In this document: positions 1 to 63,266 of the stretch, piece after piece
How the letters are laid out: each line of letters begins with the position of its first letter
Position numbering within the stretch: the first letter of the stretch is position 1
Source: a virus
Taxonomy: Duplodnaviria; Caudoviricetes
Virus record (IMG/VR): IMGVR_UViG_3300045970_000244
Location: 1-63,266 of that record
DNA: 63,266 nucleotides
Strand: one strand, 5' to 3'
Notes under the pieces: model-generated
What the model was told of the DNA's origin: nothing
Seen by the model: the letters and a program-made list of their open reading frames with translations, nothing else
Databases searched by the model: none
Position numbers and translations under genes: made by a program

Positions 1-127
1 TAGATGTAGTTTGTCGCGCTTGTCGGATACGTCGCCTTAATGACTAGCCCATATGTGACACCAGAAGTGATTGTGACATTGGCGAAGTTAAAGTAAATCC
101 ACTGCCCACCACTTGTTGAGCCACCGG
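1..127. repeat. Terminal direct repeat copy 1 (assembly circularisation overlap)
   Basis: Bases 1-127 (tagatgtagt...gagccaccgg) are identical to 63140-63266 and fall inside an open reading frame. Confidence 0.95.
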
Positions 128-2285
128 CTTTAGTAATCGTGGATGGATCTATGGTATTGGTTGCGGTGGCGACAACTGTTCCATTTGGAAACCCGGCCGA
201 GGTCTGTTGAAGTTCACAACTGAGAGCGTAACCAGATGGGATCGTTCCCACTTGCCAAGCTCTAAAGCTTGCAGTTCGCAGCCGGTTTGAGGTCGCGAGA
301 AAGGTTTGGCCAGCATACGCTTGCGTGGTGTCTACTTTTAGCTGCGCACCTGTGTTTGGGCCAGCATAGTTTGAAACGGTTATACCTTGAAAGTTTGTTA
401 CATCGCAAATCTCGTAGAGGTGAGCGCGGTCTACAGAGTCGGGGTGAACCATGTCGGCAGCAATGAGAACATGGTTGTCGTTCGATGGGTTTACCACCAA
501 ACGATGCGGGGTTTTGTACCACGACACATATCCGGATGCTGACCATCCGTTATAAAGAGATGGAACCAAATTGCTGATTGCGTAGCTGGTGAAACTTGGG
601 GTCCCAGTGAGTACGTTTGCGGAATATCCGATTCTGGTTGTACCATTGGTGATATCACCAAACACAACATATGCTTTGCCAGAAGAGGTCACTCGGGCAT
701 CCATGATGTACTGAGCGGTGTTGAGGCTGCTTACGTTAACGGTCGTTCCCGTCAAATTGCCTTGATCCCAATACGTGTACCGCACCCAAGTGCTGTTGTC
801 AGAGACAAACAGATGAACTCGGTGAGCGGAGCCGGTGCCGGTAATGAACATGCTGGGTGGAAGAGTCCACAGTGCGACTACGTTCACGCCTGCACCTAGA
901 TATGTTGTGGTACTTCCGACCCACGAGAAGAATTTGGGTTGTAATGAATTACCACTGTAATCATTTGTGATGGCAACAAACGAGGCATCAACGGGGTCAA
1001 TACCAACAATACTTACTATGTCGACTGAACCACTGGCATGAATTTGACCCATGCCGCCGCCAGCGTTGTATTGGAAATCGGTGAAGGATGATGCACCAAC
1101 TGAAAGGTCACACTGAATGGCCCAAACTTCAGAGTATGTTCCGCCGCTTTTGCCGTATGTTGAAACTATTCGTCCGTTGTTTGCAACGGCCAACTGATTT
1201 GAGTTTTGATAGTTGAAATTGCCCTGAGCATTTTCATACTGAGCGTAGCCTTGTACGCCAGCGGAAGTTTTACTTCCAAGCTCAGAAAATGTCTTGCCGT
1301 AATCAGAAGACCCAAACCAATGCCACAAAGAGTTGTTTGACGCCTGTTTCTCAAGAACCCGAACCAAAACATATTGCCTATTGAGTGAGATGGCTGCATC
1401 GGTCTTGAGAATAGTTCCAGCAATGCTACCGCTGATCTTCGATAGGAAGTTCTCTCCCGGCAAGCGAATGGTCGATGGCTCGTAGATGCCAACATCAGCA
1501 ATAGAGACAGACTCAAACGTAGCTGCCACACCGCCGAGTTCAAACTGATAATCGAACGGTTCAATTCGAAGTTGTGCCGGGTATTCCGATGCCGACAGGC
1601 CCATCGAAAGATCGAGCGAGTTCGTGTTCGTCAGAACCAAAGTTGTCTCATCTGCGCCAGAACTGTAGGTGCAGCTTGACACCGGGAACAGTTCAAGAAT
1701 GTTCGTGGTAGCGTTGAAGATTGAGACAAGTTTTGGTTGCGTGAGAGCGCCGTCAGGGTAAACGAGTTTCGATACCTTGACCTTCTTGCTTCCTGTTGAG
1801 GTGAACAGGTTGGTCACATCACCCTGAATCTTGAACGTGTTTGAGGATACAGCCGTAGGTTTCGGAGCGATCTGAATGAGCGACGCAACGATGATGCCTT
1901 CAGCCGAAGACACCTTGGCCGACACGGCGCCGGAACGTGAATAGGTTCCGCTGAGATTCGATCCAGAAAGCTGAAGTTTTGATCCAGAGACAATGGTGTT
2001 TGAAAGAGTGCCGCGCCCAGTGGCGTTGAAGTCGTCCCACATCTGGCCCGGTGCTGTGGCGAATGCCGCCCCGAGTTCTCGTGCGGTCAAACCACCCAAG
2101 AGGTCAGTGCTCCCACCACCTCCACCGCCGATGTCGCCGTTGACGATTGCGGCGTAAAGTTGCTTGTTCAGTCCTTTGGCCGTGACGTAGATTTTGGTGT
2201 CGTTGATGAGTTGCGAATCGGTCCCGCCTGCGGAAGCCAATTCAGCCGAACTCTTCACATCTTCATTTTGAATTTTGCCAGCCAT
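1..2285 (-). CDS. 5' part of a ~1218-aa tail fibre / receptor-binding protein that wraps across the contig ends (continues 63139-61768)
   Basis: ATG at 2285 preceded by GAGGTG; reads MAGKIQNEDVKSSAELASAGG... without a stop to base 1 and joins in frame to ORF 61768..63075; Ser/Thr/Gly-rich, beta-type sequence; absent from the ORF track because it runs off the end. Confidence 0.85.
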   Translation of the reverse strand, partial: MAGKIQNEDVKSSAELASAGGTDSQLINDTKIYVTAKGLNKQLYAAIVNGDIGGGGGGSTDLLGGLTARELGAAFATAPGQMWDDFNATGRGTLSNTIVSGSKLQLSGSNLSGTYSRSGAVSAKVSSAEGIIVASLIQIAPKPTAVSSNTFKIQGDVTNLFTSTGSKKVKVSKLVYPDGALTQPKLVSIFNATTNILELFPVSSCTYSSGADETTLVLTNTNSLDLSMGLSASEYPAQLRIEPFDYQFELGGVAATFESVSIADVGIYEPSTIRLPGENFLSKISGSIAGTILKTDAAISLNRQYVLVRVLEKQASNNSLWHWFGSSDYGKTFSELGSKTSAGVQGYAQYENAQGNFNYQNSNQLAVANNGRIVSTYGKSGGTYSEVWAIQCDLSVGASSFTDFQYNAGGGMGQIHASGSVDIVSIVGIDPVDASFVAITNDYSGNSLQPKFFSWVGSTTTYLGAGVNVVALWTLPPSMFITGTGSAHRVHLFVSDNSTWVRYTYWDQGNLTGTTVNVSSLNTAQYIMDARVTSSGKAYVVFGDITNGTTRIGYSANVLTGTPSFTSYAISNLVPSLYNGWSASGYVSWYKTPHRLVVNPSNDNHVLIAADMVHPDSVDRAHLYEICDVTNFQGITVSNYAGPNTGAQLKVDTTQAYAGQTFLATSNRLRTASFRAWQVGTIPSGYALSCELQQTSAGFPNGTVVATATNTIDPSTITKAGGSTSGGQWIYFNFANVTITSGVTYGLVIKATYPTSATNYI

Positions 2286-2293
2286 CTTTCACC

Positions 2294-2542
2294 TCAGTAA
2301 GAGTAAACCGCCACCAAATCTTGGCCCGCTTTTGGGGCCGTCGTCATCGTAATACTGGTACCACTTCGAGAATAATCCGAAACGAGCAGTCCGTCACGGA
2401 ACAGAGAGAAGGAACCCGTGGTCGGAGTGTGAGCCAGAGTGAACGCGGTATTTGTGCCGTTGATTGAACCTGAAGGCGTTTCCGCCACCATCGTTCCACC
2501 ACCGCCACCAACCACTGAAAACTTTGACGTTACTCTTGCCAC
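2294..2542 (-). CDS. Small fibre-associated virion protein
   Basis: ETPSGSINGTNTAFTLAHTP motif paralogous to a segment of 3858..4643; located in fibre cluster. Confidence 0.7.
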   Translation of the reverse strand: MARVTSKFSVVGGGGGTMVAETPSGSINGTNTAFTLAHTPTTGSFSLFRDGLLVSDYSRSGTSITMTTAPKAGQDLVAVYSY

Positions 2543-2558
2543 GGGTTCCTCAGCTCAA

Positions 2559-3842
2559 TTAATACGCATACTTGACGAGAAGGACATCGCCGGCCACGAG
2601 CGCCGCCGCACCACCGGTGCAGAGATCTCCGCCAGTCTTGAACGTCAAGCGGGTTTTACCACCAGCGCCGCCGGTCAACGAAAGGTCATAATCCACACCT
2701 TCCGTCTGTACGATGCCTGAGATCACGAGGTCAAGGCTGTTCGCCTTAACGACCTGCGCCAAGTCAATGTACTGAGCGGTCACGTCGCCGGAGACAAGGG
2801 TTTTGCTTTCCTTGTTCCATGAGAACGTGCCCTGCTTGCCCGAAAGAGCGGAGTTGACAGCCGACACGCTCGGTGCCTGATCCGTTTCCGAACCAGCGAG
2901 GGTGTTAAGGACTGCCGCCGTTTTCGCGCGCGCCGCCGTGAAATACTGTGCCGTGCCTTCTGCAACGTCGCTCGTGGTGAGAACCACAACTCCGACCTGC
3001 CCGTTGACAGAGGTGACTTCGTTGCTGTTCAGCGACTTGAACCACTTGCCGTCGGCTCCGTAGATCACGAAGTCGCCAACTGCGAAGGTGATCGCCCCGT
3101 TGCCGAAGTTGCGAGTTCCAGCCACCGTCACTTCATAAACGTCGCCAGCATTGCCGGTTCCGTCAGAGAGCGAAGGCGTGTTGGTCGAGGCATTGTACTG
3201 CCCCTGAAGTTCCATCACGGTGTTCGGCAATTGCGATGCCGGAATTTTACCACCACCATCAAGGGTTGCGACACCGCTGTTCGCGCCCTTCTCCGATGAG
3301 CTGATCTTCGCGCCGAGAGCGGTATTCACCGCCGCGACAGAAGGAGCTTGGTCGGTTTCGCTGCCAGCCAACGTGTTCAGAACGGCTGCGGTCTTCGCGC
3401 GAGCTGCTGTGAAATACAGGTTCGCGCCTTCAGACACGTCGCCAGTGTCAAGGGTCACTGAACCGGTCTTGCCGGCCACGCTCTGCACCGGAGCCGCCGC
3501 CGAAGCGCGTCCCGTGGTGAAGTAAAGGTTCGTGCCTTCAGCGATGTCCGAAGTCGTCAGGACGACGACGCCCGTCGCACCGTTCACCGATGAAACCGGC
3601 GAGCTGGCCGAGATCAACGATAGAACGTAGGATTTGCGCGTCAGGCCGTTGTTGGTGGTTGGATCGGCGGCCACTTCTGGTACCGATGCGAACTCAACGA
3701 CGTCTGACGAATTGACGCGAAGGACGTTAATGTCTGCGGTTCCGGCAGCGTTGCGGCTGCGGAGCCATCCACCAGAAAGAAAGCGAAGCAGTTCATCGGT
3801 GATCTGGTTTACGCCGATGAACTTTGTTGTTAATTTAGCCAT
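2559..3842 (-). CDS. Tail fibre protein with internal repeats
   Basis: Three V.SV(N/A)G..G.V.L.T.D(I/V).EG...YFT repeats; two TAAVLNTLAGSETDQAPSV copies; KGANSGVATLDGGGKIP fibre motif. Confidence 0.8.
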   Translation of the reverse strand: MAKLTTKFIGVNQITDELLRFLSGGWLRSRNAAGTADINVLRVNSSDVVEFASVPEVAADPTTNNGLTRKSYVLSLISASSPVSSVNGATGVVVLTTSDIAEGTNLYFTTGRASAAAPVQSVAGKTGSVTLDTGDVSEGANLYFTAARAKTAAVLNTLAGSETDQAPSVAAVNTALGAKISSSEKGANSGVATLDGGGKIPASQLPNTVMELQGQYNASTNTPSLSDGTGNAGDVYEVTVAGTRNFGNGAITFAVGDFVIYGADGKWFKSLNSNEVTSVNGQVGVVVLTTSDVAEGTAQYFTAARAKTAAVLNTLAGSETDQAPSVSAVNSALSGKQGTFSWNKESKTLVSGDVTAQYIDLAQVVKANSLDLVISGIVQTEGVDYDLSLTGGAGGKTRLTFKTGGDLCTGGAAALVAGDVLLVKYAY

Positions 3843-3857
3843 GAGATCTCCTGAAGG

Positions 3858-4643
3858 TTAATAAAAGTAACTTACTCTCAACTGGTCATTCGCCGCTAAC
3901 AGCGCCTCAAGCCCTAGACCGGTCCAACTGAGTTGGTTTCCGCTTACTACGAAGTCCGTTCCATAGACTTGAGCAATACCGCCGATCATGTCCACGGTGA
4001 CCGCCGTGGGCTGAATCGGAACGTCGGGCAGCGTAATGGCCTTGTTGGTTATATCGGCTGCCAAAAGGATTGGGTAAATCGTTTTCGGTGTGATGCTGGA
4101 CCCACCGCCGCCTCCACCACCGCCGCCAGAACCACCGGTCGTGAGGTAAGCAACATAAGGGACTTGGCCTGTTTGCGGGATGCTCCCTACGGCAAATTTG
4201 ACCGCCTTGGAAGCGCCAGAATCGATCAGCGTGAAGTCGGCAACCACCTTCTGCACCACGTCAGCAAATACGATGAGCGAATCCTGATTCACCGGTACGC
4301 CGGTGAGAACGAACGTGTCGTTAATGCCGTCAACCGTGCCGATGGGCGTTTCTTGCTTGAGTCCAATTCCGTTGATTGCGGCGTCGAGCTGAGTGAGTTG
4401 CGTTTGGACCGTCGTGCCAACAGCGAAAACATGACCCGTTGGGTCTGCTGGAATCAGGGCGGCCGTCAGGGCCTCAAACCATTCAATCCATTTTCCGGTA
4501 AGCCAGAACAGCCAGTTCATGTATTGGAACGGAGGTTTTTCACCGGCGACCCAACCAGTAAATGCCTGCGGAGAAGGCGGCTCAACGACTTTTGAGTTAC
4601 TGCCGTCTGTCCAATTTAGAAACTTCGTCGGTTTGATCGCCAT
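3858..4643 (-). CDS. Baseplate-proximal tail fibre protein
   Basis: GW..GEKPPFQYMNWLF is a typical fibre N-terminal baseplate-attachment motif; follows baseplate wedge genes. Confidence 0.8.
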   Translation of the reverse strand: MAIKPTKFLNWTDGSNSKVVEPPSPQAFTGWVAGEKPPFQYMNWLFWLTGKWIEWFEALTAALIPADPTGHVFAVGTTVQTQLTQLDAAINGIGLKQETPIGTVDGINDTFVLTGVPVNQDSLIVFADVVQKVVADFTLIDSGASKAVKFAVGSIPQTGQVPYVAYLTTGGSGGGGGGGGGSSITPKTIYPILLAADITNKAITLPDVPIQPTAVTVDMIGGIAQVYGTDFVVSGNQLSWTGLGLEALLAANDQLRVSYFY

Positions 4644-4666
4644 AATCGCTTTCCTCTATCCTAACC

Positions 4667-5272
4667 TCATTGCGACGGATTATTAAATATCAGACTCGCG
4701 AACGTACCGCCTACGGCAGAATCGTTCACGTCGCCGAACCCACCATCGGTTTGCGCGCCACCGGCAAAAGCGAAGGCACCCAACCCGTCGTATACCGCCA
4801 AATCAACCAAGCTGATCCCCGCGCCCAGCGTGTCAATGATTATTTGCTCGACCAACGGGTAAAGGGCCGGGTCGAGTGTCGTTCCGCCAACGCCAAACGC
4901 GACAGCAGCGGGGTACATCTCCTTGAGTTGCACAACTTGTGCAGAAAACAAGAGTTGCACCAGAGTAATCATCGTGTCGATAGTGGTGTCAGAATTGTTT
5001 TTGGCGATCGTGCCAAGCAAAAATATAAGATACTGCGCGTCAGAGAGGCCGCCCCGGGTGATGCCAATAATCTCACCGAGGTTGTCGAGCTGCTTTCCAA
5101 CGGAGCTGTAAAGCTGACGGCCGGCGTCCAGCGCGTAAATCGCACTCTCAAGGTCTTGCGCTGGGTCGACAAACGCGGCAATAAGCGCCGCGAGACGTGG
5201 CTTGTCCTTGTACTGCTGCATCAAGCGGAACAAGGCGTCGGCTGTGTGCGTGTCAATTCTGCTGGCTAACAT
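4667..5272 (-). CDS. Baseplate wedge protein (DUF2612-like)
   Basis: QQYKDKPRL...GKQLDNLGEIIGITR...LSDAQY pattern; directly downstream of baseplate J. Confidence 0.8.
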   Translation of the reverse strand: MLASRIDTHTADALFRLMQQYKDKPRLAALIAAFVDPAQDLESAIYALDAGRQLYSSVGKQLDNLGEIIGITRGGLSDAQYLIFLLGTIAKNNSDTTIDTMITLVQLLFSAQVVQLKEMYPAAVAFGVGGTTLDPALYPLVEQIIIDTLGAGISLVDLAVYDGLGAFAFAGGAQTDGGFGDVNDSAVGGTFASLIFNNPSQ

Positions 5273-5281
5273 CGCCTACCC

Positions 5282-7132
5282 TCACACATAGTTCACCGTC
5301 ACGATGATGCGGAAGCTCTCGAACGCGGCCTGCTGCGCGGCTTGGAGCTGGATGTTGGAGTTGGTGACCGGGTTCGGCGCGATGCCGAAGGCCAAACTGT
5401 ACGAAACAATCCCGGGTACGTCGTTGAACGCGCCAACCAGACCGTTTGAGCCGAAGCCCACGATTGTGCCGCCAATCGGGATAGCGTTCCCGATGCCGAG
5501 GATGTCGCTCTGGATAGTCCCTACTCCGTCCGGTGGGAATAAGCTCTGTTTCACGTTCAAGGTGATGGCCACGTAGACCGGCATCTGTGTCGGCCGCGAG
5601 AACTTGATGGTGTACGGCTGCCCGAATCGGTCCGTGATGATGACGCTCTGATTGCCGTAGGTCTCGATGCCGGCCGGCTTGCTCTCGTAAATTGCTTGGG
5701 CGATGTCGTTGTCCGAGCCGCCAGCCACGACGATCTCAAAAGCCTTGCCCGGGCGCGTGAACTCGACTGCGGACCCCACAGGGTTGCCGGTCTTGGTCAG
5801 CGTGTTGGTCGTAATGACCGTAAGAGGCTGAGCCTGCCCGCCGGTGGCTCCGTTGAAATCGATGGTAAACCCAGCGATCCAATCGCCGATGACCAGCACT
5901 TCCTCGAACTCGGTGAGTAAGTTGATGGCGGCCTGAATGGTGGCGGCCGTGGCGCTGAACGGAATCAAGGCCGTGGTGCCCGGGGCGAGCTGTAAGCGAA
6001 AGTTTCCGGCGTCGGGCACGTCGGCGAAAAACAGCGTCTGCTCGGCGGCGATGTTCAGGTTCTCAAACCCGATGGCGGCCGAAACACCAGAAACCAACCT
6101 GACCTTCTCGACGATGCTCTGAAGTGGCCCGTTGGCCTCGGTAGCCAGCAAGGTCAACCGGCGCTGTAGGGCTTCGGTATCAGTTTCAATATTTGTGCCA
6201 ACAATGACGTCTAGCGGGTTATTTACACCCGTCCACCCAGAAACCGGCGTTACGATCTCCGTCAGGGTTCCTGCTGGCGCTGGGATGGGGCCGTTTTCCG
6301 CACAGATTGCCGCCGAGACGGCCTTTGCCACCGACCCGAGGGTTGTGGCTACAATCTGCACATTGACCGCTGTGGCGCCCGTCTGGAGCGTATTCGAGGC
6401 CAACGTAAAGAGGTTTTGTTTCTGGGAACCAGAGCTCGGGTTGGCTCCCGTGGGCGTGCCAGCACCGAACGTGATCGAAAAACCGGAAGTGTACGCCCCG
6501 CTGACCACGACGTCCGTGTACGGATAGTTGTTGTTCGTGAGGTCGTGCAGCGCGCGAATGGCGGATTGAACGTCGCCAGAGGTGGCGTCAAAATTGAGGG
6601 GTGTCGTGTCGAGAGTCACGCCGGAGGGTGCAACGATACGTAACACCATGGAGCCGCTGTTCGGAACCGACGTAAAGTAGATGCTCTGCACCGCGTTGAC
6701 TGCGGCGAGGATGGTCGCGTCCGCCGTGATCTGGAAGTTCTTCGTTGATCCCGGCACTCGCGCCAGAGAGCCAATGGGAACGATGGTTCCGGCGTCGCCA
6801 TAAAGTTCAAGCCCGTTGATGCCGGCCTCTGTGGGAGAGGTTTTGCTTGGCGTTGCCCCGAGGCGCTTCAGTCCGTTCAGGGCGAGGATGTTGTCAACCG
6901 AGGTGCCCTCGGCTCCACCCGGGTACTGTGATGCGTAGACGGCCTCGGCGAGCTGCCACAAAAGGGCCTCGCGCTCCGAGAAGATTCCGACAAGCTGGCC
7001 CAAAACCGACTCACCAAGCAGGTTCAGGTTCGTGCCGAAGGCCACGCGGAGACTGTCTTCAATCTCGCCCTTGATGACCTGCTGCTGTTTCGCAATGAAG
7101 CCACTCACCGTAAGGCCGTATTCAGTGCTCAT
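5282..7132 (-). CDS. Baseplate J/gp47-like wedge protein with two inserted domains
   Basis: YGLTVSGF N-terminus, AEGTSVD, G.N.ETD.E...R, EIVVAGGSDNDIAQAIYESKPAGIETYG motifs. Confidence 0.9.
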   Translation of the reverse strand: MSTEYGLTVSGFIAKQQQVIKGEIEDSLRVAFGTNLNLLGESVLGQLVGIFSEREALLWQLAEAVYASQYPGGAEGTSVDNILALNGLKRLGATPSKTSPTEAGINGLELYGDAGTIVPIGSLARVPGSTKNFQITADATILAAVNAVQSIYFTSVPNSGSMVLRIVAPSGVTLDTTPLNFDATSGDVQSAIRALHDLTNNNYPYTDVVVSGAYTSGFSITFGAGTPTGANPSSGSQKQNLFTLASNTLQTGATAVNVQIVATTLGSVAKAVSAAICAENGPIPAPAGTLTEIVTPVSGWTGVNNPLDVIVGTNIETDTEALQRRLTLLATEANGPLQSIVEKVRLVSGVSAAIGFENLNIAAEQTLFFADVPDAGNFRLQLAPGTTALIPFSATAATIQAAINLLTEFEEVLVIGDWIAGFTIDFNGATGGQAQPLTVITTNTLTKTGNPVGSAVEFTRPGKAFEIVVAGGSDNDIAQAIYESKPAGIETYGNQSVIITDRFGQPYTIKFSRPTQMPVYVAITLNVKQSLFPPDGVGTIQSDILGIGNAIPIGGTIVGFGSNGLVGAFNDVPGIVSYSLAFGIAPNPVTNSNIQLQAAQQAAFESFRIIVTVNYV

Positions 7133-7503
7133 GTCAACGCTCCCGCGTAATCAACGGTGCCAGTGGTGGTCTGGGCGCTGAACGCAATCTCAAGTTTTCG
7201 GTTCACAAAATCAGGCTTAAAGGCATAGGTGTTCAACTGGATGACCCCGGGCGTGCCCAGAATCTGGTTAATGAACAGCGCGTCGATCTTGCTCTGATCC
7301 GGATTTTTCACCAATATCTGTTGGAAATACGGCAGTCCGATCGTGTTGTCCATGAACCACTCACCCAAAAACGACCGCAACCGCTGAAGGATGTGCTGCC
7401 GGATGGCTTCGGTGCTTTCGGTCAGGACCAAGTCGCCGTCGACGATCTTGAGATCGAGGTAGTTTGGAGAGCCGCCGTCAAGATCAAGTGCGATGTCACT
7501 CAC
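7129..7503 (-). CDS. Baseplate wedge / sheath initiator (gp25/gp46-like)
   Basis: Start re-set to GTG 7503 (GTGA overlap); QRLRSFLGEWFMDNTIGLPY motif. Confidence 0.85.
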   Translation of the reverse strand: MSDIALDLDGGSPNYLDLKIVDGDLVLTESTEAIRQHILQRLRSFLGEWFMDNTIGLPYFQQILVKNPDQSKIDALFINQILGTPGVIQLNTYAFKPDFVNRKLEIAFSAQTTTGTVDYAGALT

Positions 7504-7742
7504 GCGATAGTTCCTGTTCCGGCTCCGGGACCGCTTACGCCGCCGCCCGGGACCACTCCCGACACCGAAGCGACCTGCACCGTAATCTGGGCGTTGGCCT
7601 TGATGTCGTCGTAAATAAGCTGCATGATGCCTTCCCACATCGCCTTGAGCTGGTTATCGCTCACTGGCGCGCCGGGCGCTGGCTGCTGGCTCTTGACGAA
7701 TGCTGCAATCTGGTCTCCTACGGGAGTTGGATTCAGCGCCAT
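7500..7742 (-). CDS. Small baseplate/spike-associated protein
   Basis: Between spike and wedge genes; IKANAQITV...GVVPGGGVSG..G.GTI pattern common at this position. Confidence 0.6.
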   Translation of the reverse strand: MALNPTPVGDQIAAFVKSQQPAPGAPVSDNQLKAMWEGIMQLIYDDIKANAQITVQVASVSGVVPGGGVSGPGAGTGTIA

Positions 7743-8458
7743 TAGCCTTTCAGTGCCTCCAGCTTGGTTTTCAGCTCGTCAATATCGGTCTTCAGCGTCG
7801 TGTACTGAGAAAAAGAGTTCAGCTTCATCGGGCCGAAGATCGTGTTCGTTGTGTCCTTGCTCAGAGTATCACTCAACGTACTCAGTTTGTCAGTGATTTG
7901 AACCAGAAGGGCAAGGACTTCGTCGCCGCCGACCTTGGCGAACTTGAATTTTCCGGGCTTCTTTACGGTAATCTCTGCCGCCCCGTTGTGAAGCACCATG
8001 TCGGCCGCAGCGCCGCTCAGAGGTGCGGCCTTTGCGTACAATCCCGGGATGAACACGGCGTCGCTCAGATCATGCCTGCGCGGGTCCGCCGGGTCGACCA
8101 TTCCGCCCGTCTGTGCCCAAGTGTCCAAGCTGCGTTCCGAGAACACCGCCAGCCCCGTGTCCCCTACGGCGATAGGGAGCTTCACCCAATAGTCAGCACC
8201 GCGCGGGTGAACCACCGGCACGTCCTGAATCACTGGCAGGGGCTTGAGCGAGCCGTCTTTGTACTTGCGCTGGAGCAAAGGTTGGATGTCGCACATGGCG
8301 TTGCCCTTGAGCGCGACGATCTTCGCGGGCATGGCCGTGTGGACGTCGTAGAGCATGGAGTCGATTGCGTCGCGCATCACAACGTCGAGGGGAAGGGTTT
8401 CGTTCGCGGTGTCGTCTGTGTTGGGGTCGAACGGGTCGTCGTAAATTGTCTCGCTCAC
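7742..8458 (-). CDS. Baseplate central spike (Gp138/gpV-like)
   Basis: HTAMPAKIV...DVPVVHPRG...PIAVGDTGL.VFSERSLD.W...RRHDLSDAVFIPG. Confidence 0.9.
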   Translation of the reverse strand: MSETIYDDPFDPNTDDTANETLPLDVVMRDAIDSMLYDVHTAMPAKIVALKGNAMCDIQPLLQRKYKDGSLKPLPVIQDVPVVHPRGADYWVKLPIAVGDTGLAVFSERSLDTWAQTGGMVDPADPRRHDLSDAVFIPGLYAKAAPLSGAAADMVLHNGAAEITVKKPGKFKFAKVGGDEVLALLVQITDKLSTLSDTLSKDTTNTIFGPMKLNSFSQYTTLKTDIDELKTKLEALKG

Positions 8459-9321
8459 GCGACGCCCTCCCGCGACCCTGCGATTTGCGTGTTCTGCTGC
8501 GGGTACGCTTGGGTCGGGCTGATTCTGACGGCTTCGGCGGTGACGCTCCAGTCTTGAGCGTGTGTATCACCCTTGAAGGTGGCGCGCTTGATCTTGAAGT
8601 GCCCGTTGATGTTTTCGCTGACGAGTTTCACGGCACAGTCAGGCATGAGCTTCGGGTTCAAGAGCGACCGGAACTCAATCCCACTTTCTTTTTGCGACGG
8701 GATTCCAAGCAGGCCGGTGTCTTTGGTGAGTAGGACGGCCTCTTCGCCCAAGTGCGCCTTGAGAGGGATGATCTGCAAGTACCCGTTTTGGACGTTCCAG
8801 CCGAGAGGTTGGCGCTTCATGATGGCGTCCATGATGGACTTCACCGTTCCCGAAAACGCAACACCCGAGTTGTAGGTCATGTTTTCAATGCCCATCACGG
8901 TGCCAATCGGAACGCCCAGAGCGCCTGCGAGGTCTTTGATGATCTCCATGTATGATGTGCCGGCCGGGTAAGACTTGTCGAAGTGCGCGTTGGTCAGCTT
9001 GCGCTCGGCATCGCCGCACTCGAACGTGGTGATGATGTCCGGGCCCTTGCGCTGAGAGAGCGTTCGGTTGACGTCGCCGTAGTAGAGGATTTCGAGCATA
9101 CCCTCGTACCCGGCTTCCAGTTTCACGGTCAAACCCTTGCGCTGAAAGTCCGCGCGCGTCTGTGGGTTCAGGTTATAGATGTCGATTTTGGCTTTGTTTG
9201 AAGACGAGGCCGAACTTTTATCTAAGTCGAACGTGGTTCTCAGGCTGGTGAAGCGTTTTCCTTCTTCGCCCTGATAACCTACAGTGACGGCCCAAGTGCG
9301 TTGAAAAAATGAGTCACTCAT
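8455..9321 (-). CDS. Baseplate hub protein
   Basis: N.AKIDIYNLN, LEAGY, TGLLGIP, SLLNPKL, G.FKI...F.GDTH..DW motifs; synteny. Confidence 0.85.
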   Translation of the reverse strand: MSDSFFQRTWAVTVGYQGEEGKRFTSLRTTFDLDKSSASSSNKAKIDIYNLNPQTRADFQRKGLTVKLEAGYEGMLEILYYGDVNRTLSQRKGPDIITTFECGDAERKLTNAHFDKSYPAGTSYMEIIKDLAGALGVPIGTVMGIENMTYNSGVAFSGTVKSIMDAIMKRQPLGWNVQNGYLQIIPLKAHLGEEAVLLTKDTGLLGIPSQKESGIEFRSLLNPKLMPDCAVKLVSENINGHFKIKRATFKGDTHAQDWSVTAEAVRISPTQAYPQQNTQIAGSREGVA

Positions 9322-9644
9322 GCACCCACCGGGTCAGCGTAAAAAAACGTGTGCGTGTTGCCAAAGGCGTACCGCCCCGGCTGCGAGCCCTTGTTGGTGT
9401 CGTCTGAGATGAACAGCGTGCCCGGAGGGATTGCCGCCATCACGTACTGGCCGGTCATGTCGCGTTCAAGCAGTACGGGAAGGCCGATCAGGATGGGGTT
9501 GTTCGACGGGTCGGCGATGTCCAGAATCCACCTGTCCATGCGCAAGTTGTAACGGAACCGCAACGTGTAAACCACGCCCGAGAGCGTGATCTTGAACCGG
9601 TACCAAGGGAAGTCGTTACGCGCCGGTATCAAGAGAAAGTTCAT
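9318..9644 (-). CDS. Small baseplate protein
   Basis: FKITLSGVVYTLRFRYNLRMDRWILDI pattern; between tube initiator and hub. Confidence 0.75.
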   Translation of the reverse strand: MNFLLIPARNDFPWYRFKITLSGVVYTLRFRYNLRMDRWILDIADPSNNPILIGLPVLLERDMTGQYVMAAIPPGTLFISDDTNKGSQPGRYAFGNTHTFFYADPVGA

Positions 9645-10363
9645 CCTCCCTGCCCCACAGTCTTCCTCAAATATTTCTGACCTTGCTTGAACTGTGTAAC
9701 CGAGCCCGGTTCAGCCTCTTGCTTGCCACCGTTCAACTCCTCGGGCGAGAGGTCAGAGTTGTTGTACTTGCCGATGTTCACGGTCTGCGGTTTGACGATC
9801 TTGAGCTTGACGAGCTGGAGCGTGAAAACCAACGTCTGCCCCGTGGCTGCGTCGCGCGGCACACTGATCGACTTGATGACCATCGAATCGTACCGGTTGA
9901 GCGTCGTGAGAACGTCAAACGGCTTGCGCTCCTCTTGGAGCTTGAGGAGTTGCGCGTAAGCCTGAACAGATGGGCTCTCAGACTTCTTGAGAGCGTTGAA
10001 CAGCGCCATTCCCACGCCGGCCGCGACGATTCCAATCGGAGGGATGAAGTGCGAGGCCACTGCTGTGAGCGCCGAGTTGATGACCGAGATTGGCGTGTCG
10101 GTGATGATGCCCTGAATCTCAAGGGCCTGCTGCTTCAGGATGATGTGGTCGGAAACCGTGCCGCCGTCTTCCAGTTCGAACTCGGTTGGCGGGCTCTCGC
10201 GCGAGTGGGTTTCCTGCGTGGTGCAGTCGATCTCGATGACGGTCTTGTTCTCTCGGATGATCTGGACCTTCTTGCCCTTGCCAGAAATCAGGTTGGTCAG
10301 GGCCGAACCCGCTGCGCTTGCGACCCCAACACCTCCGAGACTGCTCAAGCTGGGTAAGCCCAT
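9641..10363 (-). CDS. Tail tube initiator / Dit-like baseplate protein
   Basis: ID.T..E.H.RES..TEF..EDG..VSDH motif; follows tape measure. Confidence 0.8.
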   Translation of the reverse strand: MGLPSLSSLGGVGVASAAGSALTNLISGKGKKVQIIRENKTVIEIDCTTQETHSRESPPTEFELEDGGTVSDHIILKQQALEIQGIITDTPISVINSALTAVASHFIPPIGIVAAGVGMALFNALKKSESPSVQAYAQLLKLQEERKPFDVLTTLNRYDSMVIKSISVPRDAATGQTLVFTLQLVKLKIVKPQTVNIGKYNNSDLSPEELNGGKQEAEPGSVTQFKQGQKYLRKTVGQGG

Positions 10364-11850
10364 CAGTAAGCTACCGCCGTTCCTGTGCTGCGTCGGGTTT
10401 CGCGCATCATGCGGTCAAGGTGTTCGCGGACACCCTCTTTGACCTTGTTGCCGACTTCTCCCGGGTTTGTGCCGGCCGGTACGTTCACCGTGATCGGAGC
10501 CTCTACGCTATACGATGCACCGGCTTGATTGTTCACTACAGACGAAAGCGCCGTACCAGCGTCGGTCGCTGGGATGCCGAACTTAGACTCAACGGGAGCT
10601 CCGTCGTTCGCCCCGAAGAACCCAGCCACCTTATCGAACGCGCCGGAAAACGTGCCCTTGATAGCGTTCCAAGAGCGCGCGATCAGCTCGATGGTGGTCT
10701 TCACGATGTCGAGCGCCTTGATCCACTCCCAAAACTGCTGGAGCCACGTGGGCTGGCCGTTGAGGATTGCCCAGAGCTCATGAATGACGAGAATCACCGA
10801 GCCGACCACCGCCAAGATGGTGAGGAATGGCAACCCCACGACGACCTGAAGCGCAGCGACGGCCTCCGTGATGAAGGTAAACACCTTGGCCACCGTCGTC
10901 AGGACGGTAATCACGCTGCCGACGACCTTCATGAGCATGGTGATGCCGATGACCAAGCTCACCACTGCCATCACGGTCGACATGATGTTCTTCTCGAACC
11001 CGAACGCCTTGGCGAACCTGACGACTTCTTCGGTGAGGTACTTGAACGCCTCCCAAAGAAAACCAGCGCCAAACGCGACGTCCTCCAGCCACTTCGTGAA
11101 GTTCAACTGCACGATGTCCCGGTTGACGACGAAAAACTTGATCATGTCGTTGATGATGTACTTGAACAGCGGCGCGACCTCGGCACCAATGGTGGCGCCC
11201 AAAGCCTTGAACAGCGTCCAAAGTTTTTTCAGCGTGTCGCCGAAATCCTTGAGTGCCCTCACCTTGTCTTCGCTCAATATCAGGCCAAGTTTTTCGGCCT
11301 CGGTCATCTGGTCTCTGATTGCCTTTGAGCCCTCGGCGATCCACCCGGCCATTCTTTGTGAGCCGCGCCCAAGCAACTGCTGGCTTAAAGCGACGCGCTC
11401 GATGGGGTCTTTGGTGGCCTTCATTCGGTCGGAAAGTGCAAGAAGAACCTGTTGGGAGTTCTTGAACCCGGCGATCTGATCTGGCGAGAACCCGGCCTTG
11501 GCAAAGGCCTCTTGCGCTTGGGCAGACCCTTGGCGCGCCATGTACAGGTTTCGCGTCAGGCGGGTGAGGCCGGTTGAAAGTTCTTCTTGACTTACGGCGC
11601 TCTGGCCTGCTGAAAACGCGAGCTTTTGGAAGGATTCAACTGTGATGCCGGCGCCCAAGGCTGCTACGTGCAACTGCTCACCGAAGTCCGCCATGCGCTC
11701 GGTCATGTGGAACAGGCCCTTTACGACTTCGACTGTGGCGAGAAAATTGAGGCGGTTCTTGATGGCGTCAAGGCGGTTTTCAACCGACTTTAGCTTGTCG
11801 GTTTCGATGTCGAAGCCCCACTTGGTCAGCATTGACCGCATCGTGTCCAT
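10363..11850 (-). CDS. Tape measure protein (short, 495 aa)
   Basis: Helical, Ala/Lys-rich with hydrophobic C-terminal segments; follows tail chaperones. Confidence 0.85.
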   Translation of the reverse strand: MDTMRSMLTKWGFDIETDKLKSVENRLDAIKNRLNFLATVEVVKGLFHMTERMADFGEQLHVAALGAGITVESFQKLAFSAGQSAVSQEELSTGLTRLTRNLYMARQGSAQAQEAFAKAGFSPDQIAGFKNSQQVLLALSDRMKATKDPIERVALSQQLLGRGSQRMAGWIAEGSKAIRDQMTEAEKLGLILSEDKVRALKDFGDTLKKLWTLFKALGATIGAEVAPLFKYIINDMIKFFVVNRDIVQLNFTKWLEDVAFGAGFLWEAFKYLTEEVVRFAKAFGFEKNIMSTVMAVVSLVIGITMLMKVVGSVITVLTTVAKVFTFITEAVAALQVVVGLPFLTILAVVGSVILVIHELWAILNGQPTWLQQFWEWIKALDIVKTTIELIARSWNAIKGTFSGAFDKVAGFFGANDGAPVESKFGIPATDAGTALSSVVNNQAGASYSVEAPITVNVPAGTNPGEVGNKVKEGVREHLDRMMRETRRSTGTAVAY

Positions 11851-12076
11851 TACTTAGGGTGCTCCATTAGCCATTGTTCCATCTCCGCTTTGATGTCCAA
11901 GGCCTCGTGTGAGTCCATTAGGTCGTCGATCGACCACACAAACTGCACGTTGTGAAGTGTGTCCAGCCCAGCAAGAACCGGCCGCCAGATTGTCCAGTCG
12001 ACGTTGTTTACGCCGGCTTGGTATCCGCTGCTCTGGGTTGCAGTCCTCGGAGGCCGAGTACGGCGCCGAAAAAATT
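11850..12076 (-). CDS. Tail assembly chaperone GT extension (via -1 frameshift)
   Basis: WTIWRPVLAG...WSIDDLMDSHEALD lies in the -1 frame of 12008..12451 after slippery AAATTTTTTC. Confidence 0.7.
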
Positions 12077-12451
12077 TCCATACTGCACCTCCAGCTGGGC
12101 AGCGAGAACCTTGAAGAGATGGTCCAGACGACCTTCGTAGTGTGTATTGAACAGCACCTTCTTGCCGTCGCACAGGAGGTTGTCCCGGGCGGTCAGTTCC
12201 TCGATGATGTCAAGAACTTCGTTCTCATCAAATTGGTTGGTCAAGGCTTCAACGGCCATCGCTAGAACATTGGTGTCAACTTGCCGATCAAGCAGGTTGC
12301 CTTCGCCCTTGGCCGCCGACACCGCGAGCGCAAGCGGTTTGCCGACGATCTTCGAAAGGCGAAGCAGCATCCTGAGTGCGGGCTTGGCGCCGAACTTCTG
12401 AAATTCGTACTCATGCCCGTCGATTGTTTTTTTGATCAGCTCCATCGACAT
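12008..12451 (-). CDS. Tail assembly chaperone G
   Basis: Between tube and tape measure; K.IDGHEY...LEVQYGNFF C-terminus. Confidence 0.8.
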   Translation of the reverse strand: MSMELIKKTIDGHEYEFQKFGAKPALRMLLRLSKIVGKPLALAVSAAKGEGNLLDRQVDTNVLAMAVEALTNQFDENEVLDIIEELTARDNLLCDGKKVLFNTHYEGRLDHLFKVLAAQLEVQYGNFFGAVLGLRGLQPRAADTKPA

Positions 12452-12454
12452 TTA

Positions 12455-12883
12455 TTAATTTCCCCCGATGAACACGTCGAGTTCGTTGGTCTCAAGAACC
12501 CAAGTACGGGTGCCAACCTCTTTTGCGAACGGTGCCGGAGCAAACTTCTGAATCCAAGCCGTCGCCGCGCCGAACGCCGTGCGCCCCGAGCCGTCTCTAC
12601 CTAAAACGGGTACGACGCCCTTGTTGCTCGATTCGTCGAGCTGGGCATAGGCCGAGAGGTCGTCGTTGCTGCGCGAACTCTGCATCAGCACGATGGTGAC
12701 CTTGCCCGACTTGTTGTTGGACTTGGCCCGGGTGCCTTCACCGTCCACGCCGACCTTCAGATTGTAGGCCTGCTCATTGCGCTCCACCGTGATGTACTCG
12801 CCATCGGCAAAGCCGGTGATGATCTTACCGCCCACGATGAGCGAGAACTGCTTGGGGTCATAAGTTGTTACCAAGTTCGACAT
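12455..12883 (-). CDS. Tail tube protein (DUF3277-like)
   Basis: TYDPKQ...ITGFADG...VGVDGEG...SGKVTI.LMQSS.SN..L motifs. Confidence 0.9.
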   Translation of the reverse strand: MSNLVTTYDPKQFSLIVGGKIITGFADGEYITVERNEQAYNLKVGVDGEGTRAKSNNKSGKVTIVLMQSSRSNDDLSAYAQLDESSNKGVVPVLGRDGSGRTAFGAATAWIQKFAPAPFAKEVGTRTWVLETNELDVFIGGN

Positions 12884-12895
12884 GTGCGCTCTCCC

Positions 12896-13933
12896 TTACA
12901 CCGTCACGGTGCCTTGAATTTGTACGAAGTGCAACGCGCCGGCAAGCCGACACGACCACTTGCAATCGCCGAGGATTCGATTCGCCCGGTTGGCTTGGGG
13001 CTGGTCGAGCACCTTCGGCATGGTGATAACAATCGACGACTTGTCGATCAATCCGTTGCTCACGCCCTGATTCAGCGTCTCGCGGATGCGGTTCTCGATG
13101 AGGGCCACACCTTGATCCGTGTAGGGCACTTTGTCCACGCTCACCAACTGGCTGAACACGTTGTTCTGCATGGTGCTCTCAAGCCAGTCGATGCCGATGA
13201 CGACGTCGATGAACTTGCCCGAGGCCATGGTGCCTTCTTCGGTGATGGGCACGCCGCCAACGGTTTCGTAGATGTTGGCGTTCTTACCGGGATTCCCGGG
13301 AGTGCCGATGACGTAGTTACGAGCCGAGGCCGTCAGCGTGTCGGGCGTGATGCCCACGAGGGTCTTGAACTTCCAAGTGGACGAGCCCGGGATCTTCGGC
13401 AGTTCGCCTCCAACCCAAGCGGCGTCTGGTCCCTGAGCGGCGGTGGCCGAGTAGATCAGCGCCGTGCGGCCGTAACTTGAAGCCTTGAGGTCGCTGGCGA
13501 CGTCGTCCGTGGCCGAGGTGATGACTGCTGCGTCGGCCGAAGCCGCGATGAAAATCTTTTTCTGCGTCTCAACCCAAGCGGCGCACTCTTCGATGTCGGC
13601 CTTCACCTTTGAGCACAGCACGAGGCCGTACCAGATGTTCGATGCCGCGAGGATCGCGTTGAGGCCAGCGGTGAGTGCTAGGGCCGTGTACTTGCCGATG
13701 CCCACCTGAGTAGGGCGCAGCGCCTGACTGAATGCCTTGCTGGCGTGAATGTACTCAGGATCGGTTACGAGGAACCCGTCGCTCAACATGCCGGCCACGT
13801 CGGTGTAGTACCGGACGACTTCGGCAAAGCGGTTTGCGGTTCCAACGATCAGAGGGATACCGAACCCCTGCTGCGGCACAGCCTGCGTCTGCTGGCTGAT
13901 CTGTATACTGACGATTTGGTCTAAGGCGCTCAT
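12896..13933 (-). CDS. Tail sheath protein (DUF3383-like, compact 345 aa)
   Basis: GFGIPLI, PGSSTWKFKTL.G, G.FID...GIDWL, KVPYTDQG, LAGALH.V.I.G.V motifs. Confidence 0.9.
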   Translation of the reverse strand: MSALDQIVSIQISQQTQAVPQQGFGIPLIVGTANRFAEVVRYYTDVAGMLSDGFLVTDPEYIHASKAFSQALRPTQVGIGKYTALALTAGLNAILAASNIWYGLVLCSKVKADIEECAAWVETQKKIFIAASADAAVITSATDDVASDLKASSYGRTALIYSATAAQGPDAAWVGGELPKIPGSSTWKFKTLVGITPDTLTASARNYVIGTPGNPGKNANIYETVGGVPITEEGTMASGKFIDVVIGIDWLESTMQNNVFSQLVSVDKVPYTDQGVALIENRIRETLNQGVSNGLIDKSSIVITMPKVLDQPQANRANRILGDCKWSCRLAGALHFVQIQGTVTV

Positions 13934-13949
13934 GGTTTCCCCCTAAAAT

Positions 13950-14501
13950 TTAAGGCACGGTCGAATCGTTTTCGTCCGTCCCCTTCTCGTGTTCAACCTC
14001 GGAGTGCATCTGAACAGTTTCAATGCTCCCGAGATCTTCGGTTACGTTCGCTGCCACGCCGAATTGGACGTCCAAATTTGATCTGCCTTCATACCCAGTA
14101 TTCAACAATAACGAGATGTCGGCAACACTTCCTATTACCCAGACGGCAATTCCGGCCTTTCGCAACTCGGCTTGTATTGCCCGTTGCTCCAAGGCACTCT
14201 GCCACAGCGCAAGCCAGTTGTAAGATTGTTCCTGATCGACGGCATACGCTTTGAAACTCACCACCATCTTTCGGACGCCGCCGATGTTCACTTTACTTCC
14301 ACCAATGTTTTGCATTGAGTCATCACCGCTTTTGACTGACGGTGAGGTCAGCTTCATGCTCAGGTAGGGCAGCTCCGGGCGCGGGGCATCGGCCTCGGTC
14401 GGCTCCTCAACGATGGCTACGAGCTTGGTCACGGACTGCATCTGGGCGATGAGCGCCTTGCGAATCGCGACGAAGTCGATGGGGAAGCTCACTGGGCTCA
14501 T
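13950..14501 (-). CDS. Tail terminator / neck protein
   Basis: Start re-set to ATG 14501 (ATGA overlap); P.P.LPY motif; immediately upstream of sheath. Confidence 0.7.
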   Translation of the reverse strand: MSPVSFPIDFVAIRKALIAQMQSVTKLVAIVEEPTEADAPRPELPYLSMKLTSPSVKSGDDSMQNIGGSKVNIGGVRKMVVSFKAYAVDQEQSYNWLALWQSALEQRAIQAELRKAGIAVWVIGSVADISLLLNTGYEGRSNLDVQFGVAANVTEDLGSIETVQMHSEVEHEKGTDENDSTVP

Positions 14502-14908
14502 TGCTGTTGCCCCTTGGCGCGCTTGCCGGTGTCTATTCGAGCGATCCGGGCCCGAGTGTACGAGCCCCAATCCTCGACCTTTTGAACTTGGTACTGGATG
14601 CCGGTGCGCTCGATGCGGTCATTAAGCCGCAGGGTGGAGCCTTCTTCGGAAACCTCGGTTTCAAGTCCGTTCTCGTCGTAAATTGTGTCGTCCATGATGA
14701 ACAGCCAGAAGTTCTCCCGCGTGCGCTCACCCTCGGGCACGATCAACAGGTCAAACCCCTGCACAGGTTGCACGTTGGCCTTGAACCAGAAGGTGCTCTC
14801 GTTGTTTTCAACGGGCTTACCAGAAACATATCGCACAACGCCCTCGCGCGCGGCCTTCAGCAGTTCGTCCCCGGTGATGATCTGCGGTCTGCCCTGCATC
14901 TTAATCAT
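14498..14908 (-). CDS. Head closure protein
   Basis: ANVQPV...VPEGER...D.I...G.QYQV..VEDW motif. Confidence 0.75.
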   Translation of the reverse strand: MIKMQGRPQIITGDELLKAAREGVVRYVSGKPVENNESTFWFKANVQPVQGFDLLIVPEGERTRENFWLFIMDDTIYDENGLETEVSEEGSTLRLNDRIERTGIQYQVQKVEDWGSYTRARIARIDTGKRAKGQQQ

Positions 14909-15396
14909 GCGGCTATTACCACCTTGAACGTCACAGAGCGGAGCATCAGGCCGGTGTTGATCAAGCTGACAGGGGCGAGGCCTTCGCGTACCTTGGCGGC
15001 GGCCGTGGCCGGGGCGATCCGTGGCGGAACGTCGCTTTTGATCTTGTTCTGGAGCAAAACTTGAATTCGGAAGCCCATTGCTTCAAGGGCTTTCTCAACG
15101 GTCCAGCCCTTGGTCATGATGTTGTTCATCATCTCGTTGCGCCACTTGTTCAGCAGCTCACCGTTTTCGTCAATGGTGGAACGGAGCCAACTGCGCTCGG
15201 GAGAGTACTTGGTGCCGAACTCGGTCCACAAACCTACCTCAACAACCGTAGGCGGGTTTGCACCCTCGGTGTAGTGGCCGGCGTCTTCGTGCAGGCCGAT
15301 GGTCACGTATGACCGCTTGGCCTTTGCAATGTGCTTGACGAACTCTTTTACCTTGTCGTCGCCGGTTGTCTTGGTTGAGATGCGGGAACGTATCAC
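14905..15396 (-). CDS. Neck / tail completion protein
   Basis: EFGT...PERSWLR and P..APAT...K....LINTG.M..SVT motifs. Confidence 0.8.
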   Translation of the reverse strand: MIRSRISTKTTGDDKVKEFVKHIAKAKRSYVTIGLHEDAGHYTEGANPPTVVEVGLWTEFGTKYSPERSWLRSTIDENGELLNKWRNEMMNNIMTKGWTVEKALEAMGFRIQVLLQNKIKSDVPPRIAPATAAAKVREGLAPVSLINTGLMLRSVTFKVVIAA

Positions 15397-15854
15397 TCGC
15401 CGCCTCCTCCGCCGGTGTCATCTTTTGCGTGCTGGGTCCACGGGGCGATCTGCTCGTTCTCCATCTGGTGTTTGGTGAAGTCGGGCGGAATGCGGTCTTC
15501 GTCCTTGACGGCCATGTTGTGGTCGGTCTGGGAGATGCCGCCAGCGTAAGGCGTCATGTCTTCGGTGGCCATGCGTTGGCGCAGGTCTTCTTTCATCTTG
15601 CGGTAAGCCTCGACCTTTTGGCTCAGGCTCAGGCGAACTTGTCCTACGCTCTCGTCGCACAGGCGCGCGAAGTGAACGGCAATGGCCTCGCAACATCGTA
15701 TGGCCGAACCGTATGGCGAGTTGTTGCACTGCTTGATGAGGAACTTGATCTCTTCGTCCTGAAGGAGAGGGTCGTCGGGGCGGGTGTCGCCACAGAGGAA
15801 GCGGACTTGGTCTTTGAGTGATTTTTCTGGATTGCCGCTGTAAGACCACGCCAC
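15393..15854 (-). CDS. Head-tail adaptor
   Basis: WSYSG.P...KDQVRFL.GDT....PLLQDEEI motif. Confidence 0.8.
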   Translation of the reverse strand: MAWSYSGNPEKSLKDQVRFLCGDTRPDDPLLQDEEIKFLIKQCNNSPYGSAIRCCEAIAVHFARLCDESVGQVRLSLSQKVEAYRKMKEDLRQRMATEDMTPYAGGISQTDHNMAVKDEDRIPPDFTKHQMENEQIAPWTQHAKDDTGGGGGE

Positions 15855-15870
15855 TGAAGGCCTCCTCAGT

Positions 15871-16143
15871 TTACCGGTGCGAGGAGAGGTGAATCTTCAA
15901 CGCTCGCTCGGTTTTAAAATCGCGGCCACACTTGCCGCACTTTGCAACGGGATCGGCTGGTACGGCGACCTTTGTCGCCTGAGCTATCTGCTTATCCGAG
16001 GCGTCGTCGATCCACTTGATCCAGCCGAGGTTCAAGTTGGCGACCAGCGCCGGGTAACTCCAAGAAAGAGCTTCGGGGACGGGCTGACCTACGCCAACCC
16101 GTTCCCCGTTGCTCAGCACTAGTTCACGACAGGCTATGTACAC
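15871..16143 (-). CDS. Head-associated protein with C-terminal C2H2 zinc finger
   Basis: GTG 16143 after AGGAG; ends CGKCGRDFKTERALKIHLSSHR. Confidence 0.75.
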   Translation of the reverse strand: MYIACRELVLSNGERVGVGQPVPEALSWSYPALVANLNLGWIKWIDDASDKQIAQATKVAVPADPVAKCGKCGRDFKTERALKIHLSSHR

Positions 16144-16159
16144 CTTGCCGGTTCTCCTA

Positions 16160-17116
16160 TTAGGACAGGAGGCCCTGCAGGAAGCAGCCGAGGTCGGTAG
16201 CGACGACTTTCTGGTCGAACGCCATCTCGCCCTCAACGCGATCTGCCTTCAGGTGTTCCATGCGGAACGTCATGATGCGGCCGCCCTGCGCGCCAGCTCC
16301 GAAGAGCCCCTGCCACGCGAACGTGTAGCCCGCTGAGGGCTGCATGATCGACGGTGCCGGGTTGGCATAGCAAAGCAGTGCGCAGTTCTTCACGAGGAAG
16401 TCCATGGATGCGGCTGCACCCTCGGCTGCCGAATCCTGAACGGCCTGCATGACGAGGAACTTGTCCACGCCAAACAGAGCTGCCAAGAGGTCCTCGGTGA
16501 TGATACCGCGCTGCGTGTACTTGATACGATCAAGCACGGCCGGGTTGTTCTTGAGCGCCTGAAACACGTCGTACGTGATCGCGAGCGTGTTCGGAGCGAA
16601 CCCCGTCTTGCTCTTGATCTCGGCCTTCTTGTTGTCGACGTCGAGCATCGGGTTTGAGCCCGAAGCACTCCACTTGGTCGAGGGCGTGAAGTCAGCGGCA
16701 CCATTCCAGAGGCCGGCTTTCACGTACTTCGACATGAACAGGATCTCCCTGCGGAGAAGCTGTTGCTGGGTGACAAACAACGTCGCGTCGCGATCCATGT
16801 TGAGTGGGTCGTCGGCGTTCTGACGAGTCTGATCGTCGATGTCCTTGTGCACCGCCCAGATGTCGCAGAAGTAGTTCCCGCCCGCGTCGACGCCGAACCC
16901 GCTGCCTGACGATTCACTGGCAGGGGCGCGTTTCTTCGACTGGGTCTGGAACCAATACTTCTTCTCGTACTGGAAGTACAAATCGGACTGTTTCATTACC
17001 GGCACAATCGGAAACACCTTGTCCGCGACAAAGTCTGCCGCTTTCTGGATGTAGGCGATGCTGATGTTGGTCAGCGGCCGGTTGACGTGGACATCACTTC
17101 TTGTAGGTTGTGGCAT
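16160..17116 (-). CDS. Major capsid protein
   Basis: HVNRPLTNISIAY.Q....FVADKVFP.VPV, RAPASES, PSAGYTF motifs; AGGAGG RBS. Confidence 0.9.
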   Translation of the reverse strand: MPQPTRSDVHVNRPLTNISIAYIQKAADFVADKVFPIVPVMKQSDLYFQYEKKYWFQTQSKKRAPASESSGSGFGVDAGGNYFCDIWAVHKDIDDQTRQNADDPLNMDRDATLFVTQQQLLRREILFMSKYVKAGLWNGAADFTPSTKWSASGSNPMLDVDNKKAEIKSKTGFAPNTLAITYDVFQALKNNPAVLDRIKYTQRGIITEDLLAALFGVDKFLVMQAVQDSAAEGAAASMDFLVKNCALLCYANPAPSIMQPSAGYTFAWQGLFGAGAQGGRIMTFRMEHLKADRVEGEMAFDQKVVATDLGCFLQGLLS

Positions 17117-17128
17117 CTGTCAGCCTCC

Positions 17129-17506
17129 TTATGCTTTCACGCCGTCACGGAGGAGCTTCACGGCAACAACGTCGCCAGAAACGCCCGCTTCGAGTGCGCG
17201 CGCATAGATATACGCGCCGGTTATGGCGACAATGAGCTTACCGTTGGCATCGCCCGAGAGCTGGTCATCGACCGCTACCGTGCCACCCAACAGCGCCTTG
17301 CTGACGCCTGATTCCATGATCTCCGCAGCTTCACCCGAGATGGGCTTGTTCTGCAGAATCCCATGTGCGCTTGCGCCGGCACCTGCCGACACGATCGACG
17401 GAACACCGCTCACCGCTGCCACTGTGACAGCCGTGAACTGCTTCGCCGAAAGGTCTGCACCTGCCGGGAGCACACCAAATTTACGGCCCGGAATTTCGTA
17501 AGCCAT
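17129..17506 (-). CDS. Capsid cement/decoration protein (DUF2190-like)
   Basis: AGADLSAKQF..V...GILQNKP..GEAA...ALEAG.SGD motif; directly before MCP. Confidence 0.8.
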   Translation of the reverse strand: MAYEIPGRKFGVLPAGADLSAKQFTAVTVAAVSGVPSIVSAGAGASAHGILQNKPISGEAAEIMESGVSKALLGGTVAVDDQLSGDANGKLIVAITGAYIYARALEAGVSGDVVAVKLLRDGVKA

Positions 17507-18708
17507 TAGATGCCTCCTTTACGGTTCTTCTGGTGTTCAGCGTACAGTTTGCGGCCTTCGTCAGAAGTGATGAAGTCCGTGTACGCCTGTTCTTTTGAGA
17601 TCGTTCCACCAGACTTCTTGACGATTCCGTCAACGGCGGCGTCGATCTTGCCCGAGATGTCAGCGCCGGCATTGCCAGTCTGATCCGAGCCAGTTTCCTC
17701 GAACAGCTTGCCCTTCTCGGCTTGCTTGTCCAAGGCTTCGAACTGTTTGCACACGCGGTCAAAATCCTCTTTACCGGCTTTGTCGGCCAGTTTCAGGGTC
17801 TTGACGAGCTCTGCTTTGTCCAGAGCGATGTGCTTGAATTCCTCAGCTTTCGCCACGATTTCTTTCTCGCGACCCGAGGCTTTGAGCTCGGTGATCTCTT
17901 TTTCCAGACTTGCGGCCTTGGTTACCGCTTCCATCTGGGTCTTGAAGATCGCTTCGACTTCAGGGCGGAGCTTCTCAGGAACCGCCGCGAGGTCGATGGT
18001 TCCATCAGACTTCATGATGATTCCCATATCTCCCTCCCCTTCTTTCTTTACAGGTTCAGTTGTTTTGCCGTCGGTCTTAGCAATCCGTGCCTCAGCGTCG
18101 GGATAACCCTTGCCTAGTTTCCGAACATGGGACTTGACGGCTTTCATGTAAGCGTCCATGCCTGCGGAATGAGCGGATTCCTTCTCCTCGTCCGACGCTT
18201 CGGGCAGTGAGCCCTCTACGCCAGCCTTGGAACCTTTGTCGACTTCCCCTTCGTCGCCCTCTTCTTCTTCTTCGTCTTCGGTGAGGCCGGCTTTGCCAGC
18301 GCCTTCCGTTCCGGGCTCGTCGTGGGGAGCGCCCTCGCTGATCCCGATGCTCTCAAGCACCTGATCGACGAGTTCGTCGGTAATTTCTTCTTTGAACGGG
18401 GCGAGAATACGCGCCACCGCTTTGAGGGCTGCCTGCGCCTGTGGGCTCAGGGCCGGGGCCGCTGCTGGGTTTGCTGCTGGCGCTCCGGCGGCCGGCGCTG
18501 GTTTCGTGGGGTCTACTGTGGGCATGGGAGCCTCCTTCGCTGTGGCAATGTAAGCCTTGAGAACAGCCTCAACCTTTGCCATTTGCTCGGGTGTGACGGA
18601 TTGAATGGCTTCGAGCGCCGACTTGAAGATGATGAACTTCTTCTTGTTCGCGCCTCGGGGCACCAAACTGACTTCGGCTGGTTCAAGACTGTGTAAACGT
18701 CGTATCAC
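17506..18708 (-). CDS. Scaffold protein with N-terminal EVSLV..GAN protease strand
   Basis: Acidic/coiled-coil body; N-terminus RRLHSLEPAEVSLVPRGANKKKF; many [IVL]xK motifs. Confidence 0.75.
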   Translation of the reverse strand: MIRRLHSLEPAEVSLVPRGANKKKFIIFKSALEAIQSVTPEQMAKVEAVLKAYIATAKEAPMPTVDPTKPAPAAGAPAANPAAAPALSPQAQAALKAVARILAPFKEEITDELVDQVLESIGISEGAPHDEPGTEGAGKAGLTEDEEEEEGDEGEVDKGSKAGVEGSLPEASDEEKESAHSAGMDAYMKAVKSHVRKLGKGYPDAEARIAKTDGKTTEPVKKEGEGDMGIIMKSDGTIDLAAVPEKLRPEVEAIFKTQMEAVTKAASLEKEITELKASGREKEIVAKAEEFKHIALDKAELVKTLKLADKAGKEDFDRVCKQFEALDKQAEKGKLFEETGSDQTGNAGADISGKIDAAVDGIVKKSGGTISKEQAYTDFITSDEGRKLYAEHQKNRKGGI

Positions 18709-18788
18709 TGAAATTGATCTCGCTTATTCCCAAGTTGCACGATTAACAAGAATCGCGCAAGCCGAAACGGTCGAATACTTCCTTTGCT

Positions 18789-21155
18789 CTAGGCAGGGTT
18801 TTGCCCATCACGAAGCCCAAACCCGCCCACACTGAACGCCTGATACTCGCCTTCGAGCACCTTTTGCCACTCTTTTGCGTCCTTGATTTTGATGCCCAGC
18901 ACCCACGATCCCTTCTTGATCTTCTGCGGCCCGTACTGCCCGCCTTCAAGCTCCATGTCGACCGGGGCGATGTAACTCTCAACAGGTTCGGCTTGTATCG
19001 CCCGCCCGTGCCCAGAGCCCACAACCCGCGATTTCTGCAAATATATGTGCGCTGCGCTCTCAATATCATCGGCAGACATCCAATCTTCTTGAGAGTCGAC
19101 CTCGTCGGGAGCGAGCACCACACCGTAGACGACTTGCTTGTGCTTGTCGGCCTTGATGATAGGGACCTGTCTCAAGTCTTTGGAATCTGCCTTCTTTACC
19201 GGCTTTGACCAGTGCGAAATATTGTACCGAAACCCACTGGAGGTCTTTCCCCCACTTATTCCTGCTTCACGCATGAGGGATTCGTGAACGTGCTTGGCTT
19301 GTGCGCTTGGGAGCCCAGAGGAAACACGCTTTGCCCCTTGCGCTGCCGCTGCCGAATACAACGAGCGGTACATCTCTTTACCGAGCCCTTTACCCTGAAA
19401 CTCATCCTCTAGATCCGTTTCCCCTATGTGGAGGGTGTCTCCGAGGACGATCCCATTCCCGATTCCAACCGTCTTCCCTTCTGAATCCTTTATTTTAACG
19501 CGAACCGCCGGGCTGTCGCGTTCGTCTTCCGAGAGGTCGAGCCCCAAATCTTTCCCGGTCAGATGCTCAACTTGCATTGTGGTTTTGGTTGCGTTGTCTT
19601 CAGTGTCCGTGGTCTCGCGCTCCCACTTGTCCCACGCCGCCTTGTGTTCGTCCTTGGCCTTCTGAAACTCGCGCCCGGTCTTCTCTTCGTGGGCCTGAGC
19701 CTCTTGATGAATCTCATGAACCCGCTGGTCGGTGGGGTTCTTGTCGGCCTCTTCTCGCGCGTTGCGTTCGGCGGTCTGAGCCTTGTGCCATTCGCGACGT
19801 GTTTCCTTCATTTTCTTTTGCGCTGAATCAACGACTTTCATGTGCGGGCTGAGCTCTCCCTTGCCCTTGCTCTCTCCACCGCCAGACCCGAATCGCCCTT
19901 TCTCGTCGCGCGACACCTTGCTCTCGTCCCAATCGCCGGCCTTGCTCACTGCCATGCCTGCGCTGCGGGAGTAAGGCTTGTCGCCTTCGAGCTTTGTTTG
20001 GTGATAGCGCACCTTCTGCTCAAGGGTCTGTCGGGCCTTCATCGCGGCCTTCATGTTGTTGTGGGCCTGCTCATCTTTCGGGTTCTTCTCGTAGGATTCG
20101 CGAGCCTTCTTCTCTTCTGAGTGGGCGTCCTTCAGGCTTGCTTGGGCCGTCATCAGGTGGTCGGCATGTGCCTCGCGTGGGGTCGAGTAGTGCTTGCCGC
20201 CAGATTCACCACCGCCAGAGCCAAAGCGTCCGCGCTCGTCGCGGGGATGTTTTGATTCTTCAAAGGATTCCTCTTTGCTCACGGCGTCGGTCCAGTACTC
20301 GCCCAGAGTTTCAAACGCGAGCTGCGCGTCTTCGGACAGCGGCTCCTTCTCGCTCACGCGCTCGAATATCTGCCGGTACACGAGCTTGGCGCCCTTGGCG
20401 ACTTGGCCCTCGTTGGTTTCGAACCACGTCATGACGAGTTCCTTGGGGTACTCGGTCAGTTCTTCCGGGCCCTCGTAAAGCATCTCGCCGCCGTCTTTGA
20501 GAACCCGGGCGATCTCTCCCAGAATCTCCTTCGGCTGAACGTTCTCCATGTCATGCAGGGCGTTGACTACGCGCACACCCTTGGCCACCCTCTCGGGGAA
20601 CGGGAGGCCCAAGCCGAGGTCATGGATCAGTGTCCCATGATCATACGGATAGATGTCGATGCCGATGTGTCCGGGCTCTCGGCAGGAGGAGCATCCGAGG
20701 TCAAGCATGAGCGATGGTTCGCTCTGCGCTTGCCGGACTTGGTCTTGCTCACCGCTGAAAGCCGCGTCCCCGCGCAAAATCTTGCCGTAGTGGTCGGCGT
20801 CGACGTCAAGGCGGGCCTTGGCCGTGATGCTGGCAACCATCGGGTCAATATTTCCGTTGGCGAACTCGTAATCGGTTCCTTCGATTCTCTGCTGCAAAGC
20901 GAGAACGTCAGCAAAAGCGTCGTCATCAACAATGCGGTCAGCCTTAGTAGCCTTGACAATCTTGTTCCTCTTCTTTCCGAGCGGTTGGTTTACGTGAACG
21001 TCAGAGCCGGCGGGCTGGGCCTTCTTGCACTTGGCGGCCTTTGCTTTGCCTCCAGCCGACGCGCGTGAAGCGCGAAAGAGCTGCGACATCATCCAGTCTG
21101 GTAGGTACGCTTTCGATTTCTTGTGCAGGGCCTCAAGGTATCCGGGTGTCGCCAT
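18789..21155 (-). CDS. Polyprotein: capsid-mimic peptide, SAM methyltransferase, two HPRDxxGRF-type modules, GNAT, C-terminal XkdF-type prohead protease
   Basis: LDLGC...LPFP...EIARVLKDGG (class I MTase); EFQGKGLGKEMY (acetyl-CoA motif A); VYGVVLAPDEVDSQED...IESAAH...ESYIAP...KKGSW...AFSVGG (XkdF). Confidence 0.85.
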   Translation of the reverse strand: MATPGYLEALHKKSKAYLPDWMMSQLFRASRASAGGKAKAAKCKKAQPAGSDVHVNQPLGKKRNKIVKATKADRIVDDDAFADVLALQQRIEGTDYEFANGNIDPMVASITAKARLDVDADHYGKILRGDAAFSGEQDQVRQAQSEPSLMLDLGCSSCREPGHIGIDIYPYDHGTLIHDLGLGLPFPERVAKGVRVVNALHDMENVQPKEILGEIARVLKDGGEMLYEGPEELTEYPKELVMTWFETNEGQVAKGAKLVYRQIFERVSEKEPLSEDAQLAFETLGEYWTDAVSKEESFEESKHPRDERGRFGSGGGESGGKHYSTPREAHADHLMTAQASLKDAHSEEKKARESYEKNPKDEQAHNNMKAAMKARQTLEQKVRYHQTKLEGDKPYSRSAGMAVSKAGDWDESKVSRDEKGRFGSGGGESKGKGELSPHMKVVDSAQKKMKETRREWHKAQTAERNAREEADKNPTDQRVHEIHQEAQAHEEKTGREFQKAKDEHKAAWDKWERETTDTEDNATKTTMQVEHLTGKDLGLDLSEDERDSPAVRVKIKDSEGKTVGIGNGIVLGDTLHIGETDLEDEFQGKGLGKEMYRSLYSAAAAQGAKRVSSGLPSAQAKHVHESLMREAGISGGKTSSGFRYNISHWSKPVKKADSKDLRQVPIIKADKHKQVVYGVVLAPDEVDSQEDWMSADDIESAAHIYLQKSRVVGSGHGRAIQAEPVESYIAPVDMELEGGQYGPQKIKKGSWVLGIKIKDAKEWQKVLEGEYQAFSVGGFGLRDGQNPA

Positions 21156-21157
21156 GT

Positions 21158-22123
21158 TTATTCTTCCTCGCTCTCTTCTGGTTGCGCGTCTTCCAGCCTC
21201 TGTGCTGAATTGCCAAAGTCAAGCTCCATGCCGCAAAAACAATGCGGGTGGCTCTCGGTTGGGACGTCAACTTGTTCTCCGTTCGGTAGTGTCCAAAATT
21301 CGTCCAAGGGCACCGCGACACCATCCATGGGTTCACAGATTTCGCACGGGGCTCCATCCACGATCCAGACCTTACGAGCGGTTCCCCGATCAATAAGGCT
21401 CTGGTCTGCGGCCTGCCGCCACACGGCTAGCTGCCCTTGGTTTGTGGCGAGTCTGGTTTCGGTGCGGGCGATCATCATGGCGCGGTACTGCAGCAGGTCG
21501 TCCATCTTCTTGGCGGCGTATGCCTGCTGGTTTGCGGCCGGGATGTCCTTACCCTGCATTCCCCGAACATAATTTTGGTACGCTGCTGTGAGCCGTGTTC
21601 CGAGGCCGATTGTGCCCTTGATCTCGGCTGCCACTTGGCGCGGCGTGAGGGCTTCGTTCATGGAGCGCGCGACCTGTTGCTGGATGAGTTCCTGTGTTGA
21701 TTTTTTTGCGTCGGTTATCCACTCGCCGGTGCGCTTGTCCACGAAGTTCCTGATGGACGGGTTCTTCATGTCGAACCGGAGCTCGTTCTTCACGGGAGGA
21801 GGCAACCTCTCCAAGCTGAATCCAGCCGCTGAGGTCAGCGTGCCCGCGAGAGTGCGGCGCGCGGGGCCCATGTCCTCGTGCATGTCGTCCCACGGGATGA
21901 TGGCCATGATCTTGCTTGGGTCGCCGGAAATCCAGAACTCTTCAATCTTCGCTGCGCTGACTCGTTTTTTGAACGTGCTGTATCCGTGAACGAGGTCCAC
22001 TCGGACGGCGCCGGCCATGTTTTTACTCAGGTTGGTCAGACGCGTGTACGTGCGGGTCTTGGCCCACTTGCTCTTTGGGGCTGCTTTGAGGATAGAGGTG
22101 CGTGGCTCAGAGTGAACCCACAT
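21158..22123 (-). CDS. MuF / SPP1 gp7-like minor head protein
   Basis: RAMMIARTETRLA.NQG, W......CEICEPMDG, HPHCFC; start re-set to ATG 22123 (TGATG overlap). Confidence 0.85.
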   Translation of the reverse strand: MWVHSEPRTSILKAAPKSKWAKTRTYTRLTNLSKNMAGAVRVDLVHGYSTFKKRVSAAKIEEFWISGDPSKIMAIIPWDDMHEDMGPARRTLAGTLTSAAGFSLERLPPPVKNELRFDMKNPSIRNFVDKRTGEWITDAKKSTQELIQQQVARSMNEALTPRQVAAEIKGTIGLGTRLTAAYQNYVRGMQGKDIPAANQQAYAAKKMDDLLQYRAMMIARTETRLATNQGQLAVWRQAADQSLIDRGTARKVWIVDGAPCEICEPMDGVAVPLDEFWTLPNGEQVDVPTESHPHCFCGMELDFGNSAQRLEDAQPEESEEE

Positions 22124-22422
22124 CACCATTGAACCTTTCCGTCGCGTACCCAGCCGTGGAACTTGCACTGGCTCTTGATCTCGCGGCCGTCAGCCAACTT
22201 GAGCGCGCCGGTACAGTCGATGATCGGCGAAACCGTCACCGTGGCGATGTCGTCAGATGACTTTGACCAGATTGCCCCGCTGCCAAACAACGACGGGGCC
22301 GTAAAGCTCACGGCGATAGAGTGCCCGCGCTCGCACACGGGGCAGTCGAACATGAGCACGTTGTCGGCGCGTTCAGCGAACTTGACGAACTGCCCTTTAA
22401 GCTCGCGGAGAGATTTTTCCAT
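22123..22422 (-). CDS. DUF6527-like Cys/His protein
   Basis: F.CPVC...H...W....TVSPII.....C.FHGWVRDG.V.W pattern; GAGGAGG RBS. Confidence 0.65.
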   Translation of the reverse strand: MEKSLRELKGQFVKFAERADNVLMFDCPVCERGHSIAVSFTAPSLFGSGAIWSKSSDDIATVTVSPIIDCTGALKLADGREIKSQCKFHGWVRDGKVQW

Positions 22423-22432
22423 GGCGTCCTCC

Positions 22433-23950
22433 TCAGACGTTCAGGGTCAGTTGCCGGGCCGCTGCTGCGCGCATGGCGGACTGTTGTTCCGTGTCACCTG
22501 TGGCGTTGGTCACTATCGGTGTCGCGGGCTGGCCGTTCACGGGAGTGGTGTCCCCTGAGTTTGCGCCTTGGGGCCGCTGTTTGTCGTCATACGGGATTTC
22601 AACCTGCTTGACGAACTCGTCGGTCGTCTTGCGCGGCGGTGCCACTACTTGGCTTACGGTGCGCAGAGGGTCGATCGGTTCCGGGAGCCCTGCAATCTTC
22701 ATCAGGTACTTCTCAAGCTCACCGTCAGTGGACGGGAACAGCGGATACCCGGCCGACGCCAACGACGAGATGTACGCGCCCAAGTCCTTCAGGTCGATGG
22801 TCTCAAGGTCGCCGTGCACGAGCGTTGGGTAGTCAGTCACCTCAAAGTCGTTCAACTCGAACAGACGCGGTATCGCAAACCGGTTGAACACGTCCGCGAT
22901 GATGTCGAGGAACGCGCCAATGGCCACACTGAACAGCTCGGTCTTGCTCGACTGGAGCGCGAACGAGCCCACGTTGCTGTGCCCGATCAGGATGAAGTCG
23001 GCCAGAGCCGTCATGGCGATGCGTTGGTCGTAACGCTGAATAATCTTGTCGGTGTCGAACTGACGTTGGCCGCCGGTGCTCAACAGCTTCAACTCATACA
23101 TCAGCTTGCCGTTGGTGTCGTAGGCCATGGGGAACACGATGCCCTCTTGTTCGTCGCGACGGATATTCGTGACGATCTCCTTCAGGTTCTGGAGGATCGC
23201 CTTCTGCCCGGCGTTCGCGCCGGATGACAGCAACTCAGGTGGAACCAGCGCCACGGGCAAGCCCGCAAGATCGCGCTCAATGCCGATGGCCTCGATGTTC
23301 TCGATGTTCTTCTTCATGTACCAAGGGCGGTACGCGCCACGCAGGATGCTGCGACCCTCGGGATTGTTCTTGTCGATGGCCGTGCGGAACAGGAGCATCT
23401 TCTCAATCGGGATCTCGGTCAGGTAGTAGTGCGGCGGGGCCAACTGCTGCACGCCCTTGATGCCGCCGTGATCGTCGAACAGCCAGCGGTAGATGGTGTC
23501 CTGTGAGCGGAGGGGAATCTTGCGCCAGCCAATGCGGCCGTCAGCGTGTTTTGACTTCATCCACCCGGGCCCGCTCTGCCCGCAGCGGCGCTTGTAAACG
23601 ATCTCGTGCGCGCTGTACCCGTACTGGAGCATGGTGAGGATTTCGCTAATCGTGTCGGTCCACGACTGCGACATATCGTTCATACAGCTTTCAAGAAAGT
23701 CCGCTGCCTCTTTGTCGTAAGGCTGCTCTGAGGCGGGCTTGGCTCGCCACTGAACTCCACGACAGAGCATGGTGATGGCGAACAGAACGGCGTTCACCGT
23801 GGGGTCGTTGTTGGCCATCTCTTTGTAGATGGCAACCCCTTTCCATCCGACTAATTCTCGAAGGAATTCCTCGTAGACGAACCCGGAGAACCTTTTGAGG
23901 CCGGAGGCTCCGACTTCTCTCATGTCAAGTATGCGAGTATCTTGTTCCAT
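22433..23950 (-). CDS. Portal protein (DUF935-like)
   Basis: YGYSAHEIVYK, NPEGRSILR.AY.PW, IGIERDL.G.P, IPRLFELN; follows terminase. Confidence 0.9.
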   Translation of the reverse strand: MEQDTRILDMREVGASGLKRFSGFVYEEFLRELVGWKGVAIYKEMANNDPTVNAVLFAITMLCRGVQWRAKPASEQPYDKEAADFLESCMNDMSQSWTDTISEILTMLQYGYSAHEIVYKRRCGQSGPGWMKSKHADGRIGWRKIPLRSQDTIYRWLFDDHGGIKGVQQLAPPHYYLTEIPIEKMLLFRTAIDKNNPEGRSILRGAYRPWYMKKNIENIEAIGIERDLAGLPVALVPPELLSSGANAGQKAILQNLKEIVTNIRRDEQEGIVFPMAYDTNGKLMYELKLLSTGGQRQFDTDKIIQRYDQRIAMTALADFILIGHSNVGSFALQSSKTELFSVAIGAFLDIIADVFNRFAIPRLFELNDFEVTDYPTLVHGDLETIDLKDLGAYISSLASAGYPLFPSTDGELEKYLMKIAGLPEPIDPLRTVSQVVAPPRKTTDEFVKQVEIPYDDKQRPQGANSGDTTPVNGQPATPIVTNATGDTEQQSAMRAAAARQLTLNV

Positions 23951-23964
23951 GCTTTTACGTTACC

Positions 23965-25464
23965 TCATCGCCATTTGCTCGGGCCAGTGAAACTTATCGG
24001 TGCCCAGTCTGTCGGCATCCCTTCGTTCAAACGTGTCAGGGCTTGCGACGTGCTGTCAATCTGGTCGTCGTGTGCGCCGTTGGGAAACACGGCCCACTCT
24101 TCAACGTAGTCATGAATCCACGGGGCAATGCTCGGGTCCGGCAGTATCACATTGCCGGCCTCTATGCTTGGCGTCACGGCTTGGGCTCGTGCGAGCTTGG
24201 CGCCACGGGGTCTGATGGGGATCATGCCGGGGATCTTGTTGCGGAGCGTGTCGATCATCGCAGCGCCGTTGGCGGCCTCTTCGACGAGCTTGGCGTGCGC
24301 GGCGGGCCACTTTGCCGTCAGCGTCATGATGGCCATGATGGTCTCGGTGAACGTGAGCCGGGCCCTCACCTGATCCAGCAGATATTTGTTCGCGCCGATC
24401 TTCCCCCAAACCTGCCCAACAACAAAGTCTGTTTGCGGGCCGTCTTTGAAGGTCAAATCCCACGACTGAATGATCTGGTCGAACGCGCTCGTGGCCGGGG
24501 CTTCGCGGTAGTACTTCCACCACCCGCGCTTGATTAAGGTGCCCTCCTCTGGTGACGGGCGCTGCTGGTAAAGCGAAGACCACACGCGCCGTGAGGCCGC
24601 TTTGATCTTGCCCATGTCCTCTAAGCTGAACACAGAGGGCCACAGGGGTTCGCCTATCTTGCGCGGGTCTTCGTCGTTGGAGTCGTCTTCCCTGATGGCT
24701 GGGAACGACAGCACCGTCCATTGGTCGGCCTGCGGGTCGTCCTTGGCGAGCTTGAGGAGCCGGCCGGCGAGGTCGTCTTCGTGCCAGCGGGTCATGGTGA
24801 GCAGGATTCGCGCGGGCGTGCCGTCAGCGGCGTCCTTCAGCCGGGTGCGGGCCGTGGACATGAACCAGTCAAACTGATGCTGCCGGAAGGTTTCGCTGGA
24901 CGCTTCCTTCATGTTTTTCACCGGGTCGTCGATGATGAACGTGTTGGCCGTCTTACCCGTGAGCGATCCGCCCACGCCCACGCTGTGATACTTGCCCTTT
25001 CGGTTGACGATCTCAAAGACCTCAGTGTTACGGGCCCAGTTGCTGTCGCGCCCATCCGAGAGCTTCACGTCCGGGAACAAGGCGCGGTACTTCTCGCTGT
25101 CGATGATGCGCTGTACGTCTCGGTTGAACTGCGCCGTGAACTGCCACCCGTACGACGCCGCGATGATGTTGTGGTCCGGGTCCTTCCCGAAGATGTACGC
25201 GGGCAGGTGCCGGCTCACCATCTGTGACTTACCGATCTGCGGCTGCAGGAAGATCATCAGCCGGGTAATCTCTCCCTTTACGAATCTCTCCAGATACCGC
25301 GCTATCAGCCTGTGATGCCAGTTGATCTTGAACTCGGGCATCGTGTACTTGGCGAACGATAGGAAGTTCTCGCGCCCGAACGAGGCGACCTTCTCACTGG
25401 TGAGGTCGTGCCACGTGGTGAGCTCGTTATTTCTGGTGTTCAATAACTCTGGGCTTGCTTCCAT
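23965..25464 (-). CDS. terL: Terminase large subunit
   Basis: Walker A PQIGKS, Walker B IIDDPVK, MTRWHEDDL, SWD, FPNGAHDDQID. Confidence 0.95.
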   Translation of the reverse strand: MEASPELLNTRNNELTTWHDLTSEKVASFGRENFLSFAKYTMPEFKINWHHRLIARYLERFVKGEITRLMIFLQPQIGKSQMVSRHLPAYIFGKDPDHNIIAASYGWQFTAQFNRDVQRIIDSEKYRALFPDVKLSDGRDSNWARNTEVFEIVNRKGKYHSVGVGGSLTGKTANTFIIDDPVKNMKEASSETFRQHQFDWFMSTARTRLKDAADGTPARILLTMTRWHEDDLAGRLLKLAKDDPQADQWTVLSFPAIREDDSNDEDPRKIGEPLWPSVFSLEDMGKIKAASRRVWSSLYQQRPSPEEGTLIKRGWWKYYREAPATSAFDQIIQSWDLTFKDGPQTDFVVGQVWGKIGANKYLLDQVRARLTFTETIMAIMTLTAKWPAAHAKLVEEAANGAAMIDTLRNKIPGMIPIRPRGAKLARAQAVTPSIEAGNVILPDPSIAPWIHDYVEEWAVFPNGAHDDQIDSTSQALTRLNEGMPTDWAPISFTGPSKWR

Positions 25465-26026
25465 CGCCTTCGATTTCTTGCAGAAACTTCTGCATCTCCA
25501 AAATCTCTTTCATCTTCTCGGCCGGGGTAAGCTGGTCAACGCGCCTGACTTGAATCGGCGAGCCCTCGCCATCGCCGCTTACGCTCATGGTGCGCGCGTC
25601 GCGGAAGCCGTGCAGGTTCTTCAACATAAAAATCAGCGCCGCCGGGTTCCCTTGTGCTGGCTCGTACTCCCTGCGCATGAGCATTTGCCCGGTGTCGGGG
25701 TCACGCATGGGCCGCCCCTCGGAATCCACCAGCGGGGTTTCGCTCTTGATTCTACGGAGCAAACCGGCTGCTTGCATCTTGGCGAGGTTCTCCCAAAACC
25801 GGAGCGACAGGCTCAGTCCTTTTTGTTTGGCCTCCATGAACTCTGGGTATTCATGTAACCACTCGTAAAGTTTAGATTTACCTGTCAGCGTGATCGCCCC
25901 GAACGACTCAAACGAGTTGCCCTCGCCCATGTGTTTGATGAGCTGGTCGCACCACTCTTGTCGGAACGGTGTCGGTTTGCGTCCGACCTTGAGTTTGTCT
26001 TCTGGGTTTTTCCTTGGGGTCGCCAT
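25427..26026 (-). CDS. terS: Terminase small subunit
   Basis: GRKPT.F...HTH (KSKLYEWLHEYPEF..A), AALIFMLKN..G.RD; directly upstream of terL. Confidence 0.85.
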   Translation of the reverse strand: MATPRKNPEDKLKVGRKPTPFRQEWCDQLIKHMGEGNSFESFGAITLTGKSKLYEWLHEYPEFMEAKQKGLSLSLRFWENLAKMQAAGLLRRIKSETPLVDSEGRPMRDPDTGQMLMRREYEPAQGNPAALIFMLKNLHGFRDARTMSVSGDGEGSPIQVRRVDQLTPAEKMKEILEMQKFLQEIEGDGSKPRVIEHQK

Positions 26027-26100
26027 TTGTTTTTCCAATGTATCAGAGCTGGTTCAGCTTTCACACTGGATTGAATTTGCCGAGAGGTCAACCGATTACA

Positions 26101-26327
26101 CAGGGAAGAGGCGGGGACCGGTCAGAAGCATAACTGCCGATCCCCGTGCCCGAAGGCTCCCTAATGGCTGAGTTCAGTTTGCAAGAGCCGCCGACGTGAC
26201 GGAAGCCCTTGTGTCACATGACAGAAGGTTTTGTGTCAGTTCCGGGGCGGTAACTTCCGTGTAGGCCATTCCCCGGATGGATGAGCGACGTCAACCACTG
26301 AGTTCCGGCGCCCACTATAACCGAGCC
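26101..26327 (-). ncRNA. Candidate pseudoknotted structured RNA upstream of terS
   Basis: Nested long-range stems, a 9-bp pseudoknot, a cUUCGg hairpin and an upstream TATAAT; detailed in findings. Confidence 0.55.
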
Positions 26328-26330
26328 TAT

Positions 26331-26364
26331 ATTATAGTCCCCGGGGCTTGGTGCATTATTGCAC
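26331..26364 (-). promoter_or_regulatory. Putative late promoter -10 box with adjacent palindrome
   Basis: Perfect TATAAT (26336-26331) with no consensus -35; palindrome GTGCA-TTAT-TGCAC at 26351-26364. Confidence 0.45.
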
Positions 26365-26457
26365 TTTTGTTGCGGTTTTCTTGCGTTTTGCTTGGGCGAT
26401 ATACTGTTTAGATTAATGATTCTCAGGCGTTAACACTCTTATATCATAATATATATT

Positions 26458-26826
26458 CTATGCGTTTTGCGGCGGGTAGGACCACTTGTTTTCCTTCGCC
26501 CAGTCCAAGGCCATCAGCGCCACGAGGCAGATGAGCTCCGGCGGATTGATGCCCAGCTCGAACTCAAAGTTGCTGTCGCCAAAGAACTCGGCCTTGACCA
26601 CGTAGTCCCAACGGCGGTCGTGGGTGTGGTAGCAGTGGCTCAGGTTGAGCGTGATGCCCTTGGTGCGTAGGACCTCGATAACGCGCAAGGCGAGGTTCAT
26701 GTCTGAGCTGTAGTGCGGCACGAACGCTCCGGACAGGGTTTCGCGGAACTCGTCGTCGAGCATGGACGGTTGCACCTCGACGTTGAACACCCGCCACGCT
26801 ATGTCTGCGTCAAGATCGCGGCTCAT
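26458..26826 (-). CDS. Phage ABA-sandwich-like protein
   Basis: RDLDADIA..VF...PHYSSDM..A..VIE...PELIC..AL pattern. Confidence 0.7.
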   Translation of the reverse strand: MSRDLDADIAWRVFNVEVQPSMLDDEFRETLSGAFVPHYSSDMNLALRVIEVLRTKGITLNLSHCYHTHDRRWDYVVKAEFFGDSNFEFELGINPPELICLVALMALDWAKENKWSYPPQNA

Positions 26827-27125
26827 GCGTCAATCCCCGGTACAGTGTTTTCAAGGTCTTGCAGCAGGAGCAACGCCGCATAGCGCAAGTTCTTCAGGTA
26901 GACCTGCGTTGGCTGGTCGTGGGTGTCGCGCTTGATCTCGTCGTTGAGTTCGTTGATTTTGCTGCGAAGCCGGTCCTTGGATTCGGTGTAACCGCGCAGG
27001 AAGGCTGACCTCAAAAACCCGGCCGCCAGTTCAACGTGCTTGGTTTCGGTCGTAACCTGCGATGCCCCTTGATCTTTCAGGAACGAGAGTAACCCAAGGG
27101 CTTCTTCCGTCGGGTTGAATGCCAT
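26823..27125 (-). CDS. Hypothetical protein
   Basis: GAGGAGG RBS, ATGA coupling to next gene. Confidence 0.7.
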   Translation of the reverse strand: MAFNPTEEALGLLSFLKDQGASQVTTETKHVELAAGFLRSAFLRGYTESKDRLRSKINELNDEIKRDTHDQPTQVYLKNLRYAALLLLQDLENTVPGIDA

Positions 27126-27176
27126 AGGCGCCTCCTCAACTACAGGATGACCGCAAACCCTTGAGATTGGAAGCAG

Positions 27177-27482
27177 TTATTTTGAGGTGACGACGCTCTG
27201 GTGCGCGCTCAGCAGAGTAGTCAGGTGAGAGATGTTCCGGCGGATGGCTTGGTGAGTTGGGTTGCTGCACACCGCGCGGCACGGCGCCGGGCACTGGGTT
27301 TCGCGGCAGTTGTCACGGTCGAGGACTCCCCTCATGTTGGTGATGGCTTCGCGAATCAATTTACAGTCGTAGCACTCACACCGCTGGAGCCCGACCTGAA
27401 TGGTAATGTCGTCGATGGGCTTGATCTCCTTGCCTGCTACGGAGATTCGGGCTTTCTTCGTTTCGTAAGTCTTTGAACTCAT
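27177..27482 (-). CDS. Hypothetical Cys-rich protein
   Basis: CECYDC and CRETQCPAPC..VC; fits operon. Confidence 0.6.
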   Translation of the reverse strand: MSSKTYETKKARISVAGKEIKPIDDITIQVGLQRCECYDCKLIREAITNMRGVLDRDNCRETQCPAPCRAVCSNPTHQAIRRNISHLTTLLSAHQSVVTSK

Positions 27483-27500
27483 GAATCTATTGCCCTTATC

Positions 27501-27746
27501 TTACGCAGGTTCAATCACAGTTGTGATATTCCGCCATTCTTCAAGAAACTCTGCCGGCAAGTCGCTGCCGTGGACGTATTTCATCACGTCCCACTTTTGT
27601 TGAAGCACTGGTACTGAGAGAATCATGATACCCTCTGTCGCACCGAGGACCAGATGCTGAAACCAGCGCAGGGACGAGGTCGGTTTCTCAACCTGAGTGT
27701 AAACCGGCTCGCCCATCGCCAAACCGTCAGATTTGCCCTCAGTCAT
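27501..27746 (-). CDS. Hypothetical protein
   Basis: Start at MTEGKSDG (ATGA overlap); LRW...VLQQKW...EWR pattern seen in phage early genes. Confidence 0.6.
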   Translation of the reverse strand: MTEGKSDGLAMGEPVYTQVEKPTSSLRWFQHLVLGATEGIMILSVPVLQQKWDVMKYVHGSDLPAEFLEEWRNITTVIEPA

Positions 27747-28081
27747 GCGATGCCCTCTGGGCTGACACCAGCGGTAGGGCTGACCCCTTCGGACGTCAGG
27801 GCTGGGCGGTCCGGCATGGATTCGGGCAATACGTCGAAGCCCTTGAACCCCATAACGACATACTCCGGGTTGATGCGGTACTCGTTCAGGTACAGGATGT
27901 AAGAAACCTCCGCCTTGACGGCCTTGCCCGTGTACTTGAGCGTTTTGTCGTCCCACTCCTTCAGGATCAGCGTGTCGTACCGCCGGAACCCTCGGTCGTC
28001 CTTCCTGACCTCAAAGGTCTTGTCGCCGGCGAGGATAGCCCGAAAGAATCTTGGCAATATTCTCAGTTCGTGTGTCTTCAT
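27743..28081 (-). CDS. ASCH / DUF3850 domain protein
   Basis: MKTHELRILP.FF.AI..G.KTFEVRKDDRGF...D.LIL.EW; GAGGAG RBS. Confidence 0.85.
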   Translation of the reverse strand: MKTHELRILPRFFRAILAGDKTFEVRKDDRGFRRYDTLILKEWDDKTLKYTGKAVKAEVSYILYLNEYRINPEYVVMGFKGFDVLPESMPDRPALTSEGVSPTAGVSPEGIA

Positions 28082-28270
28082 GTCACTCCTCGTCCTTTCC
28101 GTTGAGTTCGTTTTGCACCCGCTGATAGATCTGCCTGAGCTTGGTCTGCTGCCCCGGCAACAGGTTACAGAATAACTTCCGGCTGATGTCGATGACAAAG
28201 CCTTTCTCGGCCTCGTTCATGGGCGCCCCGTCGAAGTTCTTCAGCATCCAGTCCATCATGTCTTGGTCGT

Positions 28271-28600
28271 TCACTTCCACTTGCCTCGCTTCAAGAACAC
28301 CACACACCGGCGCTCCCAAGGGCCGGCCGAATGCGTTCCGGTGTACCCGGGGTAAGGTGACGTCGTGCATCGAAAATGATCGCGGTCGAAAACATCAGTG
28401 ATGATCTGCTCTGCCTGTTTCATCCCGAGCGTCACAACCCGGTCGCCTACCTTGGGCTCCCAAAAATACCGCGTGCGGAGCTTGTGGAAGGTCAACACTC
28501 CAACCGCCAAAGCCAAGCGCAGCCCGACGATTCCCAGAACGACGATGATCGCGACGTCGAACAGCCGTTTCCAGTTTCCGACAAGCCAGTCCACGGCCAT
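28271..28600 (-). CDS. Membrane protein, hypothetical
   Basis: N-terminal hydrophobic helix; AAGGAG RBS. Confidence 0.6.
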   Translation of the reverse strand: MAVDWLVGNWKRLFDVAIIVVLGIVGLRLALAVGVLTFHKLRTRYFWEPKVGDRVVTLGMKQAEQIITDVFDRDHFRCTTSPYPGYTGTHSAGPWERRCVVFLKRGKWK

Positions 28601-28602
28601 GT

Positions 28603-28773
28603 TTACGCTCCTTTGGGCGTGACTTTAGGTTTAACTAAAGCTGCGCGCAAAACCGACAGTTTGTGCGAGGCCATTGCCTTTGGGTTCGCCCTCTCGATGC
28701 GTTCCCTCTCCGCCAGCTTGTCGATGCACTGTTTGAGGTACTTCATCCTGTTTTTCTTCAACGTCTTGCCCAT
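28603..28773 (-). CDS. Small basic hypothetical protein (56 aa, below ORF-track cutoff)
   Basis: AAAGGA RBS; MGKTLKKNRMKYLKQC...PKGA*. Confidence 0.55.
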   Translation of the reverse strand: MGKTLKKNRMKYLKQCIDKLAERERIERANPKAMASHKLSVLRAALVKPKVTPKGA

Positions 28774-28880
28774 AAATTCCTTTCAATAAAGTTGGTGCGG
28801 CGGGCCGAAGTTTGGGCATGACCCCGTGGCTTCCGTAAGCCCTTTGCACGGGCACCCGCCGCTTTGCCGTATCTGTGCTT

Positions 28881-29156
28881 TTACGTGGAACTGTAATACG
28901 GCTTCCCCACGTGCTCGCGACCGGAATCAATACCGGCTGCCATGATCTCTCTTCTAAGCCCTTCCGGCGTATACACCGGCGCGTGATTGTAATCATGGTC
29001 GGGAACTTCTGCCGCAGCGTTGCCTTGGCTTTCCCTGTGTGTCGCTCCACACTTCACGAGCAAAAGACGGCGGGCCGGGGAAGGTCGCTTCATTCGCTGT
29101 ACGTTACCCCGGTCTCTGACATACGCCACGAGCTTACCCGCCGTCTTCATCTTCAC
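28881..29156 (-). CDS. Hypothetical protein
   Basis: GTGA coupling to upstream gene. Confidence 0.45.
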   Translation of the reverse strand: MKMKTAGKLVAYVRDRGNVQRMKRPSPARRLLLVKCGATHRESQGNAAAEVPDHDYNHAPVYTPEGLRREIMAAGIDSGREHVGKPYYSST

Positions 29157-29707
29157 ATGCCCATCGCTGGGACACTCGTCAGGTTCGGGCCATCGGCGGC
29201 CGAACGTGCCGTTTTTTTGTTAGTCTGTTCCTTGATGTCCTCGGCGACCTGCTCACCAAGGGTCTTCTTCACCTCGGCGATTCCTTCGACCGTCGTTTCC
29301 GAACCAAGGTGGCTCTGAATCCCTTCAACCTGCCCGAGCGACATCTCACGTTGCAACTCGTGAACTTCCATCACGCGCTCGTCAACTTTCTTCCCGTCGT
29401 GGAAGTACGTCACGCTCTTTGAGTTCCAGTCGTACACGGCTTCGCATTCAAGGGTTTGGCTGTCGCGGCCGTTGTGTGCCACGCGGAGGATCGCCTTGAT
29501 CTTCTCCTGCTTTGACTTCTTGGCGGTGTCGTGGGTTTCTTTTACTTTCGCGAACTCTTGGTCCAACTCCTCAACTTCTGAGTTCAAGGCGCCGGCTTCC
29601 TTTACCAGCTTGGCCAGTTCAGGCTCTTGTAGTTCGACGCGAATCTCCCGCGTCACTGTGCGCCGTTCGATGTCTTCGGTTGGCGCCGACTTTGTTTTCT
29701 CTGTCAT
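29153..29707 (-). CDS. Hypothetical coiled-coil protein
   Basis: Start re-set to MTEKTKS; coiled coil followed by beta hairpin. Confidence 0.7.
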   Translation of the reverse strand: MTEKTKSAPTEDIERRTVTREIRVELQEPELAKLVKEAGALNSEVEELDQEFAKVKETHDTAKKSKQEKIKAILRVAHNGRDSQTLECEAVYDWNSKSVTYFHDGKKVDERVMEVHELQREMSLGQVEGIQSHLGSETTVEGIAEVKKTLGEQVAEDIKEQTNKKTARSAADGPNLTSVPAMGM

Positions 29708-29845
29708 CTCTCGTCCCCTATTCGTGTTGCTGTTTTCAGGAACCGGTGGGCCAGTTCCATGACCTGCAAAGACGGCCTTGTAAGACCGCAACCCACCGAT
29801 ACTGCAATTCCGGCACACGCAACTATTGAGCGCCGGAAAGTTTTC

Positions 29846-30241
29846 TCACTCCACTCCGAATGCGTCAGCGATTTCCAAAAGCGTCGGACGCATGTGGTGA
29901 AACTGCTCTTGAAGCTCAAACTTCGTGATCTTGGTTTTTGCCACGCCGAACAGAATATCCTCAATCTCGACTTGGATCGTTTCTTGGGCCTTCAACTGCT
30001 GTTTTTCGCTGAACTCAGCCATCGCCTTGTCGTGCGCGGCCTTCTGTTCAACTGTCATTTTGTCCAGCGCGATGTCCGACGAGGGCGCGGCCTCCGTCAA
30101 GGAGTTAAACTTGCGGAAGTGCTTGGCGATCTTCGTGTACACCTTCAGGTCTTTTATGGTCGTTCCGCGACCCGGTGCGGGCGCCTCCATGATCTGTGCT
30201 ACCAAGTCACACTGCTGTCGTTTCAATTCAACTGTTGCCAT
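29846..30241 (-). CDS. Hypothetical protein
   Basis: AAGGAG RBS; typical composition. Confidence 0.7.
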   Translation of the reverse strand: MATVELKRQQCDLVAQIMEAPAPGRGTTIKDLKVYTKIAKHFRKFNSLTEAAPSSDIALDKMTVEQKAAHDKAMAEFSEKQQLKAQETIQVEIEDILFGVAKTKITKFELQEQFHHMRPTLLEIADAFGVE

Positions 30242-30452
30242 TGTTTTTCTCCTTCGTTTTGTTGAGTTTCTCTATTAATGCATCGGCCAATTCGACCGCG
30301 CCAGCGATTAGTTCTGTTGGTAAGTGGTGTGCACCGGGGATGGAGTTTGCCGCCAGCCCCTGCATCGCCATCGCCGCGAACAATTCTCTTTTTGTCAGTC
30401 CGCCAGTGTGTCCGTTTTGCGTCGTTGGAAACGCCGGTTCTTCGTTTCTCAA
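30228..30452 (-). CDS. Conserved small phage protein (PAFP...GLTKRELFAAMAMQG family)
   Basis: Recognisable motif; TTG start after GGAGG. Confidence 0.75.
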   Translation of the reverse strand: MRNEEPAFPTTQNGHTGGLTKRELFAAMAMQGLAANSIPGAHHLPTELIAGAVELADALIEKLNKTKEKNNGNS

Positions 30453-30545
30453 TGCACGATCCTCCCGAACCAAATCCCGATGCTGAAGAAGATGAACCCA
30501 AATGCGAACACCAACAACAACGTCACTCTGTCTTGCGTTTTCATG

Positions 30546-30914
30546 TCAAAACACCGGCAAATGTTCTTCGCCTTCGGGCTGGGCCTCTGGCGCGGGCTGT
30601 TCTTTTGCGTTCGAGCGCAGCACCTGTCGCGCAACAACTTCCGTTGAGGTGCGGGTCTGCCCGTCCTTGTCGTACTGGCGCGTCTGAATCTCACCCTCTA
30701 CGAACACGCCGTCGCCCTTTTGCCACGTGGCCATCTCTTCGGCCGTCTTACCGAACCCTACAACGCGGTGCCAAGTCGTCTCGTAGGTGCCGTCTTTCTT
30801 GCGCTTCGACGTGGCTATGCTCGCGTTCGCCCAAGTGGTGCCAGAGTTCGTAGTGCCGCTCTTGGCGGGCTGCCCAACGCGGCCCACGAGAACGACCATG
30901 TTAGTTGTTAACAT
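30546..30914 (-). CDS. ssb: Single-stranded DNA-binding protein
   Basis: N.VVLVGRVG, TTWHRVV.FGK.AE, KGD.VFVEG.I.TR.Y, acidic tail ending PVF. Confidence 0.95.
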   Translation of the reverse strand: MLTTNMVVLVGRVGQPAKSGTTNSGTTWANASIATSKRKKDGTYETTWHRVVGFGKTAEEMATWQKGDGVFVEGEIQTRQYDKDGQTRTSTEVVARQVLRSNAKEQPAPEAQPEGEEHLPVF

Positions 30915-31239
30915 CGGGCGCCCCTTTCTCTGCGGAAGCCCGGAGTTCTTCTTCACGGAGCTGTGCGAACTTTGTGCGCACTCCGTTCACTGTGGCCTCT
31001 TCAATCTCTTTGGTTGGGCCGGCGATCTGGTTACCCAGCGTGACCGTCGCCGCGATCAGTGCGTCGTACATCACGTTGAGCATGACCGTGAGGTGTTCGG
31101 TCTTTGCACCCGGAAGACGGCGCTTCATGTCGGCTAAGGTGATATTGAACCCCTTGACGATCTCCTGACAGAACCCGTTGGCGGTCGTATCGACCACGTC
31201 TTTCCACTCTTGTTTTTTCCCTAGCAATTTATTCAGCAT
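30901..31239 (-). CDS. Hypothetical protein
   Basis: Start re-set to MLNKLLG after AAGGGG. Confidence 0.6.
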   Translation of the reverse strand: MLNKLLGKKQEWKDVVDTTANGFCQEIVKGFNITLADMKRRLPGAKTEHLTVMLNVMYDALIAATVTLGNQIAGPTKEIEEATVNGVRTKFAQLREEELRASAEKGAPDVNN

Positions 31240-31240
31240 C

Positions 31241-31495
31241 TCAGTTCCCCTTCTCGTTGAGTCGCCCGTTTTCTTGGGCAATCTGTTTTACGCGGGCTTC
31301 GATTTCTGCTATCCGCGCTTCGTTGTATAAAAACTTCATGAGTAAGGCCCGGCGTTCAGCGTAAGTGGTGCGCTTTGCCTCATCAGGTGAAGGCAGGTAG
31401 GACGCGATCAGTCGAATCTGCTCGTCGTCGGTCAACATACTGAAGATTCTCTGCGCCTCAGCCCTACGCCGAAAGCCCTCGTACCTATTATTCAC
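31241..31495 (-). CDS. Hypothetical protein
   Basis: GTG start (GTGA overlap) MNNRYEGF... Confidence 0.55.
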   Translation of the reverse strand: MNNRYEGFRRRAEAQRIFSMLTDDEQIRLIASYLPSPDEAKRTTYAERRALLMKFLYNEARIAEIEARVKQIAQENGRLNEKGN

Positions 31496-31779
31496 TTGCG
31501 CACCAATCGTTTCCGCCCAAGCTGTTCGACTATCTCCCAGCCGAGGTCGTTGAGTTTCAATTCCAGCACTGGGAACCTCTCGCACATCTGCGACCATCCG
31601 ACGGCATGTTGGGTAATGTGGTGAAGACGACACATTGAGATTAAATTGCTCACGGCATCGCCTCCACCACTCCCCCGGCTCTGAATGTGACAAGCGTCCC
31701 CCGGACGCCGACAGATCACACACGGAGCACCACTAATTGATTTGAGTAGGCTGCGATCCCTGAGCCTGTACTTTGCCAT
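31492..31779 (-). CDS. Zn-binding HNH-like protein (DUF968/DUF1364-like)
   Basis: PCVIC...DACHIQSRGSGG.D...NLI.MCRLHH..QH..GW. Confidence 0.75.
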   Translation of the reverse strand: MAKYRLRDRSLLKSISGAPCVICRRPGDACHIQSRGSGGGDAVSNLISMCRLHHITQHAVGWSQMCERFPVLELKLNDLGWEIVEQLGRKRLVRK

Positions 31780-32854
31780 CGGTAAGGTACGCCTTGTTGA
31801 GTTCATCGGCCAAAGAAGAACTTGGCGCTGTCCCGACGGCGTCTCCGTCCCATTCGATGATTCCGATCCCGGAAAGGATGTCTGGGAACATGTCTTTCAG
31901 CGCCCAACTTCTTGCTCGCATTTGCAACATTCTCTTTGGGTATGACTTCCAAACGTCTTTCCCCCAAAGTCCGGCGCGTTTGGCGTCTTCCACTGAAAAA
32001 TCACGAACGATTGGGTCAAATCCCGTGCGCTTGAGGGTACATTCTGCGTATTTTGGACTTAAGTCTTCATTATGGAAAAACACTTCCTTGATCGACTCTA
32101 AAAGACCGGATTTCATGACCAAAGACAGCGGTAAATCCCCAAATAGGCTCGGCGTCCCATTAATGACCGCTATCTTTCCAACAGAGGACATTGGAGGAAG
32201 ACCAAGTTCTCGACAAATTTGAAGAGCAACCAATATTTTTTCCGGTGAATTCAGTCCTCGCGGCATCAGTCCGCTTCTGTGATACGCCGTAGCGAGCCGA
32301 AACTCTTCTTCAAGGGTTGAGCCAACTAGGACGCCATTGTCCTTGGCTTGTAGGGCGGTAGGTCTGGGTTGAGTCGTCGCCGGTAGATTGCTCGTTGCTC
32401 GCGCTGTCTCGTGTTCACGCAAGTTCGACACGCTCGTTGATTCTTTCGCGCTACCAGATTCGCTCCGCTCAGCGGATGTCCGGCCGGGCAATGCGTCTTC
32501 TTCTGATAATGGTGTCGGCCCTTCTGTATTTTGTCGCCCGCGTTGTCCTTGTGCGTCCCCAGAAAGAGGTGTTCCGGGTTCACGCACGCTGGGTTGTCGC
32601 ATTTGTGGCAGACCAGAAGTTTTCCCAGTATCGCTCCCTTGAAGTGGAGATACGAGAGGCGATGTGCAAGATGAAGCCTCTTTCTCCCTTCCCCGATTAC
32701 TCCGTACCCCTTGTTGGTTTTGGCCGCTATCCACTGCCAGCATCCCTCCGTTTTGCGCACCTTGCTCCAAAATCGTTCCGTCAGTTTCATAGTCTTCCCA
32801 CTTCATGTCGTTTGCGATCTGGGCTTCACTTTTGTTTTCCGTTTTGTTTTCCAT
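31733..32854 (-). CDS. RecT-like single-strand annealing protein with long disordered N-terminal region
   Basis: [30 protein letters not shown]...[22 protein letters not shown]; adjacent to RecE-like exonuclease. Confidence 0.85.
32326..32790 (-). CDS. HNH homing-type endonuclease nested in recT in another frame
   Basis: RFWSKV...CWQW...GYG...AHRLSY...[24 protein letters not shown] plus KTHCPAGH...R.CRTC zinc motif. Confidence 0.9.
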
Positions 32855-33069
32855 TGTTCCGTTTCCTCTGTGGCCCGAAGCCGCACCCGTAAGGCAAGAA
32901 TTTGGTCAAACAGAAAGGTAATCTGCGTCCAGACGTGGGTTTCCGTCAACGGGGCTCCAAACTGTGTCTGGAACTCCTCGTGCATTGCCTTTCTCTCTGC
33001 CTCCAACTTGCTCACGTATCCGCCTCGGTCTATGGTTATTTGGGGTGCCCCGGCGGACGCGGTGCTCAT
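32803..33069 (-). CDS. Hypothetical protein
   Basis: Likely start MSTASAG; overlaps the recT 5' end. Confidence 0.5.
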   Translation of the reverse strand: MSTASAGAPQITIDRGGYVSKLEAERKAMHEEFQTQFGAPLTETHVWTQITFLFDQILALRVRLRATEETEQWKTKRKTKVKPRSQTT

Positions 33070-33180
33070 AACATCCAAGCCCGCCGGAGCGATGTCTGGG
33101 CTCACTATCAATAGTCTGTTGAGACTGAACCCAAACCTACAAACGCCCTTGCAATAAAGCAAGGTATTATATTTATTTTT

Positions 33181-34083
33181 TCATTCTTCGTCGAAGTCTG
33201 GGACCGACACCCATTCCGGGACCGTCACTGGAATCGCCCTCTCCGGGTAAGATGGCCAGATGTTCACCTTTAAACACTCAGCGTAACGCTTGGTGAGCAT
33301 CGCCCTCCATTGCTCGGCCGGCGCCAGACAACCCATATCGAGCGGGTAAATCATGATGCCGTAGGGCGGTTCCTTCTCGATTGCCACGATGGTCGAAGCC
33401 TCTGACTTGCTGATCCCAGCGACGCGCAAACAGTGAACATAGTGCGCCGCTTGGAGCGCGTACCACGGTGAGCGCGGGTGATTACTGAAGATGGCGTTCG
33501 TCATGTGCCCCGGGCGCGCGTCGATACTCGTCTTGAAGTCCACCAGAAACCCCTCCTTGCTGATGAAGTCGGGCCGGCACTTCAGCTTGACGCCGGTTTC
33601 CGGGTCTTCAACAACGAGCGAGGTTTCGCGCACGCCGCCCATGAGCATCTTGCCCAAAAGGCGGTGCGAGCTTATGGCCTCCAAAACACCGATGAGCATC
33701 CGTTCTTCTTCCTCACTGACGAACACGGCGTCACTCGGTTGGGCCGCAAGCCAGTTCTTTTTGGCTTCACGGGCCTCAGCCGATTGCGTGCTGTCGCGAC
33801 CGTCCTTGGTCTTGCCGACGAACACGGGCACGCGCTTCATCTTCTTGAGAAGTTCGGGCCCGATCTGCAATGCGAGGTGTACCAGAGAACCAGCCTTCAT
33901 CGCGTCCGTCGGTTCCTTCTTGTTCGTTTTGCTCAGCAGGTAATGTCGTGGGCTTCGGTAAAGTTCATAGAGATCGCCGGAGCGCAGAGCGTCGATGGCG
34001 TCGTACATCTCGTACGATAAGCCGCTGATGAGCTTGCCAACCTCGGGCTTGAACGCCTCGGTGGTTTCAACAGTGGGCTCCAT
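33181..34083 (-). CDS. RecE/ExoVIII-like PD-(D/E)xK exonuclease (DUF3799-like)
   Basis: TDAM..GS.VH, E.S....DPETGV.LKCRPD, VDFKTS, Y.LQAAHY, IEKEPPY. Confidence 0.9.
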   Translation of the reverse strand: MEPTVETTEAFKPEVGKLISGLSYEMYDAIDALRSGDLYELYRSPRHYLLSKTNKKEPTDAMKAGSLVHLALQIGPELLKKMKRVPVFVGKTKDGRDSTQSAEAREAKKNWLAAQPSDAVFVSEEEERMLIGVLEAISSHRLLGKMLMGGVRETSLVVEDPETGVKLKCRPDFISKEGFLVDFKTSIDARPGHMTNAIFSNHPRSPWYALQAAHYVHCLRVAGISKSEASTIVAIEKEPPYGIMIYPLDMGCLAPAEQWRAMLTKRYAECLKVNIWPSYPERAIPVTVPEWVSVPDFDEE

Positions 34084-34429
34084 CGCTGGCCTCCTTGTAA
34101 GTGCCGTCTGCGATCGCCTTGTGCGTCATTATGGTGTCGAGCTCTGTCTTATCGTTCGAGTGATCCTTCCCGCACGGGCACATCATCGCGTCGAACCGCC
34201 CGGGGCTGAAAACTTCCATCGTGGCGCGCACGGTCTGGTTGATGGTCTGGAGCCGTGTGTTTTCCAGCTCCAAGGCCCGAATACGCCGTTGACGAGTCTC
34301 CAGCTCCTCGTGTAGTATCCGGCGCTCATTGTTGAGCAGCACAATCTCGTTGCTCAACGGGTGACTGACCTTCAATACCCGAATCGTTTTTTTCCGTTTC
34401 ACTTTGACCTTCCGTTTTGCCTTCTTCAT
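34067..34429 (-). CDS. Hypothetical coiled-coil protein
   Basis: Basic N-terminus, coiled coil, CPCG..H. Confidence 0.65.
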   Translation of the reverse strand: MKKAKRKVKVKRKKTIRVLKVSHPLSNEIVLLNNERRILHEELETRQRRIRALELENTRLQTINQTVRATMEVFSPGRFDAMMCPCGKDHSNDKTELDTIMTHKAIADGTYKEASDGAHC

Positions 34430-34432
34430 GGC

Positions 34433-34657
34433 TCATTGTTCCTTTCTGTTTGATGATGAAAAATCGTTCGCCTTAGTGCACGTCAGGAAGTGGCTCACGT
34501 GGAACCCCTCGCTCACCAAGTCCGCATACGGCTGCCCAGAGAAGTCCTTCTTGACCTCGTACACGGCGGCTCGGGCGTCCAACGGCATGGTCTTGCCGGC
34601 CTTTGTCTTAAGAAAGATGATGGGCTTACCGCAGCCCTTGCACGGCACGGTATTCAT
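34433..34657 (-). CDS. Small zinc-ribbon phage protein
   Basis: CKGCGKPIIF..T..GK.MPLD...SHF.TC. Confidence 0.8.
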   Translation of the reverse strand: MNTVPCKGCGKPIIFLKTKAGKTMPLDARAAVYEVKKDFSGQPYADLVSEGFHVSHFLTCTKANDFSSSNRKEQ

Positions 34658-34926
34658 GGTGCCACCGCCCGGCTCTCCTTGAGATTCCACTCGCCCTCAA
34701 GGAACCGAACCTTCTCTGGTGAAACCATCCTGATTCGCCCGTTATCCAGCTCAACGATGCCGACAGTCTCGCAGTTCCCCGTGGGATTCGGCGCTTTCGA
34801 GTACCTTGAACCCCAACGGTGAAAAATCGCTGCCCTCGTCGTGACCGCCCACTTGTCCGGCGCCCCGTCAACCGGGAGTTTGATCTGCACCTCAACCTTT
34901 CGGAATACGTGCTTTGGTGTGCTCAT
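34654..34926 (-). CDS. Hypothetical protein
   Basis: FHRWG...T.GIVEL.NG.I..V.P..VRF motif common in phage early genes. Confidence 0.7.
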   Translation of the reverse strand: MSTPKHVFRKVEVQIKLPVDGAPDKWAVTTRAAIFHRWGSRYSKAPNPTGNCETVGIVELDNGRIRMVSPEKVRFLEGEWNLKESRAVAP

Positions 34927-35132
34927 TGAAGCGACCCGCCTTTCAAACCGCGCTCGAATGCGGCCGTGTACCCGTCGTAGAATGCCTTATGAAGCCCGAG
35001 GGGCATCTGCTTCAGCATCCCCTTGAGCATAGCTCCTGCCATTCTCCCAAGCGCCCTTCCGACGTCGCGCGCGATGAGTTTCTCGGCTTTAGTGACTCGT
35101 TGTTTTTTCTTCTCAGCCTTCATGGTGTTCAA
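34923..35132 (-). CDS. Hypothetical protein
   Basis: Coupled to both neighbours. Confidence 0.55.
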   Translation of the reverse strand: MNTMKAEKKKQRVTKAEKLIARDVGRALGRMAGAMLKGMLKQMPLGLHKAFYDGYTAAFERGLKGGSLQ

Positions 35133-35392
35133 CCCTTCAGCTCAGAGAGCATCTTCTCAATGACGTCGTGCAGGGTTTCGCTTCGCACCTTCTCTTCGCG
35201 AACCTTGATGCGTTCCGAATTGAGCAGCGTCTTCATGTCGTCGCAGGTTCTAGTCAGGCGCTCGACCTGCTCCTTCAGCGTAAGATTCTGCTTATCGCTT
35301 TCCTCGGCTTTGAGCTTCCAGCTTTCGCCTTCTGCTCTCAGCTTCGAGATGGCCTCTTCGTTCGTGATTGGGGTCTGTTCCGTGTCTGTCAT
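35129..35392 (-). CDS. Hypothetical coiled-coil protein
   Basis: GAAGGA RBS, heptad pattern. Confidence 0.7.
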   Translation of the reverse strand: MTDTEQTPITNEEAISKLRAEGESWKLKAEESDKQNLTLKEQVERLTRTCDDMKTLLNSERIKVREEKVRSETLHDVIEKMLSELKG

Positions 35393-36009
35393 GTTCGTTC
35401 CTTCCTGTTTTTTCCGTTTATATGAGCCCGCTCATGCGAGCCTTCCGCACTTCGCGATACAAATCGACTTGGAGCCGCATCAAACTGCCCATTTGCTTTG
35501 CGCAGTTGCACGCGGCGTTTACCTCTTCTGGTGTTGGCTGTTTCTCCGTCCCAACAGCGGCGGCGGATTTCATCAAGCCGTTCAAGTGCTTTACTGAGTC
35601 TCCGATTAAGTTCGTTGACCGTGAGATTTCCACGACGGCACTCTCGGATAACTCCGCTGAGTCCGTAGGCTGGATGCCAGCGATTGACTCGTGACTGATA
35701 CCACTCTCGCTGCTTTCGTTTTCGCTCTGGGTCTGCCTTTGCACGTTCGTGTCTCCTTCGGTTGTACTGTTTTCGAAACTCTTCTCCTCGGCTCCAATGT
35801 TTCCGAGCCCACTTTGCGCGCTCTCGCTCTGGGTTTCTCCAGTATTGTGCTCTTTTTCGGGCTCGGGATTCGGCGAGGCTGCTATGATACCGCTGATGCG
35901 CTCTTCGAGCCGCTTGAGCCTTTCTTCTTTCGACAGATTCTTTGCTGCGCCACGCGCCCGAGTACCAGACGCGCTCGCCTTCAGGGATTCGAGGTGTTCG
36001 TTTGCGCAC
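35389..36009 (-). CDS. Arg/Trp-rich basic protein (overlapping frame B)
   Basis: GTG start 7 nt after GGAGG; stop overlaps next ATG. Confidence 0.5.
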   Translation of the reverse strand: MRKRTPRIPEGERVWYSGAWRSKESVERRKAQAARRAHQRYHSSLAESRARKRAQYWRNPERERAKWARKHWSRGEEFRKQYNRRRHERAKADPERKRKQREWYQSRVNRWHPAYGLSGVIRECRRGNLTVNELNRRLSKALERLDEIRRRCWDGETANTRRGKRRVQLRKANGQFDAAPSRFVSRSAEGSHERAHINGKNRKERT

Positions 36010-36014
36010 TTCAT
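35418..36014 (-). CDS. Protein with acidic disordered middle and helical C-terminus (overlapping frame A)
   Basis: ATG 6 nt after GGAGG and coupled to upstream stop; C-terminus NAACNCAKQM..LMRL..D. Confidence 0.55.
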   Translation of the reverse strand: MKCANEHLESLKASASGTRARGAAKNLSKEERLKRLEERISGIIAASPNPEPEKEHNTGETQSESAQSGLGNIGAEEKSFENSTTEGDTNVQRQTQSENESSESGISHESIAGIQPTDSAELSESAVVEISRSTNLIGDSVKHLNGLMKSAAAVGTEKQPTPEEVNAACNCAKQMGSLMRLQVDLYREVRKARMSGLI

Positions 36015-36604
36015 GGCCTCCCTCCGTTCCAATTCAACCCCGGGTAAAGAACAGGCCAGAGCTTCATGGGTGGTTGCAATTGGTTTCTCGGGTAGATGTA
36101 GATCGGGTGGCCAGCCTTCTTGTTCTTACTCACCCGGGCCTTGCGCTTGATTACCTCGCCAAGCTCAAACCCGGTGATGAACAGCAAGCTCGGGAACAGG
36201 CACACGATCACGTTGACGTAGTATTTTTCTTCTTTCAACTGATCCTGATTGACCACGAGGTTCCAAAACTGCGGGTCTGGTTCGCGGCAGCTCTTGGTTT
36301 CAATGTGCGAGCCGTTGTCGTTGGTCGCGTTCAACTTATTGTAGTCTTCTGTGTAAATCAGGTTCACGCGAGCGACACTCCCGTACAGGAGCCACACTGC
36401 GAGTTCACCGGCAACGCCGGCCGCGTGCCACTTGTTTTCAGCGTCTGCGGTCTTTGATGTCCAGCCCTGTTTTTTACCGTTGTTGTTGCGTTGCGCGCCC
36501 ATCTTCTCACACCAAGTCGCCTCACCCGGACCGATGTTCACCGGGCACCAGTGCGGGTTCTCCTGCCAGAACATCTTGTAGTTGTCCAAGGTCATCAGGC
36601 TCAT
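36011..36604 (-). CDS. Putative PD-(D/E)xK-like nuclease
   Basis: G.AGELAV...D....IETKS pattern. Confidence 0.5.
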   Translation of the reverse strand: MSLMTLDNYKMFWQENPHWCPVNIGPGEATWCEKMGAQRNNNGKKQGWTSKTADAENKWHAAGVAGELAVWLLYGSVARVNLIYTEDYNKLNATNDNGSHIETKSCREPDPQFWNLVVNQDQLKEEKYYVNVIVCLFPSLLFITGFELGEVIKRKARVSKNKKAGHPIYIYPRNQLQPPMKLWPVLYPGLNWNGGRP

Positions 36605-36804
36605 GCTTCACCGGCCGGTCTCAGTGCCCAACGTGCAAGGGCAACGCTGATCTCTTTGACGGCCTCGTCGCTGGCGTCATCGATGGTCACAGTTCGGCCG
36701 TCAGCCTCAATCACTCGGGTCATCGTGTGGTGCTCAGGCCCAAAGGTCAGGCTCTTGAGAAAGGCACGGCAGTCGTCAGGCTTGCGGAGGCCCCACTGTT
36801 TCAT
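36601..36804 (-). CDS. Hypothetical protein
   Basis: GGAGG RBS; MKQWGLRKPDDC start. Confidence 0.6.
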   Translation of the reverse strand: MKQWGLRKPDDCRAFLKSLTFGPEHHTMTRVIEADGRTVTIDDASDEAVKEISVALARWALRPAGEA

Positions 36805-37421
36805 CGCGATTTGTCCTCCAGCGCCTTGAGTTTCTGATCTACGAGCGCGCCTACGCTCTGCGGCCCGACCAACTGCGGCCCTTGGCGGCTGGCGGCAAAA
36901 GAACAATCCGGCAGGAGCCGGCGGGCCTCGTCCACTCCGAGCCGACCGGATTCAACAGCCTTGCGCAAAACGCGCTCTTGCCCGGCCTTGTCGTGTCCCA
37001 AGGTCACCGTCCACTTGGTAGGCACACCGTTGCTTCGCGCGGTCACTAGGAGCTGTGAGTATTTTTCTTTGAAACTCATGCGAGCCGCAATCGGGTCGCC
37101 GTTGCAGATCAGCGGCAGGGCGGCCTCGTAAAACGCCTTTGAGACTTCCTCCGTCCAACAGGCCGACGAATCCTCCGTCATTGGACAGAGCGCCCAAGCC
37201 TGCTCGATTCCGGGCCGGCCGTCGTCCAACCGCTCGATGATCTCTGCGATGGTCGGGAACCTCTTGATCTCCAGCCGGCAGCGGCGCAAGGCTCCCAAAA
37301 CCTGTTGCGCCGGGAAGCGCATTAAGTCCTCGGCCATCATCACTGCGGCAGCCGGTGAAACCCGGGCACCGCTGATCTCCGCCATCGCCTTCAATGTTTC
37401 GATGATTTCACTTGTCGACAT
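36801..37421 (-). CDS. Replication helicase-loader-like protein (lambda P position)
   Basis: ALRRCR.E...FPTIAEII.RL.DGRPG.EQAW...ARMSFKE.Y; directly after initiator. Confidence 0.7.
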   Translation of the reverse strand: MSTSEIIETLKAMAEISGARVSPAAAVMMAEDLMRFPAQQVLGALRRCRLEIKRFPTIAEIIERLDDGRPGIEQAWALCPMTEDSSACWTEEVSKAFYEAALPLICNGDPIAARMSFKEKYSQLLVTARSNGVPTKWTVTLGHDKAGQERVLRKAVESGRLGVDEARRLLPDCSFAASRQGPQLVGPQSVGALVDQKLKALEDKSR

Positions 37422-38223
37422 TCAACCCGTTCCCTTTCGACGCCATGTGCTTTGCGGCGTAGTCCCACGAGTTCATGTTGCTTTGCGTCTGGTCAACTTG
37501 GTTTGCCTCCGAGCGCATCACGGGGCGGCCCCGAGCCCACTGTGTCCTCATCGCCTCGGCGTCGTGCAGGAGCAGCCCTATAGGGTGACACTTCTCAACG
37601 AAAAACGACTTATTGTGCTTCAGGTAAAAACTGACAACCTCGGGCGCCTCATTGCCGAGCCGCTTGCCGAGCTGTGCGATTTGCCCGTTCACCGTTGCAT
37701 TGCGCACGGGCTTGGTCTTGTACCGCTGGAAGTACGCACTCTGGTAAGAATCCCATATCGCGCGGTTCAGGGCTGTGGCAGGCGTTTGCTTGGCCTCGGG
37801 TTCTACAGGGCTTTCCCCTTCAAACATGGCTGATTGAGCCGGTCCTTCTTCATTTTGTTTGGGCAACAAGCGCCCCAGCTCATCGCGCGGGCGTTGGGCT
37901 GAAACCTTCCCACCTTTGGCTCCGGCCTTTCTGCGAATTTTGATAAGCTCCATGGCTTCGGCAAAATATTTCTCGCTGCCCTTGATGTAGATTCCTGTTT
38001 TACGCCGTTCGGCAAGTCCAACTTCAATGAGGCTGTCGCAAAGGCCAAACCGCGTCCAGTCCTCCTCTGAAATTAAGTCTCTCTCAGGAACCCAGAACCG
38101 CTTGGCGATTCGGAGGGCCTTAGCTATAACCCCGGCCGCTTTCTCCTCGTCATCACCCAAAATCCGCGTCAGTTTCTGAAACCGCCGGTCCTCCCAAAGA
38201 CCGTCGTCCAATAAGATAATCAT
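37408..38223 (-). CDS. Replication initiator (lambda O-like)
   Basis: N-terminal wHTH-like region, RRKAG.KGGK.S linker, C-terminal W..Y..AY..RY...PVRNA.VN domain. Confidence 0.75.
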   Translation of the reverse strand: MIILLDDGLWEDRRFQKLTRILGDDEEKAAGVIAKALRIAKRFWVPERDLISEEDWTRFGLCDSLIEVGLAERRKTGIYIKGSEKYFAEAMELIKIRRKAGAKGGKVSAQRPRDELGRLLPKQNEEGPAQSAMFEGESPVEPEAKQTPATALNRAIWDSYQSAYFQRYKTKPVRNATVNGQIAQLGKRLGNEAPEVVSFYLKHNKSFFVEKCHPIGLLLHDAEAMRTQWARGRPVMRSEANQVDQTQSNMNSWDYAAKHMASKGNGLNVDK

Positions 38224-38299
38224 CCCAAATCCCCCCTATGCCACTAAGCAAAGTGCCCTTCTGCTGGTGCTTCCTCGGGTTTTGCTTGGTCCCCTAAAT

Positions 38300-38645
38300 C
38301 TAAGCTGTAAAGTCGTTAAGGCTTGTTTTCCTTGGTAGTCGTTCCTCCTACCAAGGGGCCTTTTGTCTTTGCTGTTTCCCCGTTTTGGTGACACGTATCC
38401 TAACGAGGGAAAACCCCCAAGGCGACGCTCACCACGGCCGAGGACGGCCGCCGTGACACCTGTGCAAGTGACAGCCTGCACATGGTTCCGCGAGACTTGA
38501 CGGACGCTGCACGTCCGAACCCTCAGTGCTCTCGCAGAAAGGTCTTACGACCCCTCGCATCCACACTCGGCGCCGTGAGGTCCCTGTGGCGCCACTTCAA
38601 CTCTCCCCACGGTCGTTTGCATTACCCCTGAGAAAGCCTTACTGC
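38300..38645 (-). ncRNA. Candidate large structured RNA in the leader of the replication initiator
   Basis: At least 7 hairpins, an 8-bp closing helix and a pseudoknot; no convincing ORF; see findings. Confidence 0.55.
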
Positions 38646-38651
38646 CGGCGT

Positions 38652-38775
38652 AAAAAAAAATAACCCCTCTCAGACCTTTTACGGTCTGCACGGCCAAGTG
38701 CTTGCTTCGGTAGATTAATGGTTGTGGAAGCGGCCCGAGAGGGGTCGACACGCTGCCCTGTTCCCAGAGAGCGTG
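38652..38775 (-). ncRNA. Candidate four-way-junction small RNA / attenuator ending in U9
   Basis: GGAA tetraloop hairpin, 10-bp closing stem with three arms, then A(T)9. Confidence 0.5.
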
Positions 38776-38950
38776 CAAAATTGTTTTCTATCGACAAACT
38801 CATAATCTACCTTTTGCTCGCCAGTGCCTTGGCCGACCCACACAAACAAGCCGCTTTGTTTCGTTGAGGAAAGGTTTCGCTTATTTTTTACAGAAAAAAA
38901 AGGTTTTTTTTTGGCCAACGCCATTTTTTTTTCAAAGTCACAAATACAGC

Positions 38951-38980
38951 TTGCACTCCGATGGCTTACGGACGTAAGTT
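38951..38980 (+). promoter_or_regulatory. Sigma70-like promoter of parB1-radical SAM operon with palindromic operator
   Basis: TTGCAC-18-TAAGTT, ATG 7 nt later without SD (leaderless); CTTACG-GA-CGTAAG overlaps -10. Confidence 0.5.
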
Positions 38981-38987
38981 TTTTTGC

Positions 38988-39602
38988 ATGGAAGCCATAA
39001 AAGCAGAGAAAATCAAAATCGTGCCCCTGAAAGACCTCAAACCCAACCCGTTGAACCGCAACAAGCACCCGCCCGAGCAAATCGTCAGACTTATAGAGAT
39101 AATTCGCTACCAAGGGTTCCGCAACCCCATCGTCGTGAGCAACCGTTCCGGCTTGGTCGTGACTGGCCACGGTCGTCTGGAAGCCGCTAGGGCCATGGGT
39201 CTTGAGCGAGTGCCGGTGATTTTTCAGGACTACGAGGACGAGGATCAGGAGTACGCCCACGCCATCAGCGACAACGCCATCAGCATGTGGGCCGAGCTGG
39301 ACACAGCCGGAATCAACGAAGACCTCGCGCGCATGGGCCGCGAGTTCAGCCTTGAGCAGCTTGGTATGCGCAGTTTTACACAGGAGATCCCCGGGATGCC
39401 CGGCGGCGGCCACTCAGAGCTCCGCGACGACCTTCCGAATGTTGACATCCAAGGGTCCGTGAACAACCGCACTGAAATTTTGGTCATCACGTTTGCCGAC
39501 CCCGAAAAATACGCTGAGGTGCAACGCCAGTTGGGGCTCCGGCCCACACAACGCACCATCACCTATACCGAAATCGTCGACAAGTGGGAGCTGCCGACAT
39601 GA
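38988..39602 (+). CDS. ParB/Srx N-terminal domain protein (modification island)
   Basis: LKPNPLN.NKH..EQI..L...I...GF.NPIVV...VVTGHGRLEAA..MG...VPV...DN. Confidence 0.9.
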   Translation: MEAIKAEKIKIVPLKDLKPNPLNRNKHPPEQIVRLIEIIRYQGFRNPIVVSNRSGLVVTGHGRLEAARAMGLERVPVIFQDYEDEDQEYAHAISDNAISMWAELDTAGINEDLARMGREFSLEQLGMRSFTQEIPGMPGGGHSELRDDLPNVDIQGSVNNRTEILVITFADPEKYAEVQRQLGLRPTQRTITYTEIVDKWELPT

Positions 39603-40864
39603 GCGAGTACATGAGCCCGCGTTGGAGCGGTGAGGTAAGCGATTGCTCCATGCCTATGACTTTCGATACTTACGACCGCTGCACCTACGGGTGCCTGTAC
39701 TGCTTTGCGGTTTACCAGAAAATCAACAGCAAGGGCCCGAACTACTGGCTTGAGCAGCCTGACTTCGTGAACCCCGAACGCATCAAGGCGATGTTCCGGC
39801 TTGAAAAACCCACACAGTTCGAGAAGTACATCCGCGACCGGATGACCATGCAGTGGGGCGGCATGGCTGACCAGTTCGACGAGAACGAGCGCGAGCACGG
39901 CGTCACGCTGGAGCTCCTGAAGTTCTTCCGGGAGATCAAGTACCCGATCTGTTTTTCGACCAAGGCGACGTGGTTCACCAAGGACGACCGCTACATGTCG
40001 CTCATCAAGGACGCCGACCACTTCAACTTCAAGTTCAGTATTATCAACCTCGACCCGGTGCGGGCCGCCGTCATGGAGGAGCGCGTGGATTCCCCACAGG
40101 AACGCCTCGCGGCCATGAAGCGCCTGAACGACATCAACCCCAAGGGAGGCGTCACCCTCAGACTGCGGCCGTTCATCATCGGCCACACTGACCGGCGCGA
40201 CGAGTACCTTGACCTGATCCGTGCGGCGCACGCCTCTGGCGCGTCGGCCGTGACTACGGAGTTCTACTGTGTTGAGGCCCGACTGAAACCCTCTGAGCGG
40301 TGGCGCTACAACCGTGTGTCCGAGCTCTGCGGGTTCGACGTGTTCGAGTTCTACCAGAAGCACAGCACCGGCTCCGGCTACATGAGGCTCAATTATGAAG
40401 TCAAGAGGCCTTACGTCGACAAGATGAAGGCCCTCTGCGACCAACTCGGGATGCGCTTTTACGTCAGCGATGCCCACCACAAAGAGAAGTGCTCGAACGG
40501 CTCCTGCTGTGGCCTTCCTCCGTCATGGAATTACTCACGAGGCCAGTTCACCGAGGCCCTGCTGATCGCCAAAGAGAAGGGAACCGTGCGCTGGTCTGAC
40601 ATCAGCGGCAAGATGGACCACCTCAAGCAGATCAATTACGCCCGGGCCGAGGGCTTCAATACGGCGAACGTCATGAACCGAGCCACGCGCGGCCGGCAAA
40701 CCCTGTACGATTATTTGCAAGAAATCTGGAACACGCCGAACAACCTGAAGTCACCGTACAAGTACTTCGGCGGAATCATGAACCCAACGGGCACGGACGA
40801 AAATGGCGACGTGATTTACGAGTACCGGCCTAAGCCCTGTCCTTCATCAACTCAGCCAGAATAA
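39599..40864 (+). CDS. Radical SAM enzyme (thymidine-hypermodification isomerase-like)
   Basis: CTYGCLYC (CxxxCxxC); extra CSNGSCCG cluster; ATGA-coupled to ParB gene. Confidence 0.85.
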   Translation: MSEYMSPRWSGEVSDCSMPMTFDTYDRCTYGCLYCFAVYQKINSKGPNYWLEQPDFVNPERIKAMFRLEKPTQFEKYIRDRMTMQWGGMADQFDENEREHGVTLELLKFFREIKYPICFSTKATWFTKDDRYMSLIKDADHFNFKFSIINLDPVRAAVMEERVDSPQERLAAMKRLNDINPKGGVTLRLRPFIIGHTDRRDEYLDLIRAAHASGASAVTTEFYCVEARLKPSERWRYNRVSELCGFDVFEFYQKHSTGSGYMRLNYEVKRPYVDKMKALCDQLGMRFYVSDAHHKEKCSNGSCCGLPPSWNYSRGQFTEALLIAKEKGTVRWSDISGKMDHLKQINYARAEGFNTANVMNRATRGRQTLYDYLQEIWNTPNNLKSPYKYFGGIMNPTGTDENGDVIYEYRPKPCPSSTQPE

Positions 40865-41384
40865 ACCCCGCCGCGTTACTGATGTCCGCCTGACACTCGT
40901 TGGTGAGCTGGTGGACGTCTTCAGGGTTCAAGTTTTTCTTGATGTTGGAGATCTTCGTTTTGCGCCCCTTGAGAAAGGTTTCGGTCTGGGTATCGTTCCG
41001 GGCTTTGTGGCGCGCGGCTTTGGTTTCTTCCGTGCACTCCAACACGAACACCTTGATATCCAGTCTTTCGGCACACCAGCTTAGAAAGCTCAGATTGCCG
41101 AGCCGGTCTCCTTCAAAGAAGATGTTCCACTCGCGCGAATTGAATATGAGCTGGTCGATGTAGAGCTGCACCTGCGGCTGGGCCGCCATGCTGAACTTGT
41201 CCGTGCCGCAAAACGTGTCGCCGTCGTTGTAGAACCCGAGAACGATGATCTTCTCGTCCATGTGTTTCGTTCCGTGAACCAAGCCGCTCTTGAAGGGCAT
41301 CCCGGGCGATAACCGGCGCATCATCTCGCGTACGATGGTTGTTTTACCGGAGGCGGGCTCACCAATCATAGCAACAATTTTCAT
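40830..41384 (-). CDS. P-loop kinase, putative 5-hydroxymethyluracil-DNA kinase
   Basis: GEPASGKTT Walker A; LG.Y....F.GTD..SM..QP, FEGDRL, R...R.D.Q...FL.GR.TK motifs; adjacent to transferase. Confidence 0.75.
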   Translation of the reverse strand: MKIVAMIGEPASGKTTIVREMMRRLSPGMPFKSGLVHGTKHMDEKIIVLGFYNDGDTFCGTDKFSMAAQPQVQLYIDQLIFNSREWNIFFEGDRLGNLSFLSWCAERLDIKVFVLECTEETKAARHKARNDTQTETFLKGRKTKISNIKKNLNPEDVHQLTNECQADISNAAGFILAELMKDRA

Positions 41385-42520
41385 GTGTCAATCTCCTTGT
41401 TGAAGTCGTTTTCAAAACAGGGCCAGTCCCGGTGCATCATGATGACTTGCCCGGTCAGGCGATAGTGGTTCTGTTTGCGTGGGACCAAACCCGGGTCGCG
41501 CGGGTTGTCCTCAATCCGAAGGTGCGGCGGTAAGTACCAGCGGCGCGCGTCCCAGAACAGGCTGAAGTCCTCAGCGCCGGCCCAAGCCTCCTCGGCGGTC
41601 TTTATCCGGTTGTAAAACATGTCCATGTAGACGTTCGGGTACCGGCGGTTTTCGCGGTGCCAGCTCTTGTAACAGCACAGGGTTGATTCCAGCGTGAAGT
41701 ACCCGACGTCGCGCTCATCGATGTCCGGGTTGCCGGTCAGGCGCATTCGCGCGGCGTTCAGGAGCAGGTGCCCCTCGGCCTTGAGCCAGTCGATGATCTC
41801 TTTGTTGTAACCACGGAAGGCCGGATTCAGCGTGTCGTGCCAGTCGAGGTCGTCGCGGCCGTTGACCTTACACAGCCCGTTACGGTGAGACTTTGAGCCG
41901 TCGATGTCGTCCAGAAAGAGTTGGTCGCAGTCGATGTTCAGGCCCATGATGCGCAAGTACTCAAGATAGGAAAACGTCGAGAGCCGGCCGAACAACTCGA
42001 ACCCCATGACGTGCCGCCACACACGGCGGAAGTTCTCGTCCTCGTCGGCGGTGTTTGCGAGCTCGCCCTCGAATAATTCTGTTTGACTTTTGCCGCGCAA
42101 GTTCAGCTTGTAGCTCATCACACACTTCTCAAATTGGTTCTTGACATAGCGGCGGTCAGTGTCCCACCCGAGCTTTGGGTAATTCTCACGGAACCAGCGC
42201 GAGAGCTTGTCGATGTTCAGCACCTTGAAGTCAGGGAACCGCTTGAAGATCGTCCAAGTGGTGACGGCGTGCTGGCACAGCCCGTTGATGTACGCGAACC
42301 AGTACCGCTGCTCCTTGTCGAGTTTCTGCGTCTCCACGATGTACGGCATCATCTGGTACACGGCGCCCGGGTGAGATCGGTACTTCAGGTGGAACTCGTA
42401 AAAACGTAAGAACGTCTCTCTTCGGTACTCTGGGAGGCGAAAGTCCATCCCCTTCTCAAGTTCCGTGACCTCGTGCGGGGCGCCACGTCCGGCGCTGTGA
42501 GGGCTACTTTGGTTGAACAT
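41381..42520 (-). CDS. Amino acid:DNA transferase (aG/PT-pyrophosphorylase clade 2 family)
   Basis: DFRLPEYRRE.F..FY.FHLKY.SHPG.VY, WDTDRRY, FGRLSTFSYLEYL, GSKSHRNGL, FTLESTLC.YKSWHR..RRYPNVY. Confidence 0.85.
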   Translation of the reverse strand: MFNQSSPHSAGRGAPHEVTELEKGMDFRLPEYRRETFLRFYEFHLKYRSHPGAVYQMMPYIVETQKLDKEQRYWFAYINGLCQHAVTTWTIFKRFPDFKVLNIDKLSRWFRENYPKLGWDTDRRYVKNQFEKCVMSYKLNLRGKSQTELFEGELANTADEDENFRRVWRHVMGFELFGRLSTFSYLEYLRIMGLNIDCDQLFLDDIDGSKSHRNGLCKVNGRDDLDWHDTLNPAFRGYNKEIIDWLKAEGHLLLNAARMRLTGNPDIDERDVGYFTLESTLCCYKSWHRENRRYPNVYMDMFYNRIKTAEEAWAGAEDFSLFWDARRWYLPPHLRIEDNPRDPGLVPRKQNHYRLTGQVIMMHRDWPCFENDFNKEIDT

Positions 42521-43601
42521 ATTCGTTGATCCTCGTAGGGAAGGCACCAAGCCTCGGAGCAAGCAGGGCACGCATGTTCTCGGCGCGGGGTTTGGACCCG
42601 ACGATCCAGAACACGCTTTTGTGGTTGAGGAGGGCCGGAAGTTTTTCGCAGACGTAGGTCATCATTTTGCCTTCATACGTCGGGTGAAACTCGATCCCCT
42701 TGTAGGAAAACGGCACCTCGGTCTGGTAGTCGACGTACCCAGTGGTGTGCAGGTCATGGTGGATCAGCTCGTAAAGGGGCTCGTCCACGGTGGCTTCATA
42801 CTCAGATTGCACGTCAGGGTGTGAAATATAGTCGCGCTTGAACAGCCGGGTCGGGAGGCCCGCCACCCGCGAGATGATCTCAAGGCGCTCCTCGATCAAC
42901 TGGAGCTTGGGCGGCCCGATGCCGATCAGGTACACGCGTTTCAGGTTCTTCGGCCGAAAGCGCGCGAGCCCGTAAAGAATGCTCACCGTCGAATTGCATG
43001 AGCCAGACGGGATGACCAGAGTTTCCATGTCGTCAGGCAGGTTACGAACCTGTTCAGAACCAATGAAGTGAAACCGCTCGATCCGCCCGCCCGGGTGGCT
43101 ATGGTGGTCAAGTGTGATGCCGTACTCAAGGTAAAAGTATTGTGAGAGCTCGGGGTCGGTTTCCTTGAGGTCGCGCACCTTCTTTTGCAGAACGGGGTTG
43201 TAGGCGATGTTCGGGTTGATGGCAAACCGGGCTCCGAACCACGTGGCCATGGCGACGTTCTCGTGCCGGATGGCGGCGTCGGTGTTCGTGGCGCCGATGA
43301 CGTGCAAGCTCTTGAGCCCATAGTGTGCCGCGATTGCCGAGCCCATCGGGAGCTGCGGTGACTTCACGGAGGTGCCGGAGATCATTCCCACGGCGCCGGG
43401 CTCCTTCAGGTACTCGGTCACGAGCCAGATACACTGCCGTAACTTGCTGCCGTTGATGCCGCCGTAGCCCAGAGGAGCGAATTTGTCCTCCCGCTTGAAT
43501 CGGAGGTTGCCAACCCCTTCAACCGGAGTGAGGTCGAAAATACGCTCCTCCCAGCGGGATTCTGAGCGATCAAGACTGAGTGTCTGGAAGATTGTTTCCA
43601 C
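42504..43601 (-). CDS. Fold-type II PLP-dependent enzyme (putative DNA amino-acid decarboxylase)
   Basis: TPVE...FKRED.F...GGINGSKLRQ (PLP Lys), PSGSCNS, HPTYEGK, FWIVG; start re-set to GTG 43601. Confidence 0.85.
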   Translation of the reverse strand: METIFQTLSLDRSESRWEERIFDLTPVEGVGNLRFKREDKFAPLGYGGINGSKLRQCIWLVTEYLKEPGAVGMISGTSVKSPQLPMGSAIAAHYGLKSLHVIGATNTDAAIRHENVAMATWFGARFAINPNIAYNPVLQKKVRDLKETDPELSQYFYLEYGITLDHHSHPGGRIERFHFIGSEQVRNLPDDMETLVIPSGSCNSTVSILYGLARFRPKNLKRVYLIGIGPPKLQLIEERLEIISRVAGLPTRLFKRDYISHPDVQSEYEATVDEPLYELIHHDLHTTGYVDYQTEVPFSYKGIEFHPTYEGKMMTYVCEKLPALLNHKSVFWIVGSKPRAENMRALLAPRLGAFPTRINEYVQPK

Positions 43602-44475
43602 ACTTCTCCCAAAGAGGATCGCCGGTTTTGCGGCGCTTGGCTTGCTCAAGCTCCTCTTGCGCAGATTTGCAGCGAATCATGGCCTCGCGATAGTAGTAAA
43701 CGATAGTACAGCGTTGGGCGTCGGGCGTGAGCGGTACGATCTGCGTGTTGCCGTGCCACTCGTGAGGGTCGAACAACAGGAGGTCATAAGTGTCGAGCTT
43801 GACGGCAATTCGCCAGTTGGGCAGCACGAGGTCACCGCCCTTGTAAGCGCCCTGCCTGATGGCCGAGATGCAACTGAACCCTTGGGCGAGGTCACCGGCG
43901 TCTTTGTGGCAAGCCGTTCTGAAGTTCTTGTTCACCGTCATGGTGGTGAAGGCCGTGTCAGGAATCAAGAAGTCAGGGGCCGTCCGCCGTGCGTAGTCCT
44001 TCTGGTACTCGTACCGGTCGGGAACGTGCTCGGCAAAGAGGCGGTCTACCTGTTTGACCATCGGCATCAGGGCGTTGAACTTCTCCGGGTGCTGAAGGTT
44101 CCAAGCACAGGCCCGGCAGTAAGGCATCCTGACGGTGCGCTCAAAATAACCGATGATTCCAGAGTACACGCCCCAACCCTTCGGCACGCGCTGGGTCTGC
44201 GACCGGGTGCCGTCTTTGCGCATCCGGCCCTCGCTCTCAATGCCGGCGGCCGTGCCACGGTTGTCGGAGTTCTCGTAGTACCCGTGAAGCACAGACCATG
44301 CGTTCTGAACCAGCAGCGGTGAGAGGGCTTGTTTCAGGAGTACGGCCAGAGGCGAACCATCGGGGCGCTCGACGCGCGTGGTTTCAGTGAGCAGGACGTC
44401 GTAGTCCCGCTCGTCCACGAACCTCATTCCCCAATCTTCGCTATTGGGCTTTGACGGTAGCCTTATGAGCTTCAC
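43570..44475 (-). CDS. TET/JBP-family 2-oxoglutarate/Fe(II) dioxygenase
   Basis: FTT.TVNKNFRTACHKDAGD (HxD), DPHEWHGNT (distal His), R.TIV.Y.RE (2OG Arg); SGIIGYFER...PYCR. Confidence 0.9.
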   Translation of the reverse strand: MKLIRLPSKPNSEDWGMRFVDERDYDVLLTETTRVERPDGSPLAVLLKQALSPLLVQNAWSVLHGYYENSDNRGTAAGIESEGRMRKDGTRSQTQRVPKGWGVYSGIIGYFERTVRMPYCRACAWNLQHPEKFNALMPMVKQVDRLFAEHVPDRYEYQKDYARRTAPDFLIPDTAFTTMTVNKNFRTACHKDAGDLAQGFSCISAIRQGAYKGGDLVLPNWRIAVKLDTYDLLLFDPHEWHGNTQIVPLTPDAQRCTIVYYYREAMIRCKSAQEELEQAKRRKTGDPLWEKCGNNLPDTQS

Positions 44476-45190
44476 GCACTATCCCCAACAGAGTGTCCGA
44501 TATATTGTCCGTGCCGCGCACGGTTTGCAACGCTTCGACCATTGAAACGAAGTCCACGTAATCGTCCATCGTGAAAAACAACTGAAGCTGTTTAACCTGC
44601 GTGGAGCCAGAGGCCATAGTTTTTTCTGGCATCATTCCGGTGTTCGGCGAACCGATGTCAGCCGGGGCCGGGATTGATCCGTCTGTCGGCGAAACAAACG
44701 TCGCGGCCAACTGCGAGAAGTCAACCTCCGGGAAGTGAAAGTTGGAAACCATGTCCTCGTAAGGGATGTCGTTCTCGCGCATAAACTGCGCCAACGAATC
44801 CTTGGTCAGTTTGCCGTACTGAGAGGCCGCCGCAAGCACCTTGCGCTTGGCTTCGGCATAGCTTTCGGCTTCGACCACAGCGACCGGGATTTCGGGAATC
44901 GTCCAGCCCTCGATGGCCTTCATCTGGTTCAGGGTGAACACGCGCTGGTGGCCGTCGATGATGAAAAACTTTCCTTTGTCCTTCCAGACGTGGACAACGA
45001 ACGAGAAACCGAAATCGCCGAGCGTCTTACGCAGGGCCTCGTACTCGGTGCGTTCAAGGTGTTTGAGTGAGCCCTGAAACGGCTCTAATTTTTCGAGCGG
45101 GAGGGTCTGGCTGCCCTTCACGGTGATCTCAAGGGTTTTGCCCGCGATTTTACGCCGGGGCGCGCGTTCTTTGGTCGTTTCTGTTGTCAT
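44441..45190 (-). CDS. Second ParB/Srx-like protein (modification island)
   Basis: LEPFQG.LK.L...Y..L..TL...GF...V.VW....IIDGHQR...L; GAGG RBS. Confidence 0.85.
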   Translation of the reverse strand: MTTETTKERAPRRKIAGKTLEITVKGSQTLPLEKLEPFQGSLKHLERTEYEALRKTLGDFGFSFVVHVWKDKGKFFIIDGHQRVFTLNQMKAIEGWTIPEIPVAVVEAESYAEAKRKVLAAASQYGKLTKDSLAQFMRENDIPYEDMVSNFHFPEVDFSQLAATFVSPTDGSIPAPADIGSPNTGMMPEKTMASGSTQVKQLQLFFTMDDYVDFVSMVEALQTVRGTDNISDTLLGIVREAHKATVKAQ

Positions 45191-45210
45191 GTTGATTTCC
45201 TCTCATCGCG

Positions 45211-45240
45211 ATCATAATGGGTTCCGAATGGATAGAGCAA
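45211..45240 (-). promoter_or_regulatory. Sigma70-like promoter of the parB2-TET-PLP-transferase-kinase operon
   Basis: TTGCTC-18-TATGAT on minus strand. Confidence 0.55.
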
Positions 45241-45264
45241 GGGGTTTTTTAAAGGTTTTTTTCC

Positions 45265-45293
45265 TTGGTTTTTTTAAAGGGCGGGCCTAAAAT
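45265..45293 (+). promoter_or_regulatory. Divergent sigma70-like promoter (leaderless start at 45300)
   Basis: TTGGTT-17-TAAAAT, ATG 6 nt downstream. Confidence 0.5.
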
Positions 45294-45299
45294 GAACCC

Positions 45300-45491
45300 A
45301 TGACCACCAACCAAATCTCAGACATGAAAACGCAGATAGCCAAGGCGACCCGGGCGCAACTTTTGAAGGCCCGCAGCATGAACGAGATGGTCTGCCTCGA
45401 TGCTGAACAGCATGCCGATGTACGGGCGGACGCCCTGATCTGGATTTCCAACATTGACACCGCGCTAAAGACACGGAAGGAGGGAATATGA
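45300..45491 (+). CDS. Hypothetical protein
   Basis: First gene of plus-strand block; ATGA coupling. Confidence 0.6.
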   Translation: MTTNQISDMKTQIAKATRAQLLKARSMNEMVCLDAEQHADVRADALIWISNIDTALKTRKEGI

Positions 45492-45802
45492 AAACGAAAA
45501 CTGATAAGCGCCAGCAGTTTCTGGACTGGGTGAATCGCACATTCAGGCCCGAGAGCGCGAAGCACCCGGTCGCTTTTAAGACCGCTGACGGCCGGTACGT
45601 CGTCACGTCGGAGTGTTCCGCCATTTACCCGAAGGATGAGCAGGACGAAGTGGTTTCGATCTCGCTCCCGGTGGTCGACTATTATGGTGAGTACCGAGGC
45701 GGCTACGCTTGGATTCATCCCAAAATTATTCGGAAGGCCCAAGAGATGCGGCTCCACATTGAGTGGGAGAACGCCGCCTGCATTAACATCTACGAGGAGT
45801 AA
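45488..45802 (+). CDS. Hypothetical protein
   Basis: GGAGG RBS. Confidence 0.7.
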   Translation: MKTKTDKRQQFLDWVNRTFRPESAKHPVAFKTADGRYVVTSECSAIYPKDEQDEVVSISLPVVDYYGEYRGGYAWIHPKIIRKAQEMRLHIEWENAACINIYEE

Positions 45803-45806
45803 AACC

Positions 45807-46523
45807 ATGAGAACCACTATGTTGACCGTTTTTCTGATGTTCCTCAGTGCCCCGGCCATCGCCGGGATGTACCACGAGGCCGACGTCATGGAGGCTCTGA
45901 CCAAGGGCCGGATGTGCGACAGCAGTGTGGTCGGGGACCGCCTCATCAACTTCGACGAGGACGTAACCGAGGACATGCTGTTTGAGGCCGTCACCCGCGA
46001 GTGCAGCAAAGAGCTGATCGAGAAGTTCATGCTCAGGATGAACCGGGGTCAGTTCCTCAAGGTGCAGAAGATGTTCGCGGACGCCATCAAGGTGCCGGAC
46101 TTCCGGTGGAACGATGACCGTGGCAACCACTTTGCGTACGCGGCGGGCGTGTTGTTTGCACAGGCCGAACTCGGGTGCACGAAAAAACAGGTGACAGAAT
46201 ACTGCCCGTTCCGCGACAACCTCCAGAAGACCTTCGACGAGCTTGAGGCCAAGGGTAAGGCAGAGGCCGCAGCCCGCCCCAAGAACAAGATTCCCGACGA
46301 CTGGTGCCAGATGCTCAATCAGCGCGACCGGGCCCAGCGGGAGATCGCCAAGCAAAAGGAGATCGCCAAGATCAGCGGTGCCTTCGACAAGTCTGAGGCC
46401 TACCGCTGGGGTCAGGAGCTTTACAACGTGAATCAAGAGCTTGCCCCACGCGAAGCCATCTACAAGAAGAATACCGGCGGCAAGAAACTGAACCTTGACC
46501 TCTGTCCCGCAACGATTCGCTAA
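45807..46523 (+). CDS. Secreted/periplasmic Cys-containing protein
   Basis: GAGGAG RBS; signal peptide MRTTMLTVFLMFLSAPAIA|G; six Cys in the mature part. Confidence 0.75.
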   Translation: MRTTMLTVFLMFLSAPAIAGMYHEADVMEALTKGRMCDSSVVGDRLINFDEDVTEDMLFEAVTRECSKELIEKFMLRMNRGQFLKVQKMFADAIKVPDFRWNDDRGNHFAYAAGVLFAQAELGCTKKQVTEYCPFRDNLQKTFDELEAKGKAEAAARPKNKIPDDWCQMLNQRDRAQREIAKQKEIAKISGAFDKSEAYRWGQELYNVNQELAPREAIYKKNTGGKKLNLDLCPATIR

Positions 46524-46554
46524 CCAAACCCGATAACCCATAAGGAGTACACGT

Positions 46555-46986
46555 ATGGAAAAATCGAAACTCGGAAACAAGAAGCCCCAAGTCAAACCGC
46601 CCGTCTTCGGTGATCGCGACAGGAAGGTCACCATGCGCAACGCCGTTGCCGACGCCATCAACAAGCTCGTCGGGCAGCTCAAGCAGAAGGAGATTGAGAT
46701 CGCGCCGATGAAGCGCCGCCTCGCCTTCCTGCGCACGGAGCTGGCACGCCTCAACCGGGCCCCGGGAAGCAACAAGCCCGGCCCCGCGCCCAAAAAACCC
46801 GGCCCGAAACCCACGACGAAGAAGGTCGCCAAGAAGGCCGGCCCCAAGAAGGGCACCAAGCCCAGCCCGAAAGCGATGGCCGCGCTGAAGCTGTACTGGG
46901 AGAAAAAACGGGCCGAGAAAGCCGCAAAGGCCGTTGCGACACCGCCCGCTGCACCAGAAGCAAACAACGGAAACAAAGCAGCTTGA
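46555..46986 (+). CDS. Lys/Pro/Ala-rich histone-like DNA-binding protein
   Basis: Coiled coil then KKPGPKPTTKKVAKKAGPKK...SPKAMAALKLYWEKKR; TAAGGAG RBS. Confidence 0.7.
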   Translation: MEKSKLGNKKPQVKPPVFGDRDRKVTMRNAVADAINKLVGQLKQKEIEIAPMKRRLAFLRTELARLNRAPGSNKPGPAPKKPGPKPTTKKVAKKAGPKKGTKPSPKAMAALKLYWEKKRAEKAAKAVATPPAAPEANNGNKAA

Positions 46987-47214
46987 TTTTTGCTGGTCAC
47001 GGTGGCTGGACGAACACGGTCACCGTGATTTCCTTTTGAACCACTCGGAACAAAAGGCCCTTTATTTTTCCAAAGATTTTCCTTTTATTTTGCTAAAGAA
47101 TGAGCTAAAACTAAGGGCACAAGTGCAACTTCTGCACGAGAACGGTTGGCGAAGCTCCGGCCCATGACTGTCGCTAAAACCGGTAACGCAAATGGGCCAA
47201 CAGGAGCAATCCAC

Positions 47215-48303
47215 ATGAAGCAAGGTAAGAGCTTGATTGAGCTCGCACAAGCCCTCGAAGACATCAAAACCAACGCCAAGGACTTCTTGGTGCCCACCGC
47301 CCGCCTTAAAATGACCGAAGACAACCAGATCGAGTTCGCCAACGGCAAGACCAGCACGCTGTCGCCGAATGCGTACTCGCACGGGCAGATCGCCACGTAC
47401 AGCGGCGTGCCCAAGGCGTACTACGACAAGCTGATGAGCGAGAACCCGAAGCTGCTCACCAAGAACGTGAACCACGGGTTCGAGAAACAGGCCTCGACCA
47501 TCGGCAAGAACGGCAAGCCCGAAACCCGGCTGATTCGCGCCTATGGCGACAATGTTCGCGCGTTGTTGTCGTCGTCGTATCGCCGGCTGGACAGTTACGA
47601 CTGCTGCCAAGCGGTGCTCCCGGTGTTGCACGATGGCAAGTTCGAGGTCGTCAGCTCGGACATCACCGAAACACGGATGTACCTCAAGGCACTGACGCCA
47701 AAACTCACCGCTGAGATCAAGAAGGGCGACATGGTTCAGTACGGGCTCGTCATCAGCAACTCAGACGTCGGGGCAGGTTCGCTTCGCGTGGAGCCGCTGA
47801 TTTACCGACTGATCTGCACCAACGGCATGATCTCCAACACGGCGATCAAGAAGTTCCACGTTGGGCGCAACATGGCGGCCGGCGATGATGTGCTTGAACT
47901 CCTCAGCGACAAGACGATGGCCCTCACGGACAAAGCGTTCTGGGCGCAGATTCAGGACATCGTGCTCGCCTCAATGAAGCCCGAATTGTTCGAGTTCGAG
48001 GTGAACCGGCTCCGCGAGGCCGCCGATCAGCGCATCAAGAATGCCGACATCCCTGAAGTGGTCGAGCTGACCATGAAGGCCGTGAACGTGGACGGCGAAG
48101 GCACGAAAAACAACATCATCCAGTACCTTGCGAATGGTGCGGACGGTGCGGGCCTGACCAAGTGGGGTCTGGTAAACGGCATAACCTATGCCGCCCAAGA
48201 CGAGAAGATTGGCTACGACAAGAGCATCGAGCTGGAACGGGCCGCCTCCAAGATTTTGGAGTTGAACCCGAACCAGTGGCGCCGCATCGCTGAAGTGGCA
48301 TAA
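47215..48303 (+). CDS. DUF932-family protein
   Basis: RALLS.SYR.LD, G.VISNSDVGAGSL.V.P.IYRL.CTNGMI, T.WGL.N.IT..AQ; AGGAG RBS. Confidence 0.85.
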   Translation: MKQGKSLIELAQALEDIKTNAKDFLVPTARLKMTEDNQIEFANGKTSTLSPNAYSHGQIATYSGVPKAYYDKLMSENPKLLTKNVNHGFEKQASTIGKNGKPETRLIRAYGDNVRALLSSSYRRLDSYDCCQAVLPVLHDGKFEVVSSDITETRMYLKALTPKLTAEIKKGDMVQYGLVISNSDVGAGSLRVEPLIYRLICTNGMISNTAIKKFHVGRNMAAGDDVLELLSDKTMALTDKAFWAQIQDIVLASMKPELFEFEVNRLREAADQRIKNADIPEVVELTMKAVNVDGEGTKNNIIQYLANGADGAGLTKWGLVNGITYAAQDEKIGYDKSIELERAASKILELNPNQWRRIAEVA

Positions 48304-48314
48304 GTGAAACTCAG

Positions 48315-48350
48315 GGGCCTCGGGCGCAAAGCCCGGGGCCTCACCCTTTC
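48315..48350 (+). terminator. Putative intrinsic terminator
   Basis: GGCCTCGGGC-GCAAA-GCCCGGGGCC hairpin right after stop; weak U tail. Confidence 0.5.
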
Positions 48351-48363
48351 TACGGAGGTCAGT

Positions 48364-48672
48364 ATGACTCTGAAAAAACCAAGGTACACACCTTCCCCGT
48401 GGCGCGTTAACTGCATTGACGGAAGATGGCCGGGAGGCGAACCGCTTGTCCGATATGAGATCGTGGACGCTGTTCAATCTGAGTGGCACTGGAATGAGCG
48501 ACTCATCACGGCTGCACCACTTATGCACAAAGCACTCGATAGCTCGAAGCGAACTCTTGAGACAGTCCTCCCGGTGCTTCAGTTCACCAGTTCTGGCGCG
48601 TACGCAACGATCAAGGAACTTATTGAGGCCATCGAAGCAGCCTTGAAAGAGGCAGAAGGGCGGACAAAATGA
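48364..48672 (+). CDS. Hypothetical phage protein (TP.PW...RLI.AAP family)
   Basis: GGAGG RBS; YTPSPW...NERLITAAP. Confidence 0.7.
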   Translation: MTLKKPRYTPSPWRVNCIDGRWPGGEPLVRYEIVDAVQSEWHWNERLITAAPLMHKALDSSKRTLETVLPVLQFTSSGAYATIKELIEAIEAALKEAEGRTK

Positions 48673-48866
48673 ATCCGAGCGAGGTCAAGGTTCTTTGCCC
48701 GAAGTGCTCACGCTTAGTTCCGATGCGCGGATATAACCCAGAGAAGCACCTCTGCTCCGTCTGCCTGCTGCCCGAGGCCCCGCCAGAGGTCTACTCCGAG
48801 CTGGACAAGATTGTACGGGAGGAACTCAGCCGGAGTCTCTTAAAGCCAAAGCGGAGGCGAAAATGA
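48669..48866 (+). CDS. Small zinc-finger protein
   Basis: CPKC...CSVC. Confidence 0.6.
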   Translation: MNPSEVKVLCPKCSRLVPMRGYNPEKHLCSVCLLPEAPPEVYSELDKIVREELSRSLLKPKRRRK

Positions 48867-49252
48867 GTTACATCGATATCCAAAAGATGTTGGTCCGCGT
48901 TCATCGAGTGGTTTTGGTTCCCGAGGGATGCAATTGGCGACGAATGCACGCGCACCCGGACGGGACTCGGAGGGTCTGTAAGTGGCACTACCGGGAGAGT
49001 TACAAGGCCCTGTTCGACCTCCTTCATGAGATCGGCCACCTTGAGACGATGACCAAAAGCATGGGCCGCACGATCAGCGAGATCAAGGCAACGGAGTGGG
49101 CCGTAGACCGACTTCGCTCTCTCGGGATTACAGTGAAGCGGCGGTACGTTCATGACTACAAGAAGTACATCACGATGACTCACGACCGCGCCAAGCGCCG
49201 GGGTCTGAAGGCAAAGATCTCCAGCACACTGATTTTGAGGGAGGAAAAATGA
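48863..49252 (+). CDS. HExxH metallopeptidase-like protein
   Basis: LLHEIGH...EIKA..WA (ImmA/IrrE-like spacing). Confidence 0.65.
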   Translation: MSYIDIQKMLVRVHRVVLVPEGCNWRRMHAHPDGTRRVCKWHYRESYKALFDLLHEIGHLETMTKSMGRTISEIKATEWAVDRLRSLGITVKRRYVHDYKKYITMTHDRAKRRGLKAKISSTLILREEK

Positions 49253-50157
49253 AACGCCTACACTTCGAGCAGGTTCTGGAGCAATTCCCAAAGTTCGGAA
49301 GATTCGAGATGAACCTGAAAGCCAAGGAGAGCGCCAAGTACCCGCTTTCGGTGTTGGCGAGCATTCAGGAGAGGGTGGAGCAGAATTACCCGGACGGGAT
49401 TCCGAGCGGTGACTTCGGAACGGTGATGACGCCACGGTTTTCGTCTTACTGGATTTACTTCCAGATCACCGGGCGACCCATCTACAAGATGGCCCGGGAG
49501 TTCTCGCACGAACTTTCCAAGGTGAAGCTCGACGTCGCCACGGGGAACATCCCTTACGGGCTGCCAATGTTTTGCGTTGAATTCCCAGAGGACATGCGCT
49601 TCGACTTGGGCGATGAGAAGTTTGCCCATTGCGTTTACATCTTCACCACGGAGGAGCGAGGAACCACCGACGATGGGACGTTGGCCAAGCGGTACATCCA
49701 ATTTACCATCCCGCTGTACGACAAGGACGGCAACCTGACCCTTGAGATACAGGAGTTCGGTGTTCCGGTGACTGATCTCGCTCAGACGTTTGAGCAGGCC
49801 GCCGAGAGGGCTCACGGACACAGCACCATCAACCACATGAATCGCGACTTCGTAAACTTCTGCCTGAATTGCTTGCTTTATATCTGCTCTGGCGACCCAG
49901 ACCTGCGCGACAATCGCGCGCAAAAACCGCCGCAGACTCGCAAAGCCAAGCAGCTCCGCAAGTGGCACCGCGAGCACAACACCCTCGACGTCATGCTGGT
50001 GGGCTACAACTTCAAGAAACCCATAACCTACAACGTCGGCTCGACAACGGTTTCGGGTCACTTCCGATGGCAGCCCTACGGCACTGGGCGGCAGCAAGTG
50101 AAGCTGATCTGGATTGACGCCCACGAACGACACTTCAAACAGGAGCAGAGCGCATGA
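49249..50157 (+). CDS. Hypothetical protein with C-terminal GH(F/W)R.Q..G...IWI..H motif
   Basis: GGAGG RBS; VSGHFRWQPYGTGRQQVKLIWIDAH. Confidence 0.75.
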   Translation: MKRLHFEQVLEQFPKFGRFEMNLKAKESAKYPLSVLASIQERVEQNYPDGIPSGDFGTVMTPRFSSYWIYFQITGRPIYKMAREFSHELSKVKLDVATGNIPYGLPMFCVEFPEDMRFDLGDEKFAHCVYIFTTEERGTTDDGTLAKRYIQFTIPLYDKDGNLTLEIQEFGVPVTDLAQTFEQAAERAHGHSTINHMNRDFVNFCLNCLLYICSGDPDLRDNRAQKPPQTRKAKQLRKWHREHNTLDVMLVGYNFKKPITYNVGSTTVSGHFRWQPYGTGRQQVKLIWIDAHERHFKQEQSA

Positions 50158-50477
50158 GCGATATAGTGGTAAGACCAATGACCGATGAAGACCTCGAACG
50201 AATGATGATTCAGGAGCAACTTGATCGAAGTGAGCACGAGCTGACGGAGGATGACCTAGCGCCGCTGCATCGGTACGTCCAGAACCGGATCGAGCCGGGC
50301 GACTTTCTGATGGCCGTACTCTGCAACGACTTGAAGGAGGCCTGTGGCCGGGCCGACAGTAGGAACCGTAGACGGATTTTTGAGTACGTCAGTTGGCTTT
50401 GGAACGAGGCGCCGAGCACTTGTTGGGGATCGCCTGCGAAGGTGGCAGCGTGGCTCTCACGAGGAGATGCCGCATGA
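50154..50477 (+). CDS. Hypothetical phage protein
   Basis: RY....I.PGDFL.AVL.NDL..A..RAD...P..CWGS..KV..W. Confidence 0.75.
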   Translation: MSDIVVRPMTDEDLERMMIQEQLDRSEHELTEDDLAPLHRYVQNRIEPGDFLMAVLCNDLKEACGRADSRNRRRIFEYVSWLWNEAPSTCWGSPAKVAAWLSRGDAA

Positions 50478-50752
50478 CACGCTGGAAACTCGTCATCGAC
50501 AACACAACGCCGGTGCACCAGTTCGTCATTCGCGAGGTGACAGACCCTCCGTACATCGGGATTGAGATTGCGCGCGTCAACCCGGGGAACATCGTCTACC
50601 GCGAGAAGCATGGCAAGCTGATCGCCGCCGCGCCGGCCATGTTCGATCTTCTCCAGAGGCTGACGCATTACTTTGATGGCTTAGAGGGCCCGTACAGCGA
50701 CATGAAGCGGGACATCGTTGATGTTCTACATCTCGTCGAGGAGGAAGCATGA
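50474..50752 (+). CDS. Hypothetical protein
   Basis: GAGGAG RBS; LIAAAP motif. Confidence 0.65.
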   Translation: MTRWKLVIDNTTPVHQFVIREVTDPPYIGIEIARVNPGNIVYREKHGKLIAAAPAMFDLLQRLTHYFDGLEGPYSDMKRDIVDVLHLVEEEA

Positions 50753-51069
50753 GAAGAGTGCGCCCGCTGACGCTCTACGAGTTCAACATCATCACGCGCG
50801 ATTTTGAAAGGCACGTTTGCGCGGCCGAGTGCGCTCCCCAGTACGTCAACGACGACAGCTTCGGCACCCGTTGGCGTTGCCGCTCCGACGATCACGATTG
50901 CTACGGCTACGACAAAAGAAAGAGCGCCAAACTGCGTGGCGTCTGTGACTTGGAGCGAGAGATTCACGAGTTGCAGAAATTGCTTATAACCATGAGAGGG
51001 CCGGACACGGCCGAGGAGAAAGAATGCGAAACATCGAACTCAGCGCAGCCGAACTCAACATCCTGCTGA
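50749..51069 (+). CDS. Hypothetical Cys-rich protein
   Basis: GAGGAGG RBS; ATGA coupling. Confidence 0.6.
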   Translation: MRRVRPLTLYEFNIITRDFERHVCAAECAPQYVNDDSFGTRWRCRSDDHDCYGYDKRKSAKLRGVCDLEREIHELQKLLITMRGPDTAEEKECETSNSAQPNSTSC

Positions 51070-51251
51070 ACGCCTTGGACGAACTCCACGGCACACAGCG
51101 GAGGATGGCCACAACCGTTGGCCTTGTTGATCCCGAGCAGGTACGGCGAGGGATGGAGATGGTGATGGTCTTGCGCGCCAAGCTCGGCGTTTTGGCGTTG
51201 ATCGAAACAGCTCAAAAGCCGCCAGAGGAGGGCCAACATGAACGGACTTAA
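51024..51251 (+). CDS. Hypothetical protein
   Basis: GAGGAG RBS. Confidence 0.6.
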   Translation: MRNIELSAAELNILLNALDELHGTQRRMATTVGLVDPEQVRRGMEMVMVLRAKLGVLALIETAQKPPEEGQHERT

Positions 51252-51567
51252 AGAGTTCCTAGACGTAAAGCTCTTGTCAGCCAAGTTGAAGGCCGCGTGG
51301 CAGGCAAAGTACGGCATCGAGGTCATCGAAGTAGATCAGTGGACTTCAACGGGCGACATCGAACAGCAGATCTTCAGCGTTGTTTCAATTTTCCCTGCGG
51401 CAATCCACGGCGGAGACAGCGAGGCCGCCCGTGAGCTAGGCATCGACATGTTCAAGATGAAACGGGTAAGGGCAGAGGATTCGCCACCCATGGCTCGCGT
51501 GTGGTACGTAGAAGGTGACGACGGATATTGTAAATTTTGGAAGGCCACACATGACAGTTCAGACTAA
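51238..51567 (+). CDS. Hypothetical protein
   Basis: GGAGG RBS; ends W....DSSD. Confidence 0.65.
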   Translation: MNGLKEFLDVKLLSAKLKAAWQAKYGIEVIEVDQWTSTGDIEQQIFSVVSIFPAAIHGGDSEAARELGIDMFKMKRVRAEDSPPMARVWYVEGDDGYCKFWKATHDSSD

Positions 51568-51727
51568 GAAGAAAGCGAAACCCACGAAGAAGGCCGAGCC
51601 CAAAGCCGCCCCGGTCGTCGGCGAGAAGGCCCTCGACAAGCGAATCAACACGCTGATGAACGACCCAGACCTCAAGGATAGTGACTTTGTTCTCTGGCTC
51701 AAGAGCCGAAGCGCCAAGAAAGGCTAA
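51551..51727 (+). CDS. Small basic protein
   Basis: MTVQTKKKAKP... Confidence 0.5.
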   Translation: MTVQTKKKAKPTKKAEPKAAPVVGEKALDKRINTLMNDPDLKDSDFVLWLKSRSAKKG

Positions 51728-51805
51728 AGTCCTTTATTTTTCTCTTGGCGCCGCACAGGGTTTTCCTGTATGTGTCTGTCTATGGACACGAAAGGAAAAA
51801 CCAAA

Positions 51806-52015
51806 ATGCAAGTTCAGACTACGAAACCCGACCTCACTCCGCCGATGGCGGTTCTCAACCCCAAGCGCACCTTCACCACGGACATCGACGCGGCGCTCCT
51901 TGACCGCGTTACAAAAAAACGCAAGGCCCGCCGGATCAAGATGTGCCAGATCGTCGAGTGGGGCCTCCGCATGTGGGAAGCCGAGATCGAAAAACAAGAA
52001 GGCAAAAAACGCTAA
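51806..52015 (+). CDS. Ribbon-helix-helix transcription regulator
   Basis: KRTFTTDID..LLDRV......R.IKM..IVE.GLR.W pattern. Confidence 0.65.
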   Translation: MQVQTTKPDLTPPMAVLNPKRTFTTDIDAALLDRVTKKRKARRIKMCQIVEWGLRMWEAEIEKQEGKKR

Positions 52016-52557
52016 TGGCTGGTGATGGACCTGCCGCCGGGCGCGAAGCGGGCCTCTTCTTTGAGGAGGTCTTCGAGCGTCAGGCGCACTCCAATGGTCT
52101 ACTGGTTCTCAAGAACCCGCCCGGGGCGCAATACTGCGGCAAGGGGCGGCTCCGAGTTATCTTCAACAATCTTGACTACTTCCTCGGAACGCAGGCCGGC
52201 CGCGTAGCCTTCGTTGACTGTAAATCGTATGAAAAACACTACTTTACCTACTCAGAGATCAACATCCGGCCAAAGCAGCTCGAACGCGCCGTTCTCCTGA
52301 ACGAGCACCAGATCCCGGCCGGGTTTGTCGTTTACTTTCGCAAGACGGGCGAGATCGTCTACTTCACAGGCTCCCAGATTGCTTTAAAGGGCCCTAAGAC
52401 GCGCTTTACGGCGGATGAGGGGCTTCGGCTGGGTCGGCTTGAACAGTTTGATCTCCGGGCTGTTCTGAGCGAATTTCACCCTATCGGGAAGGCCCGTACA
52501 CAGGCCGCCATCGCGTTCGGCAGACTGGACACTGTTCGTTCTCGACCTGAACGCTGA
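52015..52557 (+). CDS. RecU-like Holliday junction resolvase
   Basis: G..FEE...LDY......AFVDCKS...QL...AGFVVYF; TAATG overlap. Confidence 0.7.
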   Translation: MAGDGPAAGREAGLFFEEVFERQAHSNGLLVLKNPPGAQYCGKGRLRVIFNNLDYFLGTQAGRVAFVDCKSYEKHYFTYSEINIRPKQLERAVLLNEHQIPAGFVVYFRKTGEIVYFTGSQIALKGPKTRFTADEGLRLGRLEQFDLRAVLSEFHPIGKARTQAAIAFGRLDTVRSRPER

Positions 52558-52696
52558 ACCCACACCCGTAACAATAGTTGAACAGGATCGTTGGCTGAAT
52601 CCCGCGCTTGTCCGGCTTTTGGTTGGCCATGTCCCGGGCCTGCTGGTCGGTAAGGTATGGGAACTTGCGCTTCAGGGCTTTCCAGTCATCGCTCAC
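52481..52696 (-). CDS. Hypothetical zinc-ribbon protein
   Basis: CYGC...CPVC; GTGA coupling. Confidence 0.5.
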   Translation of the reverse strand: MSDDWKALKRKFPYLTDQQARDMANQKPDKRGIQPTILFNYCYGCGFSVQVENEQCPVCRTRWRPVYGPSR

Positions 52697-52920
52697 CGGC
52701 CCTCGATGTCGCGGAGTTTGTCGCTTTCCTCGTTGGCGGCAGTATTTTGGCCCTCAACGGTCTTGCGGGCGGCCTCAACCTCAGCCTGATTGGCGGAGTC
52801 TTGCGCACGCTGAAACCACGGCAGGAGTGTCCGCTTGAGGAAGTACAGCGCAATCACGCCCAGCAGCGCCCCGCCAACGTACAGGATGATCTTCCAAGTG
52901 GCCGGCAGAGCTAGTGACAC
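52693..52920 (-). CDS. Single-TM protein, possible spanin component
   Basis: N-terminal TM plus coiled coil; in lysis cluster. Confidence 0.5.
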   Translation of the reverse strand: MSLALPATWKIILYVGGALLGVIALYFLKRTLLPWFQRAQDSANQAEVEAARKTVEGQNTAANEESDKLRDIEGR

Positions 52921-53486
52921 AGCAGGTTGCTCCTTCCGGCGTCAGAGTATTCGATTTCACAGGTGGAGCCCCAAGTCGAAAACCCGCTGTCTATCGGTAA
53001 ACGCTCATAACCGGGTGCCGTGATGAAGATCTTTGCGATCCCACGGTACTTGGTGACGCGCTCTAAACCGGTGCCATCGGTCCACTTGATGGTAAGCAGC
53101 GCCATAACCTCGCCATCCTGCGCTTTGCTCCACGCCTTGGCGCCGAAGAAGTCAGCCCATTTTATGGTCACGACCGAACCGCTTGATGCGCTGTATTGTT
53201 TGTGAATGTCGCGGTAATAGACGTCTGCCTCTGCCCCGATTATGGTCTTGCCCTTTGGGGCAATGAGGTTCCAACCGGAGGTAATTGGTGAACCGGCGGT
53301 GAAGAAACAGGCGTCCATACCACGACCGGGAACCGCGCCACACGCGGTATTGAGCAGGGCGTAGTCCCCGGAATCAAAAGCGTCGGGGCTTGGATCGACC
53401 TTTGTGGGCCGACCCGAGCACCCGATGGCGAACGCCACGATGAAGAGCACGAAGGATAGGAACCCGAGCGTTCGCGGATTGATCAC
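52911..53486 (-). CDS. Lipoprotein (lysis cluster)
   Basis: Signal with lipobox AIGC. Confidence 0.7.
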   Translation of the reverse strand: MINPRTLGFLSFVLFIVAFAIGCSGRPTKVDPSPDAFDSGDYALLNTACGAVPGRGMDACFFTAGSPITSGWNLIAPKGKTIIGAEADVYYRDIHKQYSASSGSVVTIKWADFFGAKAWSKAQDGEVMALLTIKWTDGTGLERVTKYRGIAKIFITAPGYERLPIDSGFSTWGSTCEIEYSDAGRSNLLCH

Positions 53487-53487
53487 G

Positions 53488-53697
53488 TTATTTCTGCTCC
53501 ATGTCTGGCAACGCGGGCTTGCCGGGGAACAGCTTTCCGTAGCCGAACTTCAGACCATTCTGTACGGCCTGAAATACGCCATTGGCCTTGACTTGCGGGA
53601 TGTAGCTAAGGGCTTCGCTCATCAGCCACAGGCCCATGAACACGGCTGCCCCACCGGGGCCGCTCACGAACGTCCAAACATTCATCACCATTTGCAT
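53488..53697 (-). CDS. Putative holin
   Basis: Hydrophobic helix, SEAL..IP.VKANGVFQ motif; after endolysin; AAGGAG RBS. Confidence 0.65.
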   Translation of the reverse strand: MQMVMNVWTFVSGPGGAAVFMGLWLMSEALSYIPQVKANGVFQAVQNGLKFGYGKLFPGKPALPDMEQK

Positions 53698-53709
53698 GTC
53701 AGTTCTCCT

Positions 53710-54159
53710 TTACACCAGACCGTACTTGCGTAGGTTCTCGGTGTTTAAAGCGAGGTACTTCTGTGTACCGTTGACCTCGGCTCCAAGCCAAAGTGCCTTG
53801 ACCGGCGCCTGCCGCCAGTCGAGATGCAGTCCCCCAAGCTCCTTGCCTTCGAGCTTCCAGTTGGGGTAAAGGCCAATCCCACCAAATTTGAACCGCGTGG
53901 CGGCCATGTAAAGATCGAACAGTTCGGCGCGCGACTTCCCGGGGAACATGATGTCTGCGGCCTGACCGATGTAGTGCTGAGAGCCCTTGACGTGAATCCC
54001 GCCGGTGCCGCACGTCACCAATATGGCCGTGCCGATGTGCTCCCTGTAGGCGTCAAGCTCGTACAGGAACCACTTCTCCATTTTGTCGGGATTGCCCCAG
54101 TTCTCGGTCCGTCGAAAAAATTTGAGCCCCGTCCAGTCCTCTTCGGTCATTACGGGCAT
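53710..54159 (-). CDS. Endolysin, peptidase M15-like
   Basis: SQHYIGQAAD...GIGLY...LHLD zinc-ligand pattern. Confidence 0.85.
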   Translation of the reverse strand: MPVMTEEDWTGLKFFRRTENWGNPDKMEKWFLYELDAYREHIGTAILVTCGTGGIHVKGSQHYIGQAADIMFPGKSRAELFDLYMAATRFKFGGIGLYPNWKLEGKELGGLHLDWRQAPVKALWLGAEVNGTQKYLALNTENLRKYGLV

Positions 54160-54169
54160 CGGAATCCTC

Positions 54170-54505
54170 CTAGAACACGGCGGCTTCGACGGCCAGAACT
54201 CCCTTGGGTTGTGCGATGCTTCTTTTGGTGCCTTGATCGATGGTGATCTTGATGTCCTGACTGTCGCCGGGTTCCAATGCTGCTGTATCGGTCTTCGTCA
54301 GCGAGCACTCAAGTTCTCCTCGGTCGGAAGATTTTACCGTTGCGCTCTTGGTCAGGGTCGTGTTGTCTGCGTTCTTGAACGAGACAGACGCCGCCGTCAG
54401 ACCGGTCAACGGAAACACTTTGCCGGTGTTTTTGTCCAAGATGGTGATGACAAGGTTGATGTCAGAACCTTGGACGATGGTAGCCAATTTGTTCACGGGG
54501 CTCAT
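54170..54505 (-). CDS. BppU N-terminal-like virion protein
   Basis: I.QG.D..L.ITI.D...G...PLTG...G.L...LT..DTA.L. Confidence 0.6.
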   Translation of the reverse strand: MSPVNKLATIVQGSDINLVITILDKNTGKVFPLTGLTAASVSFKNADNTTLTKSATVKSSDRGELECSLTKTDTAALEPGDSQDIKITIDQGTKRSIAQPKGVLAVEAAVF

Positions 54506-54996
54506 GGAATATCCTCCTGAATGTCGATTCTTGCTTCAAGTGCCGTCGCATCAAGCTCGGCCACAATCTCTTCGCTCCCAACGCCGACCATTACTTCAAG
54601 TGCTAGGGCCTCAAGTTCGGCGGTGATCTCCAACCCTTGGGCAACAGCAACAGAAAGTTGTCCGCTGATTTCAAGTTCGGCAATGACTTCGACCTTGTTT
54701 TCAATGGTTGTTGGCGTGAGGTCGGCAGGGAGTTGAAACGAAATTCGCTTGTCGGCGACGTGGACTTCTGTTGGCGAGAAGATTCGCGCGATCCACTCGC
54801 CCTCTGGGTCTGAGGTTGTCGTTGGTAGGGTGGCCTCATACAAGCCTTGAAAGCCCGGCTCCGTCATCTCAGCCATGGGCAGGGTGGCCGCTATGCTCAA
54901 ATCTGGGCGAAGCACGCGGCAGAAGACGTCCGTAAGGCCGGACACCATGTTCTTCGATTCGTAGCAGATTCTGAACGGCACCCCAAGATTTGCCAA
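54502..54996 (-). CDS. Putative virion protein (Ig-like N-terminus, acidic C-terminus)
   Basis: Paralogous to 56252 and 55088 N-termini (GL..V...E....G.Y). Confidence 0.6.
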   Translation of the reverse strand: MANLGVPFRICYESKNMVSGLTDVFCRVLRPDLSIAATLPMAEMTEPGFQGLYEATLPTTTSDPEGEWIARIFSPTEVHVADKRISFQLPADLTPTTIENKVEVIAELEISGQLSVAVAQGLEITAELEALALEVMVGVGSEEIVAELDATALEARIDIQEDIP

Positions 54997-55026
54997 TCTT
55001 TCCCCTTTTGCTCCATCCTACCTGAA

Positions 55027-55066
55027 GTTGGCCGAGAGGCCCAACAGTAGAACCCCTCGGCCCAAG
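55027..55066 (-). terminator. Inverted repeat, possible terminator or processing stem
   Basis: GGCCGAGAGG ... CCTCGGCC in intergenic gap; no clear U tail. Confidence 0.35.
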
Positions 55067-55087
55067 CACTTCAGACGTTGAGCAATA

Positions 55088-56236
55088 TTAGACCGCCATG
55101 CCGCCGGAGTATACCCGGTCGGACAACGCCTTCAGGCTGTCGGTTCCAGTTGCGAACCCGGTGCCCTTCACCAGACCGAGGTCGGTCAGGGCGTTGCCTA
55201 CGGCCGTCTGAATTGCCAGTTGCAGGGTGTTGGCGGCGGCCAACCCGATGGTTCCATCGCCGATTTTGTCGGTCTGGACCTTGATCGCGTCCTGCACTGC
55301 CTTCGCTGCCGCAAGGCCATACGAGGCACTGTTGATTTTCGTCTGGATGTCCGTGGTCTGCGTCAGAACGCTCTGCGCTGTCGTCTCAAGGGCGAACCCG
55401 CTTGCCGAGACGTCCGTTTCGAGCGTGGCTGCACGACTCTGATTGAACGGGCTGCTGCTCACGGCGTACACGAACTCAAACAGCAACTCTTCGATCACTG
55501 CGGTCGAGGCCACAACGAGGTCGATGTGGTAAACGCCGAGAGCGTCGCGAACAGCCGGGGCCGTTCCGCCGCTGTAGCCGGTTAACATCGCACCGCGATC
55601 GGTTCCCGAAACGTTCTTCAACGAAACGAGGATCGACTGTGAATCCGGGTCTGCCATCTGCCCTTGGGCGTTGAAGATGCGGACAGGGATTCGGTACGTC
55701 TTCGAGCCGGAGGTCGGAACGACGAGGTCGTCGGGAATGTCAGCCGAAAAACTGACATTGTTCTGAATTGAACCGACGGCGCTCTGAACAGACGCGATGG
55801 CCGACATGATCGACGCAAGGCTGTTCGGACCAGTTTCCAAGTCACCCTTGACGGCCGTGATCTTGGTGTTGCTGTCCAAGCCGGTTGACTTGATCGAGGC
55901 GATTTCTGTGTCCTGAGTACCTAAGTGAGTATTGATGTCCTCAAAAGTCAGGTCAGATATCTTCTCCTTGTAGGCGGCGGGAGCTGGTTTTGTCGCAGAA
56001 TTGATAACGGCTTCGACCGTATCCCCGACAACCGCGCCCCAACCAGTGAGGGTTGAAGCAGCAATGTCAACGTAGTAAATGCCGGGTGCGTTCGTGGCGT
56101 CGAGTTCTGAAAGCGTCAGGGCAGAGCCGCCGACCGCTTTCGGTACTTCGTTTACATAAATCTGAGCCTTTACGTTCGCTAGTCCTGTGGTGAACTCTCT
56201 CGACGAGTACAGTATTCTAATCGTTTTCAGTGCCAT
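55088..56236 (-). CDS. Putative virion fibre/appendage protein
   Basis: Two Ig-like segments separated by coiled coil; AAGGAG RBS. Confidence 0.65.
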   Translation of the reverse strand: MALKTIRILYSSREFTTGLANVKAQIYVNEVPKAVGGSALTLSELDATNAPGIYYVDIAASTLTGWGAVVGDTVEAVINSATKPAPAAYKEKISDLTFEDINTHLGTQDTEIASIKSTGLDSNTKITAVKGDLETGPNSLASIMSAIASVQSAVGSIQNNVSFSADIPDDLVVPTSGSKTYRIPVRIFNAQGQMADPDSQSILVSLKNVSGTDRGAMLTGYSGGTAPAVRDALGVYHIDLVVASTAVIEELLFEFVYAVSSSPFNQSRAATLETDVSASGFALETTAQSVLTQTTDIQTKINSASYGLAAAKAVQDAIKVQTDKIGDGTIGLAAANTLQLAIQTAVGNALTDLGLVKGTGFATGTDSLKALSDRVYSGGMAV

Positions 56237-56251
56237 TTTAGCTCCTTGTTT

Positions 56252-56554
56252 TTAGGTTGTTCGTCCAGAGGACATTGCAACATCAGATTCAGTATCCTCG
56301 ACATCAAAGAACTCATCCGTGACCTTGTCGGATTCTGTGTACACCGCAAGGCAATGACGTTTTGTTGGAAGTCCGCCGCTCCAAATATATCGGTAGAAAC
56401 CTGCGAAAACTTCACTGAGTGCCGTTGACGGCAGCAAAACTTCCCCGGTGTGTCCGTCGTACACAGTCACCGTCACACTGAGTCCAGAGACCGGAAGCCC
56501 TAGCTGAATTTTTCGGTAAACCAAAGGGATGTCGTCGTTGATCTGAACGATCAT
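56252..56554 (-). CDS. Putative virion Ig-like protein
   Basis: SGLSVTVTVYD...LSEV..GFY.Y. Confidence 0.6.
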   Translation of the reverse strand: MIVQINDDIPLVYRKIQLGLPVSGLSVTVTVYDGHTGEVLLPSTALSEVFAGFYRYIWSGGLPTKRHCLAVYTESDKVTDEFFDVEDTESDVAMSSGRTT

Positions 56555-57042
56555 AGGCCGACCTTTCCAGCTTGAATTTTCAAATAGAGCTTATAAGGCG
56601 AAACCATTGACAGATCACCAAGCGTCTCTTTGTCGAGCACCTGTTTGGGCAGGGTTCCGGCCATCTCAGTGCAGATTTCCGAGGCCGAAGACGCCCAACG
56701 GTTCACGGCAGGGATAGGAATGTTGAACAGTTTCCAGATCAAAGCCCGCCACATGAAGTAACAAAACGCGCCGTAATCGTAGTTTTGGCCGTCGTACTGC
56801 GGAATGAGCCCCTCGTAAATGCGTTCTTCTTCTTCAAGGGGCAAAGGGATCTCGACCGTGTACACTATTTTTGCTGACCCAGACGAAAACCTCTTGAGCG
56901 ATTCCATGTGAACGCCAAGCAAGTTCGAGTGAAACACGAGAAAGTCGTCGAACACGATGGCGAAGTGGCTCACCGGCTCATTCAATCCCCAGCGGATGAG
57001 GACCGAGAGGGGAGCTGAACTCTTCGTCCAAATGAGCTTCAT
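56551..57042 (-). CDS. Permuted papain-like (NlpC/P60) amidase
   Basis: S..IRW....VSHFAI (His first), YD, and ICTE (Cys last). Confidence 0.7.
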   Translation of the reverse strand: MKLIWTKSSAPLSVLIRWGLNEPVSHFAIVFDDFLVFHSNLLGVHMESLKRFSSGSAKIVYTVEIPLPLEEEERIYEGLIPQYDGQNYDYGAFCYFMWRALIWKLFNIPIPAVNRWASSASEICTEMAGTLPKQVLDKETLGDLSMVSPYKLYLKIQAGKVGL

Positions 57043-57455
57043 GTGCGCGCCATCCCCAAGTAGTCTTGTATTTTGTGACGGAAGTCTGTGATTTTCGATT
57101 CAGTGACAACGACGCCGTCTGGAACAATATTCGCCACCTCATCGAGAGCGACGTAAAGTGAGCCAGAAAGCAAAGCAGCTTGAACGTCGGCGGTCACTAG
57201 CATCACCTGTTTGACCTGAGCAAGCGTCAGGCCAGAAACGATGTTCGAAGCGCCGTACTCTGCCATGAGGTTCTTACCGAAGTCCATTGCAGAAAGAACT
57301 CTGGTCTTGACGTAGCCAACCATGTCGGCCTGCGGGCTCGGTGTTCCTCCGTTGAAAAACGCCTGAAGCGCCGCCTTCTCGTAATCCGTCATCGCGGCCG
57401 TTGCGGCGTCAAACTCAACCTGCGTTCTGATGATCTGCCCGTTTATGTTGATCAT
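57039..57455 (-). CDS. Hypothetical protein, possible fibre chaperone
   Basis: Directly downstream of long fibre gene, ATGA coupled. Confidence 0.6.
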   Translation of the reverse strand: MININGQIIRTQVEFDAATAAMTDYEKAALQAFFNGGTPSPQADMVGYVKTRVLSAMDFGKNLMAEYGASNIVSGLTLAQVKQVMLVTADVQAALLSGSLYVALDEVANIVPDGVVVTESKITDFRHKIQDYLGMART

Positions 57456-59944
57456 GCGACCTTCTCAATCTTCAGGACTGCCCCAGCGCGAATCGAAACG
57501 GCCGTGCCGGTTTCTGACCTGATTTGAATTGCCACGGTTCCAGCGACCGAAACCGTGAATGCACCACGCCCCGTATTGACGGCGTCCGCGTTGGCCGTTG
57601 CTGCAGCCGTCGATGTGACGTTGGTCGTCGCCGTGAGCTGTTGATATTGGAACGTAGCCGTTGTTCCATCGGCGGCCTGACCCAACCACCAACGACCAAA
57701 GCACTGTGACAACGTGGCCGTGACAGCACCAATACGAATGCCCCAACCGGTGGTAGTGTTCGTGGTCTGCATCAGAGCGTCGAACTCCCACTTGTAGACG
57801 CCGGGCTGAAGAATAGGTGTGATGAGTTCGGTGACGTTCGCATACGTCGTGGAAGTGGAGCTCTGGACGATTGTCGTGACTTCGGAAACGTTTCCGTCGA
57901 GCTTGGCCTTATCTGCTCCGCTCATTAACCCAGAGGCACCACCAGAGACCGCATCTGGGATGATGTCGCTCCCACCAGTGACGTGATTAGCGGCGTGAGC
58001 AGTTGGCGTGCGGGCGTCGGAGAGCCGTGAATCATTACCTTGGCAAACGGTGCTCACCGCCGATCCGAACGGAATTTCAGAGGCGAGGTGCTTTGAGGCC
58101 GCCGTCAACGAGGCATACCCGCTGGCCGCACCCTTGCTGGCGGCGTTTTCGGGAGTGAACCCGAGCGCGTTTTGCTTGGCGTTCCAAGTTGTTTTCTCGG
58201 TGTCAGTGACGAACCTGAATGATGCCGACTGAGTGATGTTCGCGGGATTCGTCGTATCTACGTTCAGGACGTTGCCCAGACCGATGGCGAGCCTGTCCAA
58301 GTTCTGCCACGTCTTATCTCCACGCCAATATTGGGCCGTGCTCCCTGCTGTGATCGAACCCTCTTTAGCGTTAAGGGCAGTCTGTGTGGCCGTGGATATG
58401 GGCTTACTGAGATCGGTCGTGTTATCGACGTTTCCGAGGCCAACAGAGGCTTTGTCGTGGGCTTGCCACGTCTTGTCGCCCCTCCAGTATTGCGCGGTTG
58501 TCCCGGCAGCGATGCTTGCCTCTTTGCCGTTCAACGCCGTTTGGGTCGCGGTGGAGATGGGCTTGTTCAGATCAGTGGTGTTGTCGACATTTGCAAGACC
58601 TACGGCCGTCTTATCGAGGAGCTGCCATGTTTTGTCCCCGCGCCAGTATTGGCTCGTGGCTCCCGCTGTGATGCTGGCTTCTTTCCCGTTGAGAGCTGTC
58701 TGGGTCGCTGTGGAAATTGGTTTGCTCAAGTCGCTCGTATTGTCGACGCTTCCCAAGCCAACGTCTGCCTTCGCGAGTACGACCGCGCCCGTTCTTCCGG
58801 CTACGCTCTGAACAGGTGCGGCGGCGGCTGCTCTTATGTTCGTGAAGTAAAGATTTGTGCTGCCCTCTGGGACGGCGTCAGTGCTGCCCGGGCTCGGCGA
58901 GATTTCGATATAGGCCGAACCGCTCCATCGATAAGTTTTGTTTGAGTCCAAGGCGACGTAGATTTTTGCGTTCTCACCGGTGCCCGGGAATGCCGCAAGG
59001 TTTGCGAACTCCAACACGTCATCAACGAACGACGGCAAGTAGATCGCCGCGATCTTCGAGGTTGCATCGAGCGGGCAAACCCCGCTGGCTGCGCCCTTCT
59101 CCGAGGCATTGAGCTTCAAGCTCAAAGCTGTCTGAGTTGCGGTCGAGACCGGCTTGTTCACGTCCGAAGTGTCGTCGACGTTTCCAAGGCCAACGGCGCT
59201 CTTGTCTAGAGTTTGCCAAGACTTATCACCGCGCCAATATTGAGAGGTGGTTCCGGCGACAATCGTCGGCTCTTTCGCATTCAGTGCGGTCTGGGTGGGC
59301 GTTGAAATCGGCTTACTGAGGTCGCTGGTGTTGTCGACGTTCGAAAGCCCAACTGCGGCCTTGTCTAAGGCGGCCCAGATCTTGTCCCCGCGCCAGTATT
59401 GAGCCGTGGTGCCCGAAGCGATGGCGGATTCTTTGCTGTTCCAAGTGGTTTTTTCGGCGTCCGAAACAAAACGGTGCGTGGCGTCTTGGGTGATGTTCGC
59501 CGGATTACTGGTGTCTAGGTTCGGCACGCTTGAGAGGCCGACGGCCGCTTTGTCCAAAGTCTGCCAGCTTTTGTCGCCGCGCCAATACTGGCTCGTCGTT
59601 CCGGCCGAGATCGCGGCCTCCTTCGCGTTCCAAGCCACCTTCTCGGCATCTGTCACAAAGCGATGTGTCAGGTCTTGTGTGATGTTCGACGGGTTTGTGG
59701 AATCTGCGTTCGGTACGTTGGAAAGACCGATGTCGGCCTTGGTGAGAACGACGTCCACGCTGAGGGCGTGACCGTTGACCGTCCGCGAGACAGGCACGGC
59801 TTCGGTCGAGGCCAAGAACTCAACCTCAGCAAGAGTGTCGCCGTCTTTGCGCCAAAAGGTTCCGTCCGGCTTAATGTAGAGGCCGACGGTGCCAGCCGGA
59901 GGATTGATTGTTGGGACTTCTTTTGTCAAAACTAGATCGCTCAT
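57452..59944 (-). CDS. Long tail fibre with QYWRGDK repeats
   Basis: Six KE..I..G.T.QYWRGDK.W...DK..VGL.NV units; LPSFVDDVLE...YRWSGSAY.EI knob motif. Confidence 0.9.
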   Translation of the reverse strand: MSDLVLTKEVPTINPPAGTVGLYIKPDGTFWRKDGDTLAEVEFLASTEAVPVSRTVNGHALSVDVVLTKADIGLSNVPNADSTNPSNITQDLTHRFVTDAEKVAWNAKEAAISAGTTSQYWRGDKSWQTLDKAAVGLSSVPNLDTSNPANITQDATHRFVSDAEKTTWNSKESAIASGTTAQYWRGDKIWAALDKAAVGLSNVDNTSDLSKPISTPTQTALNAKEPTIVAGTTSQYWRGDKSWQTLDKSAVGLGNVDDTSDVNKPVSTATQTALSLKLNASEKGAASGVCPLDATSKIAAIYLPSFVDDVLEFANLAAFPGTGENAKIYVALDSNKTYRWSGSAYIEISPSPGSTDAVPEGSTNLYFTNIRAAAAAPVQSVAGRTGAVVLAKADVGLGSVDNTSDLSKPISTATQTALNGKEASITAGATSQYWRGDKTWQLLDKTAVGLANVDNTTDLNKPISTATQTALNGKEASIAAGTTAQYWRGDKTWQAHDKASVGLGNVDNTTDLSKPISTATQTALNAKEGSITAGSTAQYWRGDKTWQNLDRLAIGLGNVLNVDTTNPANITQSASFRFVTDTEKTTWNAKQNALGFTPENAASKGAASGYASLTAASKHLASEIPFGSAVSTVCQGNDSRLSDARTPTAHAANHVTGGSDIIPDAVSGGASGLMSGADKAKLDGNVSEVTTIVQSSTSTTYANVTELITPILQPGVYKWEFDALMQTTNTTTGWGIRIGAVTATLSQCFGRWWLGQAADGTTATFQYQQLTATTNVTSTAAATANADAVNTGRGAFTVSVAGTVAIQIRSETGTAVSIRAGAVLKIEKVA

Positions 59945-60201
59945 AGAACTCTAACCCTTCCATTGACGACGAGACGCCCGCCGGCTGCTATCGTCAGACG
60001 CTGAAACAAAATCATCTGCCTGTGCAGAGGAACGGTGTATGTGCCTTGAATGTAGTCCGGTGGCAGGCTGCCGCTGGACGTTCCGGGCGCCGTGTCTCTG
60101 GCCTCAACGATTGCGGCCTTGACGCTGGCCGATGAAAACCCTGCCGGAGCGTCAGAAAATGTGATTTCTTCGGCATCGAGAATCTTATTTGACGCGCCCA
60201 T
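59941..60201 (-). CDS. Small virion protein
   Basis: A.EI.F....GF....V.AAI.EA; TVP..RQM......L....L...G motif. Confidence 0.6.
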   Translation of the reverse strand: MGASNKILDAEEITFSDAPAGFSSASVKAAIVEARDTAPGTSSGSLPPDYIQGTYTVPLHRQMILFQRLTIAAGGRLVVNGRVRVL

Positions 60202-60221
60202 CGTTCCTCGCTGTAGCCTTC

Positions 60222-60250
60222 AGTCTACCGGCCTATGGTGGCGCTGTAAA
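60222..60250 (-). promoter_or_regulatory. Sigma70-like internal promoter for the second fibre/lysis block
   Basis: TTTACA-17-TAGACT on minus strand. Confidence 0.5.
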
Positions 60251-60260
60251 ACGGCAAGTT

Positions 60261-60494
60261 CTACCGTGAAATCTCTTTACGCAGCGCGATTATCTCGGTC
60301 TGAAGCGACTTTACCTGTGTCTCGACAACATCCCGCCAGTATTCATTGAGTTCGTGAATCTGCTGGAACAGGAACAGGTCAGCCGGACGAAGCTCTGATG
60401 GCAGGTCGTGCTTCCGGCACCAGTAAACAAAGGCCATGCACGCCTTGCGCTGTTCCTCAGAATCCCACTTGATTGTTTCTAGGAACTCGTTCAT
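60261..60494 (-). CDS. Hypothetical protein
   Basis: ATGA coupled. Confidence 0.6.
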   Translation of the reverse strand: MNEFLETIKWDSEEQRKACMAFVYWCRKHDLPSELRPADLFLFQQIHELNEYWRDVVETQVKSLQTEIIALRKEISR

Positions 60495-61045
60495 TGGCCC
60501 TTCTTTCTTAGGCTTATGGCCTTTCCAATCTCTTCCAGCCCGGATTCGATCAGCTTGATCTTCCCAAACGCCTGAACGACGTCCTCGTTTACCTTCTGGA
60601 CGGCTTTGTACAGGGTCTTGGTGCCAACCACAATGGCCGCGATCTTCTCCTCAACCGTGGGCAGCCTCTCAAGCCTCGGGGCCAGTTCCGACATCTTCTG
60701 GTAGGTGAAGTCAACCTTCGGAATGATTGAAATCACGTCGGCGTTCATCTCGTGGACCTTAGTCGTGAACTCAACGAACAGCTCAGAAGTCTTGGTTTGG
60801 GTCTTGGCCGATTCTTCTTGAACGGCTTTGTGGACGTCGCGCAGTTCGTCTTTCACCACCTCGAACTCTGTGGCGATGTGGTCGATGCGCTGGTGCATAC
60901 GAATGTGAGCATTTGCATTGTCGTTGTATGTTTTCTTCAGGAAGTAAAGCACTGCGACGCCCAAGAAGGTCAGGATCGAGGTCGACCCACCGAGCATCCA
61001 CCAGAGAATGGAGTTGTTGATCAGAATGCCGTCTTCGTGCGCCAC
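60491..61045 (-). CDS. Single-TM coiled-coil membrane protein (holin/spanin-like)
   Basis: WWMLGG...LGVAVLYFLKK TM followed by long coiled coil. Confidence 0.65.
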   Translation of the reverse strand: MAHEDGILINNSILWWMLGGSTSILTFLGVAVLYFLKKTYNDNANAHIRMHQRIDHIATEFEVVKDELRDVHKAVQEESAKTQTKTSELFVEFTTKVHEMNADVISIIPKVDFTYQKMSELAPRLERLPTVEEKIAAIVVGTKTLYKAVQKVNEDVVQAFGKIKLIESGLEEIGKAISLRKKGQ

Positions 61046-61047
61046 GT

Positions 61048-61761
61048 TTATGCCTTCAGTCTCACCCTAGCAAACGGGTGGTTCTCTCCAAAGGGAATAG
61101 AAAGCATTTTGCCCACGGTGCCGTAGGTGTCGTTGAACTTCTTTCGCCAAAGGGCCAGCGCCGGGTCGATCTTCGGGCCGCGTGCCACCCAAGACATGAG
61201 CAAGGTCATCATCTTTCCGCTGATGTCGTCGCTCTTGGTGTCGAGCTTGATGTGTTGGGTGAGGAGCCACTCGTCCAAATTTGAGAGAGGTTCTTTGGAG
61301 CTGCACCGGTAAAAGGCCGGGATGCCCACAAACTTCCCGTGCCATGCCGACCACTTATGCCTGATCCAAGCAAAAGGGCTTCCAATTTGGAACGGCATCG
61401 GCTCGTTGTTATAGCTCCAATTGTGCTCCGAGCCGTACTTCAGGATCATCTCGGCGTGCGAGGTGTGCATCAGGAACGACGCCGCGCACACGCCAACGTA
61501 GTCATCTCGGCTTTCGAGGTCTGTTTTGGTTGGTGATCGCTTCAGGAGGCCGTACTCCTTCATGCATGGCTGGACGGTTTGGCAAAAGCGAGAAACATCC
61601 TCTGAGGTGATTTCGCCAAGCTGGTAGAGGATTCCGTAAAAGAGACCGGCGTGTAAAAGTCCATTCCCCGTTGAATCAATAGAAGGATCGCGATCCCGAG
61701 TCACAAGACCGCGATCCATGTAGTGTTCGATGATCTCAGTCTTGAAACCTTCCAACACCAA
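61048..61761 (-). CDS. Hypothetical all-alpha enzyme-like protein
   Basis: DSTGNGLL...G...RSP....SRDDY.G motifs; AAGGAG RBS. Confidence 0.65.
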   Translation of the reverse strand: MVLEGFKTEIIEHYMDRGLVTRDRDPSIDSTGNGLLHAGLFYGILYQLGEITSEDVSRFCQTVQPCMKEYGLLKRSPTKTDLESRDDYVGVCAASFLMHTSHAEMILKYGSEHNWSYNNEPMPFQIGSPFAWIRHKWSAWHGKFVGIPAFYRCSSKEPLSNLDEWLLTQHIKLDTKSDDISGKMMTLLMSWVARGPKIDPALALWRKKFNDTYGTVGKMLSIPFGENHPFARVRLKA

Positions 61762-61767
61762 ACTCCT

Positions 61768-63139
61768 TTACGCCTTAGAGAACTGGTGCATGTACCCTTG
61801 GATGCTTGAGTTGTCCCGAGTTGACACCCTGCCGAGCGTTGCCCTGAACTGAGGCTCCGTTCCCGGCGTTGTGAGGTTCAGCTTCAGCTTCAGGATCTGG
61901 TCGTAGCTATCCACCACGGCTTGGTTGTTGAAGCGCGGGATGTAGGCGGGCTGGATAAAGTTCTGACCAGCGGTTGGGCCTGATTGGCCAACCCGGTACT
62001 CGCCCAGAATCTCTGTCCCAAGGTTCATAATGCCGGTGATCGGAGGCTGAGATTTGTAGCCAGAGAAGGCAAACGAAGTTGTCCCCTGAGCAAACTTCAC
62101 ATCGCTGATTTTTCCATAAAATTGGTAAGCCGGATTTGACACTGCGCCAAGACATAATCCCGCAGAGCTGGCTGTTGCGGTTACAGTTTGTTGCGATGAG
62201 TAAGATGTCACCTCAGTGAACGTCGTGAACGGGCTAGTCTCTGCTCGATAAAGACGACAAGTGGTCCCGTCGTATACGACTCGAACTTTGTGGGGCGTTA
62301 AGGGCTCAGTCTTATCATTGGCTTGGATGGTAGCGGTAGGTGCGTTTCCACTTGAAATAACAAATGACAAATACCCGCTACTCAGAAAACCCCAATGCCA
62401 AGCAGTTCCGATGGTATTATAGGTCGAAAGTATGACCTGCGCGGTAGGCTGTGCTCCGGGAGAAGTCAGGCCACTCAGATGAATCATTGCTTCCATCACG
62501 AATGGTTTCCCCACTACCAAATTATAAATGCTACAGTTATTATACAGGACGTATTGGTTTGAACCGTTGAAGCTCATGCTTCCGTTTTGAAAATTCGCAT
62601 CAGGTACGTTTACGGTAGGCGTCCCAGCATAATTTGGAGTGACATTGGAAAAACCGCTTCGATCCTCCGCTCTGTTTGCAGCGTCCACGACACCAGTGGT
62701 TACGTTGATTCTTGCACATTCCACGCTTCCCGGAGCTGTGGTGAACACGAGATTCGGATCATACTGACTCGGCGCATACCCCGCAATCACAGGAGAAGTG
62801 AGAGCCGACTGGGTTCCACCGTTACCGAAACTCAATACGCGACGGAACGGATGGCCGACATAAGGACGATCTGCATCAGCACTCATCAGTGGCGTCCTTC
62901 GACTTACAATCGCCGCAGTCGTGCTGTCAATCAGTTCGATCTGTGTCTCTTGGTCGTGAATATTTTGACCAGTCCATGAAACAGTCGAATGAAGAGCCTG
63001 ACCAACGTGCGTGACGTACTCGCCGTTGATTTCGAACAGCAGGTCGTGCGTACCACCCAAGTTGGCCCATGCCAAGGTTCCGGAGTTGTAGATTACAGCA
63101 CTGCCCGATGCGTACGCGCTGGTGTTTGACGCATGAAGA
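61768..63139 (-). CDS. 3' part of the origin-spanning fibre protein; concanavalin A/LamG-like lectin domain
   Basis: In frame with 2285-1; SMSFNGSNQY...HKVRVVYDGTTCRLY...FYGKISDVKF is a LamG-like pattern. Confidence 0.8.
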
Positions 63140-63266
63140 TAGATGTAGTTTGTCGCGCTTGTCGGATACGTCGCCTTAATGACTAGCCCATATGTGACAC
63201 CAGAAGTGATTGTGACATTGGCGAAGTTAAAGTAAATCCACTGCCCACCACTTGTTGAGCCACCGG
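63140..63266. repeat. Terminal direct repeat copy 2 (assembly circularisation overlap)
   Basis: Exact copy of 1-127; unique genome length is 63,139 bp. Confidence 0.95.

Follow-up and report, generated by a model that had tools for sequence, protein, structure and literature searches.

A peptide shared by the N-terminus of the major capsid protein and by head-internal proteins of tailed phages is a candidate capsid-targeting tag

In a stretch of viral DNA of 63,266 bases (the window), a 788-residue protease polyprotein contains a peptide that closely resembles the beginning of the major capsid protein (MCP) encoded by the same genome, and the question raised by this locus is why a head protease would carry a copy of the end of the coat protein. 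The peptide QPAGSDVHVNQPL, encoded on the minus strand at 20979..21017, corresponds to residues 46–58 of the polyprotein, and QPTRSDVHVNRPL, encoded on the minus strand at 17072..17110, to residues 3–15 of the MCP; they are identical at 10/13 positions. A previous sequence-only reading of this DNA had reported the match, with seven of the ten identical residues encoded by different codons, and both counts were reproduced (same codon in 3/10). Its claim that the likeness is kept at the protein level is borne out by these codon differences and by a nucleotide identity of 25/39, and the KKA that it placed before the peptide reads C-K-K-A in the polyprotein. In a six-frame scan of the whole window the runner-up match to either 13-mer was 6/13, which rules out a chance origin, and the core [ST]D[VIL]H[VIL] was confined to the polyprotein peptide, hereafter the tag, and the MCP N-terminus. 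Over 20 genomes, tag and MCP share the codon in 55/181 identical residues; therefore, recent DNA duplication or gene conversion was ruled out as the source of the likeness.

The polyprotein gene is flanked by the genes for MuF and the scaffold (Table 1), and its product is organized as an N-terminal segment of 44 residues, the tag, a methyltransferase-like region, two G-rich repeats, a GNAT domain and an XkdF-type protease. The protease domain scores 97.9 bits against PF14550 (Peptidase_S78_2), with a curated cut-off of 24, and the matched phrog_3017 is a head maturation protease; an FSVGG sequence (of the F-S-[IV]-G-G type) and a conserved His can be picked out by eye and hardly vary among 75 homologues, and these Ser- and His-containing motifs are putatively catalytic. 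The methyltransferase-like region of the window polyprotein gave no Pfam match at E<=0.01, and it is homologous to stretches of two other loci (L029 and L059) that match Methyltransf_11. With the GNAT and protease domains recognized by Pfam, and the methyltransferase-like region by homology, the product of this head-linked gene contains at least two unrelated domains and is a polyvalent protein. The MuF-anchored polymorphic toxins of phages reportedly belong to the same class of head-packaged, injected multidomain proteins. In the available part of PMC5512222, polyvalent proteins are described as multidomain, head-packaged and injected enzymes (ART, Zeta, Fic, phosphoesterases, MTases) encoded beside the head genes, and their processing by an MPTase is proposed; the motif as a copy of the MCP is absent from that part of the account, where it is not described under XkdF, linker, cleavage site, prohead or capsid protein. 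No prior description was found elsewhere in the literature; nevertheless, letter motifs are not searchable, so that an earlier description is possible. The polyprotein (P0138) is matched by the tag profile described below with an E value of 3.5e-7, and the tag is present in 3/7 homologues of its N-terminal part. The neighbouring candidate scaffold, without a Pfam or PHROG match, is conserved at both ends: the N-terminus has a hairpin-like motif, EVSLVPRGANKKKFIIFK, and the C-terminus resembles a helix-turn-helix.

Table 1. Positions of the tag, the polyprotein domains and the adjacent head genes in the window.
Feature	Coordinates	Strand	Basis
788-aa polyvalent protease protein	18789..21155	-	ORF and domain searches
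Tag, full motif K-A-Q-P-A-G-S-D-V-H-V-N-Q-P-L-G, polyprotein residues 45-60	20976..21023	-	Matches tag profile
Lys/Arg-rich run GKKRNKIVKATK directly after the tag	20943..20978	-	Alignment of tags
Class-I methyltransferase-like region, residues about 151-229	20469..20705	-	Inferred by homology
GNAT acetyltransferase domain, residues 552-625	19281..19502	-	PF00583, E 1.9e-4, 22.1 bits vs cut-off 20.7
XkdF-type prohead serine protease domain, residues 666-779	18819..19160	-	PF14550, E 5.5e-28; phrog_3017
Candidate scaffolding protein, 400 aa	17506..18708	-	Position and alignment with 16 relatives
Decoration/head-fibre-like protein, 125 aa	17129..17506	-	phrog_673; position upstream of MCP kept in relatives
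MCP extreme N-terminus M-P-Q-P-T-R-S-D-V-H-V-N-R-P-L-T	17069..17116	-	ORF start and MCP alignment
MCP, HK97 fold, lambda-gpE-like family	16160..17116	-	phrog_1005, E 4e-87

The MCP belongs to a lambda-E-like family encoded in 166/50,697 phage records. Its match to Pfam Phage_cap_E (PF03864) is weak (20.4 bits, below the cut-off of 22.9); its AlphaFold2 (AF2) model has the HK97 fold (pLDDT 86.6), and the best Foldseek hit of this model was 3bjq (E 4e-20), followed by many phage capsids. A search for a solved capsid of this family found none, by sequence and by fold only 3bjq, and phage 7-7-1 was discarded as a structural relative because its MCP belongs elsewhere, to the delta-domain type. The published account of JBD30 describes the behaviour of N-arms in general terms. 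The start of the protein is well defined, with an ATG, an upstream AAGGAGG and an in-frame stop immediately before, and the motif is the extreme N-terminus in all 54 of the 54 distinct MCPs with an identifiable start; a comparison of 51 MCPs showed no variation at His10 or Leu15, and conservation of at least 90% at Pro4 and Val9. In the AF2 monomer residues 1–20 are unstructured (pLDDT about 52), and docking of this arm in cis was not seen. Likewise, an AF2 model of a 223-residue ChaB-tag-protease protein, built on a 75-sequence alignment, left residues 74–97 disordered (pLDDT<50) between confident ChaB and protease domains, and docking of the tag on either domain in cis was rejected. In these models, such disorder of the tag and of the MCP N-terminus would be expected for partner-dependent peptides.

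The shared module comprises ~16 residues, [K/M]-x-x-P-x-x-[GS]-D-V-H-V-[DN]-x-P-L-[GT]. A degenerate DNA scan of IMG/VR with DVHV[ND]xPLG found 46 loci, which include 18 MCP N-termini, 25 non-MCP head proteins and three chance or out-of-frame matches, and a profile of the tag retrieved 73 cluster representatives at E<=1e-3 from 1.84 billion proteins; these 73 are known from protein sequence alone, and the link to the MCP rests on the IMG/VR contigs. Among the 57 profile matches that were domain-scanned, 29 have an XkdF protease, two a Mu gpI-type protease and two MuF, 13 have cargo domains only and 11 have no known domain. The carriers are XkdF- and Mu-type proteases, MuF proteins, one portal and one scaffold, and the ChaB or polyvalent cargo among them includes Acb1, ART, Zeta, Nudix and others; for the Mu-gpI-type carriers no viral loci were found, and the metagenome contig stops inside the gene. 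The tag stands at the N-terminus of cargo-less proteases and of the scaffold, at the C-terminus of the Mu-type portal behind a long low-complexity linker, and in the linkers of cargo proteins; it is found at domain boundaries, most commonly the one immediately ahead of the protease. In 84 unique tags, 9–10 positions are conserved and the His is invariant; a Lys at -9, found in 68/84 tags, aligns with the initiator Met of the MCP (31/47). A Lys/Arg run follows nearly all accessory tags and is absent from MCPs. The tag is a short, portable peptide on several unrelated head-internal proteins of one virus group, as would be looked for in a capsid-targeting peptide. The same DNA pattern gave at least 120 loci in bacterial and archaeal genomes; among the matches listed, 91 are in frame and almost all of these are unrelated (for example, the deacetylase-like YQAGADVHVDDPLGG), which indicates that the bare nine-residue pattern is unspecific outside viral data. 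The matches listed include a single convincing tag (L157) and no start of an MCP. An apparent second copy in locus L008 was discarded as a tag, because it repeats the beginning of the MCP identically in inverted orientation.

The tag is tied to this MCP family. The family is encoded on 19/25 tag-bearing viral contigs, with the motif at the start of all 19 MCPs, and in 3/3 complete tag-bearing genomes; the remaining six contigs are fragments or incomplete (6–26 kb, estimated completeness 6–33%). The co-variation that the sequence-only reading proposed to look for in relatives was found: over eight variable positions, tag and MCP start share 4.15 identities within a genome versus 3.06 across genomes (permutation p<5e-5, n=20, likewise with n=14 after de-duplication), in a test that leaves the shared ancestry among genomes in. 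In the G005/G022 lineage, Pro-6 has been lost in both copies, and in G020 the tag is canonical and the MCP N-terminus has diverged (QVHIDVAL). On the other hand, the tag was found in 0/12 scanned loci with at least 5 kb upstream of the MCP, and in 0/8 isolated phages within 8–9 kb on either side of it; KPP23 and RDJL Phi 1 have a canonical MCP motif and tag-less proteases. Judged from these genomes, the tag is optional in the MCP family, and since many relatives have tag-less proteases, it is not needed for protease loading in this family.

From these results, the reading that we favour, with somewhat better than an even chance of being correct, is that the peptide is a capsid-targeting tag that mimics the MCP N-terminal arm and marks proteins for the capsid interior. 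Its presence at the N-terminus of proteases, the C-terminus of the portal, the N-terminus of the scaffold and in cargo linkers is more in keeping with a portable targeting tag than with a domain. The tag would reproduce the invariant N-terminal end of the MCP encoded by the same phage and, during procapsid assembly, would take the site that normally recognizes this arm; candidates are the C-terminal helix hairpin of the scaffold, which is the arrangement in P22 and 80alpha, an adjacent MCP subunit, or a second N-arm strand in homotypic pairing. We infer that the scaffold is a candidate receptor; the MCP as receptor would require free sites, because in a closed shell all N-arm sites are filled by MCP. 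In this manner the protease polyprotein, injected enzymes and sometimes the portal or scaffold could enter the inner shell during its assembly or be retained there, with the Lys-rich run probably adding electrostatic affinity, and in the window the tag would tether the methyltransferase-like, GNAT and protease polyprotein. The sequence-only reading saw in KKA a possible cleavage site; cleavage at Lys -9 would yield an MCP-like free N-terminus, and it is presumably not required since the portal tag is C-terminal. The earlier proposal of N-arm mimicry as a docking tag is thus strengthened by the recurrence of the motif in many phages, its tie to motif-bearing MCPs and the co-variation; the proposal that it loads the protease into the prohead agrees with the portable positions of the tag, but is weakened by the tag-less proteases of many relatives, and the tag may rather be an optional booster or retention device and would not be the sole route of protease loading. 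A further elaboration, which is conceivable though we consider it unlikely, is that the MCP strand D-V-H-V-[DN]-x-P-L is a self-recognizing zipper: N-arms would pair during shell growth, possibly via a metal bridged by His and Asp, proteins with a copy would be worked into the lattice where the arm of a neighbour otherwise sits, the portal would be seated likewise, and the Lys at -9 would imitate the free amine at the start of the MCP. As a programmable, position-independent tag it could deliver anti-defence enzymes (Acb1, ADP-ribosyltransferases, Zeta/Fic toxins, MTase/GNAT).

The main rival is that the motif is a recognition or cleavage site shared by the substrates of the prohead protease, which would cut within or beside it in the MCP, the polyproteins and the scaffold, so that the MCP is trimmed, the cargo is released and the likeness reflects protease specificity instead of docking. 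The location of the motif at domain boundaries, mostly the one that precedes the protease, the alignment of a conserved Lys at -9 with Met1 of the MCP, and the half-motifs K-D-D-P-G-T-Q-D-V, possible processing sites found repeatedly between the domains of polyvalent carriers, are what cleavage would predict, and the T4 targeting sequence is itself removed by cleavage (available text of PMC9958956). However, cleavage would set nothing free where the motif is N-terminal, in cargo-less proteases, the scaffold and MCPs (in which the His has just 5–14 residues before it), or C-terminal, in the portal; there is usually a single full tag per protein irrespective of its domain number; the proteases that the tag accompanies are of two kinds, XkdF and Mu gpI-like, unrelated to each other; and in the AF2 prediction it lies outside the protease cleft in cis. 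In addition, N-terminal sequencing of a virion protein was the basis on which the MCP ORF of KPP23 was identified, which hints at an intact N-terminus (available part of PMC4031330). On balance, we regard cleavage as an improbable explanation of the motif.

The Lys/Arg run and the nature of the carriers, which are of the kinds typically injected (ART, Zeta, Fic, Acb1, MuF fusions), could instead be explained if motif and run together formed an ejection or DNA-association signal, by which proteins would attach to the packaged DNA or leave through the portal at infection, with the MCP N-terminus contacting DNA likewise. This seems very unlikely: the basic run is missing from MCPs, the part in common is made up of acidic/His and hydrophobic residues, unlike DNA binders, and protease, scaffold and portal are not ejected cargo. 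It is harder still to believe that the motif is a functionless remnant, a mobile mini-module spread by head-gene recombination (for instance when MCP 5' fragments become fused to adjacent genes) and tolerated as a linker. Such an origin would account for the patchy distribution and dispensability of the tag, but not for the positions conserved among the unique tags with their invariant His, the divergence of codons while amino acids were kept, the number of significant cluster representatives, or the independent protein contexts in which the tag occurs.

To our knowledge, the means by which most tailed phages choose the minor and injected proteins that they package are unexplained, and the T4 capsid-targeting sequence (CTS), the scaffold dependence of P22 and MuF anchoring are the few known cases. 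If the targeting reading is true, the tag could be read from genomes, and its likeness to the start of the MCP would point to its partner; sequence would suffice to predict effectors delivered by the capsid (for example, toxins and Acb1 anti-CBASS enzymes fused to the protease); early coat, scaffold and portal recognition would gain a testable handle; and 16 residues could serve to load foreign proteins into phage heads.

The proposed tag has likenesses with several known systems. According to the available part of PMC9958956, the CTS of T4 is an N-terminal sequence of about 10 residues that, on IPII and IPIII, sends proteins, foreign ones too, into the prohead core, where it is processed by the prohead protease; both are short peptides on internal proteins, and the T4 cargo consists of injected anti-host proteins. 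In contrast, the tag is a copy of the MCP N-terminus, occurs at N-terminal, internal or C-terminal sites, and is also found on a portal and a scaffold. The T4 CTS is not known to resemble the N-terminus of the T4 MCP, and probably binds the scaffolding core. In P22 (gp8/gp5; available part of PMC9965877) and 80alpha (SP/CP; available part of PMC5644958), the C-terminus of the scaffold binds the N-arm of the coat protein, and together with SaPI1 CpmB these cases present the coat N-arm as a handle for a C-terminal helix hairpin or hook. The scaffolds of the tag's MCP family likewise have a conserved C-terminal element. CpmB copies the coat-binding end of the scaffold, whereas the tag would copy the coat side of the interface. 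In lambda C/Nu3 and in the herpesvirus protease/scaffold, the protease also shares the coat-binding end of the scaffold; if the reading is true, the known logic would be inverted, the end of the coat being copied instead of the scaffold end copied by proteases and competitors. The cargo-loading peptides of encapsulins are short, terminal and carried by enzymes, which they attach to the interior surface of a shell with the HK97 fold. They are not known to be copies of the N-terminus of the shell protein, and the phages with the tag additionally have a scaffold, a portal and a protease. Encapsulin shells were also among the Foldseek structural neighbours of the window MCP.

Residues 40-65 of the protease polyprotein read ...AAKCKKAQPAGSDVHVNQPLGKKRNK..., and the major capsid protein (MCP), encoded downstream on the same strand, begins with MPQPTRSDVHVNRPLTNIS. 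The two 13-mers are identical at 10 of 13 positions; when the whole window was scanned in six frames, no further 13-mer match rose above 6/13 and the core [ST]D[VIL]H[VIL] did not occur a third time, which confirms the claim of the sequence-only reading that the polyprotein carries a copy of the MCP N-terminal peptide. The companion claim, that the match is kept at the protein level, holds as well, because the same codon is used in only three of the ten identical residues of this pair (25/39 nucleotides identical) and in just 55 of 181 identical tag/MCP residues from 20 genomes. At 788 aa, the polyprotein is a protease protein of the polyvalent type, and its gene stands in the order terminase, portal, DUF6527, MuF, polyprotein, scaffold, decoration and MCP; tail sheath and baseplate genes indicate that the virus is contractile-tailed. 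The MCP matches phrog_1005 (E 4e-87), with a sub-threshold match to Phage_cap_E, and an HK97 fold is predicted for it by AF2 (pLDDT 86.6). No solved capsid of this family was found, the closest solved structure being the Bordetella prophage protein 3bjq.

Coordinates of the features in the window and in other loci
Feature	Position	Strand	Detail
Polyprotein ORF	18789..21155	-	788 aa
N-terminal stretch before the tag	21023..21155	-	residues 1-44
Tag	20976..21023	-	residues 45-60
13-mer, polyprotein	20979..21017	-
13-mer, MCP	17072..17110	-
Putative MTase-like region			after the tag; homologues L029 and L059 match Methyltransf_11
Gly-rich repeats (17 residues)	20193..20243; 19860..19910	-	111 residues apart, between MTase-like region and GNAT
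GNAT domain			residues 552-625
XkdF-type prohead protease			residues 666-779
Protease ORF end	18789..18830	-
Scaffold hairpin start	18600..18708	-
MCP ORF	16160..17116	-	318 aa
ORF downstream of MCP	15871..16236	-	121 aa
DUF6527 protein	22123..22422	-	99 aa
Scaffold hairpin start, L020	766..900
Acb1 (PF23474) fusion, L031	1962..2999
Acb1 (PF23474) fusion, L058	1061..2149
Portal gene, L056	1976..4024	-
Inverted MCP start, L008	3738..3895	both

A second copy of the motif is not unique to this window. In locus L020, a close MCP relative, a 217-aa ChaB-like/protease protein has N-D-P-G-G-S-S-V-H-V-D-S-P-L-G in its linker, and the MCP starts with M-D-P-N-G-Q-S-V-H-V-N-T-P-L. A degenerate DNA scan of IMG/VR with the pattern D-V-H-V-[ND]-x-P-L-G returned 46 loci, comprising 18 MCP N-termini (the P-L-G variant), 25 non-MCP proteins and three chance or out-of-frame matches. 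One ChaB-tag-protease has 770 homologues, and among the 120 listed the strict core is present in 46 and the tag, by a looser rule, in 66; some homologous proteases have it at the extreme N-terminus with no cargo (M-S-D-P-G-S-S-D-V-H-V...), and others are wholly without it. A profile built from 22 tag windows and run against 1.84 billion cluster representatives recovered 73 proteins at E<=1e-3, with the canonical motif in 71. In the MCPs the motif marks the family: a version of it stands at the start of 25 out of 25 IMG/VR relatives with the N-terminus in view, and 5-14 residues from the initiator Met in all 54 distinct proteins with an identifiable start. Among 51 aligned MCPs, His10 and Leu15 never vary, and Pro4 and Val9 are at least 90% conserved. 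Residues 1-20 are unstructured in the AF2 monomer (pLDDT about 52), as would be usual for an N-arm requiring a partner. At L008 the MCP start occurs once on each strand, one being the exact inverse of the other, probably an assembly artefact.

Comparison of 84 unique tags with 47 unique MCP starts showed a common part of 15-16 residues, in which the tag Lys at -9 aligns with Met1 of the MCP. The Lys at -9 and Asp at -8 of the tags may in part be the context of one ChaB-protease family, since the tag sample is heavily weighted to it.

Residues of tags and MCP starts by position (His = 0)
Position	Tags	MCPs
-9	K 68/84	initiator M 31/47
-8	D 60/84	not D, mostly P (21/47)
-6	P 79/84	P 43/47
-3	G or S	G or S
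-2	D 70/84	D 39/47
-1	V	V
0	H 84/84	H 47/47
+1	V	V or I
+2	D, N or P	N or D
+4	P 74/84	P 40/47
+5	L or M	L 47/47
+6	G 73/84	T or G
+8 to +15	Lys/Arg/Pro run	absent

This MCP family is encoded on 19 of 25 tag-bearing contigs and in all three complete tag-bearing genomes, against a background frequency of 166 in 50,697 phage records; the six contigs without it are fragments or incomplete (6-26 kb, estimated completeness 6-33%). The motif opens each of these 19 MCPs, in canonical form in 18 and as Q-V-H-I-D-V-A-L in one (contig G020). The co-variation of the two peptides across related phages, suggested earlier as a check, was found: at eight variable positions a tag shares 4.15 identities with the MCP of its own genome versus 3.06 with those of other genomes, a value reached in 0 of 20,000 permutations for n=20 and likewise for n=14 (repeated vectors removed), in a test that takes no account of shared ancestry among genomes. 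In the G005/G022 lineage Pro-6 is replaced in tag and MCP alike. The test shows that the two copies track each other, as they should if they share a partner or are partners themselves.

The proteins that carry the tag are diverse. A Pfam scan of 57 of the 73 profile-search proteins (16 were left out as short or already seen) assigned an XkdF protease to 29, a Mu gpI-type protease to two, MuF to two and only other domains (histidine phosphatase, ChaB, ADP-ribosyltransferases, Zeta toxin) to 13, with no match in 11. Domains found as cis-fused cargo are, among others, those of Acb1 (anti-CBASS), LigT/2H phosphoesterase, NUDIX, methyltransferase, Fic and rubrerythrin-like type. Especially telling are two carriers: the Mu-type portal of L056, which ends with ...G-Q-P-S-A-G-D-V-H-V-N-A-P-L-G-G-K-K-K-K-A-K-R-stop after a long low-complexity linker, and the scaffold of L051, which begins with M-S-S-P-D-S-G-D-V-H-V-N-V-P-L-G-G-K-Q-K-K-R. 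The portal gene also contains an intein (LAGLIDADG and splicing-domain matches), and its linker is about 90 residues long. Acb1 lies between the tag and the XkdF prohead protease in L031, L058, P0139, P0159 and P0184, fusions which suggest that anti-defence enzymes could be delivered ready-made within the capsid.

We cautiously lean towards reading the motif as a capsid-targeting tag that mimics the MCP N-arm. That it is rather a shared recognition or cleavage site of the prohead protease seems unlikely, even if such a site would suit the location of the tag at domain boundaries and the aligned Lys-9 could be cut. The half-tag K-D-D-P-G-[TS]-Q-D-V (positions -9 to -1, without H-V-x-x-P-L-G), which large polyvalent carriers repeatedly have between their domains, often directly after the Lys run, as K-D-D-P-G-T-Q-D-V, points the same way and is itself a candidate processing site (L036, L037, L045, L060; P0125, P0132, P0134, P0141, P0143, P0150, P0152, P0157, P0179). 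Docking rather than cleavage is favoured by a tag that may be N-terminal, internal or C-terminal, is usually single per protein, is found on cargo-less proteases, portal and scaffold, accompanies two unrelated protease families, and is left by AF2 as a disordered linker outside the protease cleft of a ChaB-tag-protease. Docking and cleavage would not be exclusive; according to one report, the T4 targeting sequence is cut away after use (PMC9958956).

The sequence-only reading took the tag for the docking device that loads the protease and its cargo. The comparative link between tag and MCP speaks for docking, but the tag is optional in this MCP family, and therefore the protease has another route into the head. 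No tag was present in any of the 12 MCP-relative loci scanned that reach 5 kb or more upstream of the MCP, or within 8-9 kb either side of the MCP in eight sampled isolated phages (KPP23, RDJL Phi 1, ValentiniPuff, Ottawa, Shrooms, Mulvp2, RHph_Y52 and Tedan), and only three of seven homologues of the polyprotein's N-terminal portion have it. The tag-less KPP23 and RDJL Phi 1 have canonical MCP N-termini; the MCP gene of KPP23 was assigned via N-terminal sequencing of a virion protein (PMC4031330). The tag is more aptly regarded as an extra tether, or a means of retention, for cargo both free and linked to the protease.

A candidate for the other route is a hairpin-like motif at the scaffold N-terminus (E-V-S-L-V-x-x-G-A-N...). 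In all relatives, L001, L002, L013, L011 and L051 among them, the scaffold starts with x-E-V-S-L-V-x-x-G-A-N-x-x-x-F-h-h-h-K directly after the protease stop. Of seven cases tested, one, the L020 hairpin, matches the last 37 positions (127-163 of 165) of PF04586 (HK97-type protease) with an E of 0.002, below the cut-off. Protease ORFs stop about 14 residues past F-S-I-G-G, and the C-terminal 20 residues are of low confidence in AF2; fused protease-scaffold families are known (phrog_3017, 402 aa), and the two ORFs of the window differ in frame and are separated by 80 nt. This may be a protease fold divided between two genes, with the scaffold supplying the rest in trans, or else a frameshift fusion.

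Regarding the receptor, two studies describe scaffolds that contact the coat N-arm: in P22 the C-terminal helix-loop-helix holds it, R293/K296 with D14/E15/E18 (PMC9965877), and in 80alpha it is touched by the C-terminal helix and hook (PMC5644958). The scaffold would be a natural candidate for the tag receptor because a C-terminal element (...S/T-x-E-Q-A-...-L-Y-x-E-...) is conserved among scaffolds of the tag/MCP family. A neighbouring MCP, or homotypic pairing between N-arm strands, would equally explain a tag that copies the MCP and does not complement it, and would fit scaffold- and portal-borne tags better than a scaffold receptor does. In function the tag is similar to the CTS of T4 and to the loading peptides of encapsulins; its mechanism would invert the known trick by which proteases and pirate proteins copy the coat-binding end of the scaffold. 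No description of the motif was found in the literature, where letter motifs are not text-searchable and the scope was main texts, or by term search of the available text of the polyvalent-protein paper (PMC5512222). The tag would be a capsid-targeting peptide, with solid comparative support and a proposed mechanism.

Outside the viral records, the sole convincing tag among at least 120 genome-contig pattern matches listed is on a MAG contig of Methanotrichaceae (L157/L223), which also encodes an MCP with 99% identity to the one from viral contig G005 (L035, L088); provided that the contig was binned correctly, this tag/MCP pair without Pro-6 may come from a methanogen virus. Bare D-V-H-V-[DN]-D-P-L-G also occurs within a conserved cellular enzyme motif, Y-Q-A-G-A-D-V-H-V-D-D-P-L-G-G (bacterial genome contigs L097, L111, L124, L133, L191, L200 and L210), presumably of a deacetylase-like enzyme with Asp/His as metal ligands. 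The likeness is probably a coincidence, and it hints that D-x-H...D-P-L-G is able to form a metal-binding strand-turn. In L032, L054, L063 and L067, from phages that also have the tag, the C-terminal 100 residues after the protease domain form a His/Val-rich extension with repeated strings (V-H-V-H-V-N-F, V-N-V-H-V-P, V-V-H-N-H-V) that recall the V-H-V core and may bind metal.

Several minor features were seen in the polyprotein and its surroundings. The stretch before the tag has a conserved L-P-x-W/x...-F/L-x-x-A-R-A-[AS]-A-G-G, an element common to the otherwise unlike carriers L042, L035 and P0195. Each of the two Gly-rich repeats (R-D-E-[RK]-G-R-F-G-S-G-G-G-E-S-x-G-K) has E-S-K in front of it and a helical segment behind; with related [KE]-H-P-R-x-x-x-G-[RK]-[FW]-G motifs in carriers L042, L060, L054 and L062, they look to be a linker motif that is widespread among polyvalent head proteins. 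The DUF6527 gene lies between those for portal and MuF. The ORF directly downstream of the MCP overlaps its final 77 nt in another frame and ends in a C2H2 zinc-finger-like C-x2-C...H-x4-H (Pfam zf-C2H2, E 3e-4, below the cut-off).

Follow-up and report, generated by a model that had tools for sequence, protein, structure and literature searches.

Phage polyvalent proteins, described by Iyer et al. 2017 (PMC5512222), are polypeptides of the head module that each combine several unrelated enzyme domains and are predicted to be packaged and delivered early. Section 8 of that paper reports an "assemblin-like peptidase always at the C terminus" and notes that some packaged members remain uncut, for example the N4 virion RNA polymerase; NUDIX, 2H, ART and ParB-like cargo represents typical host-directed or anti-defence activities of these proteins (PMC5512222). 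They are predicted to be a major means of delivering phage enzymes for anti-defence and takeover. T4 packs non-essential enzymes into the core of its scaffold; the head protease cleaves them and they are then injected. Each T4 cargo protein (internal proteins and Alt) has its own gene and a short leader, and the protease is one chain (PMC9958956). Single-chain XkdF-type protease-scaffold proteins (PF14550, PHROG 3017), such as Lactococcus phage 28201 gp33 and Bacillus/Paenibacillus prophage proteins, carry hairpin, protease and scaffold in one cargo-free chain of 289-424 aa. HK97 gp4 (Pfam S78) is also a single, cargo-free chain.

The window analysed here (the whole stretch of 63,266 nucleotides) holds a Mu-like head module on the minus strand, with its genes in the order terminase, portal, MuF, polyprotein, scaffold, capsid. 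A Pfam and PHROG search of the window ORFs placed TerL at 23965-25464 and Portal_Mu, on the same strand as the polyprotein gene, at 22433-23950, with DUF6527 listed between Portal_Mu and MuF (21158-22168). The polyprotein gene (P0001, 18789..21155, minus strand), whose reading frame is open across 788 aa in the ORF listing of the window, adjoins MuF. It is embedded among virion (head) genes, with a scaffold gene (17506-18708; 400 aa, acidic and helical, without a Pfam family), a 125-aa protein and the capsid gene (16160-17116; phrog_1005, E 4e-87) following on its other side, also on the minus strand.

The AlphaFold2 model of the polyprotein (mean pLDDT 76) was parsed into domains, and the parse matched the order claimed by an earlier sequence-only reading: capsid-mimic peptide, methyltransferase (MTase), two HPR modules each with a helical hairpin, GNAT and XkdF-type protease. 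Pfam, AlphaFold2 and Foldseek together place disparate activities in this one polypeptide, namely an MTase-like domain, a GNAT and a protease; an NCBIfam search returned noise only. The chain opens with a helical leader (residues 5-33, 21057..21143, minus strand) of two helices with pLDDT 80-85, and a leader-like pattern was found in 8/61 family proteins, internally in some. Residues 36-75, which hold the capsid-like peptide, were disordered in the model, as was the linker at residues 632-660.

Residues 78-299 (20259..20924, minus strand) form a helical bundle and a class I SAM-methyltransferase-like Rossmann domain, mostly at pLDDT >90. Foldseek with the polyprotein model retrieved SAM methyltransferases (Bud23, E 3.7e-6; Trm11, type-11 MTases, METTL6), and a family profile of the domain matched 16 PDB MTases (best E 9.5e-5). 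The model therefore supports a fold right for a class I SAM MTase, and in this respect the earlier MTase assignment stood; its Methyltransf_11 score (16.7 bits) fell below the Pfam cut-off of 21.2, which relatives P0004 (24.7) and P0013 (22.5) exceeded. Motif I reads DLGCSS here versus DLGSG in the family, giving an atypical SAM glycine loop, G-C-S; its second Gly is retained in 48/61 sequences and is Ser in 5/61, including the polyprotein. D167 is retained, and position 188 is E where 41/61 sequences have D. The core as a whole is strongly conserved over the 61 proteins. Its nearest folds in Foldseek are RNA and small-molecule enzymes.

The GNAT domain (residues 526-631, alpha/beta, 19263..19580, minus strand) scored 22.1 bits against a PF00583 cut-off of 20.7. 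Foldseek matched the model to GNATs (GNA1, E 3.4e-5, and AAC enzymes), and the sequence gave weak PDB matches (E 0.3-1.7). It has 75 relatives as cluster representatives at E<=1e-3; all 30 relatives scanned matched PF00583, and in many the domain adjoins NUDIX, PBECR5, ParB_N or mCpol. The QGKGLGKEMY motif is present and every residue invariant in the domain's own family is retained. By sequence, the domain is a member of the mini-GNAT family typical of polyvalent proteins, and both it and the MTase-like domain are ordinary in kind. Against the possibility of degenerate catalytic residues raised by the sequence-only reading, the protease candidates (see below) and the GNAT motif are intact.

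Between these enzymes lie the two HPR-type modules that the same reading had recognised, at residues 298-318 (20202..20264, disordered in the model, with V-S-K294 before it) and 409-429 (19869..19931, a VSR variant, with V-S-K405 before it). Each is followed by a helical hairpin on the same minus strand: residues 326-390 (19986..20180), two long helices with pLDDT of about 95, and residues 437-523 (19587..19847) of the AlphaFold2 model. No family was identified for hairpin 1 in Pfam or the protein atlas, and the atlas returned zero feature matches for residues 285-530, its structure rows being generic helical hairpins with TM <0.36. In ART and MuF polyvalent proteins the HPR motif occurs 3-4 times per protein as inter-domain punctuation.

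Sixty other proteins, all metagenomic, share the C-terminal protease and MTase-like core, while their cargo varies and bears labels of NUDIX, Methyltransf_11, ParB(-like), histidine phosphatase, 2H phosphoesterase, ADP-ribosyltransferase (ART) and LPD1. This swapping of cargo on a constant protease, together with the Pfam matches and neighbouring genes, confirmed the proposed fusion of protease and cargo in a head module. The family falls among the phage polyvalent proteins published by Iyer et al. 2017 (PMC5512222), as the parts of that paper searched present them: it shares with them several unrelated enzyme domains per head-module polypeptide, the C-terminal peptidase, relatives with GNAT, NUDIX, ParB-like, 2H and ART cargo, and the predicted role in packaging and early delivery. 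XkdF and 'hpr' each have 0 occurrences in the parts of PMC5512222 searched, which also describe no protease split onto a scaffold, capsid mimic or constant class I SAM-MTase-like core, features that its supplementary architecture lists may hold. Among 50,697 records of cultured phages, identity in the protease reached about 41% at most, and no phage with cargo was found; the 48 matching records, each at <60% identity, were covered in the protease alone. 'DNA methyltransferase' labels in cultured phages proved to sit on ordinary single-chain XkdF proteins and were rejected as MTase fusions.

The protease core (residues 662-779, 18819..19172, minus strand) matched XkdF/Peptidase_S78_2 (PF14550) with E 5.5e-28; its 97.9 bits compare with a cut-off of 24, and the match takes in residues 666-779 and profile positions 5-121 of 126. 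H703, H716, S775, D687, D691 and E726-S727 are invariant or nearly so in 61 sequences, and H703 and S775 are intact as candidate catalytic residues. A protease-domain search of the PDB by sequence gave nothing at E<=1. The gp21/assemblin-like fold was matched on the model of a relative, the cis-form L102 (45% identical to the polyprotein in the protease), which aligned with T4 gp21 (5jbl_A) at Z 9.5 and rmsd 2.3 A over 115 residues; the rows ranked after 5jbl were helical-hairpin matches at Z 8.8 and below. The likeness to T4 gp21 is thus one of protease fold, measured on L102.

The protease core is 36-47% identical to that of the single-chain XkdF-type proteins, the hairpin motif is the same and so is the position in the head module, but here the protease has moved onto the cargo protein and the hairpin has been left on the scaffold gene. 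The protease chain stops right after its serine, and EVSLV..GAN, the hairpin that it lacks, stands at the start of the scaffold gene (ORF2 residues 1-29, EVSLVPRGANKKKFIIFK, 18622..18708, minus strand). The PF14550 trait of a hairpin ([IV]S[LY]V..GAN..F...K) and scaffold part in the same chain as the protease is absent here, both being on the next gene. Forty-four distinct single-chain forms bear H[IV]S[LY]V..GAN at their own N-terminus.

The same division recurred elsewhere. In 43/80 metagenome loci the hairpin opens an ORF just downstream of the protease, yielding 38 distinct scaffold N-termini in which L5, S14, V16, A20 and K29 are invariant. The protease ends 55-63 residues past the core motif in the closest of the hairpin-split loci and 55-90 residues past it in nearly all, and 10/12 printed family proteins end at most about 15 residues from FSVGG, the other two at about 16. 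Stand-alone short proteases of 126-229 aa have the identical layout, with the hairpin on the downstream ORF. HK97 gp4 shows the same order and spacing of a Ser motif followed by an E[IV]S..xxxAN strand: GMSVGF, 27 residues, then EISVCTFPAN, against about 25 residues from Ser775 to ORF2 Glu12 in the window. Sequence similarity between gp4 and the XkdF family was not significant by profile-profile comparison (E 0.5 for the family alignment, 0.38 for the scaffold alignment), and the scaffold gave nothing in a PDB search by sequence. The scaffold alignment picked gp4 residues 140-164, the expected strand, though at E 0.38. A literature search on XkdF, PF14550 and capsid targeting, its results partly swamped by an unrelated 'S782', found no paper on the split protease or the capsid mimic.

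A complex model of the protease with the scaffold hairpin scored 0.77, compared with 0.01 for the best of three controls; the mark for this score was attained by 116/157 solved complexes and by 2/215 mismatched pairs. The runs shared at least 75% of contacts, with a partner pLDDT of at least 52. Scaffold residues 1-19 were placed against protease residues 711-717 and 769-786, with the lowest-error contacts running from scaffold residues 12-14 to 711-713 and 774-777 of the protease. Modelling thus supports docking of the scaffold onto the protease through the hairpin, with a score that the model may owe to having memorised the gp21 fold in its single-chain form.

The capsid-mimic peptide proposed from the sequence was confirmed by direct comparison: residues 46-59 (20979..21020, minus strand), preceded by K45 and disordered in the model, are identical at 10/14 positions to residues 2-15 of the major capsid protein, whose N-terminus is MPQPTRSDVHVNRPL (17072..17116, minus strand). 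The strict motif K-x-x-P-x-x-S-x-V-H-V was present in 36/61 relatives. Its S.VHV core with flanking Q-P and P-L occurs in no window ORF besides polyprotein and capsid, and two other bare [SAT].[VI]H[VIM] matches were found. The conserved mimic lysine occupies the position of the initiator Met of the capsid protein. Within the capsid family (>6,600 relatives at E<=1e-10), the N-terminus is far better conserved than the remainder of the protein, the motif Ser being the 7th residue in 115 of the 120 best relatives at an overall identity of 63-75%. In relative L018, MTQVINK stands ahead of the shared N-terminal motif. The mimic docked on nothing in cis in the AlphaFold2 model (pLDDT 37-43 over residues 40-70).

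HK97 offers a precedent for lysine at P1, its capsid protein being cut at K103|S104, while the T4 prohead protease cleaves after L/I-x-E; P1 would be Lys here as opposed to Glu in T4. We counted [VILM]xK in the polyprotein and found 13 sites versus 13.8 +/- 3.2 in shuffles, a chance level, and the count of [IV]xK in this protein was rejected as an argument for a self-evident code. Four of the 13 sites fall in the disordered 20% of residues. The related claim that [IV]xK marks module boundaries held for part of its seven sites: K68, K405 and K655 lie, as does K45, in linkers with pLDDT<50 and K294 lies at a helix end by a linker, but K192, K254 and K668 are inside folded domains. In the scaffold, [VIL]xK was present 19 times versus 8.1 +/- 2.4 in shuffles (0/2000 attained 19), for which the amphipathic periodicity of helical scaffolds could be the source.

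Conservation of the lysine was also visible across the family, with the qualification that family-wide hydrophobic-x-Lys (h-x-K) counts are not independent of one another: 36/39 mimic instances have K at position -6, and 33 of these 36 have V, I or L at P3 against an 18% background. Among the capsid proteins listed for single-chain-form phages, 14/16 have [ILM]-x-K somewhere in residues 1-16, and in 9 of the 14 it falls in residues 1-11. IQK25|A of the capsid was rejected as a cut site, the K not being conserved among relatives. [VI]-x-K stands ahead of the HPR motif in 12/12 motifs of protease-bearing relatives; the motif also has its own h-x-K in ART and MuF polyvalent proteins whose chains lack a protease, which weakened the candidate trait of an h-x-K specific to protease-bearing proteins. 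Since h-x-K is found in such proteins, the HPR lysine is part of the motif and is no proof of a cut.

We favour, at a probability of roughly 60%, the reading that the polyprotein is a phage polyvalent head-cargo protein whose cargo is packaged via a scaffold-docked split protease, cut after h-x-K and ejected with the DNA. The protease core would end just past its candidate serine and leave the hairpin of the canonical XkdF chain to open the next gene, the scaffold. This N-terminal hairpin would slot beside the Ser775 strand and hook the polyprotein to the scaffold, carrying it into the procapsid and perhaps completing the enzyme. Because the last strand of the protease belongs to the scaffold gene, it is probable that the enzymes enter the capsid and are released inside it by cleavage. 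Once in the procapsid, the protease would cut after hydrophobic-x-Lys in disordered linkers, with K45, K68, K294, K405 and K655 as candidates, and would also degrade the scaffold, rich in Lys sites. The freed enzymes may remain in the head, exit with the DNA and act early in the next host, as proposed by analogy with T4 Alt, the internal proteins and other polyvalent proteins. On this analogy we infer self-cleavage, presence in virions and injection; packaging, the cleavage sites and the enzyme targets are likewise predictions.

An alternative requiring no injection is that the cargo acts on the phage's own head, the MTase-like domain (with the GNAT) modifying capsid or scaffold in the procapsid, for example at the invariant capsid N-terminus, and the mimic serving as docking site or pseudo-substrate. 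The MTase-like core and the mimic do travel together in the family while other cargo varies, conservation of the capsid protein is by far highest at its N-terminus, with the same length before Ser in 115 of the 120 best relatives, and the mimic lysine lies exactly at the capsid Met position. We nevertheless consider this unlikely, since the variable cargo (NUDIX, 2H, ART, ParB-like) is typically host-directed or anti-defence according to the parts of PMC5512222 searched, no mimic-MTase contact was predicted (pLDDT 37-43, residues 40-70), the MTase folds closest in Foldseek belong to enzymes of RNA and small molecules, and the SAM loop of the polyprotein is atypical. It also seems improbable that the polyprotein stays unprocessed as an internal protein of the head or the scaffold core, with enzyme-like domains that are mainly bulk, degenerate or moonlighting and a protease that acts only on scaffold and capsid. 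That reading would fit the lack of h-x-K enrichment in the polyprotein, the atypical motif I in a domain under the Pfam cut-off, and the precedent of the N4 virion RNA polymerase, a packaged polyvalent protein that stays uncut (PMC5512222, section 8). Retention of every invariant family residue in the GNAT, strong conservation of the MTase core in 61 proteins, and linkers with conserved h-x-K between all well-folded modules argue against it.

A frameshift or assembly error in a single cargo-protease-scaffold gene could likewise give two adjacent ORFs in different frames, separated here by an 80-base gap and, taken together, matching in order the one-chain proteases, HK97 gp4 for example. Such an artefact is very improbable, as the boundary is repeated on independent contigs in 38 distinct scaffold genes that all have a start codon of their own, and both the 10/12 printed family proteins stopping within about 15 residues of FSVGG and the stand-alone proteases of 126-229 aa tell against it.

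Beyond the packaging of cargo by a scaffold-docked protease, we tentatively propose, as a possibility with the odds still against it, an as yet unpublished address system in two parts, consisting of a scaffold-gated split protease and neo-N-terminal tags (capsid copy and HPR). With the last protease hairpin donated by the scaffold, cargo and enzyme would gain entry to the procapsid, and turn active, only when scaffold-bound. A cut after the conserved lysine would then bare an N-terminus that copies the mature capsid N-terminus residue by residue and in register, or elsewhere an HPR tag. Freed cargo bearing such tags could occupy capsid N-arm sites on the scaffold or inner shell, fixing its copy number and position for ejection. 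The family offers a testable route, with a docking point (scaffold hairpin and protease core), a cut rule (hydrophobic-x-Lys) and two recurring tags. If true, it would explain cargo loading for a large group of uncultured phages and provide a simple handle to load foreign proteins into such capsids.

Taken as a whole, the interpretation offered by the sequence-only reading was partly supported. Incompleteness of the protease fold in the polyprotein gene, and its completion by the scaffold gene, did not appear in that reading. Its suggestion that the GNAT and MTase act on an amine-bearing modified base received no specific support, the MTase-like domain being constant in the family and the GNAT belonging to the polyvalent-type mini-GNAT family. 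The window does contain a DNA hypermodification cluster, comprising TET/JBP, an amino-acid:DNA transferase, a P-loop kinase and a radical SAM protein.

The 788-residue polyprotein (18789-21155, minus strand) is encoded in the head module of a 63 kb phage-like contig. On the same strand, the gene order runs from the large terminase (23965-25464) through a Mu-type portal (22433-23950), a small DUF6527 protein (22123-22422) and a MuF-like head morphogenesis protein (21158-22168) to the polyprotein. There follow an acidic, helical scaffold of 400 residues without a Pfam family (17506-18708), a 125-residue protein (phrog_673) and the major capsid protein (16160-17116; phrog_1005, E 4e-87). Neck, tail and baseplate genes, including those for a tail terminator, DUF3383, a Dit-like protein and a baseplate hub, lie downstream of the head genes.

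Pfam matched residues 666-779 strongly to XkdF/Peptidase_S78_2 (E 5.5e-28); the GNAT match was marginal, at 22.1 bits for a cut-off of 20.7, and the Methyltransf_11 match (16.7 bits) fell short of its cut-off of 21.2. An AlphaFold2 model computed from 61 sequences of the family, with a mean pLDDT of 76, divided the chain into six well-folded blocks joined by linkers of low confidence: leader helices (residues 5-33), a helical bundle with a Rossmann domain (78-299), two helical hairpins (326-390 and 437-523), an alpha/beta domain (526-631) and the protease (662-779), with linkers at 36-75, 298-324, 392-433 and 632-660. The ORF, domain content and domain order proposed from sequence alone were correct.

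In 10 of the 12 family proteins listed, the chain ends no more than about 15 residues from the protease's FSVGG serine motif. The gene after the protease opens with M..L.DL..EVSLV..GANKKKF...K(S) in at least 43 of 80 metagenome loci, many of the other 37 ending at a contig edge. Thirty-eight distinct scaffold N-termini carry this hairpin, and L5, S14, V16, A20 and K29 are invariant among 31 that were aligned. Forty-four distinct proteins of Bacillota prophages and Lactococcus phages instead carry the hairpin N-terminally, on one continuous hairpin-protease-scaffold chain. The predicted structure of one single-chain relative matched T4 gp21 (5jbl) with Z 9.5 and an rmsd of 2.3 A over 115 residues, the hits ranked next being helical hairpins with Z of 8.8 or less; on the basis of this model, we conclude that XkdF-type enzymes do have the gp21/assemblin fold. 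In HK97 gp4, GMSVGF is followed after 27 residues by EISVCTFPAN, and about 25 residues separate polyprotein Ser775 from scaffold Glu12. Since order and spacing correspond, sequence comparison indicates that the two-gene form is collinear with a one-chain protease, and that the Bacillota form is a permuted version of this. HK97 gp4 and the XkdF-type family showed no significant similarity in profile comparison.

Prediction of a complex between polyprotein residues 640-788 and scaffold residues 1-60, each supplied as an alignment, scored 0.77, the best of three controls reaching 0.01. The pass mark that it cleared had been reached among solved complexes in 116 of 157 cases and among mismatched pairs in 2 of 215. 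Contacts agreed by at least 75% between runs, with partner pLDDT of at least 52. In the model, residues 1-19 of the scaffold are placed against segments 711-717 and 769-786 of the protease, and the lowest-error contacts join scaffold 12-14 to protease 711-713 and 774-777, beside Ser775. The prediction supports, but does not show, docking of the scaffold hairpin on the protease; because the one-chain structure of T4 gp21 is already solved, the high score may in part reflect the predictor having memorised this fold. A Met occurs within 15 residues after the hairpin in 18 of 31 scaffold genes (loci L019-L096), at +6 to +8 in 13 of these and at +14 in the window (Met43, 18580-18582), and may be a conserved internal start giving a major scaffold form without the hairpin.

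Over 14 aligned positions, polyprotein residues 46-59 share 10 identities with capsid residues 2-15. In 36 of 61 family proteins the motif K-x-x-P-x-x-S-x-V-H-V is present, placed N-terminally or behind a cargo domain that is itself N-terminal. Among 39 instances of its core, Lys stands six places before Ser in 36, and 33 of these 36 have V, I or L two positions ahead of the Lys, against a background of 18%. The position of this Lys is taken by the initiator Met in 115 of the 120 best capsid relatives, followed there by P, S, A or T. Initiator Met is removed by methionine aminopeptidase when the next residue is as small as these, so the capsid Met would be lost; a cut after the lysine would therefore give the polyprotein an N-terminus in the same register as that of the mature capsid protein. 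In the distant relative L018, the capsid protein itself carries a seven-residue extension ending I-N-K before the motif. The peptide was disordered in the model, with no docking site in cis. Of 8000 proteins scored for similarity to the capsid protein, 6656 reached E<=1e-10, which places it in a very large uncultured family whose N-terminus, M[PSAT]QPTRSDVHVN[RK]PLTNIS, is almost invariant in the 120 best relatives. Its only solved relative is prophage protein 3bjq (E 1.7e-17), in an alignment beginning at residue 26.

Two motifs of the form (F/W)(E/D)ESK(H/V)(P/S)RDE.GRFGSGGGES (HPR; residues 298-318 and 409-429) lie in disordered linkers, each followed by a long helical hairpin in the model. 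The region 290-435 retrieved 11 other proteins, which bear ADP-ribosyltransferase, ART-PolyVal, DRAT or MuF domains; in 9 of the 11 the motif repeats one to four times at domain-sized spacing, mostly preceded by hydrophobic-x-Lys. This recurrence makes the HPR motif a general form of inter-domain punctuation among polyvalent proteins. Searches of Pfam, NCBIfam and other domain collections gave no family model for the motif.

These patterns point to a candidate rule by which the protease would cut after hydrophobic-x-Lys. A conserved Lys precedes both the capsid-like and the HPR motifs, and K45, K68, K405 and K655 fall in low-confidence linkers. The scaffold has 19 [VIL]xK sites against 8.1 +/- 2.4 in shuffles, and 31 scaffolds, related and so not independent, have 477 against 207 +/- 13, although helical periodicity can raise such counts. 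In single-chain-form phages, [ILM]-x-K occurs in the first 16 residues of 14 of 16 listed capsid proteins (the first 11 in 9). Against the rule, the polyprotein contains 13 sites where 13.8 are expected. The sequence-only reading had placed [IV]xK at or near module boundaries; K68, K405 and K655 lie in linkers and K294 at a helix end beside one, whereas the other three of its seven sites lie inside folded domains and the overall count is at chance.

The Rossmann domain resembled SAM methyltransferases in Foldseek searches (Bud23 at E 3.7e-6, Trm11, type-11 MTases, METTL6). It is conserved across the family, whose profile matched 16 PDB methyltransferases (best E 9.5e-5). Given these matches the modelled fold can be taken as established, but the query's glycine loop reads G-C-S, with Gly at the third place in 48 of 61 sequences, and methyltransferase activity is therefore putative. 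The GNAT part matched GNA1 (E 3.4e-5) and aminoglycoside acetyltransferases by Foldseek, with no significant match in the PDB by plain sequence search. An alignment with ten short relatives showed every invariant GNAT residue kept, including the QGKGxGKxMY acetyl-CoA loop. With residues 526-662 as query, exhaustive HMMER searching returned 75 cluster representatives at E<=1e-3, mostly proteins of 500-3300 residues. PF00583 was found in 30 of 30 scanned, often several times per protein, beside NUDIX, PBECR5, ParB_N, mCpol and kinase-like domains. Among these GNAT relatives, which include P0185, P0191 and P0198, there are large multi-GNAT proteins that place an mCpol (minimal CRISPR polymerase) domain first, and others that join GNAT repeats to PBECR5, VTC or PI3/PI4-kinase-like domains. 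Polyvalent architectures of this sort are unusual.

Sixty relatives of the polyprotein came from a search across 5.8 billion proteins. What they have in common is limited to the C-terminal protease (∼15% of the query), to which most add the MTase-like core. The remainder is variable, precomputed Pfam labels including NUDIX, ParB-like, histidine phosphatase, 2H phosphoesterase, ADP-ribosyltransferase, LPD1 and DUF6582. Among 50,697 cultured-phage records there was no close relative or cargo fusion. Such architecture is that of the polyvalent proteins named by Iyer et al. 2017 (PMC5512222), the searched text of which neither names XkdF nor mentions the HPR motif; a later paper from the same group terms XkdF 'unrelated' to SH peptidases (PMC7824862). 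The earlier proposal of self-cleaved, packaged and injected enzymes applies a published idea to a new member of this kind, for which cleavage, packaging and injection are inferred. Literature searches, which took in the article text of PMC5512222, found no paper describing a protease completed by a scaffold gene, a copy of the capsid N-terminus lying in register behind a conserved lysine, or HPR punctuation.

Public records label XkdF genes of Lactococcus phage 28201 (L174) and Rhizobium phage RHph_TM16 (L173) 'DNA methyltransferase' or 'DNA methyltransferase/prohead protease', and PHROG 1530 bears the same name. Both genes encode ordinary single-chain XkdF protease-scaffold proteins. As no methyltransferase part is visible in either sequence, the label is probably a propagated misannotation.

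Away from the head module, a DNA hypermodification cluster spans 39584-44475, with a TET/JBP dioxygenase (43570-44475), an amino-acid:DNA transferase (41381-42571) and P-loop nucleotide kinase 3 (40830-41384) on the minus strand and a radical SAM protein (39584-40864) on the plus strand. Its content suggests that the phage DNA carries a hypermodified pyrimidine.

Follow-up and report, generated by a model that had tools for sequence, protein, structure and literature searches.

Upstream of the small-terminase gene (terS) of the phage genome analysed here, a preliminary description had placed a single pseudoknotted RNA of approximately 230 nt (positions 26101–26327, minus strand), located between a late promoter and terS and belonging to no assignable family. 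The question raised by this locus is whether one large folded RNA is encoded at this site, or whether the sequence is better explained by a control region with a conventional 5′ leader, by DNA sites or by chance.

The window, i.e. the whole stretch of DNA that was analysed, is a complete virus record of 63,266 bp, whose 127-bp terminal repeat represents an assembly overlap. The genome is myovirus-like (sheath, baseplate and tape measure) and its head module encodes a Terminase_6 TerL, a Mu-type portal and a Mu F-like protein. Since nearly all of the genes are carried by the minus strand, the stretch is expected to be transcribed in the minus-strand sense. It is situated inside the largest non-coding gap of the genome (26039–26457, 419 nt, according to our own ORF map), which is followed by terS, then terL and the portal gene. 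Elsewhere in the window, a DNA-hypermodification gene cluster occupies positions 39584–45190 (Table 1), and the tail-fibre gene (57452–59944) contains three internal copies of a 275-nt repeat (58268–59451) sharing 68–71% identity.

The first 15 residues of TerS, MATPRKNPEDKLKVG (26026–25982), are identical in the homologue P0005 and show one difference in the homologue P0002 (MATPRKKPEDKLKVG), despite the fact that these two proteins are overall only 45–56% identical to TerS. Such a near-identical N-terminus could mean that either the protein itself or the nucleic acid at the start of the gene is under constraint.

The stretch is non-coding. No ORF of 40 or more aa is present on its minus strand, and codon periodicity is absent (GC content by phase of 0.55, 0.61 and 0.63, a spread of 0.07 compared with a genome median of 0.26). 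A 31-aa ORF (26174–26269) was rejected as a coding sequence, its G-run being located merely 2 nt ahead of the AUG. With a GC content of 59%, adjoining an AT-rich promoter region, a non-coding segment of 230 nt without codon periodicity is unusual for a densely packed phage genome. Read 5′ to 3′ on the minus strand, the gap contains, in order, an AT-rich spacer, phased A-tracts, the GTGCA palindrome, the palindrome CCCCGGGG, TATAAT, TATAGT, the GC-rich 230 nt, an 85-nt C-rich tail and the terS AUG. The features of the region are listed in Table 1.

Table 1. Features of the gap upstream of terS, its flanking genes and the DNA-hypermodification gene cluster (shuffle counts give the number of shuffled sequences folding as well).
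Feature	Position	Strand	Remarks
Upstream ORF, 122 aa	26458–26826		PF18066, 17.8 bits, under the cut-off of 27 (Pfam); ABA-sandwich/NinX-like (ESM Atlas)
11-bp repeat ×2.8, phased A/T-tracts	26365–26394		TRF period 11, score 39; repeat family D3
Perfect palindrome GTGCA-N4-TGCAC, in the −35 place	26351–26364		Sole exact match in the window
Palindrome CCCCGGGG	26339–26346		2 bases (AC) upstream of the −10 hexamer
Consensus −10 hexamer TATAAT	26331–26336	−	No recognisable −35
Second −10-like hexamer TATAGT	26314–26319	−	11 nt downstream of TATAAT
5′ core	26166–26327	−	Closing helix (26327–26314/26178–26166) around several hairpins; z −1.48, 15/200 shuffles
Hairpin A (CCGGGG.../...CCCCGG)	26241–26277	−	Loop is the proposed pseudoknot partner; in every fold; alone not significant
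Two side-by-side 20-bp dyads TGAC(A/G)-N10-TGTCA	26197–26216, 26219–26238		Form the 22-bp tandem repeat; also direct repeat D2
Hairpin C, 11 bp, two G-U pairs	26182–26211	−	−16.0 kcal/mol, z −3.68, 0/200 shuffles; plus strand −11.7 kcal/mol
Domain 2, three-way junction	26101–26163	−	6-bp closing helix, GCC-UUCG-GGC hairpin (26157–26148) and hairpin E
Hairpin E, 13 bp, GC-rich	26112–26146	−	Without U-tract; 85 nt ahead of the terS AUG; z −5.41, 0/200 shuffles
Remaining leader, C-rich, weakly structured	26027–26100	−	Small hairpin overlapping a weak SD-like GGA; z −1.54, 14/200 shuffles
terS	25427–26026	−	phrog_309, E 1.2e-10; probable true start ATG 26026–26024 (MATPRK...), set by homologue N-termini
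Radical SAM protein	39584–40864	+	
P-loop nucleotide kinase 3-like	40830–41384		Below the Pfam cut-off
Amino acid:DNA transferase ADDT	41381–42571		84.6 bits
Tet/JBP dioxygenase	43570–44475		70.9 bits
ParB/methyltransferase-like protein	44441–45190		

The sequence and coordinates given in the preliminary description proved to be correct, and all of the helices listed there were found in place. Each of the five pairings claimed is able to form a duplex, with predicted energies of −10.3, −12.9, −3.7 and −13.4 kcal/mol for the four helices and −11.4 kcal/mol for the pseudoknot. The RNA was said to begin just after a perfect TATAAT, and the minus strand indeed reads GGCUCGG... from position 26327, shortly after this hexamer. 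Folding of the complete 227-nt minus strand gave a minimum free energy (MFE) of −93.3 kcal/mol (z −3.18), which was equalled by none of 200 dinucleotide shuffles, while the plus strand gave a z of −1.90, with six of 200 shuffles folding as well. The MFE and centroid structures agree and both contain the closing helix, and the nested fold proposed earlier, at −87.6 kcal/mol, is energetically competitive, as is its −11.4 kcal/mol pseudoknot duplex. These values, together with the contrast between the GC-rich non-coding stretch and its AT-rich surroundings, are in favour of a discrete, stable RNA of a new class, approximately 215–230 nt long, extending from TATAAT to hairpin E in roughly the fold proposed and acting in trans or on RNA polymerase. 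When compared with 2102 GC-adjusted windows of 227 nt from the same genome, the stretch falls merely at the 2.5% tail.

Dissection of the fold revealed that its stability is unevenly distributed. Against such a unit, the 5′ core as a whole is indistinguishable from chance (Table 1), as are the 66 nt around hairpin A (26301–26236; z −0.82, 43 of 200 shuffles as good). Of 200 shuffles, 14% yield a loop-to-distal duplex at least as stable as −11.4 kcal/mol, and both the pseudoknot and helix 2 (26313–26305/26194–26185) compete with the significant hairpin C. In the fold of a longer, 331-nt leader that includes the terS start (z −1.94), the closing helix no longer forms, and when folding is begun at 26322 instead of 26327 the z falls to −2.23. 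Transcription by sigma-70 polymerase normally starts about 7 nt downstream of a −10 hexamer. The closing helix requires bases 26327–26324, placed 4–7 nt after the hexamer, and its 5′ bases would therefore be mostly untranscribed from TATAAT. The proposal of one pseudoknotted RNA of about 230 nt thus has no support beyond chance; folding better than dinucleotide shuffles is seen for the whole 227 nt, the 3′ domain and hairpin C, but not for the 5′ core.

The strand dependence of folding follows the same division. It had been claimed that G-U pairs favour the minus strand; this is true of domain 2 (tested as 26165–26101; −34.5 kcal/mol on the minus strand compared with −30.0 on the plus strand) and of hairpin C, both of which are 4–4.5 kcal/mol more stable in the minus-strand sense, but the core is about equally stable on both strands (−57.1 and −56.7 kcal/mol). 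In a genome-wide scan, the plus-strand window 26161–26387, which covers the core and the promoter, was a folding outlier (−2.8 SD), as is expected of palindrome-rich DNA.

The most unusual part of the stretch is its 3′ end. None of 200 shuffles folded as well as domain 2 (z −4.30), and in a genome-wide GC-adjusted scan it reached −3.9 SD, with only 10 of 9724 windows of 65 nt equal or better (top 0.1%). Domain 2 is exceptionally stable, biased towards the sense strand and positioned immediately before the C-rich tail that leads to terS. A sense-strand RNA structure is likely in the 3′ domain and in one internal hairpin, hairpin C. The cUUCGg tetraloop of domain 2 was discarded as evidence for RNA, because 13 such small hairpins are present over both strands of the genome. 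Other top-ranked structured windows of 65 nt in the scan were located at 42745–42809 (plus strand), 46996–47060 (plus strand), 38385–38488 (minus strand) and 31612–31676 (minus strand).

Hairpin E is followed by the tail GCCUCUUCCCUG and, since it has no U-tract, it does not fit the pattern of an intrinsic terminator; a minus-strand terminator scan made no call for it. The lack of a canonical terminator defining a 3′ end is a further point against a discrete RNA. Hairpin E is among the nine strongest minus-strand hairpins of 46 nt (−25 kcal/mol or better), four of which are intergenic against a background of 16.5%; this enrichment is weak (P 0.047) and is based on a rough gene list of our own making. 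The remaining three intergenic hairpins (16067–16112, 55028–55073 and 30851–30896, minus strand) are located directly after stop codons and have no clear U-tract, and one such post-stop hairpin follows the major capsid gene. These GC-rich post-stop hairpins are probably terminators or 3′ stabilisers of this phage. Because hairpin E groups with them, a role at the RNA level (terminator, attenuator or protective hairpin) is the most economical explanation of domain 2.

The stretch was also said to lie behind a late promoter and ahead of terS. Its position is as described, insofar as it adjoins the promoter-like TATAAT and has terS downstream, but no −35 sequence fits, and for this reason a sigma-70 scan called no minus-strand promoter at this site. 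TATAAT, which matches the −10 consensus, is thus a putative promoter. Phased A/T-tracts upstream of it are candidates for an intrinsic bend, judging from their phasing, and the GTGCA-N4-TGCAC palindrome may be bound by an activator or another regulator. An alternative promoter downstream of hairpin E was found neither by the promoter scan nor by eye.

Taken together, the stretch has the appearance of an ordinary region controlling the late packaging/morphogenesis operon, together with the 5′ leader of that operon, and not of a single 230-nt pseudoknotted RNA, since the latter is not supported beyond chance. The explanation to which we give the highest probability, although a tentative one (about 0.45), is that of a late promoter of the activator type with a long 5′ leader downstream of it, in which a terminator-like hairpin domain gates or stabilises the transcripts of the terS operon. 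In this model, TATAAT (26336–26331) would be a −10-only promoter with upstream palindromes and phased A-tracts, probably dependent on a phage-encoded activator, and transcription from it would produce an untranslated leader of about 300 nt. The well-supported RNA parts of this putative leader are hairpin C and the three-way-junction domain (26163–26101) with hairpin E. Hairpin E would most likely act as an RNA-level terminator or attenuator gating transcription into terS, terL and the portal gene; alternatively, it may be a protective or processing hairpin. Promoter activity, the ends of the transcript and termination or antitermination are what we infer from these signals.

The leader interpretation is consistent with (i) the placement of the stretch in the largest gap and the orientation of the genes, (ii) its non-coding character, (iii) the stability and strand bias of domain 2, (iv) the resemblance of hairpin E to gene-end hairpins, (v) the TATAAT and TATAGT hexamers and (vi) a positional parallel in one relative (locus L019, see below). 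It is weakened by the lack of a homologue, of a −35 sequence, of a U-tract and of a recognised late regulator, by the leaderless organization of six of seven terS relatives, by the weak hairpin enrichment mentioned above and by the unusually good folding of the plus strand. In IMG/VR phages, candidate structured RNAs preceding terminase genes have been described (PMC10690425), and the present locus is similar to them in having a putative promoter and then a folded leader, absent from Rfam, directly before a small-terminase gene. It differs in that those RNAs were reported to be conserved among relatives, while no relative of the present stretch was detected.

The general arrangement also invites comparison with the lambdoid late-gene control cassette. 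NinX-like genes are located in the nin region of P22/lambda, and the lambdoid PR′-to-terminator transcript is the 6S RNA, of about 194 nt. The Q cassette, as its layout is given in two reports (PMC9388147; PMC9191641), is composed of the PR′ promoter, a sigma-dependent pause element, a terminator and the late genes. The gap described here is similar in that a NinX-like gene (the last one of the early region), a putative promoter, the hexamer TATAGT (26319–26314) within the first transcribed bases, a strong hairpin about 200 nt further on and late genes follow one another. By analogy with the lambda PR′ cassette (PMC9388147), TATAGT may be a sigma-dependent pause element, or else a second promoter; the length and position of the stretch, like those of the short PR′-to-terminator transcript in the same layout, would fit a discrete RNA. 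However, no Q family was recognisable by Pfam among the 64 ORFs, although an unrecognised analogue may be present, and the gene directly upstream is ABA-sandwich/NinX-like. Moreover, unlike in the Q cassette, the hairpin has no U-tract, the promoter has no −35 sequence, and the late operon begins with terS instead of lysis genes. The functional parallels are accordingly suggested by analogy of arrangement. Neither Pfam (64 ORFs, in sets of 10, 9 and 45) nor PHROGs (sets of 5 and 44 proteins) recognised any family of antiterminators, sigma factors or late activators.

The put RNAs of HK022 are about 70 nt long, consist of two stem-loops, are encoded beside early promoters and function as cis-acting antiterminators. 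The present stretch is comparable in that a folded RNA produced close behind a phage promoter could influence the polymerase that transcribes it, but nothing in our data singles out a cis-acting antitermination RNA mechanism. If antitermination is involved, hairpin E looks like its target, i.e. a terminator-type signal, and not like an antiterminator RNA, one of the roles put forward in the preliminary description.

In agreement with the earlier failure to assign a family, a search of the whole window against Rfam 15 gave no matches at gathering score, and at E<10 only chance-level matches to Acido-1 (12.8 bits compared with a gathering score of 50) and SNORD49 (12.4 compared with 37) appeared. 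The families searched include ribozymes, riboswitches, tmRNA, 6S RNA and phage motifs, so that there is no pointer to a ribozyme or to any other catalogued RNA, and nothing was found in support of a packaging-associated RNA or an RNA-polymerase decoy, which had also been suggested. A tRNA- or tmRNA-like reading was discarded, ARAGORN finding neither in the window. When the retrieved loci (13, then 36) were searched by blastn and nhmmer, no homologue of the stretch was detected, and a single-sequence covariance model run against the window and 36 loci, five whole virus records and four more loci recovered the stretch itself only. In total, the gap was compared with 40 loci and five whole related virus records, without any similarity. 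Three DNA-pattern scans of IMG/VR gave no matches, a phage blastn search with a 1.5-kb query gave nothing usable, and no usable homologue was obtained with terS alone in IMG/VR, with a terS alignment in GTDB genomes or with P0002, the closest terS relative, in IMG/VR. The upstream 122-aa ORF had one partial match in IMG/VR, matched only itself in a set of 5.8 billion proteins and, as a protein query, gave no matches in the five related virus records. As these searches recovered no homologue, neither covariation nor conservation provides evidence for the structure of the stretch. The lack of an Rfam match and of homologues also tells against a new RNA class.

The best relatives of TerL are 44–52% identical and those of TerS 24–56% identical, and the phage lineage is poorly sampled. 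The DNA was found in one sequencing run, which is probably that of the source sample, and no RNA run was among those listed. The contigs of this run (about 8× depth) contained no variants, and read ends are invisible in it, since the data are stored as contigs.

At six of the seven closest terS loci, terS is packed against the upstream ORF and has no long leader. The exception among the seven terS relatives examined is L019, a 63.7-kb genome with 931 nt of non-coding sequence upstream of the gene. A hairpin in this gap (z −5.46) ends 66 nt before the L019 terS start; it is very strong and parallels hairpin E in position, but not by homology. The AT-rich 931-nt gap also contains a GC-rich island (L019 positions 2225–2296) that folds into a long hairpin with imperfect pairing (z −2.94, equalled by none of 200 shuffles), with no Rfam match at gathering score.

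Several TerL relatives carry other RNA-like sequences. In L012 (2331–2404), a tRNA-Gly (ACC) gene is located directly upstream of the terminase genes (ARAGORN; Rfam tRNA, 48.4 bits), and in L005 (1211–1876) ARAGORN calls a putative permuted tmRNA-like gene, so that two relatives have a tRNA or tRNA-like sequence where the stretch is located in the present genome. A borderline match to the Rfam abiF RNA motif (37.5 bits compared with a gathering score of 37) was found in L002 (1654–1693).

An alternative to the leader is that the functional elements of the region are DNA sites, not RNA, and that the dyads, phased A-tracts and palindromes are bound by a phage protein, i.e. the small terminase at a headful pac site, a repressor or activator at operators, or a replication initiator. 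The region does contain repeats of the DNA type: the 22-bp tandem repeat (TRF, 1.9 copies, 80% matches, score 56) and the 11-bp phased repeat. The tandem repeat corresponds to the paired dyads, an arrangement typically seen where dimeric proteins bind DNA and one that as a pair occurs nowhere else in the window, making the dyads candidate protein-binding sites. These DNA-type repeats generate part of the pairing in the fold proposed earlier, and both the equal stability of the core on the two strands and the plus-strand folding outlier over it would fit this explanation. However, the dyad pattern has four matches in the window, two of them adjacent at this site, and this count is not significant (1.76 expected; eight of 100 shuffles reach four). 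In addition, only two repeat units are present, at about +90 to +135 from the putative transcription start, and domain 2 is an imperfect, strand-biased set of hairpins with a bulge and G-U pairs, and thus suits RNA more than a protein-binding palindrome.

With regard to packaging, a Terminase_6 TerL combined with a Mu-type portal and a Mu F-like protein, as encoded in this head module, goes with headful packaging, and the N-terminal domain of TerS is weakly similar to the Sf6 gene 1 protein (E 0.004). The pac sites of P22-like phages lie within terS, not upstream of it, which argues against a pac site in the gap. In SPP1, according to PMC4737164, pac comprises three sets of direct repeats over the promoters and the terS start, with intrinsically bent DNA. 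The present stretch has comparable ingredients and resembles the SPP1/SF6 pac in its location upstream of and adjoining terS, its overlap with a putative promoter, and its direct repeats and phased A-tracts (a possible bend). It differs in the lack of sequence similarity, in having only two sets of repeats, placed upstream of terS and not inside it, in its terminase of the Terminase_6/Mu-portal type and in that its strongest feature is the strand-biased hairpin domain. DNA sites as the sole functional elements of the region are considered unlikely; such a role may also coexist with a leader.

It is similarly doubtful that the region contains no selected structure at all, i.e. that the hairpins arose incidentally from a spacer rich in GC and from a duplication that took place locally and recently (the 22-bp repeat), TATAAT being fortuitous. 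This explanation would account for the chance-level core, for the modest standing of the full-length fold among windows of the same genome, for the lack of demonstrable conservation and for the fact that most terS relatives have no such region. Nevertheless, it is difficult to reconcile with the top-0.1% outlier formed by domain 2 (z −4.3 to −5.4), with 230 nt of non-periodic sequence of 59% GC in the largest gap of the genome, and with the clustering of the −10 hexamer, palindromes, phased repeats and dyads as independent signals.

The discrete RNA of a new class introduced above is, on the evidence given, improbable. The same low standing is given to a late-gene switch of a new kind, in which a promoter, a −10-like repeat and a GC-rich RNA of about 215 nt ending in a three-way junction would yield a short transcript resembling lambda 6S, with read-through brought about by an unrecognised antiterminator of this phage, or to a free-standing new ncRNA class before terS in a freshwater myovirus clade with hypermodified DNA.

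The locus is accordingly filed as an uncatalogued structured leader/control region preceding terS, a known kind of element that in this case has no detectable relatives, and as matters stand it is another such leader. The main result is a limit on what may be claimed for it: the large pseudoknotted RNA is unsupported, and DNA-type repeats lie behind part of its pairing. If the hairpin domain does gate the packaging operon, it would mark the switch between early and late gene expression in a poorly sampled phage lineage without a recognisable late regulator, and it would then provide a handle for finding that regulator.
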